Source: Bugula neritina
Taxonomy: Eukaryota; Animalia; Bryozoa
NCBI GenBank assembly: GCA_964035545.1
Contig: OZ037771.1
Span: 4,928,990 to 4,992,989 of the forward strand
Reading direction: 5' to 3'
Length of the DNA stretch: 64,000 nt
Part shown: piece by piece, positions 1 to 64,000 of the stretch
Position numbering within the stretch: the stretch's first letter is position 1
Layout: each line of letters begins with the position of its first letter
Made by a program: the position numbers and the translations under genes
Notes under the pieces: model-generated
What the model saw: only the letters and a program-made list of their open reading frames with translations
Databases searched by the model: none
Told to the model about the DNA's origin: nothing

Positions 1-1827
1 TATCTTATTCAGGAGTTGTCCCTATCCAGTTAGTTCAGAAAAAATGTTGCTAATTCACACTGTCATGATTCGTAAGCTTTTAAATTGATTACATGATGGT
101 GGCTTTACACTACATGCAGACAGTTAATATTCTTAGCTTTCACATTACTTTGCTAAATAATGTTGATTATAGATTTAATATACGTCACTCTATGTACATT
201 CTAGACACCGTGCAACATGTGTATAGTAATACTATAAGAACAATGCATCAGTAGATCACCTCATAATAATATATAGAAAAAGAATGTCGTATATACCTGT
301 ATTTAACATCACGCGTTATACAGTTCTTTAAATAAAATGCAATAGTTTTATTGTTATTACAACTTTGTAAAATTATTTCAAACAACATTTTCGACAAAGA
401 TATGTGAGCTAGTTGCCATTGTTTACTCTTTATTTTTGATCAACTCAAATTGAGTGTAAGAAATCCGTTCATGCTGATTAAGCAAGCCAATGGAATGCTT
501 ATTGCTGGTAATAAGTTGACATTAAGTCATTGTAAATCGAAGGAGTTAGGAGCATTGAGTTCACAGTGTGTCACCCAAATAGGAAGTCTATAAGCATCAT
601 AAGGCATATAAAGGTCAAACACTTTGAAACCTGGTAGGTCTGCTATGTTTATGCACTTTTTATGCTAGCCTTAGTAACTATAGGCACTTAAGATTCATTT
701 ACCCGGGTGCATCCTTACCCTGCCTTGCTTGACTTTGAGACTACGAGAAAAAATTAGGACTTTACAAAATTGCGATATGTGCAGGTGTACACAAAACCTT
801 CGTTTTTTGAGAGGCTTTAAAGTACATAAATGAGTAAGTTTCATAAATGACAAAGAATATTAAATAATTGTAAAGCTTTTTATTTCCTGTGTAAAGATAG
901 CCTCTGGTCCAGAGGGATGAGAATGATAAGAAATGGAGCGTGTTAGCCCGCAAGGTTTCGTTCTTTTGAACACAAAGAACTTAGACTACATTGCTGAGTG
1001 TTAGCTGACAGTGTCTCCACCCTCCCCCCCCCCCCCCCCCCCCGTAATCCTCCTCCCACATTTACAGTTCTAATAGCCTGGGAGCATTTCTTTCTGGCTC
1101 AGGTCTATCAAGGGTAGTTGCACTATGACAATCTATATAGTGATACGTGTTGTGGACTTTTGCTAAATTTACTATAATAATTAAAGCAAAGTAACTGCAG
1201 GGTATAGTGAGAGCAGAAAATGTTATGAGTGAGATCACCCAACATATTTGTCAAGTACATGTTTAGTTAAAATCTGCTTTAAATTTTCTTGCATTTTTAT
1301 ATAACATGTTAGATAATTGCCAACAGTTCACTCAATTGCCATTAGCATCTAAAGCAAGTGGTCACTCGTATTGGATAGATACAGATGTACGGCTGCTAAA
1401 TTAGAATACAGTATCTTTAGTTATTAAAATAACATTCTACCTAACGTAGCACAGCATTTCATCTACTATCATTACGCCTCCGAAATACCTACCACAGGTA
1501 AGATTAATACTTCAATAGTAATAAATAAGAATTTTCCTGTTTTCAGACACAATATAAAAAAACACTGAGTGTTTCTTATAGCCTTTCATTAAAATGGTTG
1601 TAGGTTACTTCTTATTCTAAAGATTCTTAGTCTAAATATAAATTTTGAATGTGTTTTATTTATTTTGAATGACATTACATTTTGTAACACAACACAAAAA
1701 GTTTGTATACAAATGGTAACAAATCAACGAGACCGGCAGTGGGTGCCTTTTTAGTGTAAGCAAATTAATAGATAGGAAATGTCTGTCTATAGTTTCGAGT
1801 CATACCAAGGCTAAAGCATGCAACATT

Positions 1828-2193
<366 letters not shown>

Positions 2194-2829
2194 ATTTTTA
2201 ATAAATCATTGCAAAACTAATTTAGCTCAGAGCCGCGCTGACTGTATATATTTCCACAGAAACATAAAATGTATATAATGTACAACATGCAAAAAAGTTT
2301 CTTGCATAATGTGGAGAATCAATCAGTAAAAAGAAATTGTTTTTAACAAAGTTTCTTTCATGCTATATTTAGCTTTTGACAACCCCTAGAAATATGAGCC
2401 CGAAAATTGTGGCTTTTTGCAATAATATACTTATAATTTGATTTTAGCACTAAGGGAAAATATTTGTCTAAGGTAAAATGTAAGCATATGCTATAGAATG
2501 GCATTGGATTACAGTTGAGAAGGTTGCGATTGCATCAACAATTATGTGTTTTTATAAATGCATATCATGCAGCTGTTCACATGTGACTTTCAATAGAACT
2601 TGACATTTTATTATAAACTCCAACAAAAAATAATCAAGTGGCAATGCAAGTTATAGCATTGTAGCGCTTCAGGCTATTGAACGTATTGGCTATAGACAAT
2701 ATAGTATTTGGAAGGTGCTAGTGGCTAATACTAGACACCATGATATGGTAGAGTGTAAATTTAACCAATATTTATATTTGTAAGGATTTTCTACTTTTAC
2801 CCAATAGAAATTACTATTTCTGTTACTAC

Positions 2830-2928
2830 CATGACTGCAACTGCCTCTACTACTGCTACTGCTACTGCTACTACTACTGCTACTAATACTTTTACTACTG
2901 CTGCCACTACTAGTTTTGACACTACTGC
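2830..2928. repeat. (CTA/CTG)n trinucleotide repeat
   Basis: ctactactgctactgctactg... just upstream of the first AChE coding exon. Confidence 0.85.
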
Positions 2929-3023
2929 AAAAGCGCTGCCTATAACAAACTGAATTTAGAGCAAGCACATTCTGAAGCTGTCTTACTCACTTTTTATTGT
3001 TATTCTTAGACTAGGGAGACACC

Positions 3024-6000
3024 ATGGATTGGTTGAGTTACTGTGCATTGTGGGTTTTCTACTTCATGGTAGTGACAGTAGGTTCTACTGAAGACTTTAC
3101 CAGACGTCGACTTCACAAAGGATGGGTCACTGGTAACCGTCACAGTGTTCTCGATGGTATTATTGGTAGGTACAAGTACTAGCTGCGTCTATATAAATGC
3201 ATAGATATCCTAAAAAATTGCGTTGTGTTGCGTTTCGAAGTTAATCGCCATTAATAGCTTTATGATTGCCTCGATAAAATGGTAAAACTTACAGAGTGAT
3301 TTTGCTTACTGTGTTTGAAAGATATTCACTTAAAAAAGTTTTGCCAATGTGTTTGGTGATTGATGTTTTAGTGCATGAGTACCTAGGTATCCCAATGGGC
3401 AAACCACCAATAGGGAACAGAAGGTTCAGGAAACCAGAGCCAGTGGACCCTTGGATGGGACAGTACAATGCCAGCAAGCGATCAAATGCTTGCATCAACT
3501 TCAAAGATATTCAATTTGGAGGTATGCATAAACAAATGAAAATAAATACAAGAAGTATTTTACTACAATCAAGTGAATACTATATTTAAAAAACATAGTG
3601 CCTTGCAATATAATATGTGCTATGACTACAAATCTAAGGAGATTTATTTAAATTTTAAGTTGGATATATTTTGAAAACCCCATAGTCTTTTCTGTTTGGT
3701 GCAATATGAAAATAACAATACACAGCATTTTGCAGTTTCTAGCAGTAGACAAAAAAGTACAGCACAGCATTATAATGCTTGTTTCTTGTATGCCTATTTT
3801 AGACTTTTATGGGTCGGATGTCTGGAATCCAGAAGAACCCAGGAGTGAGGACTGCTTATACATAAATGCTTGGATTCCAAACCCAGGAGAGATGACAGAG
3901 AAAAAAGCCATCATGGTTTGGATATATGGCGGCGGATTTTATAGCGGCAGTTCAACCTTGGACATATATGACGGTCGTTATTTGGCAGCTAGCCAAAATG
4001 TCATCGTAGTCTCCATGCAGTATAGATTAGGAATCCTTGGATTTCTAAACTTGGAAAGCGAAGAGGCTCCTGGAAACATGGCGCTGTTTGATCAGCTAAT
4101 GGGTCTGCAGTGGGTACAGGACAATGCAGAGTACTTATATGGCGATAAAAACAACGTCACTATTATGGGGGAGAGCGCTGGCTCGGTTTCTGTAAGTCTC
4201 CATCTGATATCGGCCAAGAGCAGAAACCTCTTTAACAGGGCTATTCTACAAAGTGGTGCAGCAACAGCAAATTGGGCTTTAATGACTGTTGAAAGCTCAT
4301 GGTACAGGTTAAATAAGACAATTTATAGTAAAGACATTGGGTGCTCAACCATCACCACCCACGTGCCCACTCTGATGAAGTGCCTGCGCTCCGTGCCCGC
4401 TGGTGTTCTGTTTGACTATTCATGGGCTCCGTCAGGAATTGCTCAGTTCAGCTGGCTACCGTCTGTTGACCATGACTTTCTAACTGAGCTACCAGAAACG
4501 TCTCTCCGTAAAGGAAACTTTAAACGATGCCCAATTCTGATTGGTTCAAATGCTAATGAGGGATCATCATTTCTGGTTTATGAATTTTATTATCAAGGCT
4601 TTGGGCCAATTTTCAAGAGCAAAGAAATAAACTTTACCATTCCCCATTCTCGTTTTGTGAATGACATAAATCGGGCATTTAGGTATTACCCACAGTGGCC
4701 AACAAGCATGAATCAATTCGGAAAGGACGCAATAGCTTTCCGATATACCGATTGGCGAAACAAAGATGATAGTCTATTAAATCGACACAATATTGACTTA
4801 TCAGTTGGAGACTACCACTTCCTCTGTCCAACCAATGCTTTCTCCCAATACTTTGTCAATGTCGGATTGCCCGTCTACTACTATTATTTCACGCATCGCT
4901 CGACGAGAAACCCTTGGGGCAAGTGGATGGGGGTGATGCATGGTGATGAAATATTCTTCACTTTTGGATTACCAATCAGACCTGATTCCCAGTACACAGA
5001 AGACGAGAAACTTCTCAGTATGCATATGATGCAGCTCTGGTCTAACTTCTCTAAAACCGGGTAAGCTAGGTTTAGCTAGCGAACAAAGTTTATCTTGTAA
5101 TATTAAAGGTTTGCTAAAGCACTTATAAACTTTTGATATATGATGAATTACTTAGAGATTTGTAGTACAAATTGATGTCTATTGGGATAGAAACTACTAA
5201 TGGTTATCTACATGCATATAATCCTTAATAGAATGCTATCTTTTATTGCGCACTTAGATGTACCTCCAATGTTGCATGCATGAACTTAACACACTAAGTT
5301 ATATACTATTATACAGTATATATAATGCTGTATACTTGTCTGTATATAATTAGGATATATCTGTTACTGTAACTGTCAATCTGTCTTGTTTATATCTCGA
5401 ATTCCTAACAGCCATGCTACATATCTGCTAGTTGAGCTAATTGATAGCTTCAACTTTACTCTGAACATCTCAATAATAATAGAATGTATACTAATATTTG
5501 CAGCTGCATTCCGTACCTTCATTTGTATGTCAGAAAGTAGAGTATTATTAGCTCAATCAATCTCAATTGCAAGAGTTAGCAAGGCTGTGAAGAAATTGAG
5601 AAAAGCCTGTTTTATAAATGAGCAATAACAAGTCATATTTTTGCTAGGAAGTTAATTGTTGCCCTGAAGTCTAAACTAACATTCTTACAAATAGGTAATT
5701 GAATAAACTAGACTAGAATTTCTTTGTCATAGCCTGAGGTTTTTTTTCGTTGTTCCTGTGTCATGCTTGGGCTCCTAGAAACAGCCCAAACTCTGGTATG
5801 TCTGCTAGCAAGTAAACTGAATGCTCATATGTTCTATCGGGATAATGCAGTTATACTAACAAATATGTTTTAAAACAATTTTAAACTGCAGAATCTAAAT
5901 TCTAAACCTATTGGGTCACAGCAATATAGTAGCAAGATTTGGTAGTCATGACAACTGTAGAAGCAGTGTTTTCTTTCCCTCTACTAGCTGCTTTGTATGC

Positions 6001-9000
6001 TGGGCCTTCATTTATTTGTAATAACTTCACTAACTTTACTAGATACTACTTTGCATTATAATAATATGGATGGACTTTGTCCCATATGCTGGCCTTTTTT
6101 CCATAAGAGCTTCATCCAAGCTATAGTTATATTGTCAGCTGTTTATGTAACTATATACAAATGTGATTGCATGAGAAGAATAATTATAATGCCTAGTCGT
6201 GTTCTTTAATAGCATATGATTGCATAGGTGTCAGAAAATAACAACACATATATAATACAATATTAACAAACCTGATGATATGGTCAAGTGAAAGGTAATA
6301 GCCATTGGTTATTCTGGAGTAATGCTAACTTTATATAAATATAATTCCAGGTGTAGCTGTACATCATACTAATGTATACCACTAAAACACTACTTCAAAA
6401 TAGTAGTATAAACAAGCTTTGCTGTTTTATAACATTTCTAGTATTCAATATTCATTTATAGCTTTCAAAATCAGAGTACACTCCAAATTAAGGGGTATAA
6501 ATTTAAGTCAAATTATCATTGCTTTTGCTGCATAAGGTTATATAAAGTAAAGCCTGTCACTGTTGGTATGTTGCTATGACACCACACTGAACAAGTCTTA
6601 ACTTTGCAGACACCCGAATGGTTTGGATAATGGAGGTCTGTGGTCGTGGACTCCAGCCAGTCAGTTTGGTAAAGAGTTCTATGAGCTGAGCATACCTAGC
6701 CTTACCAACCCGACTTTCGGGAGTGGTCCGAGAACTGAGCACTGTGCATTCTGGGACAGCTATCTGCCGGGATTGGTTACAGGGACAGGTCAGTATTGCT
6801 GCTGTATTTGGGTACGAGATTATGTGAGTTTTCTTAGAGAAATTATATGTGTAATGATGATTTTGCTGTTAGACGAATCAAGTTAACATATTATATTAAA
6901 GGTTACAGTAACTTTGTTGCTTCTTTTAGCAGAAAGAATATAACTCTTAAATTGATAAACAAAATGTGTCTACTTAAAGATATATAAAATATCAATTGCA
7001 CATATTATACTATAATGGTGTTACTTGGTGAACAAAGCTTTCGATCAATCTGATATTGTATTAAACCATTTTCTGTTATAAAATTGAAAGCACCAGAAAG
7101 CTATGTGACCCTTTTCTTTAGCAACTATTTTGGCAAACGGTTTCAAAACAACTAAATTACACAACCTGCATGAAATAGTAGGTAGCTTTTACTGGTTGAG
7201 TAGTACATATCCTTATAGAAAATAGTTTCCAGTTTGATCATTTCAAAAGATGATATTTGGAGCCTGAAGTTGGAAGTGGGTGTGCTCTATGACTTTTAAC
7301 TTCTAATCCACAAACACTACGTGTAAAAAAACTCAATTCTTGTTAAACAATAAGAATTAACAAATTGACTTCCAACTTTAGACTCCTAATATCACTTTCT
7401 AATAATTTCTGTTGTTAGTTAGATAAATTTATTTCATCTAATTTCAAACACCCCTGTAGGTGAAATGTTAGTGTTAGCACAATGATTTTCCTTTGCGTTA
7501 ATTTAACTTCTGTTTTCTGTTATAATTTATCACAAGCTGAGCTCATGCCACTTCCATGCTCAAATAATTATACCTAATATTGAAAAATGCGAAATGATCT
7601 CCACTGCCATTTGAATCTGGAAGAATCTGTAAAAAATTAAAACCTATAGCATTTATTCTATGATATTCAAAAGAAAACATAGGGGGCTATCTGAAAAAGA
7701 TAAAACTTTTGGCATACAGATGTTGAATTGATTTTATAATCAAAAGGACAACATTGTCATTAAACTGATACCGCTGCTTTTGATTCATCTTCTAAAAAAC
7801 ACTTTCAAAATTGACAGCACTAAAAAACCATGAACATTTTATCCTACAAATGAATCTGCAATCTATGTTTGTCTTAATAACTCAGCAATTATGGCGGTTT
7901 GAAATTTGTCATCTAATATTCTTTGTGCTGGAGAAAAAAACCGATTTTGTGAACTCATGTGAAAGCAAACACAGATTACAAAATTTACAAAAATTCAGGG
8001 AGTCTCAACGTAAATTAAAAACAGTAATTTCACCTCTTGAACGAGTACACCATTCAGTATAGACGCTCATAAACCAAGAGAGGAAGTGTACAAGATGTAC
8101 CAAATATTCACCTGGCACAGCTAGATGGTGTTCTCACTTAAAATCTTTCAAGGTATAGTTTAACTATAGAAGTGTGGCTTTCTTTTGGAAACCTCCTAAC
8201 TGCAGCTCTACTAACAACGTGAAACCAAAGCTCTGCTTGAACTGTTGCTTCTAATGCTTAGTCTCGTTATTGTGAGAACTGACCACTGCTTGAGCTTAAG
8301 ACGCCTGTCTGCCAGCTTGCACAACGTCCTGCTTTCCGTCATGTTTTTTTTTTCAATTAAGTAAAAGTCATATGCATGAGTTTTTCATTAAAAAATTAAA
8401 TAAAAGTAAATACCTTAACACTTCATATTAACAAGTTGTTAAAGTATATTAATGAATAAAAGTACTGCTTATAATATATAACAAAAATACTAATGCGATC
8501 TTTAGTATATTCGTTTAAATACTATTAAGTTATTCGTTAGATGATGCATTAAAAAAGTAAAAAATCCTTAGAGAATTTTTTCATATAGAAGTCATGCCAT
8601 TCAGAAGTTACAAACAAATTGTTTACTAAGCTAAGTTACTGATAGTATTCCCTTCTAGACTTGACATCATTTTTAAATCTGAAAATATCTATAATTTCTA
8701 CAGGCAATAATTCATTCATCGTATCAATAAAACCAATAAAGTTTCTAGCAAAACATTATAAATGACATTATTTGATCATAAAAAGTTTATGGTAATAGTG
8801 TTATACAAACTAAGTGGAAGGCGGGAGTTTTTTAGTTTTAAGGAAAGAACATGTTTTATACACTGATAAACCTGCCTACTTTACACAATATTTAAGTCGG
8901 CTATAATGTGTTCTACCGTTGCCTTTAGAAAGAATAATACACAAAAAAATCCTATTACGCACACCGCAAAAGTTGTAAACCAATATTTCTTGGAAAAAAA

Positions 9001-10457
9001 ATTATATTTAATTTGTCAACTGCATGATCTAACAAGTAGACATAAAAGGGCAATAGAAATGTAGGCCATACTTTGTGAAATACAGTTCGTATGTGAAAAC
9101 TAACAAGTTTCTAAGATAATGTAGTTCAGACTTAAAACAGCTGCCTTATTGTGTCAACTAATCAATGTCAGGGCACTTGTAATATTGAATGCAAAGCATT
9201 CACTTTCTGCAATGTTTTAGATATAATCATTTTCTTTTCTCACCTATCTTCGATTTGTCCTGTTCAGGTAGCGGGTTTTATATGTAATTATTGGTTAAAA
9301 GAATTTGTAACTGAAGATCAAAAGCCGATCTGTACTGAAAACTATTAGCAATTTTACTCTATTATTATAAAAGGAGTTTCAGTGTATGTCATGTTAAGCC
9401 TGTGCTGTGGATTTGTTGTTAATTCATAATAAATTTGCTGTTTTATAAACAGGATGATGAAATGTTGCTGAACTTGTTTCCAAACAGACCTCAAAATTTG
9501 CAAATTCCACATTTTCAAACTATTAATAAGCACATCTCTCTATAGTTATAAAGGTGTTAGCTCACATCTGCTTTAAGATGATATGCTTGTGTCTTATATG
9601 CTGTTAGTATTTGTTTTCTGCTTGCTGCTGTATAATATATCCTCTCTTGCTTATATGCCTCCACTACTGTACTATGCACTATACACTGGATACTATACAC
9701 TATACTCTATATACACTATATACTATACGCTAGATGCTATACACTGTATACACTATATACTCTATGCTATATACTATGCACTGTATGCTATACATTTTAT
9801 ACTATACACTGTATACTATATACTATACACTAATATATATACTAAATACTATACACTGGCTAAATTGCAGCTGCTCATACAACATTCATAATTTCTATTT
9901 CTTCCTGTATTGCTCAGTGCTCACACAACTACTACTAATGCTGGCCCGCTTACCTTACTGATAGGTTTAAATCTACACCTGTATGATGAAAATGACACCA
10001 TTTTATGACTAATAAACGCTGTCACAAATGAAAAAATTCTAGCTATTCGGTGCTGCTTACAGCTTTTAACTTGCTTTCGATCTAGATATAATAATATATA
10101 AATTATTGCTACTGCTATAATACTATTTGCTGTAAAAACACAAAGCGCAGATAAATCTATTAGATGCAAACCCTATTTTACTATTTGCTGTTAAGAAATG
10201 TGGAGAAGTGTAGCCACAGTAACATAGTTTCAGCACAAGTTACAGGAGAGTATAACTCTAAGTCAGTGCATCTGGTTTGCCATGTTTTAGCTGACATACA
10301 CGACGTAGAGAAGGAGTGGAAGGAGCAGTTTGCTGAGTGGAACACGTATATAGTGCACTGGAAACACGAGTACCAGAACTACATGCAGACTGAGTACGAG
10401 CAGACCAAGTGTGACCAGCAGCTTAACGTGCAGAAGAGAGAAACTGGAGAACTGTGA
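3024..10457 (+). CDS. ACHE: Acetylcholinesterase, tailed (T/WAT) form; 5 coding exons
   Basis: Exons 3024-3165, 3372-3521, 3803-5060, 6610-6788, 10291-10457, all GT-AG and phase-consistent. Signal peptide MDWLSYCALWVFYFMVVTVGS; choline-site Trp in GSDVWNP; SEDCLYIN; oxyanion-hole GGGF; catalytic GESAG, NEGS and HGDE; CAFW; C-terminal WAT peptide DIHDVEKEWKEQFAEWNTYIVHWKHEY. Confidence 0.93.
9664..9857. repeat. Degenerate TATACTATACAC-type minisatellite in the last AChE intron
   Basis: Seen directly. Confidence 0.8.
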
Positions 10458-12251
10458 AACTCTTAGCTAGTTTTACTTATTCTGAAGCATTATTACTGAG
10501 CTATTTTGCTGCCGTCCCTACAGTTTCATAATTAAAGAGACAAAGTTTGATAATTAGAAATTTTCTATTTAAAGAGAAGACAACTTTGTGTTTATGCGTT
10601 TCTTATGCTAAGGCACTGCTGCCATATCATCTATTCACCATTGTAGTTTTATTTTGGACTAAACTAATGATGCAAATGTTTCAGTTTTGAAAAGTTTTTG
10701 ACATTTGACTTTTATCTTTTGACCTTTACCCTTTGACCTTGCCACATGTAACAGTGTGAAAAAGAGCCATACTCATGTTTCATGGATCATCAAAACACTT
10801 ATTCAGTTTAAACAATGACTGATGATTCAGATCATAATAGCTTTAAACCAATAATGAATATTCAATGTCTAAATTATATTTTTCCTTTTTCTTAATTGAT
10901 TTTCTGTAAATTAGAATTTTTATCAATTAAGTTGCTTGAGTCAATCATAGTTATTTTAATAGGCTTTTAGCCACAATTTACATTTGGCTTAATTTGCAAA
11001 TTATTCAAAACCTTTTGATGCTGCCGCACAATACATGACCCTTGACTTACGCCATGTGGCGGCCTGCACATTTCAAACATGAAATATTTTATTTGTTCAA
11101 GAGCAGACACATTTAATTATCTATATGGTTATTGTGCATTGTGAAAAAATGTCATTTCAGCTGTGATTTCATGTTGTTAATAAGTTAAATTAACATCGAT
11201 GATAAAAATTAACTTTTAGCTTTACACAGAGCCAATCATTTGACATGCAAAATGTCTATTCTTTGGTATCAATCATTAGCACTTATTGAACTTATGTACT
11301 TACTAACCAATATTACTTACCAATCTTACTTACTTACTACACACTTACTTACGACACATTTACTTACTACACATAAAACATAACTATTTAAATTTTGTTT
11401 TTTATTGTCAGATGATTAAACAAGCTCACCACTTAGTGAGTCAAGTAATACCATTTCTTATAATTATATTTCATCTTTGAATGTATATTTTACAAAATAT
11501 ATTAATTTTAGATTCTAACAAAACACTGCATAGACTTAGATTGAGTGTGCCGTTTTATGGTTTGTATGTTCATGTCTTAGAAAACATAGTCTAACAAAGT
11601 ATTTAATATTTTACATGTCTATGGAAATGTTTATGAAATAAAATTACTGTATCTTTCAGCTTATGCTGAATGGCTTCTGTGTATTTTTCTGTTATAATTA
11701 GATGTTTATTTACAGTGCCAACAGTTAATTTGTGAGTGCACACAGTTCTGTGAGCATAGAATTAATCAATTTCATTTGGCACCAATTCTACATAACATGA
11801 TCATGTAAGAACTCGCACCCATGAATAAATTCTATGCTAAACCCCCTCTCCATCTTTCACTTTTTGCAATGCATTATAGACAGCTATATTTGATACTGGG
11901 TTAAATGAATGCCAGAAGAGTGTCTTACGGCAGCGTAATATGGAGATTTTATTTACTAGCAGTAAAATCACCAACTATTACATTCTATTATTCGTATGTC
12001 AAACAGTAAATATTGAATTCTGTCTTACTGTGTTTATTATTGCTGTGTATTATCATATGATGGGCATCAGTTTAGTTACTCACTTGTTACTTCGAACTAA
12101 TGTCAAAACTTGAAGCCGAAACCTTTTAGACTTTAAATTTACACTTTAAGTGTCAACCCTAAAGATGAGCAATGAAGTGGAAACTATTACTGTATTAGAT
12201 ATACCTATATGTTATATATGTACATAATTACCACAATTAACACACACACAC

Positions 12252-12367
<116 letters not shown>

Positions 12368-12710
12368 AAATAATATATTTGACTGCCAAGGAATAAATCC
12401 TATTAAGTAAAGTATTCCACATGCCTACTTAATAAAATGTATGACTCTATTTCTCACTTTTAATAGCAAAAATGTAGTTCATATATATTTGATAATATTT
12501 TTAGACGAGTTGTATAAGAAAGTTGAACAGCTCCCAGAGGTATCATCCGCAGTAAGAGTGGCAATTAGCAGCACCCTCCCTATAGCTGCTATGGTTCTCA
12601 GGCTAATATTAATGTGAATGAAAAGATAACATTCAAAAACATCACCTTTTCTATGCAATTCACACCTGATACATGCTAAGCATTTTTTTTCGCAACTCAA
12701 CTACAACATT

Positions 12711-12750
<40 letters not shown>

Positions 12751-14446
12751 CCTATAATTTTATTTATATATATTCTACATTTATAATTTTGTTCATTATA
12801 ACAATAAAATAAGTTATAACTAAATATAAATTTAGTTTAAAAGAAAGAATATTCTATCAATTATGCACAGGATATTCAGTCAAATCATAAAATCATAAAG
12901 ACGCATTCTAAAATAAATTTTGCTGCATGCTAAGCTTTATAACATTAAAACGCAGAAATATTTTAAATTAAATTTGAATTAAACACTGCAGCATGTGTTT
13001 AATATTTTGATATCGGAACACATTATCGAAACAAGATTACAATTGTGATTTTTACATACTCGTGTATTACTTACACATCCGGCCATCAGAAACATAAAAA
13101 AAATACAAAACCATCAACTGTAGTACTATCTTTGATGTATGCAGGTTTGTATGAGTTACGGAAAGGGTTTTCTAAAAGTTTTTATGTAATTTAATCTAAC
13201 TCCATCTAAAATATTAAAATGATTCAACACACTCTATTGTGATACAGCAAAAACTAGAAAGTTTGTTTGTTATGTGCAATATGCGAACAATTACAGTCAA
13301 ACATCTGTTTGTAATATAGCCTTAGCCCTTATGCTAGCTGTTTGCATTTCAAGGCAGGGAATATTGTTTCATCTTTGCATAAGAGAACAGAGTTTACTGG
13401 ATTAGTACTATAGTATATACGTCTTGTCATATAGCAAATACTTGCAACACTCAGTGTGATATGTGTATAAATTCACTCATGGATCGTGCAAATGCAGATC
13501 AACTGGTACTGCAAGTATATTATACTAAAGCATGTGCATGTACTATGTACAATATAAACACCAAGGTACTCTGTATACTCGGCTAAACACTGAAAGATTA
13601 TATAAACTGAAGCTATGCTTTAAAAAGCTCTAACTTTAAATAAAATCACAACAGGCAATAAAAATACGAGAAGTTGTTGAATAAAACAAAATGTAGAAAA
13701 ACGCTTGCAAGTAAAATGAATTTATTTAACAATATATGAAAAAATAATATATACAAGCATTTTGAACAGCGTGACTGCTTTCCTATATTCCATGAGCATT
13801 GTGAAACATGTGATTAAAATACAAGTGATAAACAAATAACTTCAAAAATAAATATACTTCGTTAGATTAAGCAAAATAAAAAAAATTAATAATTTCACAT
13901 TATTGCATAAATAATTTATGTTGCAATGCAGCACTAGGTAGCATAGTGTAAAAATAAAAACATATTTAAGAAATTTATTTAATCTATTTAATATCAGTAC
14001 TGATTAATGGCATTAGCTAATATCATTTATATAATATATAATAAAATATTCAGTTATATTTACATAGAAAAATTGTAAGCTATGTGATGTGATTTGATGC
14101 TATTTGATGTAAAATGTCTTGTAAAAATATGGAGCGTAAATAAATTGCATCTAATGGCGCCAAGTTCAAAGATATGGAATATAACATTTGAAAATATACA
14201 CTAATAATGTGCAGTTATAATAATTTTTCTGCTGACAGTTAATCATTCATGGCTTGAGGCCTCAACTAGCTGCAGAAATATTATCTAATGTAAATACATT
14301 GACTTCTTCTGCTTTAGACTAAAAATAACTAACATCTACTAAAGTACAATGTTATAACCAACAGTAAACAAGTTAAGAGATGGGTTTCATTCAACTGCAT
14401 TAAGTTGAAACCTTTTTTGATTGGCTGACCACAAATAAAATTAATT

Positions 14447-17400
14447 TCAATCGGTTGCTTTCCTCGAATCAGCTCTTTCCTTTTTAGTAGCGATAAGCCC
14501 TTGAGTTTTAGTATGATCAATAGCAACATACTGCACACCAGATGCCTAAAACAGGTAAAACTAGCTTAAATTCAGACTACAGTACAATATCTAGAACCTG
14601 CTTGCAGTACAGTGAGGAACAACTCCTAACAACTGAATGATTGTGAAGACAACAAATTTTAAACAGAGTAAAACAAATCTCAAACCCCACCATAGAATTT
14701 CATGCTATTTTAAAAAGAGGAATTCTGTTAGCTAAAAAAAGCTAACTTCACTATGTAACCAGGTAATATGTTGTACTTGTGGTATTCAATGGAAACAAAA
14801 CCTGACTCAACAAAAACACAGATTAGGAAATTATTTTCAAAAAAAAATAAACCGGTTATACATTTAACAGAATCACAGATAATAAGCATTGAGAAAATAT
14901 TTTACTGAATAAAATTAAAAACTTGAATTTGAACTTTACCGTATTAGGGAACCATTGAGTCTGACGGACATTAACCATTGTAGACACACATTGCACAGGG
15001 ATCAGGAGGAGATAACCAACAGTTACCCATGAAGAGGGCCTAGACTCAAAGACGTAGTAGCAGGTAAGTTGGTACACATAAAATAGAGTAGTTAGTCGTG
15101 ACGTAATCTACTCACCTGGGAAGAGCTGGAAGACAGGTGGACGGGGCGTGGAGGGGGTTTGTTAGAATCAAAGCACTGATGGTCAAGTTGAATGTACTGT
15201 AGCGGCTGGTTACTGGGAGAGCGGGCTAGCACAGTGGTGCGGGGCGCCGCAACCGGTACGACCTGAGGACAGACATGGGAGACCCAGGCTATAGCCAGAA
15301 GGAGGACAACCAGGTAGACAAAGCTTAGTTTGTGAGGAGAATTGGTTATATTCATATTGATTAGTCATCAGCATAAGTAATTCATGATTCAAACTTGTCT
15401 CTTCCCTGAATCTACCATCTAATAGACTGAAGGGCATTGGTTTGGTAGTTAGTAACTAAACTAATGTTGACTTAGCAATTGTTAGTGTATATTCTGCTTG
15501 CACTCTCTACTGTATTATATAAATTTTCCAAAGCAACGAGAAGTTTTGTATTTTGAAAGCTGCTTTACACCCAATGTGGTTTTTGTTTTGGCACTTTATA
15601 AATAGTAAGTTACGAGCTCAAAATTAGCAGTACAGAGTTATTAGTACAGAGTTAGTAGTACAGAGTTAGTAGTACAGAGTTAGCAGTACAGAGCAATTAG
15701 TACAGAGTTAGTAGTACAGAGTTAGTAGTACACAGTTAGTAGTACAGAGTTACTAGTACAGAGTGAGTAGTACAGAGTTAGTAGTACAGAGTTAGCAGTA
15801 CAGAGCAATTAGTACAGAGTTAGTAGTACAGAGTTAGTAGTACAGAGTTAGTAGTACAGAGTTAGTAGTACAGAGTTAGTAGTACAGAGTTAGTAGTACA
15901 GAGTTAGTAGTACAGAGTTAGTAGTACACAGTTAGTAGTACAGAGTTACTAGTACAGAGTGAGTAGTACAGAGTGAGTAGTACACAGTTAGTAGTACAGA
16001 GTAATTAGTACAGAGTTATTAGTACAGAGTTAGTAGTACAGAGTTAGTAGTACAGAGTTAGCAGTACAGAGCAATTAGTACAGAGTTAGTAGTACAGAGT
16101 TACTAGTACAGAGTTAGTAGTACAGAGTGAGTAGTACAGAGTTAGTAGTACAGAGTTAGTAGTACAGAGTTAGTAATACAGAGTTAGTAGTACAGAGTGA
16201 GTAGTACAGAGTTAGTAGTACAGAGTTAGTAGTACACAATACCAACCTTTGTATTAGCGTTACAAGCAGTTGGTCTATCAGGACGGGCGGGAGATGCTGT
16301 GAAAGAGCTGGAGTTACCGAACCGCTGAGGCGGAATATCATAGATCTACAATGTGACAGGAAATGACATCAGAGAAGATGGCATATTATGTGAAATCTAT
16401 ACTGCGATACAATAGCCACGTGTAGAATGAGAATGAAATGTTTAATAGACTAGACCAGGGGTGGGCAACTGGGGGCCCCAGGGCCACCTGTGGCCCTTTG
16501 CCCATTTTTCAGTGGCCCTTTTAATGCTTAAGATAAGTAAAAGCTGTTGCATGCATTCTAATTAGCACAGTGTAGGTTTGGTGACAAATTACTTTATTAT
16601 AATAGAACATATTATGTGTGAAATCATGTGGCTCTTAGTTTTGGCTGAAGTCTGAACTTGGCCCTCATGCAAAAGAAGTTGTCCACCTCTGGTCTAGAGT
16701 AAAGAGAACAGTGATGAGATGAGAAAGAGTAAAACGCAAGTTTCTGGGAGCATTAAACTTCAATGAGACACCGACTCTCACAACCACTGTGACAGCGGAG
16801 GGGGGTGAAGGTCACCGAGCAGTCACTTACTTCCTGGCAATCTGCTGCAGACCAGTCAACATCTTACTGACTTCTGAGGACACAATTCAGCAGAGTGTAC
16901 TGTGGGCATGGAGTCAACCCACCCCTTAACAGATATGTCTGCATAGCGTTAATGAGGCTACTGCATGCAGAAGTGAGTGACAGTCAACTCACCTGGTCAT
17001 CCTCGTCATCACTATCATCCGTAGAATCCTCACTGGAGTCATCAGCCCCTGCCCTAGTGGGTAGACGAATCCCTAGTATCGGCTCCACACCAGGAACACT
17101 GTCACTATAGAATATATGATTAATTTATAATTCAAATAATGAAGTATAACGATTTAACACATAAACATGGAGAGCCTTATAACTGATGGTTGTATTATGA
17201 ATATTATTCTACAAATAGTCTAAACACATGAAGGAGGATGTTTCTGTGTAGGTTATTTCACTGTATTTGATACAGAGTGACAGTGTTGGGTAAACACGTA
17301 AAATCATATAAATTATTTCTAGTTACATCAGAACATTATATTCAACTATTTTTGCAATGTAGATTAGATACTCTGTCCACATTTAGTTGTGTTGATTTTC

Positions 17401-20400
17401 AACTGAATTTACAACAAAACAATCCATGAATGATGCAGAACTAATTGATACATAAATAAACAATTAATTAGTGTTGTTTACCCCAACAGCTAAAATATGG
17501 CGAAAAACAAAAACATTTAAAAACACCTGTTTAGGCGACACAGCCCATGTTTCTGAAATCATATATACTACCTAAACACAGAATCTCTCACATATGATAA
17601 AGTTTTACAGTCAATGATATCATATATATTACCTAAACACAGAATCTCTGACATATGATAAGGTTTTATATGTAAATGATACCATATATATTACCTAAAC
17701 ACAGAATCTCTGACATATGATAAGGTTTTACTTGTCTGTGATATTCGGAGGGAAGAATCTGAAGTTGATGAACCTGCAGCGTGTCTCAACACAACGTTCT
17801 CTTTCCCTGAAATATTACACACCACACATGAGGTCAGAGGTCATGAGATAAGAAACCCTATTGAATGTTGAAACATAAAAACCCAAATCAAAATAGTTTA
17901 AAAAACTAGGAACAGATGTTTACGTGAGTTGGCTGGTAAGGAAGTTTTGGCGAGTTGATTTGACCCTTTAGCGCTTTGGATGGTTGTTCGTGGACGAGCT
18001 TGTGGCTGGCTCCGTGGAGAATCATATACATCCTGCGAGCTGGCATTGTGACAGTGAGCGACAGGTGTCACAGGTTGTGTTGGATATTTTACGGGCTGTG
18101 CTCGAGGTGCTATGTCATACACCTCTTCTGAACTGTCACCTTGACACTGAGGATCAGGTGCTACAGGCTGTGCTCGAGGTGCTATGTCATACACATCTTC
18201 TAAACTGTCACCTTGACACTGAGGATCAAGTGCTACGGGCTGTGCTCGAGGTGCTATGTCATACACATCTTCTAAACTGTCACCTTGACACTGAGGATCA
18301 CGTGCTATGGCCTGTGCTCGAGGTGCTATGTCATACACATCCTCTGAACTGTCACCATGACACTGAGGATCAGGTGCTACGGGCTGTGCTCGAGGTGCTA
18401 TGTCATACACATCTTCTGAACTGTCACCTTGACACTGAGGGTCAGGTGCTACGGGCTGTGCTCGAGGTGCTATGTCATACACTTCATTAGGGCTTTCAGC
18501 AAAATGATTCATGTCGGTGTAAGAACTTGACCTCGAGTTCGAATCAATGACAGTGTCTCTGGGTGGCTTTGGATGCCGAGTAAGCATACTGTGGAGATCC
18601 TCCGAGACTTCATCACTGACATGTTTGGTTGAAGCGTTGAAATATTTATGAATACGTGAAGAGTTGCCCACACACGGCGTAGGAAGTGCTGTTATATTCT
18701 TTGGCACATCGTACATTTCCTCCAACATCTTGCATTCTTCATAAGATCTACTACCAACGCTCTCCCGCGGCTCTGCAGCGCCAGGAGATATTTTAGGGGG
18801 TCTGGGAGGGGGAACAACTCCAAAGTTATCTCCGTCATCTCCCGAGTGACTAGAGGTGGTGTGTTTGTCGTCTGCATTGATGCCGCTATCGGCAGCTTCT
18901 CTACAACACCACCAGTTGTTTAGAAACATATTAACCAGGCTGGTGGTCACTGTGTAAGCAGATATTCAGAAAACTATCTGATGAAATGCCATATTGGTAA
19001 AATTGAAACACTATATCAATAAAATAATAAGTTTTGCAAAACACAATTTTAGCTTTACAGCAGTCTAATGTGTGGACATTATTATAAATTTAAATCTTAG
19101 AGCAGTTAAAATGTTTTGCAAGATTTTTATAAGTTTTTTATAGAACAGATCAGCTTTTGCTTTGCCAAATTTATTTATAAAAGCAAATAAACGAATAATT
19201 GCAAGAAACATCTTATCAACACAACAAAGTTAAGTCAGAAATATTCTCAACAGTGCTCGGAAAACTACCTTAAAGCAACAACTTAGCAACTTAGAGTAAA
19301 CTTTGAAATCTGTCATAAAACTGGTGACAATAAAATGGATACACACCACTAAACCTGATTAAAGTACGTTAGATACTCAGAGCTCTATCAATGCACATTG
19401 CCATTATTCTGTGAAACAGGAAACACTTACGATTCGGAGGAGTAAGGTCGACCAGGAGAAGCAGGATTTAGATAGGTCTGGTAGACGGATTCCTCAGTGT
19501 CACTCTGCTATAGAATTCACATATATTTTACTTTAAATGCAAAACTTTAAAAAAACTACTTAGCTTAGTAAAATCACTAAAGCTGATAGAAAAGAACAAT
19601 ATAACAGATGGAGATGGCGCCATACCACTGATGTTAAGTTTCGTAGTCGGGGCGTAGGAGCCGCCACCCGACTGGGGGGAGATGCGAGTGTCGGTGGAAC
19701 ATCATAGTCATCATACATGGCTGAATCCGGAGCTGAAATATTATTATAGAAAGAAGTTACAAAACAGCCAACTGTAAACTCATAGTATCAATAACTGAGA
19801 ACCAGTGTGTACATGTGGATAAGTACAACAGCTAGGACATTGTGAGGTGAATCAAGGTGAGTGATAGAGGTGAGATAGCATACCCATAGATCTAGAGGAA
19901 TGGTGAGGTAATATACAAGACAATGTGCACCACACTAACTCATTCATCACAACATAATAATGTGATAGAGCAAGTTCTGACAACTCTAACCAAACAACAA
20001 CACAATAACGAATAGCAAAGATCATTTCTTTATTCCCAGAAAAAGAAGATAACCCTAGAGCTGGTCAGTGCAAACATAATATACTAAAAGTAAGTGTACT
20101 AAAAACTTGGCAATCGAAAACAAATTCACAAATGACGAAGACTTAAACTCATGAAATCTGGAAGAATTTAAAGCAAGCACTAGATGTGCACAGGTAGCTG
20201 TAGTTCTGGACACAGAGACAACAATGACAGTAAATCTTGTTGACTCTTAAAAATCTCCGCAAATTTTTGAAATGATTTAATGGATTGCCAAGTTTTGAAA
20301 TAGCGGCCAGAGCTGAACTACAACTAATAAGATACACCAACAACTGACAATGTCGAACTGCGTGTTACCTTCACCACTGCTAAAACAGTATACAAGTATT

Positions 20401-23060
20401 CAACTGGCAGTTTCGGCAGTAACTGAATAAATATAAACACAAGGTAAATACCAACTGTACCAAACACTGTACACCTGCTGAAAGTAGACAGGGGGAATTG
20501 CAAACAGACTCCCATTAAATTAGAGACTTTTTAAACCACAGCATTGTAATTAAAAACAAACATTTAATAAAACTTGCTTTGCCTATGCCTTACACCAACC
20601 TTGCTCAAGTTTTTACTAAAGTTATACACAACTAATAGTATTTGTAGTTGCTAACTAAATCAGACACAGTATTGGCAGATAATGGGTGATAGGCAGCTCA
20701 ATACAAATGAAAGAAGTGGACCTAATGTTTCCTCGTAAACATAACCCAAGACCCAGCTTACCTGTATAGCATTGTGACAGATGTACATAGCCTTTAGCCT
20801 CAGCTTCTGGGCTTACTTCAGTTATGGTAGGGGAGGTAGACGGCCCTTTAGGGGTCTTTTCTTCGGATGTTGAATTGTTATCTAACAATATTATGGTTAA
20901 TATACCACTACACACACTCTCTAGGAACTCATACAGGAAATACAGTTAGCTTTAGGTTAGAGCTATAGAAGTGGGAAGCAAAAAACCAAACAAGTATAAG
21001 AAATGCTAGAACTTGTTATTTAGGCTGTGACCAGCTGAGTTTAGAGAAATGTAAGATTATAACCGGCTGTTTTTATTTTTGAAGTATGTGTGTTGAAAAA
21101 GTATTAAACAAGAAAACCTCTCCCTTCTATCCTCCCTTCAGAAATTAGGCTAAACATTTACTGTTGCACTAAACAAGCATGAACTAGGTGTGCCGAGCTA
21201 GCTTAATCTACTGTTCAAGTTTATTCATTTCTGTCACCAAAACAATGATGTCTTCATAGATGTTAACCCGCGCACCCTAGATATAGTTTATAAAGCTGCC
21301 ACAGGTCAAACATAGAAGACTGTTTCCAACACAACAGATATTTGTTATGAGTATAAATCTTCTAACTTACCATAACTATCAGGTTCACCTAATCAAGTAG
21401 CACAGTAACTGACCAATCGGGACTTGAATATAAACATATGCTATTTTAAAAACATTTTTGTGATGAAAACAAGCAGTTAAAGAAGTTACATATAAACAGA
21501 GTAAACAGAATAGAGCCTGTGTAAACATAGGATGCTCTCACCAGACTGCCTATTTTCCTGGTGGAGGTTACAGATTCTACACAAACATTCGACCCATTTC
21601 AACATGGCTTCCTCGGTGTCCGCCGCCAAATAATAGAGCCTATTCTGTAAGTAAAGAGGTGTTTATAGGTAGGACTATAGGAATATATAGTACTCATGTA
21701 GCTACACTTGTACAACTACAGTAGCACACTGTACTCCTGTAGCCACACTAGTACAACTACAGTAGCACACTGTACTCCTGTAGCTACACTAGTACAACTA
21801 CATGAGTACACTAGTGTAACTACAGCTACACAAGTACAGCCACACAAGTACAGTTACACTTAGTGTAACTGGACTCCTGTAGCCACACTAGTACAACTAC
21901 AGTAGCATACAGCTACACCAATGTAGCCATAATAATATATATACAATTTTAGCCATAATCAAATCAAATGAGGCAAAACATTCACACAGAGTTGTATAAT
22001 TAATCACACAGTGAGATCACCAGGGTAATAACAGGGTTATAATGCTCCAATAGCAGTAGTCACGGCCAATACACGTAGAGTACAACACAATACAAGTCCA
22101 ATGTCTAAATCAGCCTTGCTTTTGAATAGCTTCCATCATTCAGATTGATCAAATCTACACAATAGACTAGCATCAACATATACTTCCTCATGAAACTGCA
22201 CTGATCAGAGAATCATGTGTCCTGCTATTCTATTGGTCGAATAGGCATTGGGAGAATGGGATTCCTGGATTTGTTTAAATTAACAACAACTGATATACTC
22301 ACTACACCTAGTAGAGGAATGCAATGCATTACTAACATTTTGGGATGAGACTTGAATGGCAAACAGATGCTGGTAGTAGGCTGTGTCTAGAGACGACTCA
22401 ATCTTCTCGCACTGAGCCAAGTTGATGGATCCCAGTTTATTCTGGAGAGAGTCATCCTTGTAATAACTCAGTTTGTATCGATTGGGGAACAAAGGTGAAG
22501 GTCGATATAGCCTGAAAAATCGTCTTCTCCATTTCTAAAATATAATAATGAAAAAATCCATTCGACATAATGCGATAATGGAAACGTAGTGATATAACAG
22601 AGCCCAACAGAGAGAATATGACTCCCACCATCTATTATAACGAGTTCCAACTACTATTGAATAGCAACCTAATAACCAACTTGACCTTGACATTTCTACA
22701 TTGACAACTGCCCAACAGAATATGCATGTAAAAGAACAGCATAATATTATGTTTCTCCGTATGCTAACCTAACGTAAAGTAAGTTATCTGAATGGAAGAT
22801 CATGTTAACAAACAAATGAAACAGTTACACAAATAGAATGACTGCAGCACATTGGTAGGTGTGTATGTGTTATGCGCTCACAACTGTGTTTATAACAAAC
22901 AACTACTTTGCTATTACTATCCACAATGCCTGTTAACACTAGAGATCAAAATTAGCTCCCATTGCTACAATTACGTGGTGTTTTCCAATGTGCTACTATA
23001 TCTTGCATGATGCCAGAACGAAACTCAATCAAAGTACCGTACTTGTTTATATATTATATA

Positions 23061-23130
<70 letters not shown>

Positions 23131-23434
23131 TATATATATTATATATATATATATTATTCTCATAATTATTTTATACCCAATATTATATATATTATATTAT
23201 TTATAAATAACAGTTATAACATATTATTAATCTAAACTTATATCATGTGAAACATGAAAGCTAATTTCAATAAACAAGACATAAACCTAGCTACTCTAAC
23301 AATTTAGCTGTTGGCAGTAGAGAAATTAGCTCCATACTTACAGCTTTAACAGGGATATGAACTTTTCCCTTTAAAAAAGTGACAAACTTATCACCAGGTG
23401 ACTTCGTCAACCATCCACAGAGTATATCTTCCAT
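14447..23434 (-). CDS. Gab/DOS-family (GRB2-associated binder / daughter of sevenless-like) docking protein
   Basis: Exons (minus) 23434-23342, 22534-22337, 21644-21542, 20881-20762, 19732-19626, 19507-19431, 18900-17924, 17806-17695, 17104-16993, 16345-16247, 15262-15116, 14545-14447; phases match. N-terminal PH domain (CGWLTKSP..KWRRRFF..LSYYK..INLAQCEKI..RLYYLAADTEEAMLKWV); Pro-rich PPPRPPK; YDVP, YDIP and YDSP motifs; two C-terminal SHP2-type motifs, LQYIQLD and VQYVAIDHTKTQGL. Confidence 0.88.
15625..16236. repeat. 14-bp minisatellite GTTAGTAGTACAGA, ~43 units, in a Gab intron
   Basis: Seen directly. Confidence 0.96.
16456..16691. mobile_element. hAT (Charlie-like) MITE, copy 1, in a Gab intron
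   Basis: TIR CAGGGGTGGGCAACT / AGTTGTCCACCTCTG; degenerate 8-bp TSD GACTAGAC / GTCTAGAG. Homologous to 62355-62590 in inverted orientation. Confidence 0.85.
18091..18486 (-). repeat. Coding 72-bp (24-aa) tandem repeat within a Gab exon
   Basis: CTCGAGG recurs at 18101, 18173, 18245, 18317, 18389 and 18461. Unit VYDIAPRAQPVAPDPQCQGDSSED. Confidence 0.95.
21690..21930. repeat. ~41-bp degenerate tandem repeat in a Gab intron
   Basis: Units of gtagccacactagtacaactacagtagcacactgtactcct. Confidence 0.8.
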
Positions 23435-26400
23435 CAAATTGACCTCTACATAATAATAGCACATTGCAGCACAGAATAAATCTTCCATCAAATTGATCTT
23501 TACATAATACTAGCACATTTCCGATGATGTCACACTTTCTCAGATACACACAGTTAATGTTTTAAATCAGGGAATAAATATTAGAAAGCCGCTGGCACTG
23601 TTTTTTATAATAAAATAATTTAATAATTAGTAGAGATCAAGTTCTGACACAGAAACCCGCTAGCAGAACAGGACAGAGCGGAGATAGATGAGGATATGTG
23701 AGGAAGTATTGACACAGAAATAGGTCAAGTGCTAAAAAAGGACTGCTTTAAAGTATGGTGAAGTTTAAGTGTGGCAATACTTTGGTAATTTCAGAAAAAC
23801 TTTTTCAACATGACTTGTAGATTTTTCAATAAGACCAGTCAAGACAAGGTGCAAATATATTGATTGGATTCCACCTTCAAGTGCAGTTGCTGTCTAGGCA
23901 GCCATTTAACATCAACACAACTGCATTATTTAGACATGCAGAGCTCTGGTAGCGTGATACAACCTAGTCCAATAAGAACTACTTTGCATGACATGCCAAT
24001 TAAATGTGACATGATGACATGCCTGTTCCAAAGGCTACTTTATAAGAGAGTTAAATTAAATTTGTTCTTTAAAGCAAAAGCTGTGCATGAACATTGTTTA
24101 TATAAACATGTGATGAAACTGGAACTTAATTTTAAACAAGCTATAATATTTATAGTCGATTATTGAAAACCAGGAAACTATTTTTAGAGAATTTAATGTC
24201 TGTTATCTGGAAAGTTTGTAAATTTAGTAAAAAGTATCAATCAGAATAGACATGTTGAATAATTTCACACTCAGAAATGTTGGCCTATGTCAATTATAGT
24301 TGAAATATGTGAAACGTAACAGCTAATTTCAACATAAAAGATATGGTTCTAATGACACACTACAAATCTAATAGTAATGAAAAGTTACTTTTTTTAAACT
24401 CGGGCTCAGAAAATTGCAAGTACATTATAGTCTTAAAATAGTAGATTATCTGGTAATGCAAGTGAAAAATTCCTTAGACGAAAGAGTTTGCTTTTACTCA
24501 TAGATAAAAATAGTCATTTTGGTGTTTCTATTTGGTGCAAAACAGAAAAACAAGTACTTTTAGTAAACATGTGTGATCAATACATATAAATAGATATATG
24601 AGTATTGAGAATTGTTATCACTTATTTCCCTTATCATTATCCGTCTACTATGAATTTGTGGCTTGGAGAAAATATGTATTAATCAGAATTAGAGCTAGTG
24701 TGATAGCAGATGCTAGATGGTGTAAAACATGTGAATGCAAAAGGATGTGCTCAAAGATATACAAGATGGTAATCACAATGATCATAATAACTATAAAACT
24801 TTAATCACAATCATCATTGCCATAATGCTATAACAATCGACGTAAATATTTCATTTCAATTTGAATCAAGTTTGATATTTTTCTCAAATGTCTAACTAGA
24901 CGATTTAAATTTCATTTATAATAATTGGAGCTCTAACAGAAAATGAGACTAGCCAAATATTAATGATGAATATAAAATTAAAGAAAGCATAATAATAATA
25001 ATAATACTGCCAATGGTAATATCATAAAGATAAAGATAGTGACGATCATTATGATCATACATCATGGAACCAGTCTAATATCTTCAGTCAAACTCACTGT
25101 AATCAACAGCCATGGAAATATCAGTATGACTATGAATGAACAATGCCAACAGTAACATTAATTAACGAAGGCAAATCATTATAACTATATACAATATTAG
25201 TAGTTATTGGGGTGAATCTATGCCATACCCATATACTATAAGGCAACACAAATGCAAACAATAAATTATAAACATAAATGATTATATAAAGTACATGTGC
25301 TAATTTTTTAACTCATTACCTGGAATGTAAAATGAGCATTAGTCTCAGAATGATTAAAGCATTATTTTATGGTAAATTTATTATAAAGCGAAAGTGGAGA
25401 GTAGTATTCCAAGACTAACAGCAACTTTAAGTCTAATCTTGAGGCTTGAGTAATCGTTTAAAAACTATTAAAAACTGATTATAGTTATACTATTACTATA
25501 AGTATCAGCATAACTGATACTACTATAAGTATAGGCCTAACTAAAAAAACTAAGTTAGGTAAGTACATGTATAAAAATTAGATTATTAGTCCCTAGAAAT
25601 TATTGAATATCATAAGCCTGAATAAAAGATAAGCCCAAAACTAAGAGTAGGAGTAAGTATAACTATAAGTATTAGTATTGGTATAAGTATAACATTAACT
25701 ATAAGTATAAGTTCAAGGTAAGTGATAATCATGATCATAATGATAATGATAATAATAATATCAACTTAAACTTTAAGTTTAACTCATTAAGTTTAACCTC
25801 AGATAATTATTATCATCAATATTATAATATTTTAGTGATTTACAATTATAAATTACTATTAGTATAAGTATTACTATTACTATTAGTATTAGATTTAGTA
25901 ATAAACCAGCGGCAGCAGTATTATAATAATTAATAAATTATTATTAGTATTACTAGCAGTACTAATACTGTTACAACTTGAATTCAAATTGCAAGCATAA
26001 TCATAAACTATAAGTATAATGATGAAACAAAAACTGAAGATTGAATGATTTAATTTTATCATAATGATTAATATTATCATTATGATAATAATAATCATTT
26101 TATGATTATTATTAATAATAGTATTAGTAGCAAAGTTAAAATTATAATGATCGTTATCTAACACTAATAGTAATAGTAACCGTAATGGCAATGAGATTGC
26201 ATACAAAACCAAAAAATTGGTCAAGTGTTATGGCATATGGATATTGGTGCAATATGAATATTCTATTCACCATGATTGAAGAAGAGAAACTGAGGAGTAG
26301 CCAATACAATTTATGTATAGAAGAGAGACCTTACAGTAAAGGGCGTGGCTCACTAACATCATAACTGATAGTAAATGTGGCGATATTCACAAAACTAATT

Positions 26401-29400
26401 GTTGTATAGTCGAACAAGCTACCAGCGAAAGCGTAAAAGACACGCCTACATAAAGAACAAAGTCGCTAATTTTAGTCGTCCTATTGTAGTACTTAGGAGT
26501 TATCTTTATCTTTTACTTAGCCCAGAAGTTGACATAATATTATATAATAGCGCAGAGAATTGCAACTTGAAAAGCACATGTGATCTATTACTATATAAAC
26601 GACATAGGTGAAAGGTTATAAAACGGCACAATAATAAACACATACTCCAACAAATGAAAAATATTTTCAGATTAATTCCGCTATACATTGAGACTTAAAT
26701 TTCATAAACCCAGTGCCAAAATAATTATTTGTTAGATATCAGAACCACAGGGCAGTCATAAATATTAGGTAGTACAAGCTTTTATATCCTACTAATAGGC
26801 AGAAAATGTTGCATAGAAAATTTTACAAGCCCACATGTACAAGGAATATTACTAAATAGGTACACATCTAGCAAAGTCATATTGCTTCCATTAAAGAGTA
26901 GCAAACACTTGCAAGAATTTCCAGCATTCTTGCAAGAATCTTGCAACAACATAAGACAATAATATACAGTTATATAAGTTACATAGGCTTTGTGAATTAT
27001 CACTCATTAATACAATTTAAATTATTACTTATAGAGAGATTGCCCATAATTAATTGAAGACAGCTGGTGTGTAACATATTACAGCATGCTAATTATTATA
27101 CAAGGTGTTACAGTGTACCAAATGAACTTCTCAATATATCCCTCTATATCTCTATTAGGAAAGAGAGAAAGAATAACTCTTAAGAATACCAAATAAAGAT
27201 AATACCAGTATAATAAAAAGAGTATTTTGAAAGCAATATTTTCAGACAATGCTGTTAAATATAGATAAGTGTTTATATCTTCTTCTCTACACTGGATTAT
27301 AACTGTTAAATACCAAATGAAATATCATGCACTTATATACTGCGTCTCTGGTCATGTGCAATATTTAAATAGGTATTTAGTATGTACCAACACATATGTG
27401 ACCTCCCACCACAAAACAGGGAGCGTTGGTCAGTTTTTCAAAATAGAGTTATTAGTACAAAGTTAAAGAGCAGATCTTTGCAATCATTTTGCAATTTATT
27501 TGAAGTCTCTAGTGCAGATAGAACTCGAGATATTGATATTCAAAAGCCTTGGCGTTTTTAAAACAATCAATTTACGTTTTTGAGAAATTCGCTTTTAAAG
27601 TAAGGAGGTCTGGAATAATTTATGGATTATGTGTTTACATTTGTCAAGCCTTAGCAACGGGCCTTTTTATTCTAGCAAACTGGACAAAGTTGATATCAAA
27701 ACATTTGTTTAAGTATGGGCTTTCAGCTCAACCAGTTTTTACGTTTCCCAAACAAAAAATTAGGTCAAAGATGGCCGCCAAACTTGTTGTAACTTTATTT
27801 TCCCCGAATAGCTATTAAATTGTGATAACAGTTGAAAATTTTGCTACTTTCAGCACATATAAGGACCTTTAAGCACTTTTTTGCACCGACATTCATTTGA
27901 ACCAACTATGCTAACTAGGTGTCGTATGAAACAAAATGGCAGCCATTTCCTGTTTTACGTTTGCTATTTCCCTCATTATTAATATCTCATGTAACATGTC
28001 CAACTGTAGCTATTGAGCCATGCCATTCGATAGTATCAATTGTTTCATGCGTAAAAATCATATGAGAGAATCATTCAACTATTATGATATTATACAAAAT
28101 TTATTCAGTCATACAGTTACAATGTAGAGTGATCAAAAGTTACACATAGGGAATCAGTTGAGATATTGAGTATTCATACAAGAAAATAAGGTATAAGTTA
28201 TTTTTAATCTTCAAATCAATTATTATAAACAGATAAAAGTGTAGAAATTCAGCATAAATGAAACTTAAATTAATTCATATAGCAGAAAGACTGCTTAGGC
28301 CTCAGGTGATTCTTATGGTCTCTGAATCTTTGTCCTTGTTCTTCATAGCGTGAGTTTACAGAGTATAAGCACATAACCAAGAGTTTAATTGCTGCTACAA
28401 ACGATATTCCAGTAGTCAAAGTTAATAGATGCTGCTACTATAAATCTACCCTGTTCATCTATAGCCACTTAGACCTGCAATTATAATATTAAACTTATTT
28501 TTAGATAATAAAAGAGAACAATAGTGCATTAGAAATTAAATCTGGCTATAAAATGTAATTGTTTTAACACCATTTAACTACTATATTACAGCAGCTAATA
28601 ATTATTGAGCAATTTCTCAACATTTAAGTTTATAGCCAGTTTGAAGGCACATTTGCAAACTAGTTATTTATAAAATTTCTGAGCATAATGAAATACTAGA
28701 CACCTTTTTTCGAGTAAAGTTAGCAGAAGCTATAAGCTTGCAAGCGGTAGCTCTCCAAATGCAGGGAGTCCGGATCACAAGTGTAAGAATGATAGGTTAT
28801 ATGCAGCATGCTCTTGAGCTGTATAGGCGACATACCAAACAGCACCTCATCGACAAGTTCCATCATGTTGCCCTCACATCTTCACTTTCCTAAAATGAAA
28901 ATAATGTTATATTCTTGAATAATAATCATGATGTAGTAATAATAATATTTTCTTTTTCTATTGCCATCAAAAATTAAGTCATTTGAATATTTAGCATGTT
29001 TGAATCTGCAGTACTAAAGCAATGAGCTTGTATTTGAAAAATAAAACAACTAATTAATCAATATACTATTTAACATTCAATTCAAAGTGAGTAGACAGAG
29101 CTAGCCAAGTAGCAACAAAACCTACTAAATATAGCTACTGCAAAACCAATTTCAATTCAATTATTTACTTAAATATAAATAAATATAATAAATAAATCAG
29201 CATAAGTAGTTGTAGTACTCCAATTCTATTTTGAAACTGGAAAGTCTTGCATGATAAAAGTGATGTATTCTAATAGTCATAGATAACTATAAGATTTAAA
29301 CTAAGGGTAGCTGTAAGTGTTAGGCTGACAGTGACTAACAACAAGTGACTTGACTTTGACATCATTATTATAGTTTCACTCTTAAAGATCTTAATCACTG

Positions 29401-31743
29401 TTATTATGAATATTATTATTATACTTGAACTTATTCAAATTGAATTACATTCGATATTTCAGTATGAGTATAGATTATGTTAAATATTCATATTCAATAT
29501 AAAAGTAGCGCTCCGCTGACTGTGGACCACTTAACATGCCCAGACTTAAAATTTCTATAAATAATCAATATGAAAATCAAAATGAACATTTAATACTATG
29601 AACTTCAAGTTAATGATAATAATAATATAATATTCAATAAGATTATCACAAGAACTAACTGAAAGAATTACTAATAGTATTAGTGTAATACTGAACCCTA
29701 TTTAATAGTATTATCAATGTGAGTATGAGCATTTAATTTTGAATAAAAATAAAACACTCAATACTAAAAATTTCTAGTTAAAAATATCATCTTTTTAGCA
29801 CCAGCTGTTAAAAATGAAAGTCAAGAAAGCATTTGACCTACATAGGCTAGAGTAAATCACTAAATCAAAATGAAAATGTAATACTATTATTATTTATTAA
29901 TACAAATAACTTAATAAGTATATAACTCGGATTGATTGATATTTTAATCATCATCATGATTATTAATATTATTAAATTCAAAAACTACAGCATTAGAAGT
30001 AGAAGTATAACTTTAACTATAAGTATAAGTTAATAACTACTAGTGAATTATATAATTATTTAGTAGCGTAAATGAGCTATTTTCAGTATAATTACCTGCT
30101 TTGTAGTGATTTAATCATAAAGTCCAAAGATAAAGATCAATATTAAACTACAGCTAAGGAAATTAGTTGCGTTAAAAGCGGTTTTTGTAAACTGCGTAAA
30201 CGGAAAAGCGGAAATTTCTGCAAAAACGGCGGAAAAGTACTTAACCGAGCAATTTTTTTAGTAATCGCTGCGTAATACTTTTGTGTATGCACGAAGCATA
30301 GGTTTTAGTTGAAAAATGACACAACTCTAAAATTAAAATAATCTTGCATTAAGAAAACCTCGGCAACGTGTTAAGTACTTAGTCTATTTCATCCCTCACA
30401 ACCAACGTGATATCTTCAACTCTACAAGTACACCCCTTCAACTGAACAGCTTATATCTTTTTGCTTGAACCTAAAATTCTCACTTCGACTTTCCAATATA
30501 ACAAATAAAGCTAGAGATGGGTAAGCTCAATCTGCTTATAAATTATTAATAACATTTTTAAACTAAATAATTGTCGATTAAAATAATAATCTAAATCATA
30601 TTAACGATTAAATTTAATAAATAATAATTATAATATTAATATTAATAGAAATATTAATAATACTAATACTAATACTAATAGTAATACTAATACTAATAGT
30701 AATAGTAATACTCAATAGTAATAGTATCACTTTTACTAATACTAATAGTAATACTAATAGCGTTTAATTAATAATATAAATAATAATTAATATACTTATA
30801 CTTATAGTTATAGTGATAATTATATATTAACTTATAGATTACGATATCATTTCAACTTTAGGTATTGAATTACATTTATTATAATTATAATTATATTACT
30901 AATACTAATATTAATACTAATAGTAATAGTAAATGTAATACTATTAGTATAGCTATTAAACTTAGTGCTACTAGTTCTATTACTATGTCTATTGTCTATT
31001 AGTATTACTATTACTATTAAACTTAGTATAAGTATAAGTATTAGTATTATGTTAATTAATATTTTAGTATTACATTAATTATTAATATTAATAATAATAA
31101 TATAATCATAATGATAATCATTGTCATTATATAAAGTGTAGTATTATTATTAGCCTATTATTTTAATATAATTTTGTATTATTAATAATAATAATTCATA
31201 ATTGTATTGATACTGTAGTAGTAATTCACATCTGCTTATCTTATGTTTATTTTAATTCATTTAATTATATATGTAATTCACTAACCAGTAATTGTTAAAT
31301 GGTATTGTGATATTAATATAAGTTTATAATTATACTTATGGTATATTGATTAATAATTAGTAAGTCTAAGACAAGATGGATAGTAATACTTATACTACTT
31401 GAGTGTTTTATTCAAATCGTTGAGAAAAAGTGCATCAAACTTTCACATTGATGCAGTTGAACTTAAACATATATGTGTTTAATGAATTGGCTATAACACT
31501 CAGTCACATGTTATCTTAAAACCCATTGTATACCCTGTTAAGACTCATTTTGGTCTTGTGGTGCAGATATAGTGTATTTGACATTTGTCTTGTGAAAGTA
31601 ACAGTCTTTTTCATATTAAATAAGCCAAAAAGTCTAGGTTTTTTTTAAGCCAGATTGTTGTTCTGATTATATAATTTGAAGTCAAGAATATTCATTGTTT
31701 AGCATTCATTGTAATGGTCCTGTTGTTTTGATAATTTTTACAG

Positions 31744-32876
31744 ATTATAGAGATATAACTAATTTTGGAAATACATGCTTTTTAAATGCATGTATTCAAA
31801 CTATAAGCCGCACACCACCGCTACAAGTAAATTCTGAGTACATAAATTTTAATTTATCTTTTTCTTAGGGGATTAATATGACTTTAAACCTAGATTTAAA
31901 GTAACTTGTTCTATTTATATAGGAAATAAATGGTCATGTTTTTTCATACTGTAATCGAGAAGTAGATCACTGTTTTGGTCTTTTGGTCTCACTTTAGTGT
32001 TTTTTTTGGTTATATATGTTTCATTTGTTACTGTGCCAGTAGCAATTCCACAGATCAAGGGCTGAATTTCATGGCTAACGATAAATTTCAAATCCCTTAT
32101 CAAAAACCAAATGTATAATTGACATTTTAATCAAGAATAGCCACCAATTAAGGCTTCTTTTACATACATATTTTGTTTTTAGAGGTTTTACCTGATTTCA
32201 TGAATAATGAGCAGCATGATGTTGCCGAGGTATTAATGGAAGTTTATAACATGCGATGCAATAGGTTGGGTAACATTAACATTGCTTGAACACATTTGTT
32301 GCTTATGTATAGTTTATAATTCCTAAAGTGACAGTTAGTAGGTACACTAAACACTTATGCTCTTTTCTTCAATGGGACAAAATTGTTCTGGTCAGAAGTT
32401 GAATAGTTGACTAAATGTCATTTCTGCAATGCTGAAACAGCATTTGCTCAGTCAATGAATTTATTACCAGTTCCTCTATTAGAGGTGATTTGGCAACAAA
32501 TAGAACATTTATTTTATTGGCACTATAGCATCACGTTTTTGTATTGGCTATTTTATTTGTTACAGAGTGAGGTCACACTGCAGGGCATCAATTCAGTTCC
32601 AAGAAACTAGATGGATATGTTTTCGAAGGGTACTTTGTGCATTTTATGTTTACATAATATTTTGGACCATATTCTTGAGAATTTTTGACTACTGAATAAA
32701 TACTCATGTTACTATTTTCCAACTCTAGTAGTCTAGATATAACTGTACAACTGTCTCAGTTTACAAAGCTTCCAAAAGTCTTAGCTATCACTTTGAAAAG
32801 ATTTGATGAACCAGGAGTCAAGTTAACTAAAAACTTGGAAGTACTGGATTTGCTTTATATAACAGATAAGAGTAGG
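31744..32876 (+). pseudogene. Decayed multi-exon ubiquitin-specific protease (USP/C19) inside the TIR element
   Basis: AG/GT-bounded pieces in USP order: Cys box ITNFGNTCFLNACIQTI (31744-31826); FMNNEQHDVAE (from 32183); KLFWSEVE*LTKCHFCNAE..NLLPVPL (stop at 32404); frameshifted KKLDGYVF; FTKLPKVLAITLKRFD..KLTKNLEV (to 32876). His box not confidently seen. Confidence 0.8.
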
Positions 32877-32999
32877 GTGAGAAGTATTTAACAAATACTT
32901 GTATACAAAGAGGCACAATACAAGAGCAGTTTATTGCTGTTGCAGGAACAAAGATTTAATTAGCTCCAAGAATAAATGCAATAGGTATTACGGACATTC

Positions 33000-33688
33000 T
33001 GGTTCTAATAACTGTGATAAAGGTACAGCTGTATAATCAGCTATATTGTTTATTTTTTGCTGTGTGTTTTGTCATTAGCTTTGCACTTGTGAAGAAAATT
33101 GTAATTTGTTGATTGTTTGTTTTGGCAGCTTTGTTTGTGTTCAAGAAGAGAATCCTTGGAATATTTCCCTGCGCTACTCACTGTTACAAATTCATAGGAC
33201 TTGCTTGCTAGCATGTGCAAGTCCTTTGAAGTTGACTGCTGAGTTGACAGAACAGTAAACCACCAGCTCCGTCACAAGACTCCAATGTAATCAAGTTGCT
33301 TTTTACAAATTGGTTTGGTTTCAATGTAGCTGTCACACCACTGTGATTGCGATTGTCACTTTCAAAGTAAAGAATGACAGCTGATTGTTCCATTATTATT
33401 TACATATTTCCTCTAGATCGTATTGTAGCATCAAAGAAGACCTACTGAGAACATATTGATTTATTTAGCGGTATTTTAACTGTTAGCAAGACTTTGCAAA
33501 ATGTATACATTCATATTAGGTGTTTAGGGCATTAAAGCTTTGATAAGCTGTTGCATATTTGCAATTATATGCAAGGCGTTATAAGCCATGACGAAGTTTC
33601 AGTTGTTCAGCATTTTGGTGACATTTCGTCAGCAAATATGTTTTTGTAATTTTTATTTGCTGTGCCTTGAACACATCTTTATACAAAA
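33000..33688 (-). pseudogene. Heavily decayed coding remnant, possibly the element's transposase
   Basis: Begins after a tttttag acceptor at 33689. Coding-like composition with several stops (e.g. NVYILQSLANS*NTAK*INMFSVGLL*CYNTI; STQQSTSKDLHMLAS). The identity is inference only. Confidence 0.3.
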
Positions 33689-35016
33689 CTAAAAAATTGA
33701 TTTTTTTTTTTCTTCTTACTTTTACTTATATTATTGCATCATATTTTATGTTTTATTGTATAAATATCAAATAGTTCTTCAAGTTATTGTGTTCTTTGAT
33801 TACATCATGCTGTACAGTAATACATACAAGTTACTAGTATGTACATTTTCACTCACATCTTTACAATATTATTTTAAAGAACAAAAATTTAAAACAACTT
33901 TGCTGCCATGGCTATTCATTTACTTCTAGTGAGTTATCGATCAAAGTTTTGAGCACAAGGCCCAAGTTTGAGGTAGTGGAAGTAAGACACTTTAAGCACA
34001 AAGCTAAAAAGTTCTGCATTTTAACCCATAAGTATTAACTTGGTTTATTTATCAAATTATTTATTTGATGAAATTATACTAATTGAGTCACACTATTTGA
34101 AATAGCATTGTACTATAAATACTAACGATAGTTCTACGTTTTATAGTTAAAGTTTGAAAATACTCATGAGCATGATAACAATAATAAGCATTTTTTTATT
34201 ATAACAATTACATGCAACGATAAATATTAACTTATTTTCACTGTAGTTTTTAATGAGATATTTTAATGGGAATTTCGATAAAAAAAATAATATTATGCTG
34301 GCTAGATAACTTAAGTCGTACGAATGTTAGTTGAACAACTAAAATTTAGTTAATAGTAAAACATCGAAGGTTTTGGTATCTATGCAACTACGAGAATCAC
34401 AATTATTGGGCTCGGTTTTGTAGTTTAAAAGTTAATTATTAGCAGGTAAAAATGTAATTGTCAACATCATAATAAAAACTAGTTGTGTAACTAAACTCTT
34501 TGTGCGCCGACGGCTTGGATGTTTCGTGATTTTATGGCCACGCTCACGCAACCAGATTTTATGTTTAAAAGTAGTCGTTAGAAGTTTTTTTGAGTTGTTT
34601 TCTCCTGTTTACGTTTCCGCCACTTTTTTCCGCCTTTACGTTTACGCAGTTTACAAAAACCGCGTTAAAAGCTAACTTAATCTTTGCAGCCAGCGCCAAA
34701 AATAGCTAATACTAAACTTAGTTTCAGAAGTAGGCTTCCTATCATGCGAGCAGAATGCAAGAGCTACCTTTATTAAACAAAGAATTATTTGTAGGATTCC
34801 GCGCTATGAAATGTTTTAATTTCATTTTCGTAATAGTAATGATAACTCCGAGTCAACTTGACTACGATCCGCCATTTTGAAGAAATATTTAATGCATAGT
34901 TACCAACTTTAGAGTTGATTTTGAGGTTGAAGGAATTAGCAAATGCTTGCGAAAATAAGATATTTGAAATCCTCGAGTTTTTCTGTATAAGAAAAGTTTA
35001 AAATGTGAGAACTGGC

Positions 35017-35290
35017 TGTTGAATGTGTTGCCATTGTGTTTAGTATTTATTATGAAATACGTTATTGATTGCTGATTTAAATTATCGAGCAAACTGACTG
35101 ACTGATTTAATTATTTGATAATAAAATATTTATTAGAATGAAAAACAGCGTGATGGTTTTGTATAATATAAAACGGAAGAGAAGGGGTAAACAAGTATAC
35201 AGCGATTCTAGTACAGCAATTAGTTAGTACATTGTCACGTGATTGTTATGAATGTGATTAGCGATAGGATCGCATGATTGTTTCTCAACA
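35017..35290 (-). repeat. 3' LTR of the copia element
   Basis: Direct repeat of 39387-39660; no differences seen by eye. Confidence 0.95.
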
Positions 35291-35297
35291 CGCCCCC

Positions 35298-38200
35298 TCA
35301 AGCATGTGATTTGATAGCTAGTAGCTCCAGGGCAATTCTGAGATTGGTTTTAGGCAAGCTCTTAGTCATGACATTGGCAGGGTTCTCAGCTCCTCTGATG
35401 TGTTGGTATACTATGGTGGTTTGCTCTCTGACAATGTGGAATCTAATGTCAATGTGTTTGCTCCTCTGATGTGAGTATGGTTGTCCCTTGGTGAGGGCAA
35501 TGGCTCCAAGGTTGTCAGTGAAAAGTGTGTTAGGGTTAGGCTGTTTCATCTTGAATGTTTTGCACAAAGTCTGTAGGAATAGCATCTCCTTTGTAGCTTC
35601 GGCTAATGCCATGTATTCGGCCTCGCATGATGATAAGGCCACTGTGGGTTGTCGTCGGCTGTTCCAACTTATAGGGGCTCCACCCAGTGTGAATACATAT
35701 CCTGTAGTTGATCTTCGTGTAGAGGTTTCTCCGCCCCAATCTGCATCCACATAGCCCACTAGTTCTTGTTGATTGGGAGTGAATCTCAGATTGAATCCTT
35801 TTGTACCTTTAAGGTATCGTAGCAGCCGTTTCAAGGCAGCAATATGTGCAGGCCCAGGTCTTTCTAAGTGTTGGGAGAGCTTCCCAATGATCCATGCTAG
35901 GTCTGGACGTGTGGCAGTCATTAGGTATATGAGAGAACCTATAACTTGTCTGTAGGGGTAGTCCTTTGAATGCTCATGTTCGTCGTCTGTTGCTTTTTCT
36001 AGTTGTAAGTCCTTTTCAGCAGGAGTATATACAGGGTTGCAATTTGCCATATTGTAGGTGTTCAGCAGCGTGTCTATGTAGCGCTCCTGTGACATAGTGT
36101 ACTGGTCCTCATGTCTCCTGAAGTCTATCCCCAGGAACCAGCTTAATTCTCCTCTATCATCCATGTTGAATTTTTGTTGCATCATAGATTTGGTTTGTGT
36201 GATTCTGTTGTCGTCTCGGCAGCAGAGAAGGATGTCATCAACCCAGAAAAGAATGATGATGTTGGCTGATTTATCTGAAGGGTCCTCTTTTGAGTATAGG
36301 CAAGGGTCTCCAGCACCAGGTGTGAAGCCTTGCTCCTTGAGGAAAGTGGTCAGTGTTTGGTGCCAATTGCGTCCGCTTTGCTTGAGGCCATAAATGGATT
36401 TGTTGAGACGACAAGAAAGCTTCCCTTGTTTGTTGGTTTCTTCGTACCCTTCAGGCTGTTGTAGATAAATTTCCTTATCGATTGGTGCGTTTAGGTACGC
36501 TCCTTTAACATCTAGTTGATGTATTTTCATGTTTTCATTTGCTGCTTTCTGTAACAGCAATCTGATAGATGTGAATCTGGTGGTTGGACTGTAAGTTTCG
36601 TCATAGTCAACTCCTTGTATTTGTGAAAATCCTTTTGCTACATATCTAGCTTTATGTTGAGTTTCACCTGGCGTTTTTCCCTGTTTGAGGGTATAAACCC
36701 ATCTGCCCTTGGTCTCTGTCCTGTCTTCAGGTAGCGGCTGGATAGACCAGGTGTTTGAATCACGTAGGGTGTTTATTTCCTTGTCCATGGCTTTCTTCCA
36801 GGCTTCTTTATCTTTTGAATTTACAGCTTCTTGGTAGGACAGTGGTATGTTTGCCATCAGTGAGCAAGCATAGTCAGTGTCTTCTATGTCATAGTCCTGT
36901 AGGTATGTAGGAGGCTTTCGTTTCCGTTCCGATTTACGTGGTTCAGGTTGGTTGGTGGCCTTTGCCGGATCTGGTGCAGGTTCTTGTGGTATGGTATTCT
37001 GAGTACCATTTCTGCTGTTTAGTGCGGGTCCTTGTGGCATGACGTTCATTGCGTCATTTCCGCATGTTTGTGCAGGTTCTTGTGGCATGGTATTCTGGGT
37101 ACCATTTCTGCTGTTTTGTGCGGGTCCTTGTGGTATGGCGTTCATTGCGTCATTTCCGCATATTTGTGCAGGTTCTTGTGGCATGGTATTCTGAGTACCA
37201 TTTCTGCTGTTTTGTGCGGGTCCTTGTGGTATGACGTTCATTGCGTCATTTCCGCATATTTGTGGTATGACATTTCTGGATGTAACAATTTTCTGATTAG
37301 GGGTAAGTATAAGGTAGCCTTGGGCCTTTGTGTTGACACCAAGATATATGCCGCTTTGTCCGCGGTCACTGAGTTTTAACTTATTTCCCTCTGAAAAGAA
37401 TGTGCATTGGGATCCAAAATTGTGAATTTTCCTCATGTCGGGTAGCGTGCCTGTGAATAACTCATAAGCTGTCTTTCCCGTCCGTCTCTGGTAGCTTCGG
37501 TTTCTTAGGTACTTAGCATGGTCAGCGGCAAAACTCCAGAAAGTCTTGGGGAGATTTGAATCTTTAAGTAGGCATCGTGCTGTGTCCATTATGGTGCGCC
37601 AAGTCCTCTCTGATTTACCATTCTGGTAGGATGAGTAGGGTGCTGTAGTGGTGTGTTTGATTCCCCTCTCGCGTAGCACGGCTTCAAATGGCTGTCCAAG
37701 GTACTCCATGCCGTTGTCAGTATGGATCTCCTTCACATTTCCTATAGGTGCCACATCTGCAATGAATTGCTTAAGTGCAGTGGTGGCATCACTTTTGTGG
37801 CGTATATTGTAGGTGAACAACATACTGGAAAATTCATCTATGAAGTTTATTATGTAGTTTTGTCCTCCTCTAGCAGTTGGTGTGATGGGTCCGCATAAGT
37901 CAGAGTGTACACGTTGTAGAGGTTGTGTAGCTAGTTCAGGTTTATCGTCTTGTTTGTGAGGTTGTTTGGTGATTTTACTTTCGTCACATGTCTTGCATGC
38001 AATTTTTAATTTTGCTCCAGTTATGGTCATACCTGTTGTCACTTTCTCCAGCTCAATTATGTCATTGGTGTTCATATGACCCAGTGCCCTGTGCCAATCG
38101 GGCAGCGATTTTGCGGTGTTTATTGAGTCACCTGTATGGGTTGTCTTGAGGAAGTACAATCTGCCTTTGGGCATAATTGGAAAAGTTATCCTGTCGACTG

Positions 38201-39404
38201 TCAGTATATTTTTCTCTCTAGAGAAATGTACTTTTGCCCCTTTTTGTGTGGCGGCGTGGACTGAAAATAGGCTTGTTGGTATTGTTGGTGCTAGCAAAGC
38301 GTCTTTTAGATGAATCTGCTGCTCCATGTTGTTGTCATCAGTAATAGTAAACTGTGCTGTGCCTTTGGCTACAGCCAGCTTGTTTGTTTTGCGACCATCT
38401 GCCATCTCTATGTAGTGGTTCTCAGGCGTGAAGCTCTTATCAAAACTAATGAAGTTGTTCTCATTGTTCACCAGATGACTTGTAGCTCCGCAGTCCACCA
38501 TAAGCAACTGTCCTTCTTGAGATTTATCTTGTGTGGCTATGTTGCATTGGTTTGATGTATTCACAGTGAAGGCATATGTGGCATTTGCAGATGAAATTTC
38601 AGTTTTACTTGTCCTTTTCTTTGTCCTGCAAACTGATTCGATATGTCCAGCTTTCTTGCAGTAGTTACAAAATAGTTTGTGCTTTGAGTAACAATCTTTT
38701 GTAGAATGATTGCTTTTACCACAAGCAGTGCACTGTTTATCACGTTTGCTAGTGGGTTTGAAATTGTCTCTTCCTTTAAATACCATGGCTGTAGATTGAG
38801 AGCACCTTGCCGACTCAGTAAGGTCAAAGTTGGTTAGAGCTGCTTTGAACTCTGATAGGGTTTGGTTTTTGTCAAGTTGCGTATGTACTACAACAAAAGG
38901 CTGGTAGGATGTTGGTAATCCTTTCATAATCATTGCGATCACCAAATTGTCACTAATATTTTCCCCAGCAGACTTGAGGCCTGCTGAGTAGTTCTCAGCA
39001 CGAATCAGGTAATCTGTAATGTCTTCTGTATCATTCATTTTTACAGTTGTAAGTTGTTCATAAAGAGTTAATATTCTAGGCTTTTGTGTACTTGCATAGT
39101 GTTCTTTTAGAATTTTGAATGCTTTTCTTCCATCGTCTTTGGCATCTCTCATCACAAGTTGAAGAGACTTTTCGTCTAAGACTTGTACAAGCTCAGCGTA
39201 AGCTCGCTTATTCTTTTTGTTGAAGTCAGCAGCGTTATCTTCTCCTTCTTCTTTGGGTAGAAGTGCGGTGTGTACTCCTTCATCTTGTGTGTACAAGTAT
39301 GAAGTGAATCTTGTTTCCCAAATTGAGAAATTGTTTGAATCACCATCAAAGAGAAGCCTGTGTTTGAAGCCACTGGGCCCATAACCTGTTGAATGTGTTG
39401 CCAT
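35298..39404 (-). CDS. Copia gag-pol polyprotein (1368 aa)
   Basis: Two CCHC knuckles, protease DCGAT, WHRALGH..CKTC, integrase (HSDLCGP, HTDNGMEY, GKSER), RT (QLDVKGAYL, YGLKQSGRNW, WVDD) and RNase H (GYVDADWG, EAEY). Domain order PR-IN-RT-RH is the copia order. Confidence 0.96.
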   Translation of the reverse strand: MATHSTGYGPSGFKHRLLFDGDSNNFSIWETRFTSYLYTQDEGVHTALLPKEEGEDNAADFNKKNKRAYAELVQVLDEKSLQLVMRDAKDDGRKAFKILKEHYASTQKPRILTLYEQLTTVKMNDTEDITDYLIRAENYSAGLKSAGENISDNLVIAMIMKGLPTSYQPFVVVHTQLDKNQTLSEFKAALTNFDLTESARCSQSTAMVFKGRDNFKPTSKRDKQCTACGKSNHSTKDCYSKHKLFCNYCKKAGHIESVCRTKKRTSKTEISSANATYAFTVNTSNQCNIATQDKSQEGQLLMVDCGATSHLVNNENNFISFDKSFTPENHYIEMADGRKTNKLAVAKGTAQFTITDDNNMEQQIHLKDALLAPTIPTSLFSVHAATQKGAKVHFSREKNILTVDRITFPIMPKGRLYFLKTTHTGDSINTAKSLPDWHRALGHMNTNDIIELEKVTTGMTITGAKLKIACKTCDESKITKQPHKQDDKPELATQPLQRVHSDLCGPITPTARGGQNYIINFIDEFSSMLFTYNIRHKSDATTALKQFIADVAPIGNVKEIHTDNGMEYLGQPFEAVLRERGIKHTTTAPYSSYQNGKSERTWRTIMDTARCLLKDSNLPKTFWSFAADHAKYLRNRSYQRRTGKTAYELFTGTLPDMRKIHNFGSQCTFFSEGNKLKLSDRGQSGIYLGVNTKAQGYLILTPNQKIVTSRNVIPQICGNDAMNVIPQGPAQNSRNGTQNTMPQEPAQICGNDAMNAIPQGPAQNSRNGTQNTMPQEPAQTCGNDAMNVMPQGPALNSRNGTQNTIPQEPAPDPAKATNQPEPRKSERKRKPPTYLQDYDIEDTDYACSLMANIPLSYQEAVNSKDKEAWKKAMDKEINTLRDSNTWSIQPLPEDRTETKGRWVYTLKQGKTPGETQHKARYVAKGFSQIQGVDYDETYSPTTRFTSIRLLLQKAANENMKIHQLDVKGAYLNAPIDKEIYLQQPEGYEETNKQGKLSCRLNKSIYGLKQSGRNWHQTLTTFLKEQGFTPGAGDPCLYSKEDPSDKSANIIILFWVDDILLCCRDDNRITQTKSMMQQKFNMDDRGELSWFLGIDFRRHEDQYTMSQERYIDTLLNTYNMANCNPVYTPAEKDLQLEKATDDEHEHSKDYPYRQVIGSLIYLMTATRPDLAWIIGKLSQHLERPGPAHIAALKRLLRYLKGTKGFNLRFTPNQQELVGYVDADWGGETSTRRSTTGYVFTLGGAPISWNSRRQPTVALSSCEAEYMALAEATKEMLFLQTLCKTFKMKQPNPNTLFTDNLGAIALTKGQPYSHQRSKHIDIRFHIVREQTTIVYQHIRGAENPANVMTKSLPKTNLRIALELLAIKSHA
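36975..37270 (-). repeat. 96-bp x3 in-frame repeat in the copia IN-RT linker
   Basis: GCGTCATTTCCGCAT at 37051, 37147 and 37243. Confidence 0.92.
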
Positions 39405-39660
39405 TGTGTTTAGTATTTATTATGAAATACGTTATTGATTGCTGATTTAAATTATCGAGCAAACTGACTGACTGATTTAATTATTTGATAATAAAATATT
39501 TATTAGAATGAAAAACAGCGTGATGGTTTTGTATAATATAAAACGGAAGAGAAGGGGTAAACAAGTATACAGCGATTCTAGTACAGCAATTAGTTAGTAC
39601 ATTGTCACGTGATTGTTATGAATGTGATTAGCGATAGGATCGCATGATTGTTTCTCAACA
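39387..39660 (-). repeat. 5' LTR of the copia element
   Basis: Direct repeat of 35017-35290; contains the gag ATG at 39404. Confidence 0.95.
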
Positions 39661-40837
39661 CTGGCAAAAAATTTCAATTTTTGGTTTTTCAAAATTTAAC
39701 CTTCATTTACTAGACTTCATGAATGCCGCCAAGTTCCCGGTTTTGTCGCGAGGGGTCACATATTATATCTAATATTATTGTTTAATCAAATTAGTATTGA
39801 AACTAGTTTGAACGATATGAAATTACAGCAAGAAATTTCTTTTTGGTTAACAATCACTACAAATTAAAAATTATTCTCTCATAGAAATTGAAGTTCATGC
39901 CACTTTAGAAAAAATATCATTCCAAAATAAATAGCAAAAACAACATATGCATAGTTTAAAGATAGCTCAATCAATGTACGTATTGCGAAAATGTTAACAC
40001 AGAGTTTTTATCTGATATTTGACATCCATGGCTATCATTTTGTAATGTTATATGTAGTATATATGTTAATAGAATAAAAATGGTTGAAGGTACCCCACCA
40101 GCATCATATAGTCTGACATGAGCTAGCTCCTGGAAGAGTCCTAGACACAACTAATATGGAAACTTGAGCAGCTTCCACTATTGTAATTACTTTGTGTTAA
40201 TTTAATCTGCTTTGCTGTATGTCTTCCCTATCAATTCTTGTTATCCTCATATTCTACTAGGCCTGTATTTATTGCATTAATGCTCTAACATTGTTAGAGC
40301 TACACCTGCTTAACAAGTTAGAGGTTACTTTCAGTACAGTTTTCTATGCCAATAGCTTCAATAGAAGATAAATCCTAAAAGCTTGAGTTTTCAGTTTTCA
40401 TGAGAGCATAACTCCTTCTTACTAAATATTTTAAAGCTCAAAATGTTTTAAAAAAGCTACAACTGCATCATATTATACTGGCAAACTTTTTATTGAAAAC
40501 AGAAAACTGATAAAAAATGCAAAAAGTTTAGTGAATATCAGCCATTGGTCGAATAAAAATATAACATAATTATATAATATGTACAGAAAAAACAATTACA
40601 TTATTTGCATTTATATACCATGGAATGTTCAAATGAGATAACATAATACAACATAGAATGCAAATGTTATATTTGCATAGCAACTGCTACATGCTTTTCC
40701 CGTTTGCAGAAGCACACTTTATTAAGATACCCAAAGTAGCTAGAATATCTATAGAAGTAGCTAAAAATATCTATAGGCGCAGCTACAATGTCACTACTAT
40801 ATCTAAGAATAGAAAAAGTGCGAGTGATAAGAATCTG

Positions 40838-43800
40838 CTACAACAAGACTCCAGTGTTACATTTGAACGCCAATTCTACTAAACTTTCACTGACGGAGTC
40901 ATGGTGGCACACATAGAACTCTCTCCTGGTCGGCCGCAGAAGGCAGCGTCTGAAACAAGCAGCATTAGGAGATAAAGTAAACTAGAAGGGCTACTCAGGG
41001 TGAGAAATGCGGCACAGAGAGATAGGCTGAGTTCACAAATCAGATAACATATTTCAGCAGCAAAAAATGTAGAGGGTAGGAAATGGTAAAGCTATTTATT
41101 TTCTAACTATCAATTTATCCAATAATAGAATAATAAATACTCTGTAATGATGACATATAAATTAGACGGAAATAATATACAAAATAGATACTTTTGTTTT
41201 TTTACCCAGGCCTAATACTTCACCTTAAAGCAATTAGTTTAATCTAAAAACAAGCATAAAATAATCAGAAATGTTTTTTTTAGTTTGTGGAGTATTGGGT
41301 TGTTGTTTAAAAAGAACTCAACAAAATAAAACTGACCCAATGACCCAGTAGCTGTTAGACTTCTTAGAAGGGCTGGCGGACGAGATGGTGAACAAGGCTC
41401 CGTGTTCTTGGACCATCGAGATTTCTGGCTCCTGAAAAAGAACCAGCCTCTAAGCAATGTGAGCAATGAAGATGTCTCGGGTAAATATTTTATAATTACA
41501 AATGTATCGGCACTTTAGCAGCTTTTCAAAGCAAAGGTAACGTAACATCAAACAAGAGTCTAATGTAAAATCATTCATTCAATTGTAAGTTTCATTTTTA
41601 CTTCATGGAAGCGAAATTTTAAATCTAAAACAAATACTTTGAGTTGAAATCAAACCGTAGGGTTGTCCAGAGACATAACTAACCCCTGCATCGAGACTTT
41701 GCTGAAAGAGATCTCTGATACTCATACAAGTAGTATAGAATGTACTGAGTAGTTGCCTGTGTTCCACGGAATCATCTGTCATCAGCTCATTGAGGGTGGG
41801 GCAGACAACCACCCCTAATATTGAATCAAAGCTCATGTAATTGAATAAGGTGTTTCCGTCTCCAGAGGTCAGCCTACAAAGTTCAGATGAAGTAAATATA
41901 GCGGAATTCATTCCTGAGGGTTTGAATAAATTGTTTGTATATCTTTATTAGTTTATCACTTGTATTGGAGTTATGCCTCTGGATTGAGGTCTGAATTGAA
42001 ATGCTGAATTTGAAGACTGCAAAAGAGTGTTAGCATAGGACATCTTCCGAAACTACCAGGAGAGTACATAACTCTAAATAATTAAAAATTAACACATTGT
42101 AAAGAGCTGTTCACAGGATATTTAGACGCACATTCAAAGGGAAGCTAGAAAATGAAAACTTTTAACATAATATGCTGTAATGAAAATACAGAGTTTCATA
42201 AAAATTCAATAATTTAGTCATAAGATTTACGAGTTTAAAAATAATAATGTGTAAATATGATCAATGTAATAATGTAATGTATAACAAAGTATAATAAGTG
42301 ACTTATAGTATAACATGTACTGTATAGTATAACATGTACTGTATGGTATAACATGTACTGTATAGTATAACATGTACTGTATAGTATAACATGTACTGTA
42401 TAGTATAACACGTACTGTATAGTATAACATGTACTGTATAGTATAACACGCACTGTATAGTATAACATGTACTGTATAGTATAACATGTACTGTATACTG
42501 TATAGTATAACATGTACTGTATAGTATAACATGTACTGTATAGTATAACATGTACTGTATAGTATAACATATACTGTATAGTATAACACGTACTGTATGG
42601 TATAACATGTACGGTATAGTATAACACGTATTGTATAGTATAACATGTACTGTATAGTATCACATGTAATGTATAGTATAACATGTACTGTATAGTATAA
42701 CATGTGCTGTATAGTATAAAATTTACTGTATAGTATAACATGTACGGTATAGTATAACACGTACTGTATAGTATAACATGTACTGTATAGTATAACATAT
42801 ACTGTATAGTATAACATGTACTGTATAGTATAACACGTACTGTATAGTATAACACGTATTGTATAGTATAACATGTACTGTATAGTATAACATATACTGT
42901 ATAGTATAACATGTACTGTATAGTATAACATATACTGTATAGTATAACATGTACTGTATAGTATAACATGTACTGTATAGTATAACATGTACTGTATAGT
43001 ATAACATGTACTGTATAGTATAATAGGAATGATTGGCTACAGTAACTCACATGAATGAATTCTCTTTGTATGCAGAGTTAATATTCAAAGCATCAGATGT
43101 GTTTTCCTTCCTAGAATTGAGTTCTGGGTTAGCTATCATACGACTCGTTGACTTAGAAGTCCTGCTGCCACTTTTATACAACTGATTCACGCTGTTGGCT
43201 GACTCGGCACTTCCTGTTGAGGCTAAACTCATATTACGAGAGCGAAGAAAGCCCGGGGTCTCGCTATTGGGAGTAGGGGGCGGGCTGGACCCACTACCAT
43301 ATGATTGAGCATCTACCTCAGCCCCCGGTCTATCTAGTGATGCCATGAATCCCACTGAAATATACAATAATATACATAAGGGAGCAGCTATGGTCTAGGG
43401 GGGTAAAGCCTTTGGAAAATGGTAAACTTGTGCTCATGGGTTTAAACCCTAGTGAAGGCCATTGGTGATGCTAAGAAAGAGCACCCAGTCATAAGAGTTT
43501 CTGTGTCTCATCTGCATAAGTTTTTAGCCGGTTTTAAAGAAAAACCTTTTCATCAGGGGTTTTTCACAGGGATAGTGACTATAAACTTGCGTGAGTTTAC
43601 ATATCGGGATCCATGAAACCAAAAATAATATTCATAATCAAATATACAGTATGATGCTACAACTAGATGCCGCAGTATATAACCAGATTGTAGATATAGT
43701 ACCCTGTAATGTTTTACACAGATAGTGTTTAATTCATTACTCACAGCAAGAAAAACTTTACAGCTTTCTCTTAGCTGGGTGTCAATTCAGAACAGGGATG

Positions 43801-46800
43801 GTATTAGCTCTGGGCTGATAGTATAGGATAGTAATAACAAAGGTAATAAATAATATTATATTTGTAGAATAATAAAGTACAAGCATAATAATAAAATATT
43901 GAATAAATAATAAATATATTCATTACTAACCAGAAGTGGCAGAGCTGTTCAAATCCAGAGACTGCTTTAGTTTGACTTTGTTTGTCCCGGCACTTGCCCT
44001 TCTCATGAAATCTGTAGCAGTTGTACCTGCCTTGCTGAGAATTCCTGTGAGGGTAGCATAGTATGAATTATAGATAGCATAGTATAAAGTATAGAGTTAG
44101 ATTAGTACAAAGTATAGAAATGGAATAGTATAAAGTATAGATAGAATAGTATAAAGTATAGATAGAAGAGTATAAAGTACATATATAGAATAGTATGAAG
44201 TATAGATAGCATAGCATAAAGTATATATATTGAATAGTATGAAGTATAGATAGCATAGTATAAAGTATAGATAGCATAGTATAAAGTATAGATAGCATAG
44301 TATGAAGTATAGAGTGAAAATAGTATGAAGATGGTTTGGGACGTGGGGTGAACCCCTTTCATATTACACAAGTTATATTGAACAATTTCAGACTGCACCT
44401 TTAGCAATAGTAGCGGCAGCGGGTGCTGACTTCACGGGCTGCTGCAAGTTCTCCAGAGAGGTCAGTGGAGGTCGTGAAGATCTCAATTTTGTCTCACAGA
44501 TCGAGCAGAAGTCAAATGTGTCGAGTTTTCTGAGAGTTTGACGCGCTTGGTTGACGAAGAATGTGTCGGCTACAGGGTGGCCCATGGCTCTGTACAGCAT
44601 ATCATATTACAGTATAGTGTGGTGTATTATACTAAAGTACATTGTATTATAGCATACAATTGTAATGGCATTGTAGTGTTATACCATATTATACCACTAT
44701 TATATGTTATAAAATAATTATATGTTGTAGTACTATATTATAATATGCTATTGTTATATATTATACGTCTAGCATATATAATACAATACAACTAATAAAC
44801 ATATAAATTTATTATACAATATGCTAGATTATATATTTTACAAATATTATATACTGAACAAATGTAGATAAAAAAGAATATATTTTACTACTAGTCTAAA
44901 TTATACTAATATTATATATTTAATGAATGTTATAGATTATACTACTATTACATATTATACTATTATATTATATTATAACTTTGTAAATATTATATGTTAT
45001 AATGCTGTAATATATAATATTATGTATTATAATATTGCTATATAATATTGTAATATATTATACGACTTACTTGGCTGCACAACCACCAGCCTCCAGAAGG
45101 ACACTCATCACAGAATGTCTCTGCAAATAAACATAATAACTTTAGTATATTTTATTTATATACTTATATACTCATAAATATACTTACATACTCATATATA
45201 CTTACATGCTCATATATACACTTACATACTCATATATATACTTACATACTCATATATACACTTACATACTCATATATACTTACATGCTCATATATATACC
45301 TACATACTCATATATACTTACATACTCATATATATACTTACATACTCATATATATACTTACATACTCATATATATACTTACATACTCATATATATACTTA
45401 CATACTCATAAATATACTTACATACTCATATATACACTTACATACTCATATATATACTTACATACTCATATATATACTTACATACTCATATATATACCTA
45501 CATACTCATATATACTTACATACTCATATATATACTTACATACTCATATATATACTTACATACTCATATATATACTTACATACTCATATATATACTTACA
45601 TACTCATATATATACTTACATACTCATATATATACTTACATACTCATATATATACTTACATACTCGTATATACTTACATACTCGTATATACTTACATACT
45701 CATATATACTTACATACTCATATATATACTTACATACTCATATATATACTTACATACTCATATATATACCTACATACTCATATATACTTACATACTCATA
45801 TATACACTTACATACTCATATATATACTTACATACTCATATATACACTTACATACTCATATATACTTACATACTCATATATACACTTACATACTCATAAA
45901 TATACTTACATACTCATATATACACTTACATACTCATATATATACCTACATACTCATATATATACTTACATACTCATATATATACCTACATACTCATATA
46001 TACTTACATACTCATATATATACTTACATACTCATATATATACTTACATACTCATATATATACTTACATACTCATATATATACTTACATACTCATAAATA
46101 TACTTACATACTCATATATATACTTACATACTCATATATATACTTACATACTCATATATATACTTACATACTCATATATATACTTACATACTCATATATA
46201 TACTTACATACTCATATATATACTTACATACTCATATATATACTTACATACTCATATATACACTTACATACTCATATATACTTACATACTCATATATACT
46301 TACATACTCATATATACACTTACATACTCATATATACACTTACATACTCATATATATACCTACATACTCATATATATACTTACATACTCATATATACACT
46401 TACATACTCATATATATACTTACATACTCGTATATATACTTACATACTCATATATACACTTACATAGGTGAGAATAGAATACTCAAACATATTTGACTTA
46501 CGTGAGCGACGACCAGCAGAAAACACCTGCCAGTAGCCTCCACATAAAACTGGTTCTCTTCATTCTCAGACTCTGTAGACTGAGAGCTAGCGAAGGGCTG
46601 ACGTCGGGTGGGAAACACCTCCTGCCATATGATGGAGGAGCCAATAGGACTGTGTCTGGTTATAGTGAGTATGTTATAGTGAGCCGTGTAGAGTACTATG
46701 TCCAGCATGTCTTCTGCTGGAAGGTGATTGGCTGCGAGGTAACCCTACAGAGATATCTACAGTTAGTCTTATCATCACCCGCATTACATAAAACTTTCAG

Positions 46801-49800
46801 GTGTTATCTTGATACAAATTGGGAAATGAAGTTAAGAAAAACTACATCCACAATATAAATAAAACATAGATCCTGTTTGAGTGTTTCATACACCCAAGTC
46901 ACAGTATTATACCTGCCACAGGTGTGATATGGTGATATGCAACACCCTGTCACAATATTGCACTTGTGACAGATGTGACAGAGTTAAAGTGACTGACCTT
47001 ATAAAAGAGGCATGTCCCCAATATTGAATACGACCTTCTCATATCATAGAAATCGTCACTCTACAGTAAATATAATATAATATGATACAATATACTGGAA
47101 CTATTATGTCACAGTAAATATGTGTAAATTTATGACAAAATAGATTCAAAGTAAAAAAATGATATATTTACGCTAATGCCTAACTCTTAATTATCGCAAA
47201 GTCTTGGTATCAAGAAAATTCAATGGAAGTCTTATAAACACGCCCAATTAGCAGTTAATGTAATCCACAACTGCAATTTTTTACAACTCACACTTAGAAC
47301 CTGCATCAGCATTAAGTAATCTTTTACAATTTCAATTACTTCAATAATTCCCACTTAGAGTTTACACACAATTAAAAAAATCAGCCATGAAAAGTAGATT
47401 AATACCCAATAGTGATGAATCTTTCCTACTACCCGTACAGGAAATAACAGAGATAGGTGAGATAGATAAGGTGATATGTCAACTAAAAACAGTTCCCACA
47501 ATAAGAAATATGCCATAGTGCAGTCATAGCAGTCTAAACCACCATGAAACTAGTAGTACCTCCCACTATAATATCTGTACACACACCATATCACCAAAAT
47601 CTGCAGCCTCAAATTCACTGAGCACACTGTCAACTTGTATCTTCGCCTCATCAGGGAGTACTATGCAGATGGGGGAGTGGGTCATGGTGTCGTAACATCG
47701 CTCCAGATCACACCTGATGTAATAGTTGCTGTCTAACGGACCTGAGGCTATGTCACGAGATTGCAGTAGCAGCTGGGAAAGCAAAGTGAAGAAGATATTC
47801 ACACGTCCGACATTTTCCTTATCTGAAAGAGCGCTGAAATGAAGAGATGAACAATAGTTTAGTCACACATACGATGTAGTGCAGCGGCTGCGGTTCTGAG
47901 GCTACTGTGTCACAATAGCCTGGGCTCAAGAGTCTAACAAGCCCGACTACATGAGGGAGCAGTAGTACTCATTGCAGAGTACTACATGTTTGCAAAACTT
48001 TCAACTTCAAAACTGTTTATTACTTTTGCTCATACATAAGGAGAGTTAAAATTGCAGTGTTTTCAATCAGAAAACATCAACTCAACGTTTATTTTTATAC
48101 AATTATTAAAGATTTAGTAAGCAGTGTTTCTTAGCAAGTAAAATTTAATATTAAACTTGTAGTAGCGCTTAACAGTAAATAACAAAATAACATATCTGAT
48201 AGTAAATAACATAGATAATAGTAAGTGACATATTTCGTAGTAAGTGACATATTAAATAGTAAGTGATACATTCAATAGTAAGTATTATAATATAGTAGAG
48301 TAGCCTATGTAACATATAATATAATAGTAAGCAACATATATAATAGTAAGTAACATATATAATATTAAGTACAGCAGTACCTGTGTAGGGAAGAGAAGAG
48401 ATAAGACAGAACTCTCGTACAATTCTTCATTACTATCAACAGATGCTGGGCAGTTATCTTAGCAGAGGGAGCAGCAATAACTAGGAGTTGTCTCCCACTC
48501 TGGGTGTAGGCAATGTGCACCAGTTGACCTTGACACATCACATCAGAACTGCAACACATGAGAAGGTAAGAAATGGCTACCATAAAAATTAGTATCTAGA
48601 AAATTCCGAGATTTACGAAAACTTTTTAGCAGTTTTTAGGTTTTATATATTATTAGAGAGTTAGAGGTTGACTGAATGCAAAAATATAAAACGATTGTAA
48701 CTGTACATGCATCAGGCAAACAACTTTCATAAAATAATAAAACACCATCATTGTACAGAAAAACAATTTTCCCAATATAATCGAACAAAATTGTCATTAT
48801 TCTGGTCAAAATAGATTTTGTTTTGCGGACGTTTGCTTTGTAGATAGCTGAGAATCCCGACTTACACTTTAGTTGGGTGACTTGATATATCAGACATAAC
48901 ATTACTGAGCGTGAGAAACATGCCCCTTACTGCTACCAGTTTATTATCCTCTCTATTCTCATGAGGGTAACAATATAGCAAATCATTAGTGCTGGAGTCT
49001 TCACTGCTATCTAAAAACACATTGATGTCTACTACAATCAACCATGAGGTTAATGTTACAGTTTAAAGAATTGCTCTATCTTGTCTAATAAATGGCTATT
49101 TAGGTCAAACACACATAATATTGTGTTTTTATAAGCATGCATTGACAAAAAGCATTTGACCAAAGGTAGAAAAAGTTAGTTGAAATTGAGGGTGTAGATT
49201 GGTAACAGCCAAAACGCCGATTTTGAAATGAGCTGGGAAATGTGACGTAACAGCGACAGCATTCCTGCTGGTCACGTGACTATACAAATGAATAACTATA
49301 AAAATATGACTGTGAGATGTGATCTTTCAGCTCGTAATTTGTATATTTATAGAAGTGCAAATATGAATTATCTCAATCTATAGTTTTTTGACATTTTAAA
49401 TAACATGTATGTGATAACATTAGGCCATATTTTGCTTGTAAACATTAGAAAAAAGCATTGCAAAAACATGCATTCTTTAGGATGAATGCCTGCGATCCGA
49501 TCTAAACTAGGTCAGATTGTGCAATATTACGGGCACACCAAAGCTGACCTATATAGCGCGCTGTAAGCCTAGGGCCACACGGTGCGTATTTTCGCATGCG
49601 AAAATTGAAATCACAAGTAACAAAGGTGTCCACTGTAGCGTCAGTGATGCGTGATAAATAAAGCGCTCATTTTTAAATCGCACTCGCTTTCAATAAAACG
49701 CAATTTACTGAAATGTAGCACTAAAATAAAGAAATTGGGCTCGCTGAATAACTACCAGCCAATTAGGTGACGACGACAGAGACGATTCGCACTTGCGTTG

Positions 49801-52800
49801 AAAATGCAGAGCGACAAGTGCGAATGTTTTCTCAACGCGCACAGTGGACACCTTTGCTACTTGTGATTTCAATTTTCGCATGCGAAAATACGCACTGTGT
49901 GGCCCTAGGCTAACTGCTTGAGCGTTATTGGTTGATGTTGTGCTCAGCAACCTTGAATACTAGCGTTATAGTTAGCACGTGCAGCATAGTTACTGGCGTT
50001 CACACGTGTCGCGTATTAGGCTCTTCTTTTTCATGGCTGAAAATTTTACCTCCCTCAAACTTGGAATTTTGAAAAGCTGTTTTCTAGGCACATATCCCTT
50101 TGCAAAGTCACAATTGTTTGCATACACATTAGATTATAGTTCATAATTATAATGTGATTGTAATAAAGTAAGATTGAGCAATCCTTTAAACCCAAAGATT
50201 AGCATACATATAATAGAGCATAGAGCACATGGCAGGGCAAATGGTTAGACAAAGAAGTTTAGCCTCTGGTCATACACTGTATAGCTTGTTAGGAATTCTC
50301 CAGCAATAATCACAAAACCAAACAATTATTTTGCAAGACAAAACAAACAGTAGCAGAGGTTTCCTGTGTTTAATATAAGATTTTATATCTTTTATTTTGA
50401 TTGTTTTTCAAAAGCTCACAATATCTATTTTCAAAATGTACATATAGTTGCTCTTGTTGAAAGATCCACTAGTTTTTGTGATTTAAATCTTGATAATTCA
50501 AAGTTGACTATAAGTAACCACAGTTATTTTCATTATTATAATTGATTAAATGCATACAAATAATTTTTTATTTTAAGTAAACTTTTTAAAAACTTCAACC
50601 CTATCGCATATGTATAACAGCAATAAAGTGAAATATAATTTCTAACCTCGAACTTTGTAACATTTAGCACACCAGTAGTCAATTCATGAATGCAACGTTT
50701 ATCACGTTGCAACATTTTGGCAAACCCACAGATAATATCATTTTATTATAAATATATGCATATATATACTCACGAACGAACACACGTATACATATAATAC
50801 AATGACGAACTGACCTAGAGTCATGTACATCACAGTAAGGTGAGGAGTAGCTGAAGGCTCTTTATCAGTAGTTATCTCCCTTGTTGACTGTACAGGTGTG
50901 ACCAACCTGACATCACCTGCAGTATGCTGTCTAGTTAAAAGCACCTTCTTACTCTGAGTGGTCATTTGTTGAAATGTCACTCTAATCTAAAAATAGAAAT
51001 TGATAGTGTTAATGAGCAAGTCTATTGTTACTATACTAAATTTAAGTTTTAACATAACAATGTAATGATAATTAAAGCACCATTTCATTTCAGTTTATAC
51101 CTATAATTTATATTTAGCGTTGAAAGAAGAAAGCATAGCTGCTTTTTCAATAATATGCACAAATTTTAATTTTACCAAACCGAGAAACTCAGTCAAAATG
51201 TAACTTAATGAACGACATTCAAGGCTCTACATAGTAAACAGGCCTGTAGCAAAGTTTAGTTCATAGAAATTTCATAAAAAATAAACTTTAAACTGGTAAA
51301 CATGCAATTAAACTACAAAATAGTGGCAGTTTAAAAGGAATGACTTACAAATGTGTTGAATACAACAATTGAACATAACAGTGATAATGGCAAAAGCCTG
51401 ATAACCAGCTCTTTATGTTAGTAATTGATCAATGGTAATGATCAAATATTATTTGTATCACCAGGTCCTTTTAAAGCTTGTTTGTATTGTGTCAGAATTT
51501 CCTAATCAAATATTTGAGGCGCCACATAACACCTATAGCAGTATTTACCTGCTACTGTGAAACCTAGTACTATTATAGCACTTGTATTGAAATTGAGACT
51601 AAGTTGTTTATTCTGATAGACTTCAGTCAAACTCTGAAGTGGGCATCTTAACCAGCAAGCAATACTTCAATTTGATTGTGTTTATTGTGATGAGAGAGAA
51701 CTAGGCAATAGGCTAAAATTGGCCTGTGGTGACAAGTGTCACACTGTGACAAGTGTCACACTGTTTTTGTTGTTCATTTCATATTATGATTTATTGGCTT
51801 TACATTAGCTTTAAATTATTCCAATTTGTTTGCATTTAATATCTATAGTTTTGCAATACTTTATCATCTAATATCTGTAAATTTTTGACACCAGAGGAAA
51901 ACAAAAAACAGGCCACTCAACATTGATAACCATAATTATATAAATATATGCTTTCCATCAGCTTTGGGAAAATAGTATTAAACTGATAGGACATGTTAAG
52001 CCAGATACTAGAACTGCAATAACAGAAGTAGCTGCATTATTTTCAACTTCATCAGATTTAGCAATTGTCATATTCAACAACAAAACACTTTATGTTAAAA
52101 AAATTGAACCAGTATGACCTCAGTTTTGAATTATTTACTAACATTTTATTAGCATGTTTAAACTACAACTAAATACAAATTAGAGCAAGCAACAAGGAGA
52201 ATAATGAGATTAGTTATAAGACTACAATGAGCATAATATACCCTCCAGATAAAACTAATAAAATATTGATGACCAATGAAATACTAGCAGACATCAACAG
52301 CTATGTAGGTCAACTCGGTTGAGCTACAATATCAGACATGTTTAAAATCTTACATTATGGCTGCTTGACTTATTACTAGAAAATGTCTTCTGCTAAACTT
52401 TTTTTATCAACCTCGATTTAGTTCTGCAAAAGTATAATGGAGATTTGGAAGAACATGCAAACAGACTTCGACCATCTAGTAGCGCACCAATAAATGCATC
52501 TTCATCCGTGTTCTTTGACAGTTTACCATGAGACTTAGCACCAGTAGCCACATGACAACTAAGAATGTTCGGGCTGCTAGATTTGCCCGTATTTATAGCA
52601 CCTCTAGCAGGTTGAACTCGGTCAACATCAATGAACTCTCCTTTGGGACTTTTAATATGTCGTTCAGCTAACAGTTTATTCAATTCATTTCTTCGAATTG
52701 ATGAATAAAAAGACAAGTTACCCATAGAATGGTGAAAATCTTGTTTAGCTGAGTTGGAGTGCTTTCCTAAAATGAAACCGCTGCTCTTTTCAGTTTCTTC

Positions 52801-55800
52801 GTTTGAACTTGAAAGATGTGCAGAACTCAAATCTGCATCTATAGCCTGTGGAACAGTCTGTGTGGAAACACACCCAGTAGAAGCATCATGTGTTTTTTTA
52901 CGGTCTTCACACAGAGTACTGCCCTTGATGTGTGAAGGCTTAGTTTTATTAAATTCAATTAAATTCTGACTTGGGGATTTGGCATCATGATGAGGGCTAC
53001 TACCACAAGCATCATCTGATGCAGAGCAATTGACTGAACGAGTAGCTACTTCTGGTGAAGAGACCCAACAGGTAGTTGATATTTTGGAACTAGTTTGTTG
53101 TGGCACATTATGGGAAACTTCTCCTATTTGTCCATTACAATTAATAATTTTCGCTTGTATATTATTGCTTTGAAAGTTGGCTTGTGAAGAGTGTCGTCCT
53201 GTACTGGAAGAGCGAAATGCTACAGGTGGTGGTCTAATATGATTCGGTGCTGAATATTCATCTTCTTTATAATGGTGTCTAGATAAGTGGGAGTTGAATG
53301 GAGTGGCAGCTGGCATATGTTTTACAGAGCTACTATGTGGCAAACTTGCAGCAAATTGCAAAGAAGTGCTACTCGAGTGTTTTTGAACTTGCGATCTTGT
53401 ATTTGAAGTTACACTAGATCTCAATGCAGAATCTTCAATATATAAAGGAGCATCTGAAACTAGAAGAAAATATAATTTGTAAATTTTACAGCTAATATTT
53501 TGCATTTTCACAGCAAACTAAAAATAAACTTTTACTTTTAGTAGCTTGATAGTAATCAAGGAACAAACGTAGCATACATACAATAACATCAGCTTGTACA
53601 AGATGTGGAGGCATTCAAGATCAGCTAAGAAAATTCAATCAGGAGTAATGTTAGTAGTAGTAATAGACTGACATAATTATTGCTCAGAAAAGGCAAAAGC
53701 TCTGAAATTAAAACACATCTTTACTTGTCTATTAAAATTATACTTACTATTAATTTGAAAAAAATAAGCGTGCATATGAATAACCTGATGAGCCAACTTA
53801 CCGTGATAGGAAGGAGAGGAGGTGGAAGCGTCTTCGGAAGGATGCTGATTTGAAGATGAACCCAGGCTATTATCGTAACGACTAGCCCTCACGTACATAG
53901 AAGAACTTCTAGTTGGCATATTAGTTCGAGGACGAAAGTTCGAAAGTTGTTTATGACTCGCCGCGGATCTGAACGAGCCGGAAGCCGGGTACAAATCGTC
54001 CGAGGCCAGCACGTCTCTCGTGTTTAACAACTCCATACCAAGCAAAACTCGTTTTATGAGACGCAGAATACGCAGTTCTCGGAGCTGCCTAGCCGAGTAG
54101 ACCTCCATTTCGACCGCTGACAAGGAGGGAAGCTGTGTGCGCGAGCATGACCCTCTTTAAATCGGCAACCCAACACCCTTGTCTCCAGTTATATATTGTT
54201 TGATTATAATAAATATTAGACTGCACACAGTAATGACTGTTCGTGATGAAAAGGTAGAAAGTGAGCAAGCAATTACATGGCCTCCTTAACATATACGGTG
54301 ACCGACTGCTTATAAAGAGAACAATGTGATGTAATGTTATTGATTATTGTATTATATTCATATTACAGGGAGTCAACTCTGTATTATGTGTTGTTGGCAA
54401 ATATATGAATGATACAGTGCTTACACTGAGGGAAACTTATACTCATTTGCATTACCATCAGCTGAACAATTGTTCAAACAGTGTAAAATAATTTAGGGCG
54501 GTTCTATAACAATTATTCAAATAATACTCTGTATGCATACATGTTTATAATAGCCTTGAAGTTTCATCCATTATTGCAGGCTCCAATAAAATAGTTAAAA
54601 AACGAACAAGATGAATATTCTAATCCTAAGTATGATGTAAGATAATTCAGTGCAAATTAAAAGAATAGGTAGAAAAAAATTACGATAAGATAACTCCTAA
54701 AACTTTGAAGATGCTACTCCGGTATTGCCTATGCGTTAACACAGCAGCTTTTTAAAACTTTTGCATATTATATTACAATGAAAACATGCAGTCAATAAAT
54801 GTAAAAATAGTGTGCATGGCTAACCGCTTTGTATAGTGCAGTAAACCGCTGGCATTTACACGAGTATGCAATGAGAAGACAAATCTGAATATATGAAAAA
54901 TGACAAAGAAGTTATCATCCCAAATAAGTTGTACAGTAAACAGTGTTGGAAAGAGCTAGCATGTAGTGACCTCAACTAGAGTTAGAAGAAAAACACTTCA
55001 CACATCCATTCAACATTATTTGTCGTAGTTTAATATAGTTAAATAACTAATTGTTATTGATGTCTTCAAATATAGAAAGTATGAGTTTTGCATTTACAGA
55101 AGGTAAATAAGTCATAGTATGAATCTCACAGAGTTAGATTCATACATTAAATTCACAACTGTGAAGCCAGTGAAGTGATTGCTCTGCTGTGCACTGTTGA
55201 TCAACAATAATAAGCAATGAGAAGACAACCACCACAAAGCTGCTGTAGCCTACTATATTTCACTATGAGAAGTATTAAAATAGATTTTAGTTGTCTATAT
55301 TATATTGTTTGTTCAACTTTGTATTGGCAGACCCTGGCAGAGGATAGATTAAAATAATCTAGAAAGAAATACCTGTCTGGGAGAAGAGAATGCAGATAGA
55401 GTATTGTTGATATTTTCCCACGTAGCTTCAGAGTCATTTATACGCATCAACCAATCACTGAGTCCTACATTAGCCTTGAAAGCCTCAGTTCCAGGGATAA
55501 CAGCAGCCACTCCAATATAAGTCTACAAGAATATAAAATATATTTAGAAATTTTTATTTAAACTTCAGTGTTTTTTATTAATTTATCCAGTAAAAGTCGG
55601 TAAACAAGTTATAAAATGGTGTAAAAATGTTGAGCAAAATCAAGATAAAAGCTGAATAAAATTTAGTATCAAAGAGTTACAAGCTTTAAACAATGAATAT
55701 ACACCAAAGAAAAAACATGAGAATAATGAAGTCATCAAGAGAGTGTATGAGACAAAGGGGGAAGTAGACAGTGTGAATGACAAAAACAGTGGTGGAGTAA

Positions 55801-56486
55801 CACAATCAACGCCGAGATTCGCTGGCTAGATCTAAACTGAAGTGATGCAAGTGATTGAGTAAAATAAAAGGCTCGGTAGAACTAAAAGTCAAGCAAAAAC
55901 CTGCCACCAATGAAGACATGGCAATGAAAGGTGTATAACAAGGAATATTGTTTTTAGACATCTTACTTTAGTCACTTTGCTGTAAGGCACCAGTTTAGTG
56001 AATTGAAATGGCACAATGCCAAACACTTTCTCGCACTCACTTAACCCTGGCTGGTCTCTAGTCTTCCCCATATCAACATGAAATAGAACTTCATAAATAT
56101 TTCCTACAATAAAGCATTATTTTATCTCAGCACCAAAACAACATATTTTTTTCTATTTACATCAAAAAAACATTTGTTAAAAATTGCTAGAAATTTAATG
56201 AGCGCAACAAGAATTGTATGTATATGAGAAAACAAGTAAAATGTTGATAATTTCCGCAATAGCTAAAATAGGCTACTAAAGTTTACCAATCCTTACAACA
56301 TATAAAACAATAACTACCAGGGTAAAATGGCATGTAACTCTAACAAAAAGCACCACTTTTTGATCTATCTGAATAAAATTAGTAGCCATACTGCGGGAAC
56401 TCACCTGTGGGAAGTAGTCGATCTGGTGCAGACTTTGTGTCATGATTTATTATATGGAAGACGTCTCCTTCGTTGCAGTCAGACAT
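40838..56486 (-). CDS. INTU: Inturned planar cell polarity / CPLANE ciliogenesis protein
   Basis: Exons (minus) 56486-56405, 56103-55967, 55522-55373, 50986-50815, 49010-48866, 48548-48381, 47833-47587, 47060-46998, 46744-46502, 45120-45071, 44589-44399, 44044-43931, 43354-43051, 41873-41684, 41431-41337, 40949-40838; phase-consistent. PDZ-like exon (VIPGTEAFK..DWLMRIND..TWENI) and motifs I recognise from INTU: [79 protein letters not shown]. The start codon is uncertain because the frame is open upstream of the ATG at 56486. Confidence 0.88.
42303..43022. repeat. 19-bp minisatellite GTATAGTATAACATGTACT, ~38 units, in an INTU intron
   Basis: Seen directly. Confidence 0.96.
43380..43510 (+). 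mobile_element. Degenerate tRNA-derived SINE-like fragment
   Basis: A-box-like TGGTCTAGGGGG and B-box-like GGGTTTAAACCC. Shares GGGAGCAGC-ATG-TCTAG and CCAGTCATAA with 63791-63895. Confidence 0.4.
44055..44330. repeat. ~21-bp degenerate minisatellite (AGTATAGATAGCATAGTATAA) in an INTU intron
   Basis: Seen directly. Confidence 0.85.
45157..46465. repeat. 16-18-bp minisatellite TATATATACTTACATACTCA-type, ~70-75 units, filling an INTU intron
   Basis: Seen directly; explains the spurious 421-aa ORF. Confidence 0.97.
49067..50185. mobile_element. TTAA-flanked non-autonomous TIR element (Kolobok-like) in an INTU intron
   Basis: TTAA|AGAATTGCTCTATCTT ... AAGATTGAGCAATCCT|TTAA. Confidence 0.65.
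49567..49910. mobile_element. Palindromic MITE with TAA TSD (PIF/Harbinger-like), nested in the TTAA element
   Basis: ~70-bp near-perfect TIR GCCTAGGGCCACACGGTGCGTATTTTCGCATGCGAAAATTGAAATCACAAGT...; TAA at 49564-49566 and 49911-49913. Confidence 0.85.
52393..54108 (-). CDS. Uncharacterised Ser-rich protein (~455 aa, 2 exons) nested on the same strand in INTU intron 3
   Basis: Exon 54108-53802 ends CAC G|gtaagt; exon 53453-52393 starts tttcag|AT GCT. The phase-1 join is in frame and gives 1368 nt ending in TAG. A stop-free stretch of over 1 kb is unlikely by chance in AT-rich DNA. No recognisable domain. Confidence 0.6.
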
Positions 56487-57499
56487 CTTGCTCAGCTTAT
56501 GGAGCTCGTCTTAACATAACCATAGAAATCAAAATAATTCATGAACTCAAGAGGGTTACCAATACAGCCCCCCCCCCAAATAACTTAAAAGTAAAGACTA
56601 CATAATCAGCAAACTAAAAACTTACATTCAACAAGGCAGCTTTAGATTTACACTTACATATGAATACATTTGACTGTACTAATTAAAGTACATTTTTGTA
56701 ACACAATACAAAATTGTACTTTAGTTTAAGTCTAATTGCAGCTATATAACAATTATGATTAATATACATTCAATCTATATTCATGACACATCTTAAAGGG
56801 TGACTTCCAGTTAAACTACTTCAAGTTGAATTTTAAAGTTGGTTCTACAGTTGCACTTTGATTTGTAATCATAAAAATTATAATGATGAAATTTTCAAGT
56901 AGGTTTGAAAATGATGCTATGTTATCAATAGTATTATGTGAGTAAGTGTGAGTATAATAATACTTATATTAGTACTAGTAGTAATATAATATATTACTGT
57001 TAGTAAACTAAAAGTAAATATTATTTACCATTAGTTTTACTAATACTAATAGTAATAGTAATAGTATTACTATTACTATTAGTAATAGTAAAGTAATACT
57101 ATTTCAATTTGTAATAGTATGACTAACAGTATTAGTAGTAGAACTATGTCTTAGTCACAGTCATATGCCATGGTGACACTGACATACTGATAGTGATACT
57201 GATACTCATACTCACAGTTACATAGTGATATATTGATAGTCACAAACAACTATCACTAAAACTATGAATATGACTATGACATTGAGTTTGACTATGTTTT
57301 ACTTTTAGACATAGTAAATAAGTAATACTAATACTTGTACTAATAGTAATAGTAACAGTAATACTAATACTAATACTAATAGTAATAGTAATACTAATAC
57401 TAATAGTAATACTAATACTAATAGTTATATTCATACTCTTGATATACGAATTATTTAAATACAAATTTAAACCGGCTAAAAAGCTTGAAGTGCAAAAAA

Positions 57500-58060
57500 A
57501 TAACAAGATCAAACAGTGTTTAGCTCAATTGGAAAAAATGTTAAAATTGTAATAAATCAAGAATTATTTTGCTGTTGTTAAAGACGCTCCCACTTTGATC
57601 TCTTCGACAATTCACGCTTATAGATTACACTGTTTCGAATGATCGGTTGTCCTTCACCTTCTCAGGCGCAATATCCTTTTTGGGCTAAAATTTTCATCTC
57701 AGAGGTATGTATGGATTTAGTTTCCTAAATATTTTACCTTTTTCGTCATTTCAAACTAAAAATTGTACCATGAAATATAATGAAACTGGAAGTTCAGTGC
57801 ATTTTATTGAATTTGGAGAAATATTGGTGGTGGATGCCATAACCGAAGAGAGATTTTCACCGATTATCGTAACTGCATTCATGTTTATAGTTTTTCTCTG
57901 AGCTACTAACCATCGTCTAACCCTAATTATCAACTTTCAAGCCTGGTGTTAGTTTAAGATTTCGTTTGTGAAGTTTTGAAAAGGTGCTGTAAGTTTATGT
58001 AGTGGATACAAATTCTATCCGAGCAACAGCAATAATCTGCGACCACTGCTTACCAAGCAG
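57500..58060. promoter_or_regulatory. Probable bidirectional promoter region between INTU and RPL35A
   Basis: Head-to-head genes ~2.1 kb apart. The segment is locally richer in CpG and has a + strand donor GCT|GTAAGT near 57988, a candidate non-coding first exon of RPL35A. TSS not determinable. Confidence 0.45.
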
Positions 58061-58587
58061 TTGGAGTTTCAGTTATAACTTATAACATTTACATTAACTA
58101 ATAACTTCAACTTGTAACACTAATAATTTAAATTAAAATGTGAATTTATAATTAAATAAGATTTATATTTGGAATGAGTATTATTGTAAGCAATAGTCAT
58201 TACTGATAACTAATAATTAACAATGAATATTCAATTTAACTTAGTTAATAGAGAAGTTTGAGTCTGCAAACAGCTAAGAGTTAATGTTGCATTACATGCC
58301 TATTGACTTTCAGTTTCAAAGTGAAGTTAAACCTGCAAATCATGGTTGTAATTTTAAAAAGCGTGTTACTCCCACTCACTTATGATTTCTCAATCAATTT
58401 ATCTACTTTCTGTGTTATACTTACAGCAGATACTTGTCATTGGGGTTGTCATACTCCTTGTGATTGTGTTTTGCTTTAAAGTCCTGATTTGCTCAATGCG
58501 AATATGAACATTCTCCTGTGCTACTGCTGTAGAATCAAATCAACTTTATGTTTTAGCCCTGCTATAAGTAACAAGCACCTCACAAAG

Positions 58588-59628
58588 ATGGCATCGGAAG
58601 ATACTACTCCACCTGTTGATAAAAAAACAGGTCAAAAGCCTGGAAGGTTTGTGGCTATATTAATATACTATCAAATGTAATCACTTATAGTTGTCTAATT
58701 ATCACTGTGTATTTGTTTATTGTGTTGTCTATTAACAAAGAGATGCTATTGTAGATTGTATGTAAAAGCCGTGTTTACTGGCTACAAGAGGGGGCTCCGA
58801 AACCAGCATGAAAACACCTCTTTGCTAAAGATCGAGGGAGTTAATGATAAAAAAGACACACGATTCTACATGGGGAAAAGATGTGCCTATGTTTACAAAG
58901 CTAAAAAGTGAGTTAGTGATATCTTTATTTACATTTGGTGTTTTTGTTGAACTTTCTGGGGTACTTGATAGGTTCTTCAGTGGCTTGTGTACATAGTCTC
59001 CTTTTCTATACAAGGATATTTAGCAGTGAAATTGCCATGTTAGCATTTGAGTTGTTTCTATAACAAACTACTCAACACCAGATTGGCTAGATGATTCGGG
59101 CGAATGACTACTATTCTGCTTTACTCTTTGTAAAGCAGTCGCTCAGTTAACCCAACATATTATCTGTTTTGATTCTTGTTGTGCATTATCAGTTTTTAAT
59201 TGCTTTAAAGTTGGATACAATTGCAGTTTTTGAATGTATACCTTGCTTTGAGTTATTTTAAAGATTTTAAAGCTAGGTACACAAAGTTGACTCCTCTAAA
59301 ACCCAATGATTGCATAACTAACATTTGAGGTAATTAGAGTAGTTAGGGTTATCTGGTTTTAGTTATTTTGCATGTTTTTAGAATTGTTGCATTATTTTCT
59401 GCCTATGGCTGATCATGTTCTATTATTGTACAGCATGTATTTCTTGATGCTTGCAGTCTGACAGCTTGTCCTGGACATGAAAAAAGGTCAAAATTGAGAG
59501 TTATATGGGGAAAAGTAACTAGACATCATGGAAATAATGGAGCTGTCAGGGCCAAGTTCTCCAGTAACCTGCCAGCTAATGCCATGGGCCGAAGAATACG
59601 CATCATGCTGTACCCATCTGGCATTTAA
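58588..59628 (+). CDS. RPL35A: 60S ribosomal protein L35a (eL33)
   Basis: Exons 58588-58646, 58755-58907, 59457-59628. Translation [31 protein letters not shown]...[13 protein letters not shown]...[50 protein letters not shown] at 59657. Confidence 0.97.
59032..59160 (+). ncRNA. Box H/ACA snoRNA in an RPL35A intron
   Basis: Hairpin 1 (GCCA/TGGC base; TTGAGT-GTTT/AAAC-ACTCAA upper stem), H box AGATGA at 59089-59094, hairpin 2 (perfect CTGCTTTAC/GTAAAGCAG stem with GGG..GACT/AGTT..CCC base), and ACA at 59155-59157, 3 nt from the predicted end. About 130 nt. Ribosomal-protein introns are typical snoRNA hosts. Confidence 0.72.
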
Positions 59629-59909
59629 TTCTTATGGTGTAGTTGTTATAATTACAAATAAAACTATTAAAATACATTTTCATTTTGGCTGTTATTCATT
59701 GAAATATTTATGCATATAAATTGAAAATACACATACAAAACATTCATCAAGCTTTTGTAAGCCATCTATACATAATTTTAAAGTTGTGTAAACATCCAAT
59801 TCCTCAGGATATTTCTATTTCAGTTCATTTCAGAGTGCTTCCTCTAGAATAATTCTTAACTTTATTCTAGTAATTGCATAATTTCTTCTTTAGTAAGTCA
59901 ATTCAGCAT

Positions 59910-62900
59910 TTATTTCCATTTCTTGGAAATCAAAGTGATCGCAGTAGAACCTGTAATACACAACTCATTTTGATTACTTGCTGAATTGTCACATGTGAGT
60001 AATAATAAATTATATCCAACCCTAATTTCAAAGATAGAAATTACATAACTGACTGTCGTCAACTAAATGGAATATACCTTTATAGAATAAATTTGCAATA
60101 ATTATAATAGTAAAATAAAATATTCAATGAAGCCGTTGGCTCAAGTTGGATGAATTATACAAATAAGCTCTAAATTCATCCACTTGCTAATCTTGCAACC
60201 CTTAATAAAGCCAGGGAAAGTCTATAAAACCCTGAAGTGAAGCTGTTGTCTTTAGAAGGGAGAAATATTTCACAGTTGATAGTTATTTTTGACATAAATA
60301 CTAGGTTGAACAATGTACAAAATTTACATGGCATGTCATTTACCAGTGTTCTTTTTCATGGACTTGGGAAGCATTAACTTTCCACTGCTTGTTGGATATT
60401 TTCCCTGATAAGATTGCCCATCAATTCCAGCTAGTAATGAGGCAAACTCCATTTTCATTTTTTCAAGTTGTCTTCTTTCTTTGGCGTTTTTCCTCAGCTG
60501 TTCATTGCTATTTTCATCAGACCTGTAGGTAAAAATAGAATGCTATAAAAGTTCCAACAGTCTTGTGCTGCATAACTATTTCAACCATTTTGCATACTAC
60601 AAGCAGCCCCTTACGTTATATATATTATATGCTCTGAGCACTATAGGAAAACTATAATAAACTACTTCAAAGTGTGTATCTATTCTCACCTTTCACCATC
60701 AGAAATGTCCAAATCTGCATCTTTAGCCATCTTTACAAACCAGTCATCGTGTCTCCTGGCCTTCTCAGTTCTGTGTATTGTAGTGTCTATACGCTGTGCA
60801 AGACTAACTATCGGCTTTAACTGCTTCAAGTCTTCTTGTACGACAGGAAATGGTGATAATGCATCATCTAGAATAATAGAAAATCTTATGCTAACAAACT
60901 CTCATGCAAAAGATATACAAGCATCATATTCTTGATGGGAACAGTTTTTCATTGTTGATTCAAGCATCATTTAGGGCTTTTCAGGGCCTTAAGACTACAA
61001 GTCAGGCATGTCATGAGCTATTATTAGATAGCTGCTTACAAAATATCACGAAATTACAATATCACAAATAACAAACCAACAATGTTTTGACAAACTCTGC
61101 AAAAGTAAATGAACAACCGCGTAACATGCAATCCAAACAACCCACAAAACTCAAGATAAAATTTACCTTTATGTAAGGATTTCAGAATTTTCTTATAGCC
61201 TTGTATATCTTTCTCATCCACAAACACGACACTAAGTCCATCTTTCAGGGCTCTTGCGGTACGCCCGCTCCTGTGAACGTAGCTCTCAGCTGTGCGAGGC
61301 ACTTGGTAGTGTATAACATGCTGCACATTCGGTATGTCTAAGCCTCTGGCAGCCACGTCAGTTGCCAGGAGAATTCCAGTTTCGCTAAAACATCCCATAA
61401 TCCATTAGACCACAATGGCAGAATTCATTAGACTCCAATGACGTTAAAATAGGCAAAACACATTCCCGCATCATCTTTATAGTTTGAATAGTGAACACAT
61501 ATATAGTAAGTTTATAAAATTCCACAAAATAGAACTTGTAGTTAGAAGTTGTCTTCTTTAACAAAACACTGTTGATTGTACTGATAACTCCAAAACACAT
61601 TTTAATTGATTATAACTTTCAGGGAACATCCACTGGAAGGTGCTTTTGACCAATAAGCGTACCTTGTGCTTTAAAATTGTACAGCCTAAACAGAAATTTG
61701 TACAGAACAGACCTTTTAAATTTACAGTCTTTCAAATAATCATATCAAAAAGACCTGCTGAAAATAGTAACAGTATTTGAAGAGAAGAGTTTATCAACAC
61801 CCAAACACGATTTATAGACATAAACTAAGTCAATGCTTCCAGATTCAGGAAACTTTACTACAGATTGGTTGGAACTAAAATACTGCGGCAAGCTATCCAT
61901 CTTATGCAGATATCTTGTTGTTGCTAGCCGTTATAATAATAAGTTAGTTAAAGTCGAGTGGAGTTATCAAACCATTCAGTATAAATTGAGAAATTAGCCG
62001 AGACTGAAACACAAACACCGCCATACCTCTGAGTAAACCGTTCTAGATTCTTCAGTCTCTGTTTCTGGTGCATGCTGGCGTGCAGAGGCAGCAGCGCCTT
62101 CTTGAGAAGAGAGAACACGGAGAGCAGACGGCGAATACAGTCTATAGAGTTGGTGAATATCAGGGTACGACCTTCGTGATTCTTTAGGAAGTAGTACAGG
62201 TAGAGGTCCTGTAACGTTACGCAATATCGTATTACCGTACGTTACTATACGGTCCAATGTAATAAATTATACATTATTATAGAAGGTCATGTGACACGAT
62301 GCAGCAAAATATACGCAATTACAGGCTATTACTATTATAAGACATAATATAAATCAAGGGTGGGCAACTTCATTTGCATGAGGGCTAAGTTCAGAAGTCA
62401 GCCAAAAGGAAGGGCCACATGATTGTACACACAATAAATTCTATTATAATAAATTAATTTGTCACCAAACCTACACTGTGCTAATCAGAATAACAATGAC
62501 AGTTTTTACTTATCTTAAGCATTAAAAGGGCCACTGAAAAATGGGCAAAAAGCCACAGGTGGCCCTGGGGCCTCCAGTAGCCCACAACTGATATAGAATA
62601 GATAATACCACAAATAAATTATTATCAAACACCACAAGTATTATAACACTTTACTATATAGCAACATCTAACCTTCTCAGACTGAGTACAGAAAATACAG
62701 CTTTCTACCAGACTACTGGCTGTTTGGGACTTCACTGTAACATCTATCACTTTGGGTCGTTTCAATATGCCAACAGTCTCAATCAGCTCATCTGGAAATA
62801 ATACACAATGGAATTTTATCACATAAAACATAAATACAAAACTTGAGATTTTTTCCATTTCCCGTTTCATTAAAAGCTCCAGACTTACTGATTTCACCTA

Positions 62901-63546
62901 CCAAAGAGTGTCATACATGGTAAAAGTAAATAGATGACAAAATGAGCCCATGTACAGGACCCAAAAGTATCACTAAAGTAACATCTAACCTAAGGCTCCC
63001 CCATGACAAATAAAGCATGTTTCTGATGCCGTACCATTTTGTGCACAGAATTGAATAAATGTCGAGCTTTCTAATGACATAAAAACCGCTGGATGGACAG
63101 TTGAGAGAAACTCTAGTTATTTAGAACAGCTTAATTATAATAAACATTTCAACAAATAGAAATGACAAAAGTTACTTAGTGAGAAATTGTATTCAGGGTA
63201 AGAAAGAATGACACATGCTGTAGATTATGTGGAGAGCAAATTTCTACCACAAGTGGTAGGAAGTCATCTTAGGCAAAATTATTGAATAGTAAACTAAATT
63301 ATAAACTTGACCTACAGTTTCTATATAATACAGTAATATTACGTAACCACACTCTAAATATATTAGTATGCTCATAGCCGGCTTTACTGTACGCAATACT
63401 TACTTAGTTTAGACTCCTTGCTAATCTTTACGCTCTTCTTCCTTTTCTTCTTTTTGCTGACTTTCAGTCTGCCTGGTGCCAGGTGGACGTAGGTCAGCGT
63501 TGCTGAGAAGACAAAGCATTGGCGTCTCTTTGAGCTTTCCTCGTCA
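59910..63546 (-). CDS. DDX24: DEAD-box RNA helicase DDX24/Mak5, 3' portion (5' exons lie beyond the window)
   Basis: Exons (minus) 63546-63404 ([11 protein letters not shown]), 62791-62673, 62208-62027 ([37 protein letters not shown]), 61384-61167 ([40 protein letters not shown]), 60867-60690, 60522-60344 (GKYPTSSG), 59950-59910. Confidence 0.88.
62355..62590. mobile_element. hAT (Charlie-like) MITE, copy 2, in a DDX24 intron
   Basis: TIR CAAGGGTGGGCAACT / AGTAGCCCACAACTG; TSD ATATAAAT / ATATAGAA. The interior is the reverse complement of 16456-16691. Confidence 0.85.
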
Positions 63547-63565
63547 CTGCCAGTATATATACGTA

Positions 63566-63780
63566 GTAGTATGTAGACATAGTATATGACATACTAGAAT
63601 GTAGACATAGTATATGACATACTAGAATATAGTCATAGTATATGACATAGTAGTGTATAGACATAGTGTATGACATACTAGAATACAGTCATAGCGTATA
63701 GACACAGTATAAACAGAATATGCCATATGGACATAGTATAAAGACAGAGCATATATACAGTATATAGACATAATACATAG
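63566..63780. repeat. ~28-bp degenerate repeat (GTAGACATAGTATATGACATACTAGAAT) in a DDX24 intron
   Basis: Seen directly. Confidence 0.8.
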
Positions 63781-63790
63781 ATTAACAGTT

Positions 63791-63895
63791 GGGAGCAGCC
63801 ATGTTCTAGTGGTCAGATCATTAGCTTAATAAACACAAGGTCAGTGTTGAGGTTAGCAAGGACATCCAGTCATAATTGCTCTTGTGCTCCATAGC
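63791..63895 (+). mobile_element. Degenerate SINE-like fragment, second copy
   Basis: Shares its 5' end and the CCAGTCATAA block with 43380-43510. Confidence 0.35.
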
Positions 63896-64000
63896 AAAGC
63901 AGTCTGTAGCACACTAAAAGACCTTTAACATCAAGAGTTTTCACATGGATAGTGACTATACACATACGTGAGTTTTTATAGAGAAATACGTAACTAGAGA

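Follow-up and report, generated by a model that had tools for sequence, protein, structure and literature searches.

The window, a 64,000-nt stretch of the Bugula neritina genome (GCA_964035545.1, contig OZ037771.1, positions 4,928,990 to 4,992,989), contains a DNA transposon at 30179-34662 with perfect 24-bp terminal inverted repeats (TIRs), the right one being the exact reverse complement of the left (CGGTTTTTGTAAACTGCGTAAACG), and with the same 9-bp target-site duplication (TSD; CGTTAAAAG) on either side (Table 1). Six decayed exons of a ubiquitin-specific protease (USP, family C19) lie between the TIRs, all on the plus strand. The initial annotation had described these termini together with a USP Cys box, a QHD box, a CxxC finger and a LPKVLAITLKRF motif; the TIRs and TSD were read directly at both ends, and all of the motifs were present on the plus strand, with matches to the Pfam UCH family at E = 4e-5 and 7e-3. 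A second decayed ORF, said to face the USP, does exist as the remnant of a transposase C-terminus (62% identity, with one TGA and one TAA inside), but its strand is that of the USP exons. On the minus strand, a 60-aa ORF at 33208-33393 matched no family.

The element had also been called dead, and its lesions bear this out: an in-frame TAG at 32404, a frameshift caused by a 10-nt deletion, and loss of the His-box exon. Only the Cys box survives among the catalytic boxes in this copy, the His box being missing because a 2.66-kb internal deletion took its exon. Downstream of this deletion, a retained short exon differs by an in-frame 3-nt indel from the intact copy described below (L032), and the block at 33134-33345 matched nothing in Rfam and gave no sign of an unusual RNA fold. 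Judged from its sequence, the window element is a non-autonomous, internally deleted copy that can make neither USP nor transposase.

Table 1. Features of the transposon and its flanks, with positions in the window; L032 is the intact copy of the same family.
Feature	Position	Strand	Basis
Left TSD CGTTAAAAG	30170..30178	.	Direct reading; same 9-mer after right end
Left 24-bp TIR CGGTTTTTGTAAACTGCGTAAACG	30179..30202	+	Direct reading and copy comparison
Left subterminal region, GCGGAAA repeats	30203..30260	+	Repeat positions, identity to L032
AT-rich degenerate microsatellite-like spacer, TAATAC/TAATAG units	30540..31400	.	Sequence reading
USP exon 1 remnant, Cys box GNTCFLNACIQ	31744..31826	+	UCH PF00443 E 4e-5; aligns L032 1961-2043
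USP exon 1b remnant, 4-nt deletion at start	32009..32080	+	Aligns L032 2240-2315
USP exon 2 remnant, NNEQHD (QQHD box)	32183..32264	+	Aligns L032 2418-2499
USP exon 3 remnant, first CxxC pair (CHFC), in-frame TAG at 32404-32406	32376..32484	+	Alignment to L032
USP exon 4 remnant, 10-nt deletion (frameshift)	32566..32629	+	Alignment to L032
USP exon 5 remnant (LPKVLAITLKRF), second zinc-ribbon CGC changed to SSS	32723..32876	+	UCH E 7e-3; aligns L032 2970-3123
Deletion 1 junction, 2.66 kb of L032 (3167-5823) gone, His-box exon included	32918..32921	.	blastn breakpoints
Retained short Ser/Asp-rich exon (NKDLISS...), acceptor and donor present	32946..33022	+	Place in gene model inferred
Block ~98% identical to L032	33134..33345	.	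Alignment
Transposase C-terminus remnant, residues 654-731, two in-frame stops	33392..33630	+	Alignment, C7:4962381-4962614
Deletion 2 junction, 1.94 kb of L032 (6340-8284) gone, transposase DDE core	33413..33416	.	blastn breakpoints
Right 24-bp TIR	34639..34662	-	Direct reading
Right TSD CGTTAAAAG	34663..34671	.	Direct reading

A genome-wide search with the TIR core, a check proposed in the initial annotation, gave 41 matches compared with none for the reversed control, and at least 16 TIR-paired copies, the window copy included, were found in the 216-Mb genome. The outer C/G of the TIR was kept in all 15 of the other paired copies; the 23-nt core (GGTTTTTGTAAACTGCGTAAACG) was the same at both ends in 14 of them, the left end of the remaining copy (L037) having one mismatch. 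Each of these 15 copies, once fetched, had a TSD of its own, of which 13 were perfect 9-mers, another was 10 bp long and the last had a mismatch. Ten copies of ~4.5 kb have in common the TAG stop, the 10-nt deletion with its frameshift and the two large internal deletions, and differ by 0-2.4%. All non-autonomous copies carry just fragments of the USP.

The window copy is the same as a copy on another chromosome (L031) at 4484 of 4484 bases, from which it follows that dead copies have been mobilised in trans very recently. In itself the window copy is ordinary, a dead passenger whose value is as evidence of this mobilisation. The sequence GCGGAAA occurs 30 and 51 nt from its left end and 30 and 43 nt from its right end and is absent from its 4-kb interior, and we regard these subterminal repeats as candidate transposase-binding sites. 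Since this copy can make neither protein yet keeps both the TIRs and the GCGGAAA repeats, its mobilisation probably occurred in trans.

Whether an intact USP and a transposase recur between the same TIRs had been suggested as a check, and both were found in a single intact copy, L032, of 9.3 kb at C1:703710-712976. Between TIRs that are the same as those of the window element, this copy encodes on one strand a USP with Cys and His boxes and an intact Mutator-like element (MULE) transposase, the latter as an open 732-aa ORF with D314, D383, E501 and C404xxH407. The USP comprises seven open, phase-consistent exons with canonical splice sites and contains a GNTCFLN Cys box, QQHD, two CxxC pairs, an SGHYVTY His box and FDDNK; scored singly, its exons matched UCH at E = 2e-9 (His-box exon), 6e-4 and 9e-4. 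The start exon and the last exon, which would encode the last beta-strand, were not found by motif scan and reading of candidate acceptors. An exon at ~4663-4925 (..CKYFSFYLFRD, then a Ser/acidic tract) is a plausible last exon, which we do not claim because its phase is mismatched with the phase-0 donor of exon 6. The first 200 bp of the window element are 96-97% identical to L032, compared with 83-90% for the interior. Internally, L032 and the 4.5-kb copies are only 83-88% identical, so L032 is not their direct parent.

The Pfam MULE family (PF10551) was the sole transposase family matched, by six of nine aligned family members (best E = 5e-6). The two Asp residues and the Glu, together with C404 and H407, were invariant in the nine-sequence transposase alignment, and D, D, E with a CxxH after the second D is the MULE signature. 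The TSDs of 9-10 bp in 16 of 16 copies likewise match Mutator/MULE elements, for which 9 bp is typical and 8-11 bp the range. Classical MuDR TIRs are ~200 bp, far longer than the 24 bp seen here, and L032 itself scored below threshold against the MULE profile (E = 8e-4, 20.3 bits, gathering score 27.6), as might be expected if the family were not Mutator but one of the other TIR superfamilies that make 8-9-bp duplications (Merlin, hAT or P). Set against the exclusive profile match, the D..D..E spacing with its CxxH, and the TSD lengths, such an assignment is highly improbable.

The initial annotation had left open whether the USP was a Pack-MULE-like capture or the own deubiquitinase of a transposon family, and had named as refuting evidence a one-off capture of a host USP with neutral decay. 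We compared the USP sequences of L032 and the window copy and obtained a dN/dS of 0.26 (bootstrap 0.15-0.45, 182 codons), with no replicate reaching 1, a result that supports purifying selection on the element USP as judged from these codons. No donor was found among the host USPs of this genome, the best host match to the His-box exon having E = 0.014; exon 5 matched transposon copies alone, and exons 5 and 6 resembled no host locus beyond generic USP similarity. No cellular USP exceeded ~32% identity over the domain among 1.84 billion representatives. MULEs do capture host gene fragments, as described in one survey (PMC6446971), the window USP is clearly dead, and fragments are all that the non-autonomous copies carry, but a one-off capture of a host fragment that decayed neutrally and had no role for the element would leave unexplained the intact gene of L032, the dN/dS, the missing donor, the distance from cellular USPs and the presence of the same gene upstream of far-diverged transposases (below). 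We consider it very improbable. Of the two readings offered, it is the family gene that stood and the capture that did not, with L032, the dN/dS, the lack of a donor and the two further lineages all pointing the same way. Pack-MULE cargo consists of recently captured host fragments with an identifiable donor and is usually neutral. The present family resembles Pack-MULEs in having host-like coding sequence between MULE TIRs that is amplified as non-autonomous copies, but differs in that its USP has no donor, is complete in the autonomous copy, appears to be under purifying selection and is shared by distant lineages.

L047/L051, L050 and L052 likewise have USP exons upstream of the transposase and in its orientation. 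The USP-bearing elements form three deep transposase lineages at ~40% identity, that of L032 and two outside this genome, and gene order and strand are alike in all four USP elements. L032, L047 and L050 agree in both the codon and the phase of the intron before the 'EV..YR' motif (exons 5 and 6), and L032 and L052 share the acceptor before the Cys box. In L052 the USP is an uninterrupted 269-aa ORF that matches UCH along its full length (E = 9.6e-20, profile positions 2-253 of 254). This element is without introns present in L047, as a spliced transcript would be, but it retains an acceptor at the 5´ end and no poly(A) tail is present. A word-index search with the L052 USP gave as its sole match a fragment of the same lineage. 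Its USP and transposase ORFs overlap by ~118 nt in different frames, and a fused ORF is not asserted, the only joining splice being a 37-nt intron that we judged too short.

With a local USP profile, no USP was detected in the 5.8 kb upstream of the L046 transposase, nor in L054, L055, L056 or L059, where the upstream sequence is too short for this to count as absence. What looked by eye like a ubiquitin-like domain, upstream of the transposase in L046, had no Pfam support. As L046 branches among the USP-bearing lineages in the transposase tree, its lack of a USP over this distance is what might be seen if the three lineages had each acquired the gene on their own, or exchanged it by recombination, so that it was recurrent and not ancestral; divergent Mutator elements recombine in maize, according to PMC10401008. 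Recurrent gain is nevertheless quite unlikely given the intron positions and phases common to the lineages, the identical gene order and strand in the four elements, and His-box exons that are 44-50% identical to one another whereas cellular USPs reach at most ~32% over the domain. Overall, the window element is very probably a copy of a recently active MULE whose USP is a long-standing family gene of the autonomous form.

In every lineage whose contig includes the corresponding exon, the catalytic residues are kept (Cys in GN[ST]CF, His in GHY, Asp in DD), with L052, L047 and L050 having the same ones as L032, and so are both CxxC pairs and the QQ[HD]D box. An AlphaFold2 model of the L052 USP (pLDDT 86.6, pTM 0.85) is confidently predicted to adopt the canonical USP fold, with palm, thumb and fingers carrying a zinc ribbon, and Foldseek matched the model to USP35, USP46, USP36, Ubp8, USP2 and USP21 (E = 1e-21 to 1e-18, TM 0.74-0.82). 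Against Pfam at E up to 0.1, the same protein matched UCH and UCH_1 alone and not Peptidase_C98, and no USPL1 chain was among the sequence and fold matches listed for it; we set aside membership of USPL1/peptidase C98, for which neither a profile nor a structure match was among those listed. The domain is minimal (~250 aa) and very divergent, no exon for its last beta-strand was found in L032, and in both L050 and L052 the USP and the transposase are separated by SIM-like acidic exons, which are also present in L046; these features could fit an inactive or re-purposed protein, such as one that binds ubiquitin or SUMO or regulates the transposase. Retention of the catalytic residues and the other motifs wherever the exon is on the contig, together with a predicted fold that is a complete USP palm, thumb and fingers, makes such a protein unlikely. 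That the USP serves the element as an active deubiquitinase is a tentative but plausible proposal, in line with earlier proposals for Ulp1 and OTU proteases carried by other DNA transposons.

No report of a USP in a MULE/Mutator element was found in the searchable literature, and the accessible text of two MULE surveys (PMC6446971 and PMC13359780) mentions neither ubiquitin nor a protease. The earlier suggestion that a C19/USP protease is undescribed as standard cargo of an animal TIR transposon holds to this extent, but has to be qualified by a Trichomonas vaginalis protein, XP_001314237.1, in which a transposase_11 (IS5-like) domain is fused to Peptidase C19 (PMC2836005). That protein, like the present family, ties a C19/USP to a DDE DNA transposase, but it is IS5/PIF-Harbinger-like, from a protist host and a single annotated fusion protein, whereas the USP described here belongs to a TIR-bounded, multi-lineage and recently mobile MULE.

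Closer in superfamily are the Mutator elements that carry Ulp1, namely Kaonashi/KI-MULEs, VANDAL20 and MuDR-type elements from hydra and lancelet (as cited in PMC2836005). These share with the present family the MULE superfamily, the 9-bp TSD and a deconjugating cysteine protease of their own, beside or fused to the transposase and amplified with the element. Their protease is of clan CE, family C48, whereas that of the present family is a USP (clan CA, family C19, Pfam UCH) with a different fold, for which ubiquitin and not SUMO would be the default substrate, and which is found between short (24-bp) TIRs. Ginger1 and Helitron elements encode another deubiquitinase-type cysteine protease, OTU, which is kept across many families and for which a link to ubiquitin-regulated DNA repair has been proposed (PMC2836005). 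They differ from the present family in transposase superfamily and in protease (OTU C85/C88 compared with USP C19), and the Ginger1 protease is a C-terminal domain of the transposase, whereas the USP here lies upstream of it.

The element may work as follows. The autonomous form encodes, on one strand, the intron-containing USP/C19 deubiquitinase and then the downstream DDE transposase. The transposase of L032, the sole intact element in this genome, most likely mobilised the window copy, whose insertion would have generated the 9-bp duplication, as its anatomy indicates. The USP would strip ubiquitin from the transposase or, at donor and target sites, from repair factors or chromatin, and this loss of ubiquitin would shield transposition from ubiquitin-dependent host control. 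A more tentative extension still is that an entire clade of animal Mutator elements has kept the USP because the transposase needs it as a partner, and had already done so before the lineages now at ~40% identity diverged; the two would be co-transcribed and possibly joined via a linker rich in SUMO-interaction-like motifs.

Ulp1 and OTU proteases are known from DNA transposons of several superfamilies, but we know of no demonstration of what they do for the element. The family adds USP (C19) to the proteases recruited by Mutator elements and strengthens the case for ubiquitin interference as a recurrent transposon strategy. If a clade of animal Mutator elements did keep the USP in this way, DNA transposons would have recruited a protease that deconjugates ubiquitin or ubiquitin-like proteins a third time, independently of Ulp1 and OTU, and this would point to removal of ubiquitin at the site of transposition or on the transposase as a general requirement, or a counter-defence, of cut-and-paste elements. 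With one intact copy of USP and transposase, many identical dead copies as natural reporters of mobilisation, and distant relatives with the same gene, the family provides a compact system for asking whether deubiquitination keeps the transposase from harm, guides how the excision gap is repaired or works against silencing by the host.

The AT-rich spacer near the left end of the element has itself received insertions: in the copies L034 and L037, Gypsy-type elements are inserted in the spacer matching 30540..31400 of the window.

The initial annotation had bracketed 30179-34662 with 24-bp terminal inverted repeats (TIRs) and a 9-bp target-site duplication, and both were found to be exact. A genome-wide search of the 216-Mb Bugula neritina assembly gave 41 matches to the TIR core and 0 to a reversed control, so the TIR pattern is not due to chance, and all 15 of the other paired copies had a duplication of their own (13 perfect 9-mers, one with a mismatch, and one of 10 bp). 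The motif GCGGAAA was present 30 and 43-51 nt inside both ends of the window copy and absent from its 4-kb interior. The first 200 bp also were 96-97% identical to those of an intact 9.3-kb copy in the same genome (L032), compared to 83-90% for the interior. Judged from sequence, this placement of GCGGAAA together with the conserved ends is the pattern expected for transposase-binding ends, making the motifs candidate sites. These ends delimit a mobile unit.

Features of the window copy, of the L032 USP gene, and of USP-bearing contigs with related transposases
Feature	Location	Strand	Sequence or content	Evidence
Left TIR, 24 bp	window 30179-30202	+	CGGTTTTTGTAAACTGCGTAAACG	sequence reading
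Right TIR	window 34639-34662		exact reverse complement of left TIR CGGTTTTTGTAAACTGCGTAAACG	
Target-site duplication, 9 bp, direct	window 30170-30178 and 34663-34671		CGTTAAAAG	flanks window copy
USP Cys box	window copy	+	GNTCFLNACIQ	UCH E 4e-5
USP motif	window copy	+	NNEQHD	
USP motif	window copy	+	CHFC, with TAG stop 32404-32406	
USP motif	window copy	+	LPKVLAITLKRF	UCH E 7e-3
ex1	L032 1961-2043		Cys box	
ex1b	L032 2240-2315			
ex2	L032 2418-2499		QQHD box	
ex3	L032 2610-2718		CxxC	
ex4	L032 2804-2877			
ex5	L032 2970-3123		CGC and LPKILAITLKRF	
ex6	L032 3497-3622		HKGSSPTSGHY...FDDNK	UCH E 2e-9
USP exons	L047/L051		ex5, ex6, ex7	
USP exons	L050		ex3-like exon, ex5, His-box exon continuing to ..AYIICFEM	
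USP ORF	L052		uninterrupted, 269 aa	full-length UCH match, E 1e-19

The USP (C19 deubiquitinase) motifs reported between the TIRs were all recovered on the plus strand, and an intact USP (Cys box and His box) was found with an open 732-aa ORF inside the same TIRs in L032 (C1:703710-712976, 9267 bp). L032 is the one intact USP-plus-transposase element. Seven exons of its USP gene could be read, all of them open, with canonical AG/GT borders and mutually consistent phases. Over the 182 codons that L032 and the window copy have in common, dN/dS was 0.26 (bootstrap 0.15-0.45, no replicate at 1), indicating that most of the 13-17% inter-lineage divergence arose under purifying selection on the protein; the USP has been under selection. 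When the exons were used one at a time in searches, no host donor was found in the genome for the His-box exon, which returned only itself (best host USP, E 0.014), or for exon 5, which returned transposon copies only.

The sole Pfam match of the 732-aa protein is the MULE domain, at an E value of 8e-4 that falls below the gathering score. Eight homologues, 29-43% identical, were found in metagenome and read-archive assemblies, and D314, D383, E501 and C404xxH407 are invariant in the alignment of all nine proteins. The MULE domain is matched by six of these nine family members (best E 5e-6). The MULE matches and catalytic residues, together with the 9-bp duplication, place the family in the Mutator superfamily. 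At least ten Wnt loci in the genome identify the host as an animal.

USP exons also were detected upstream of the transposase, on the same strand, in three contigs besides L032. The transposases of the USP-bearing contigs represent three deep lineages with ~40% mutual identity, and the gene structures have common features: L032, L047 and L050 place the intron before EV..YR at one and the same codon and phase, L032 and L047 share the donor that follows DD[ND]K, and the acceptor five codons ahead of N[FY]GN is common to L032 and L052. The USP ORF (41-850) and transposase ORF (732-3128) of L052 overlap in different frames. No USP was detectable within 5.8 kb upstream of the transposase of a further contig, L046. 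USP carriage spans distant lineages. The initial annotation had offered two explanations, a Pack-MULE-like capture of a host fragment or the remains of a transposon family that carries a deubiquitinase of its own. The absence of a host donor, the intact and selected USP and the distant carriage do not support capture; L032, the dN/dS value, the lack of a donor and the distant lineages all support the second explanation as the correct one.

We also noted acidic, Ser-rich exons between the USP and transposase (L050 6434-6763; L052 ~980-1060; L046 3665-4054 and 4687-5004). They contain IDLT and VILLSSDDE-type motifs that, by eye, we take to resemble SUMO-interaction motifs.

Outside its own lineage, the L052 USP is at most ~32% identical to cellular USPs (HMMER, 1.84 billion representatives), and its top scorers are merely proteins with multiple USP domains. 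Among solved structures, USP36, USP5 and USP15 match best (E ~1e-6). A confident AlphaFold2 model (pLDDT 86.6) has the canonical USP fold, with TM scores of 0.74-0.82 to USP36, USP46, USP2, USP21 and Ubp8; neither Pfam nor the sequence and fold matches listed linked the L052 USP to USPL1, the SUMO-specific family. The USP of the family may be enzymatically active as a deubiquitinase. Such an enzyme could protect the transposase, or the chromatin and repair factors where transposition takes place, against host control that acts through ubiquitin, a tentative proposal whose chances we put somewhat short of even.

Bao, Kapitonov and Jurka (PMC2836005) described Mutator elements with Ulp1 domains from hydra, lancelet and plants, Ginger1 and Helitron elements with OTU domains, and a Trichomonas protein in which an IS5-like transposase is fused to a Peptidase C19 domain, and they proposed a part for the ubiquitin and SUMO pathways in transposition. 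MULE surveys across eukaryotes and arthropods (PMC6446971, PMC13359780) mention neither ubiquitin nor proteases, and no USP in a Mutator element was found in the full-text literature searched. Given the published Ulp1, OTU and C19 cases and the lack of a USP-Mutator report in that literature, the strategy and superfamily are known, but the protease family differs.

Ten ~4.5-kb elements are 95.5-100% identical to the window copy; other copies include a 1.2-kb miniature (L036) and two variants (L035 and L042). Two internal segments of L032 are missing from the window copy, 3167-5823, with the His-box exon, and 6340-8284, with the transposase catalytic core. What is left of the transposase is its final ~78 codons (33392-33630, two stops), in the same orientation as the USP. 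The TAG, a 10-nt deletion in exon 4 and the lost His-box exon bear out the earlier view that this copy is dead. Since the TAG, the exon 4 deletion and both large deletions are common to 10 of 10 4.5-kb copies, the subfamily founder was already dead. The ten copies form two clusters (0-0.09% divergence inside each, 1.3% between), with one older copy at 2.3%. The window copy matches the copy at C1:196642-201123 at 4484 of 4484 bases, with different duplications and flanks; dead copies therefore moved very recently, necessarily with transposase supplied in trans. The identical copies also include those at C5:8880368 and C8:12869318. The L032 transposase may have been the mover, as the ends are identical, yet L032 is not the parent. 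The copy in the window is a dead passenger; it is the family that holds the interest.

Two further copies of the 4.5-kb element, L034 and L037, carry nested Gypsy-type retroelements. These are different Gypsy/BEL-type elements (L034 1810-5763 and L037 3961-7794), each with an open ~1300-aa gag-pol ORF and each inserted where the MULE is AT-rich and resembles a microsatellite. A more decayed derivative nearer L032 (C6:6708812-6712755; exon 5 97% identical over 29 aa) has a USP exon-5 fragment abutting a stop-rich transposase and a deletion history unlike that of the 4.5-kb subfamily.

A ~205-nt block of the window copy (33134-33345), with a short Ser/Asp-rich exon on one side and the main exon of the transposase on the other, is ~98% identical to L032 6060-6275, compared to 83-88% for its neighbours. 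The block has no Rfam match and its RNA fold is not unusual. Both copies keep open a 60-aa ORF on the minus strand (33208-33393), with few differences within it, most of them synonymous. The Copia-type LTR retroelement 350 bp downstream of the MULE (35016-39661) seems to have inserted very recently. Its two 276-nt LTRs match at 100% identity, and a gag-pol ORF of 1368 aa (RVT_2, rve, Retrotran_gag_2) is open on the minus strand. An open 452-aa ORF at 3706-5064 matches carboxylesterase (COesterase, E 4e-107) and is a host gene. Several small contigs of the assembly (C34, C83, C63, C14, C43, C117, C230 and others) have USP-domain matches with many in-frame TAA and TAG codons and almost no TGA, a codon pattern suggesting that they come from an organism whose genetic code is of the ciliate type, possibly a contaminant or epibiont.
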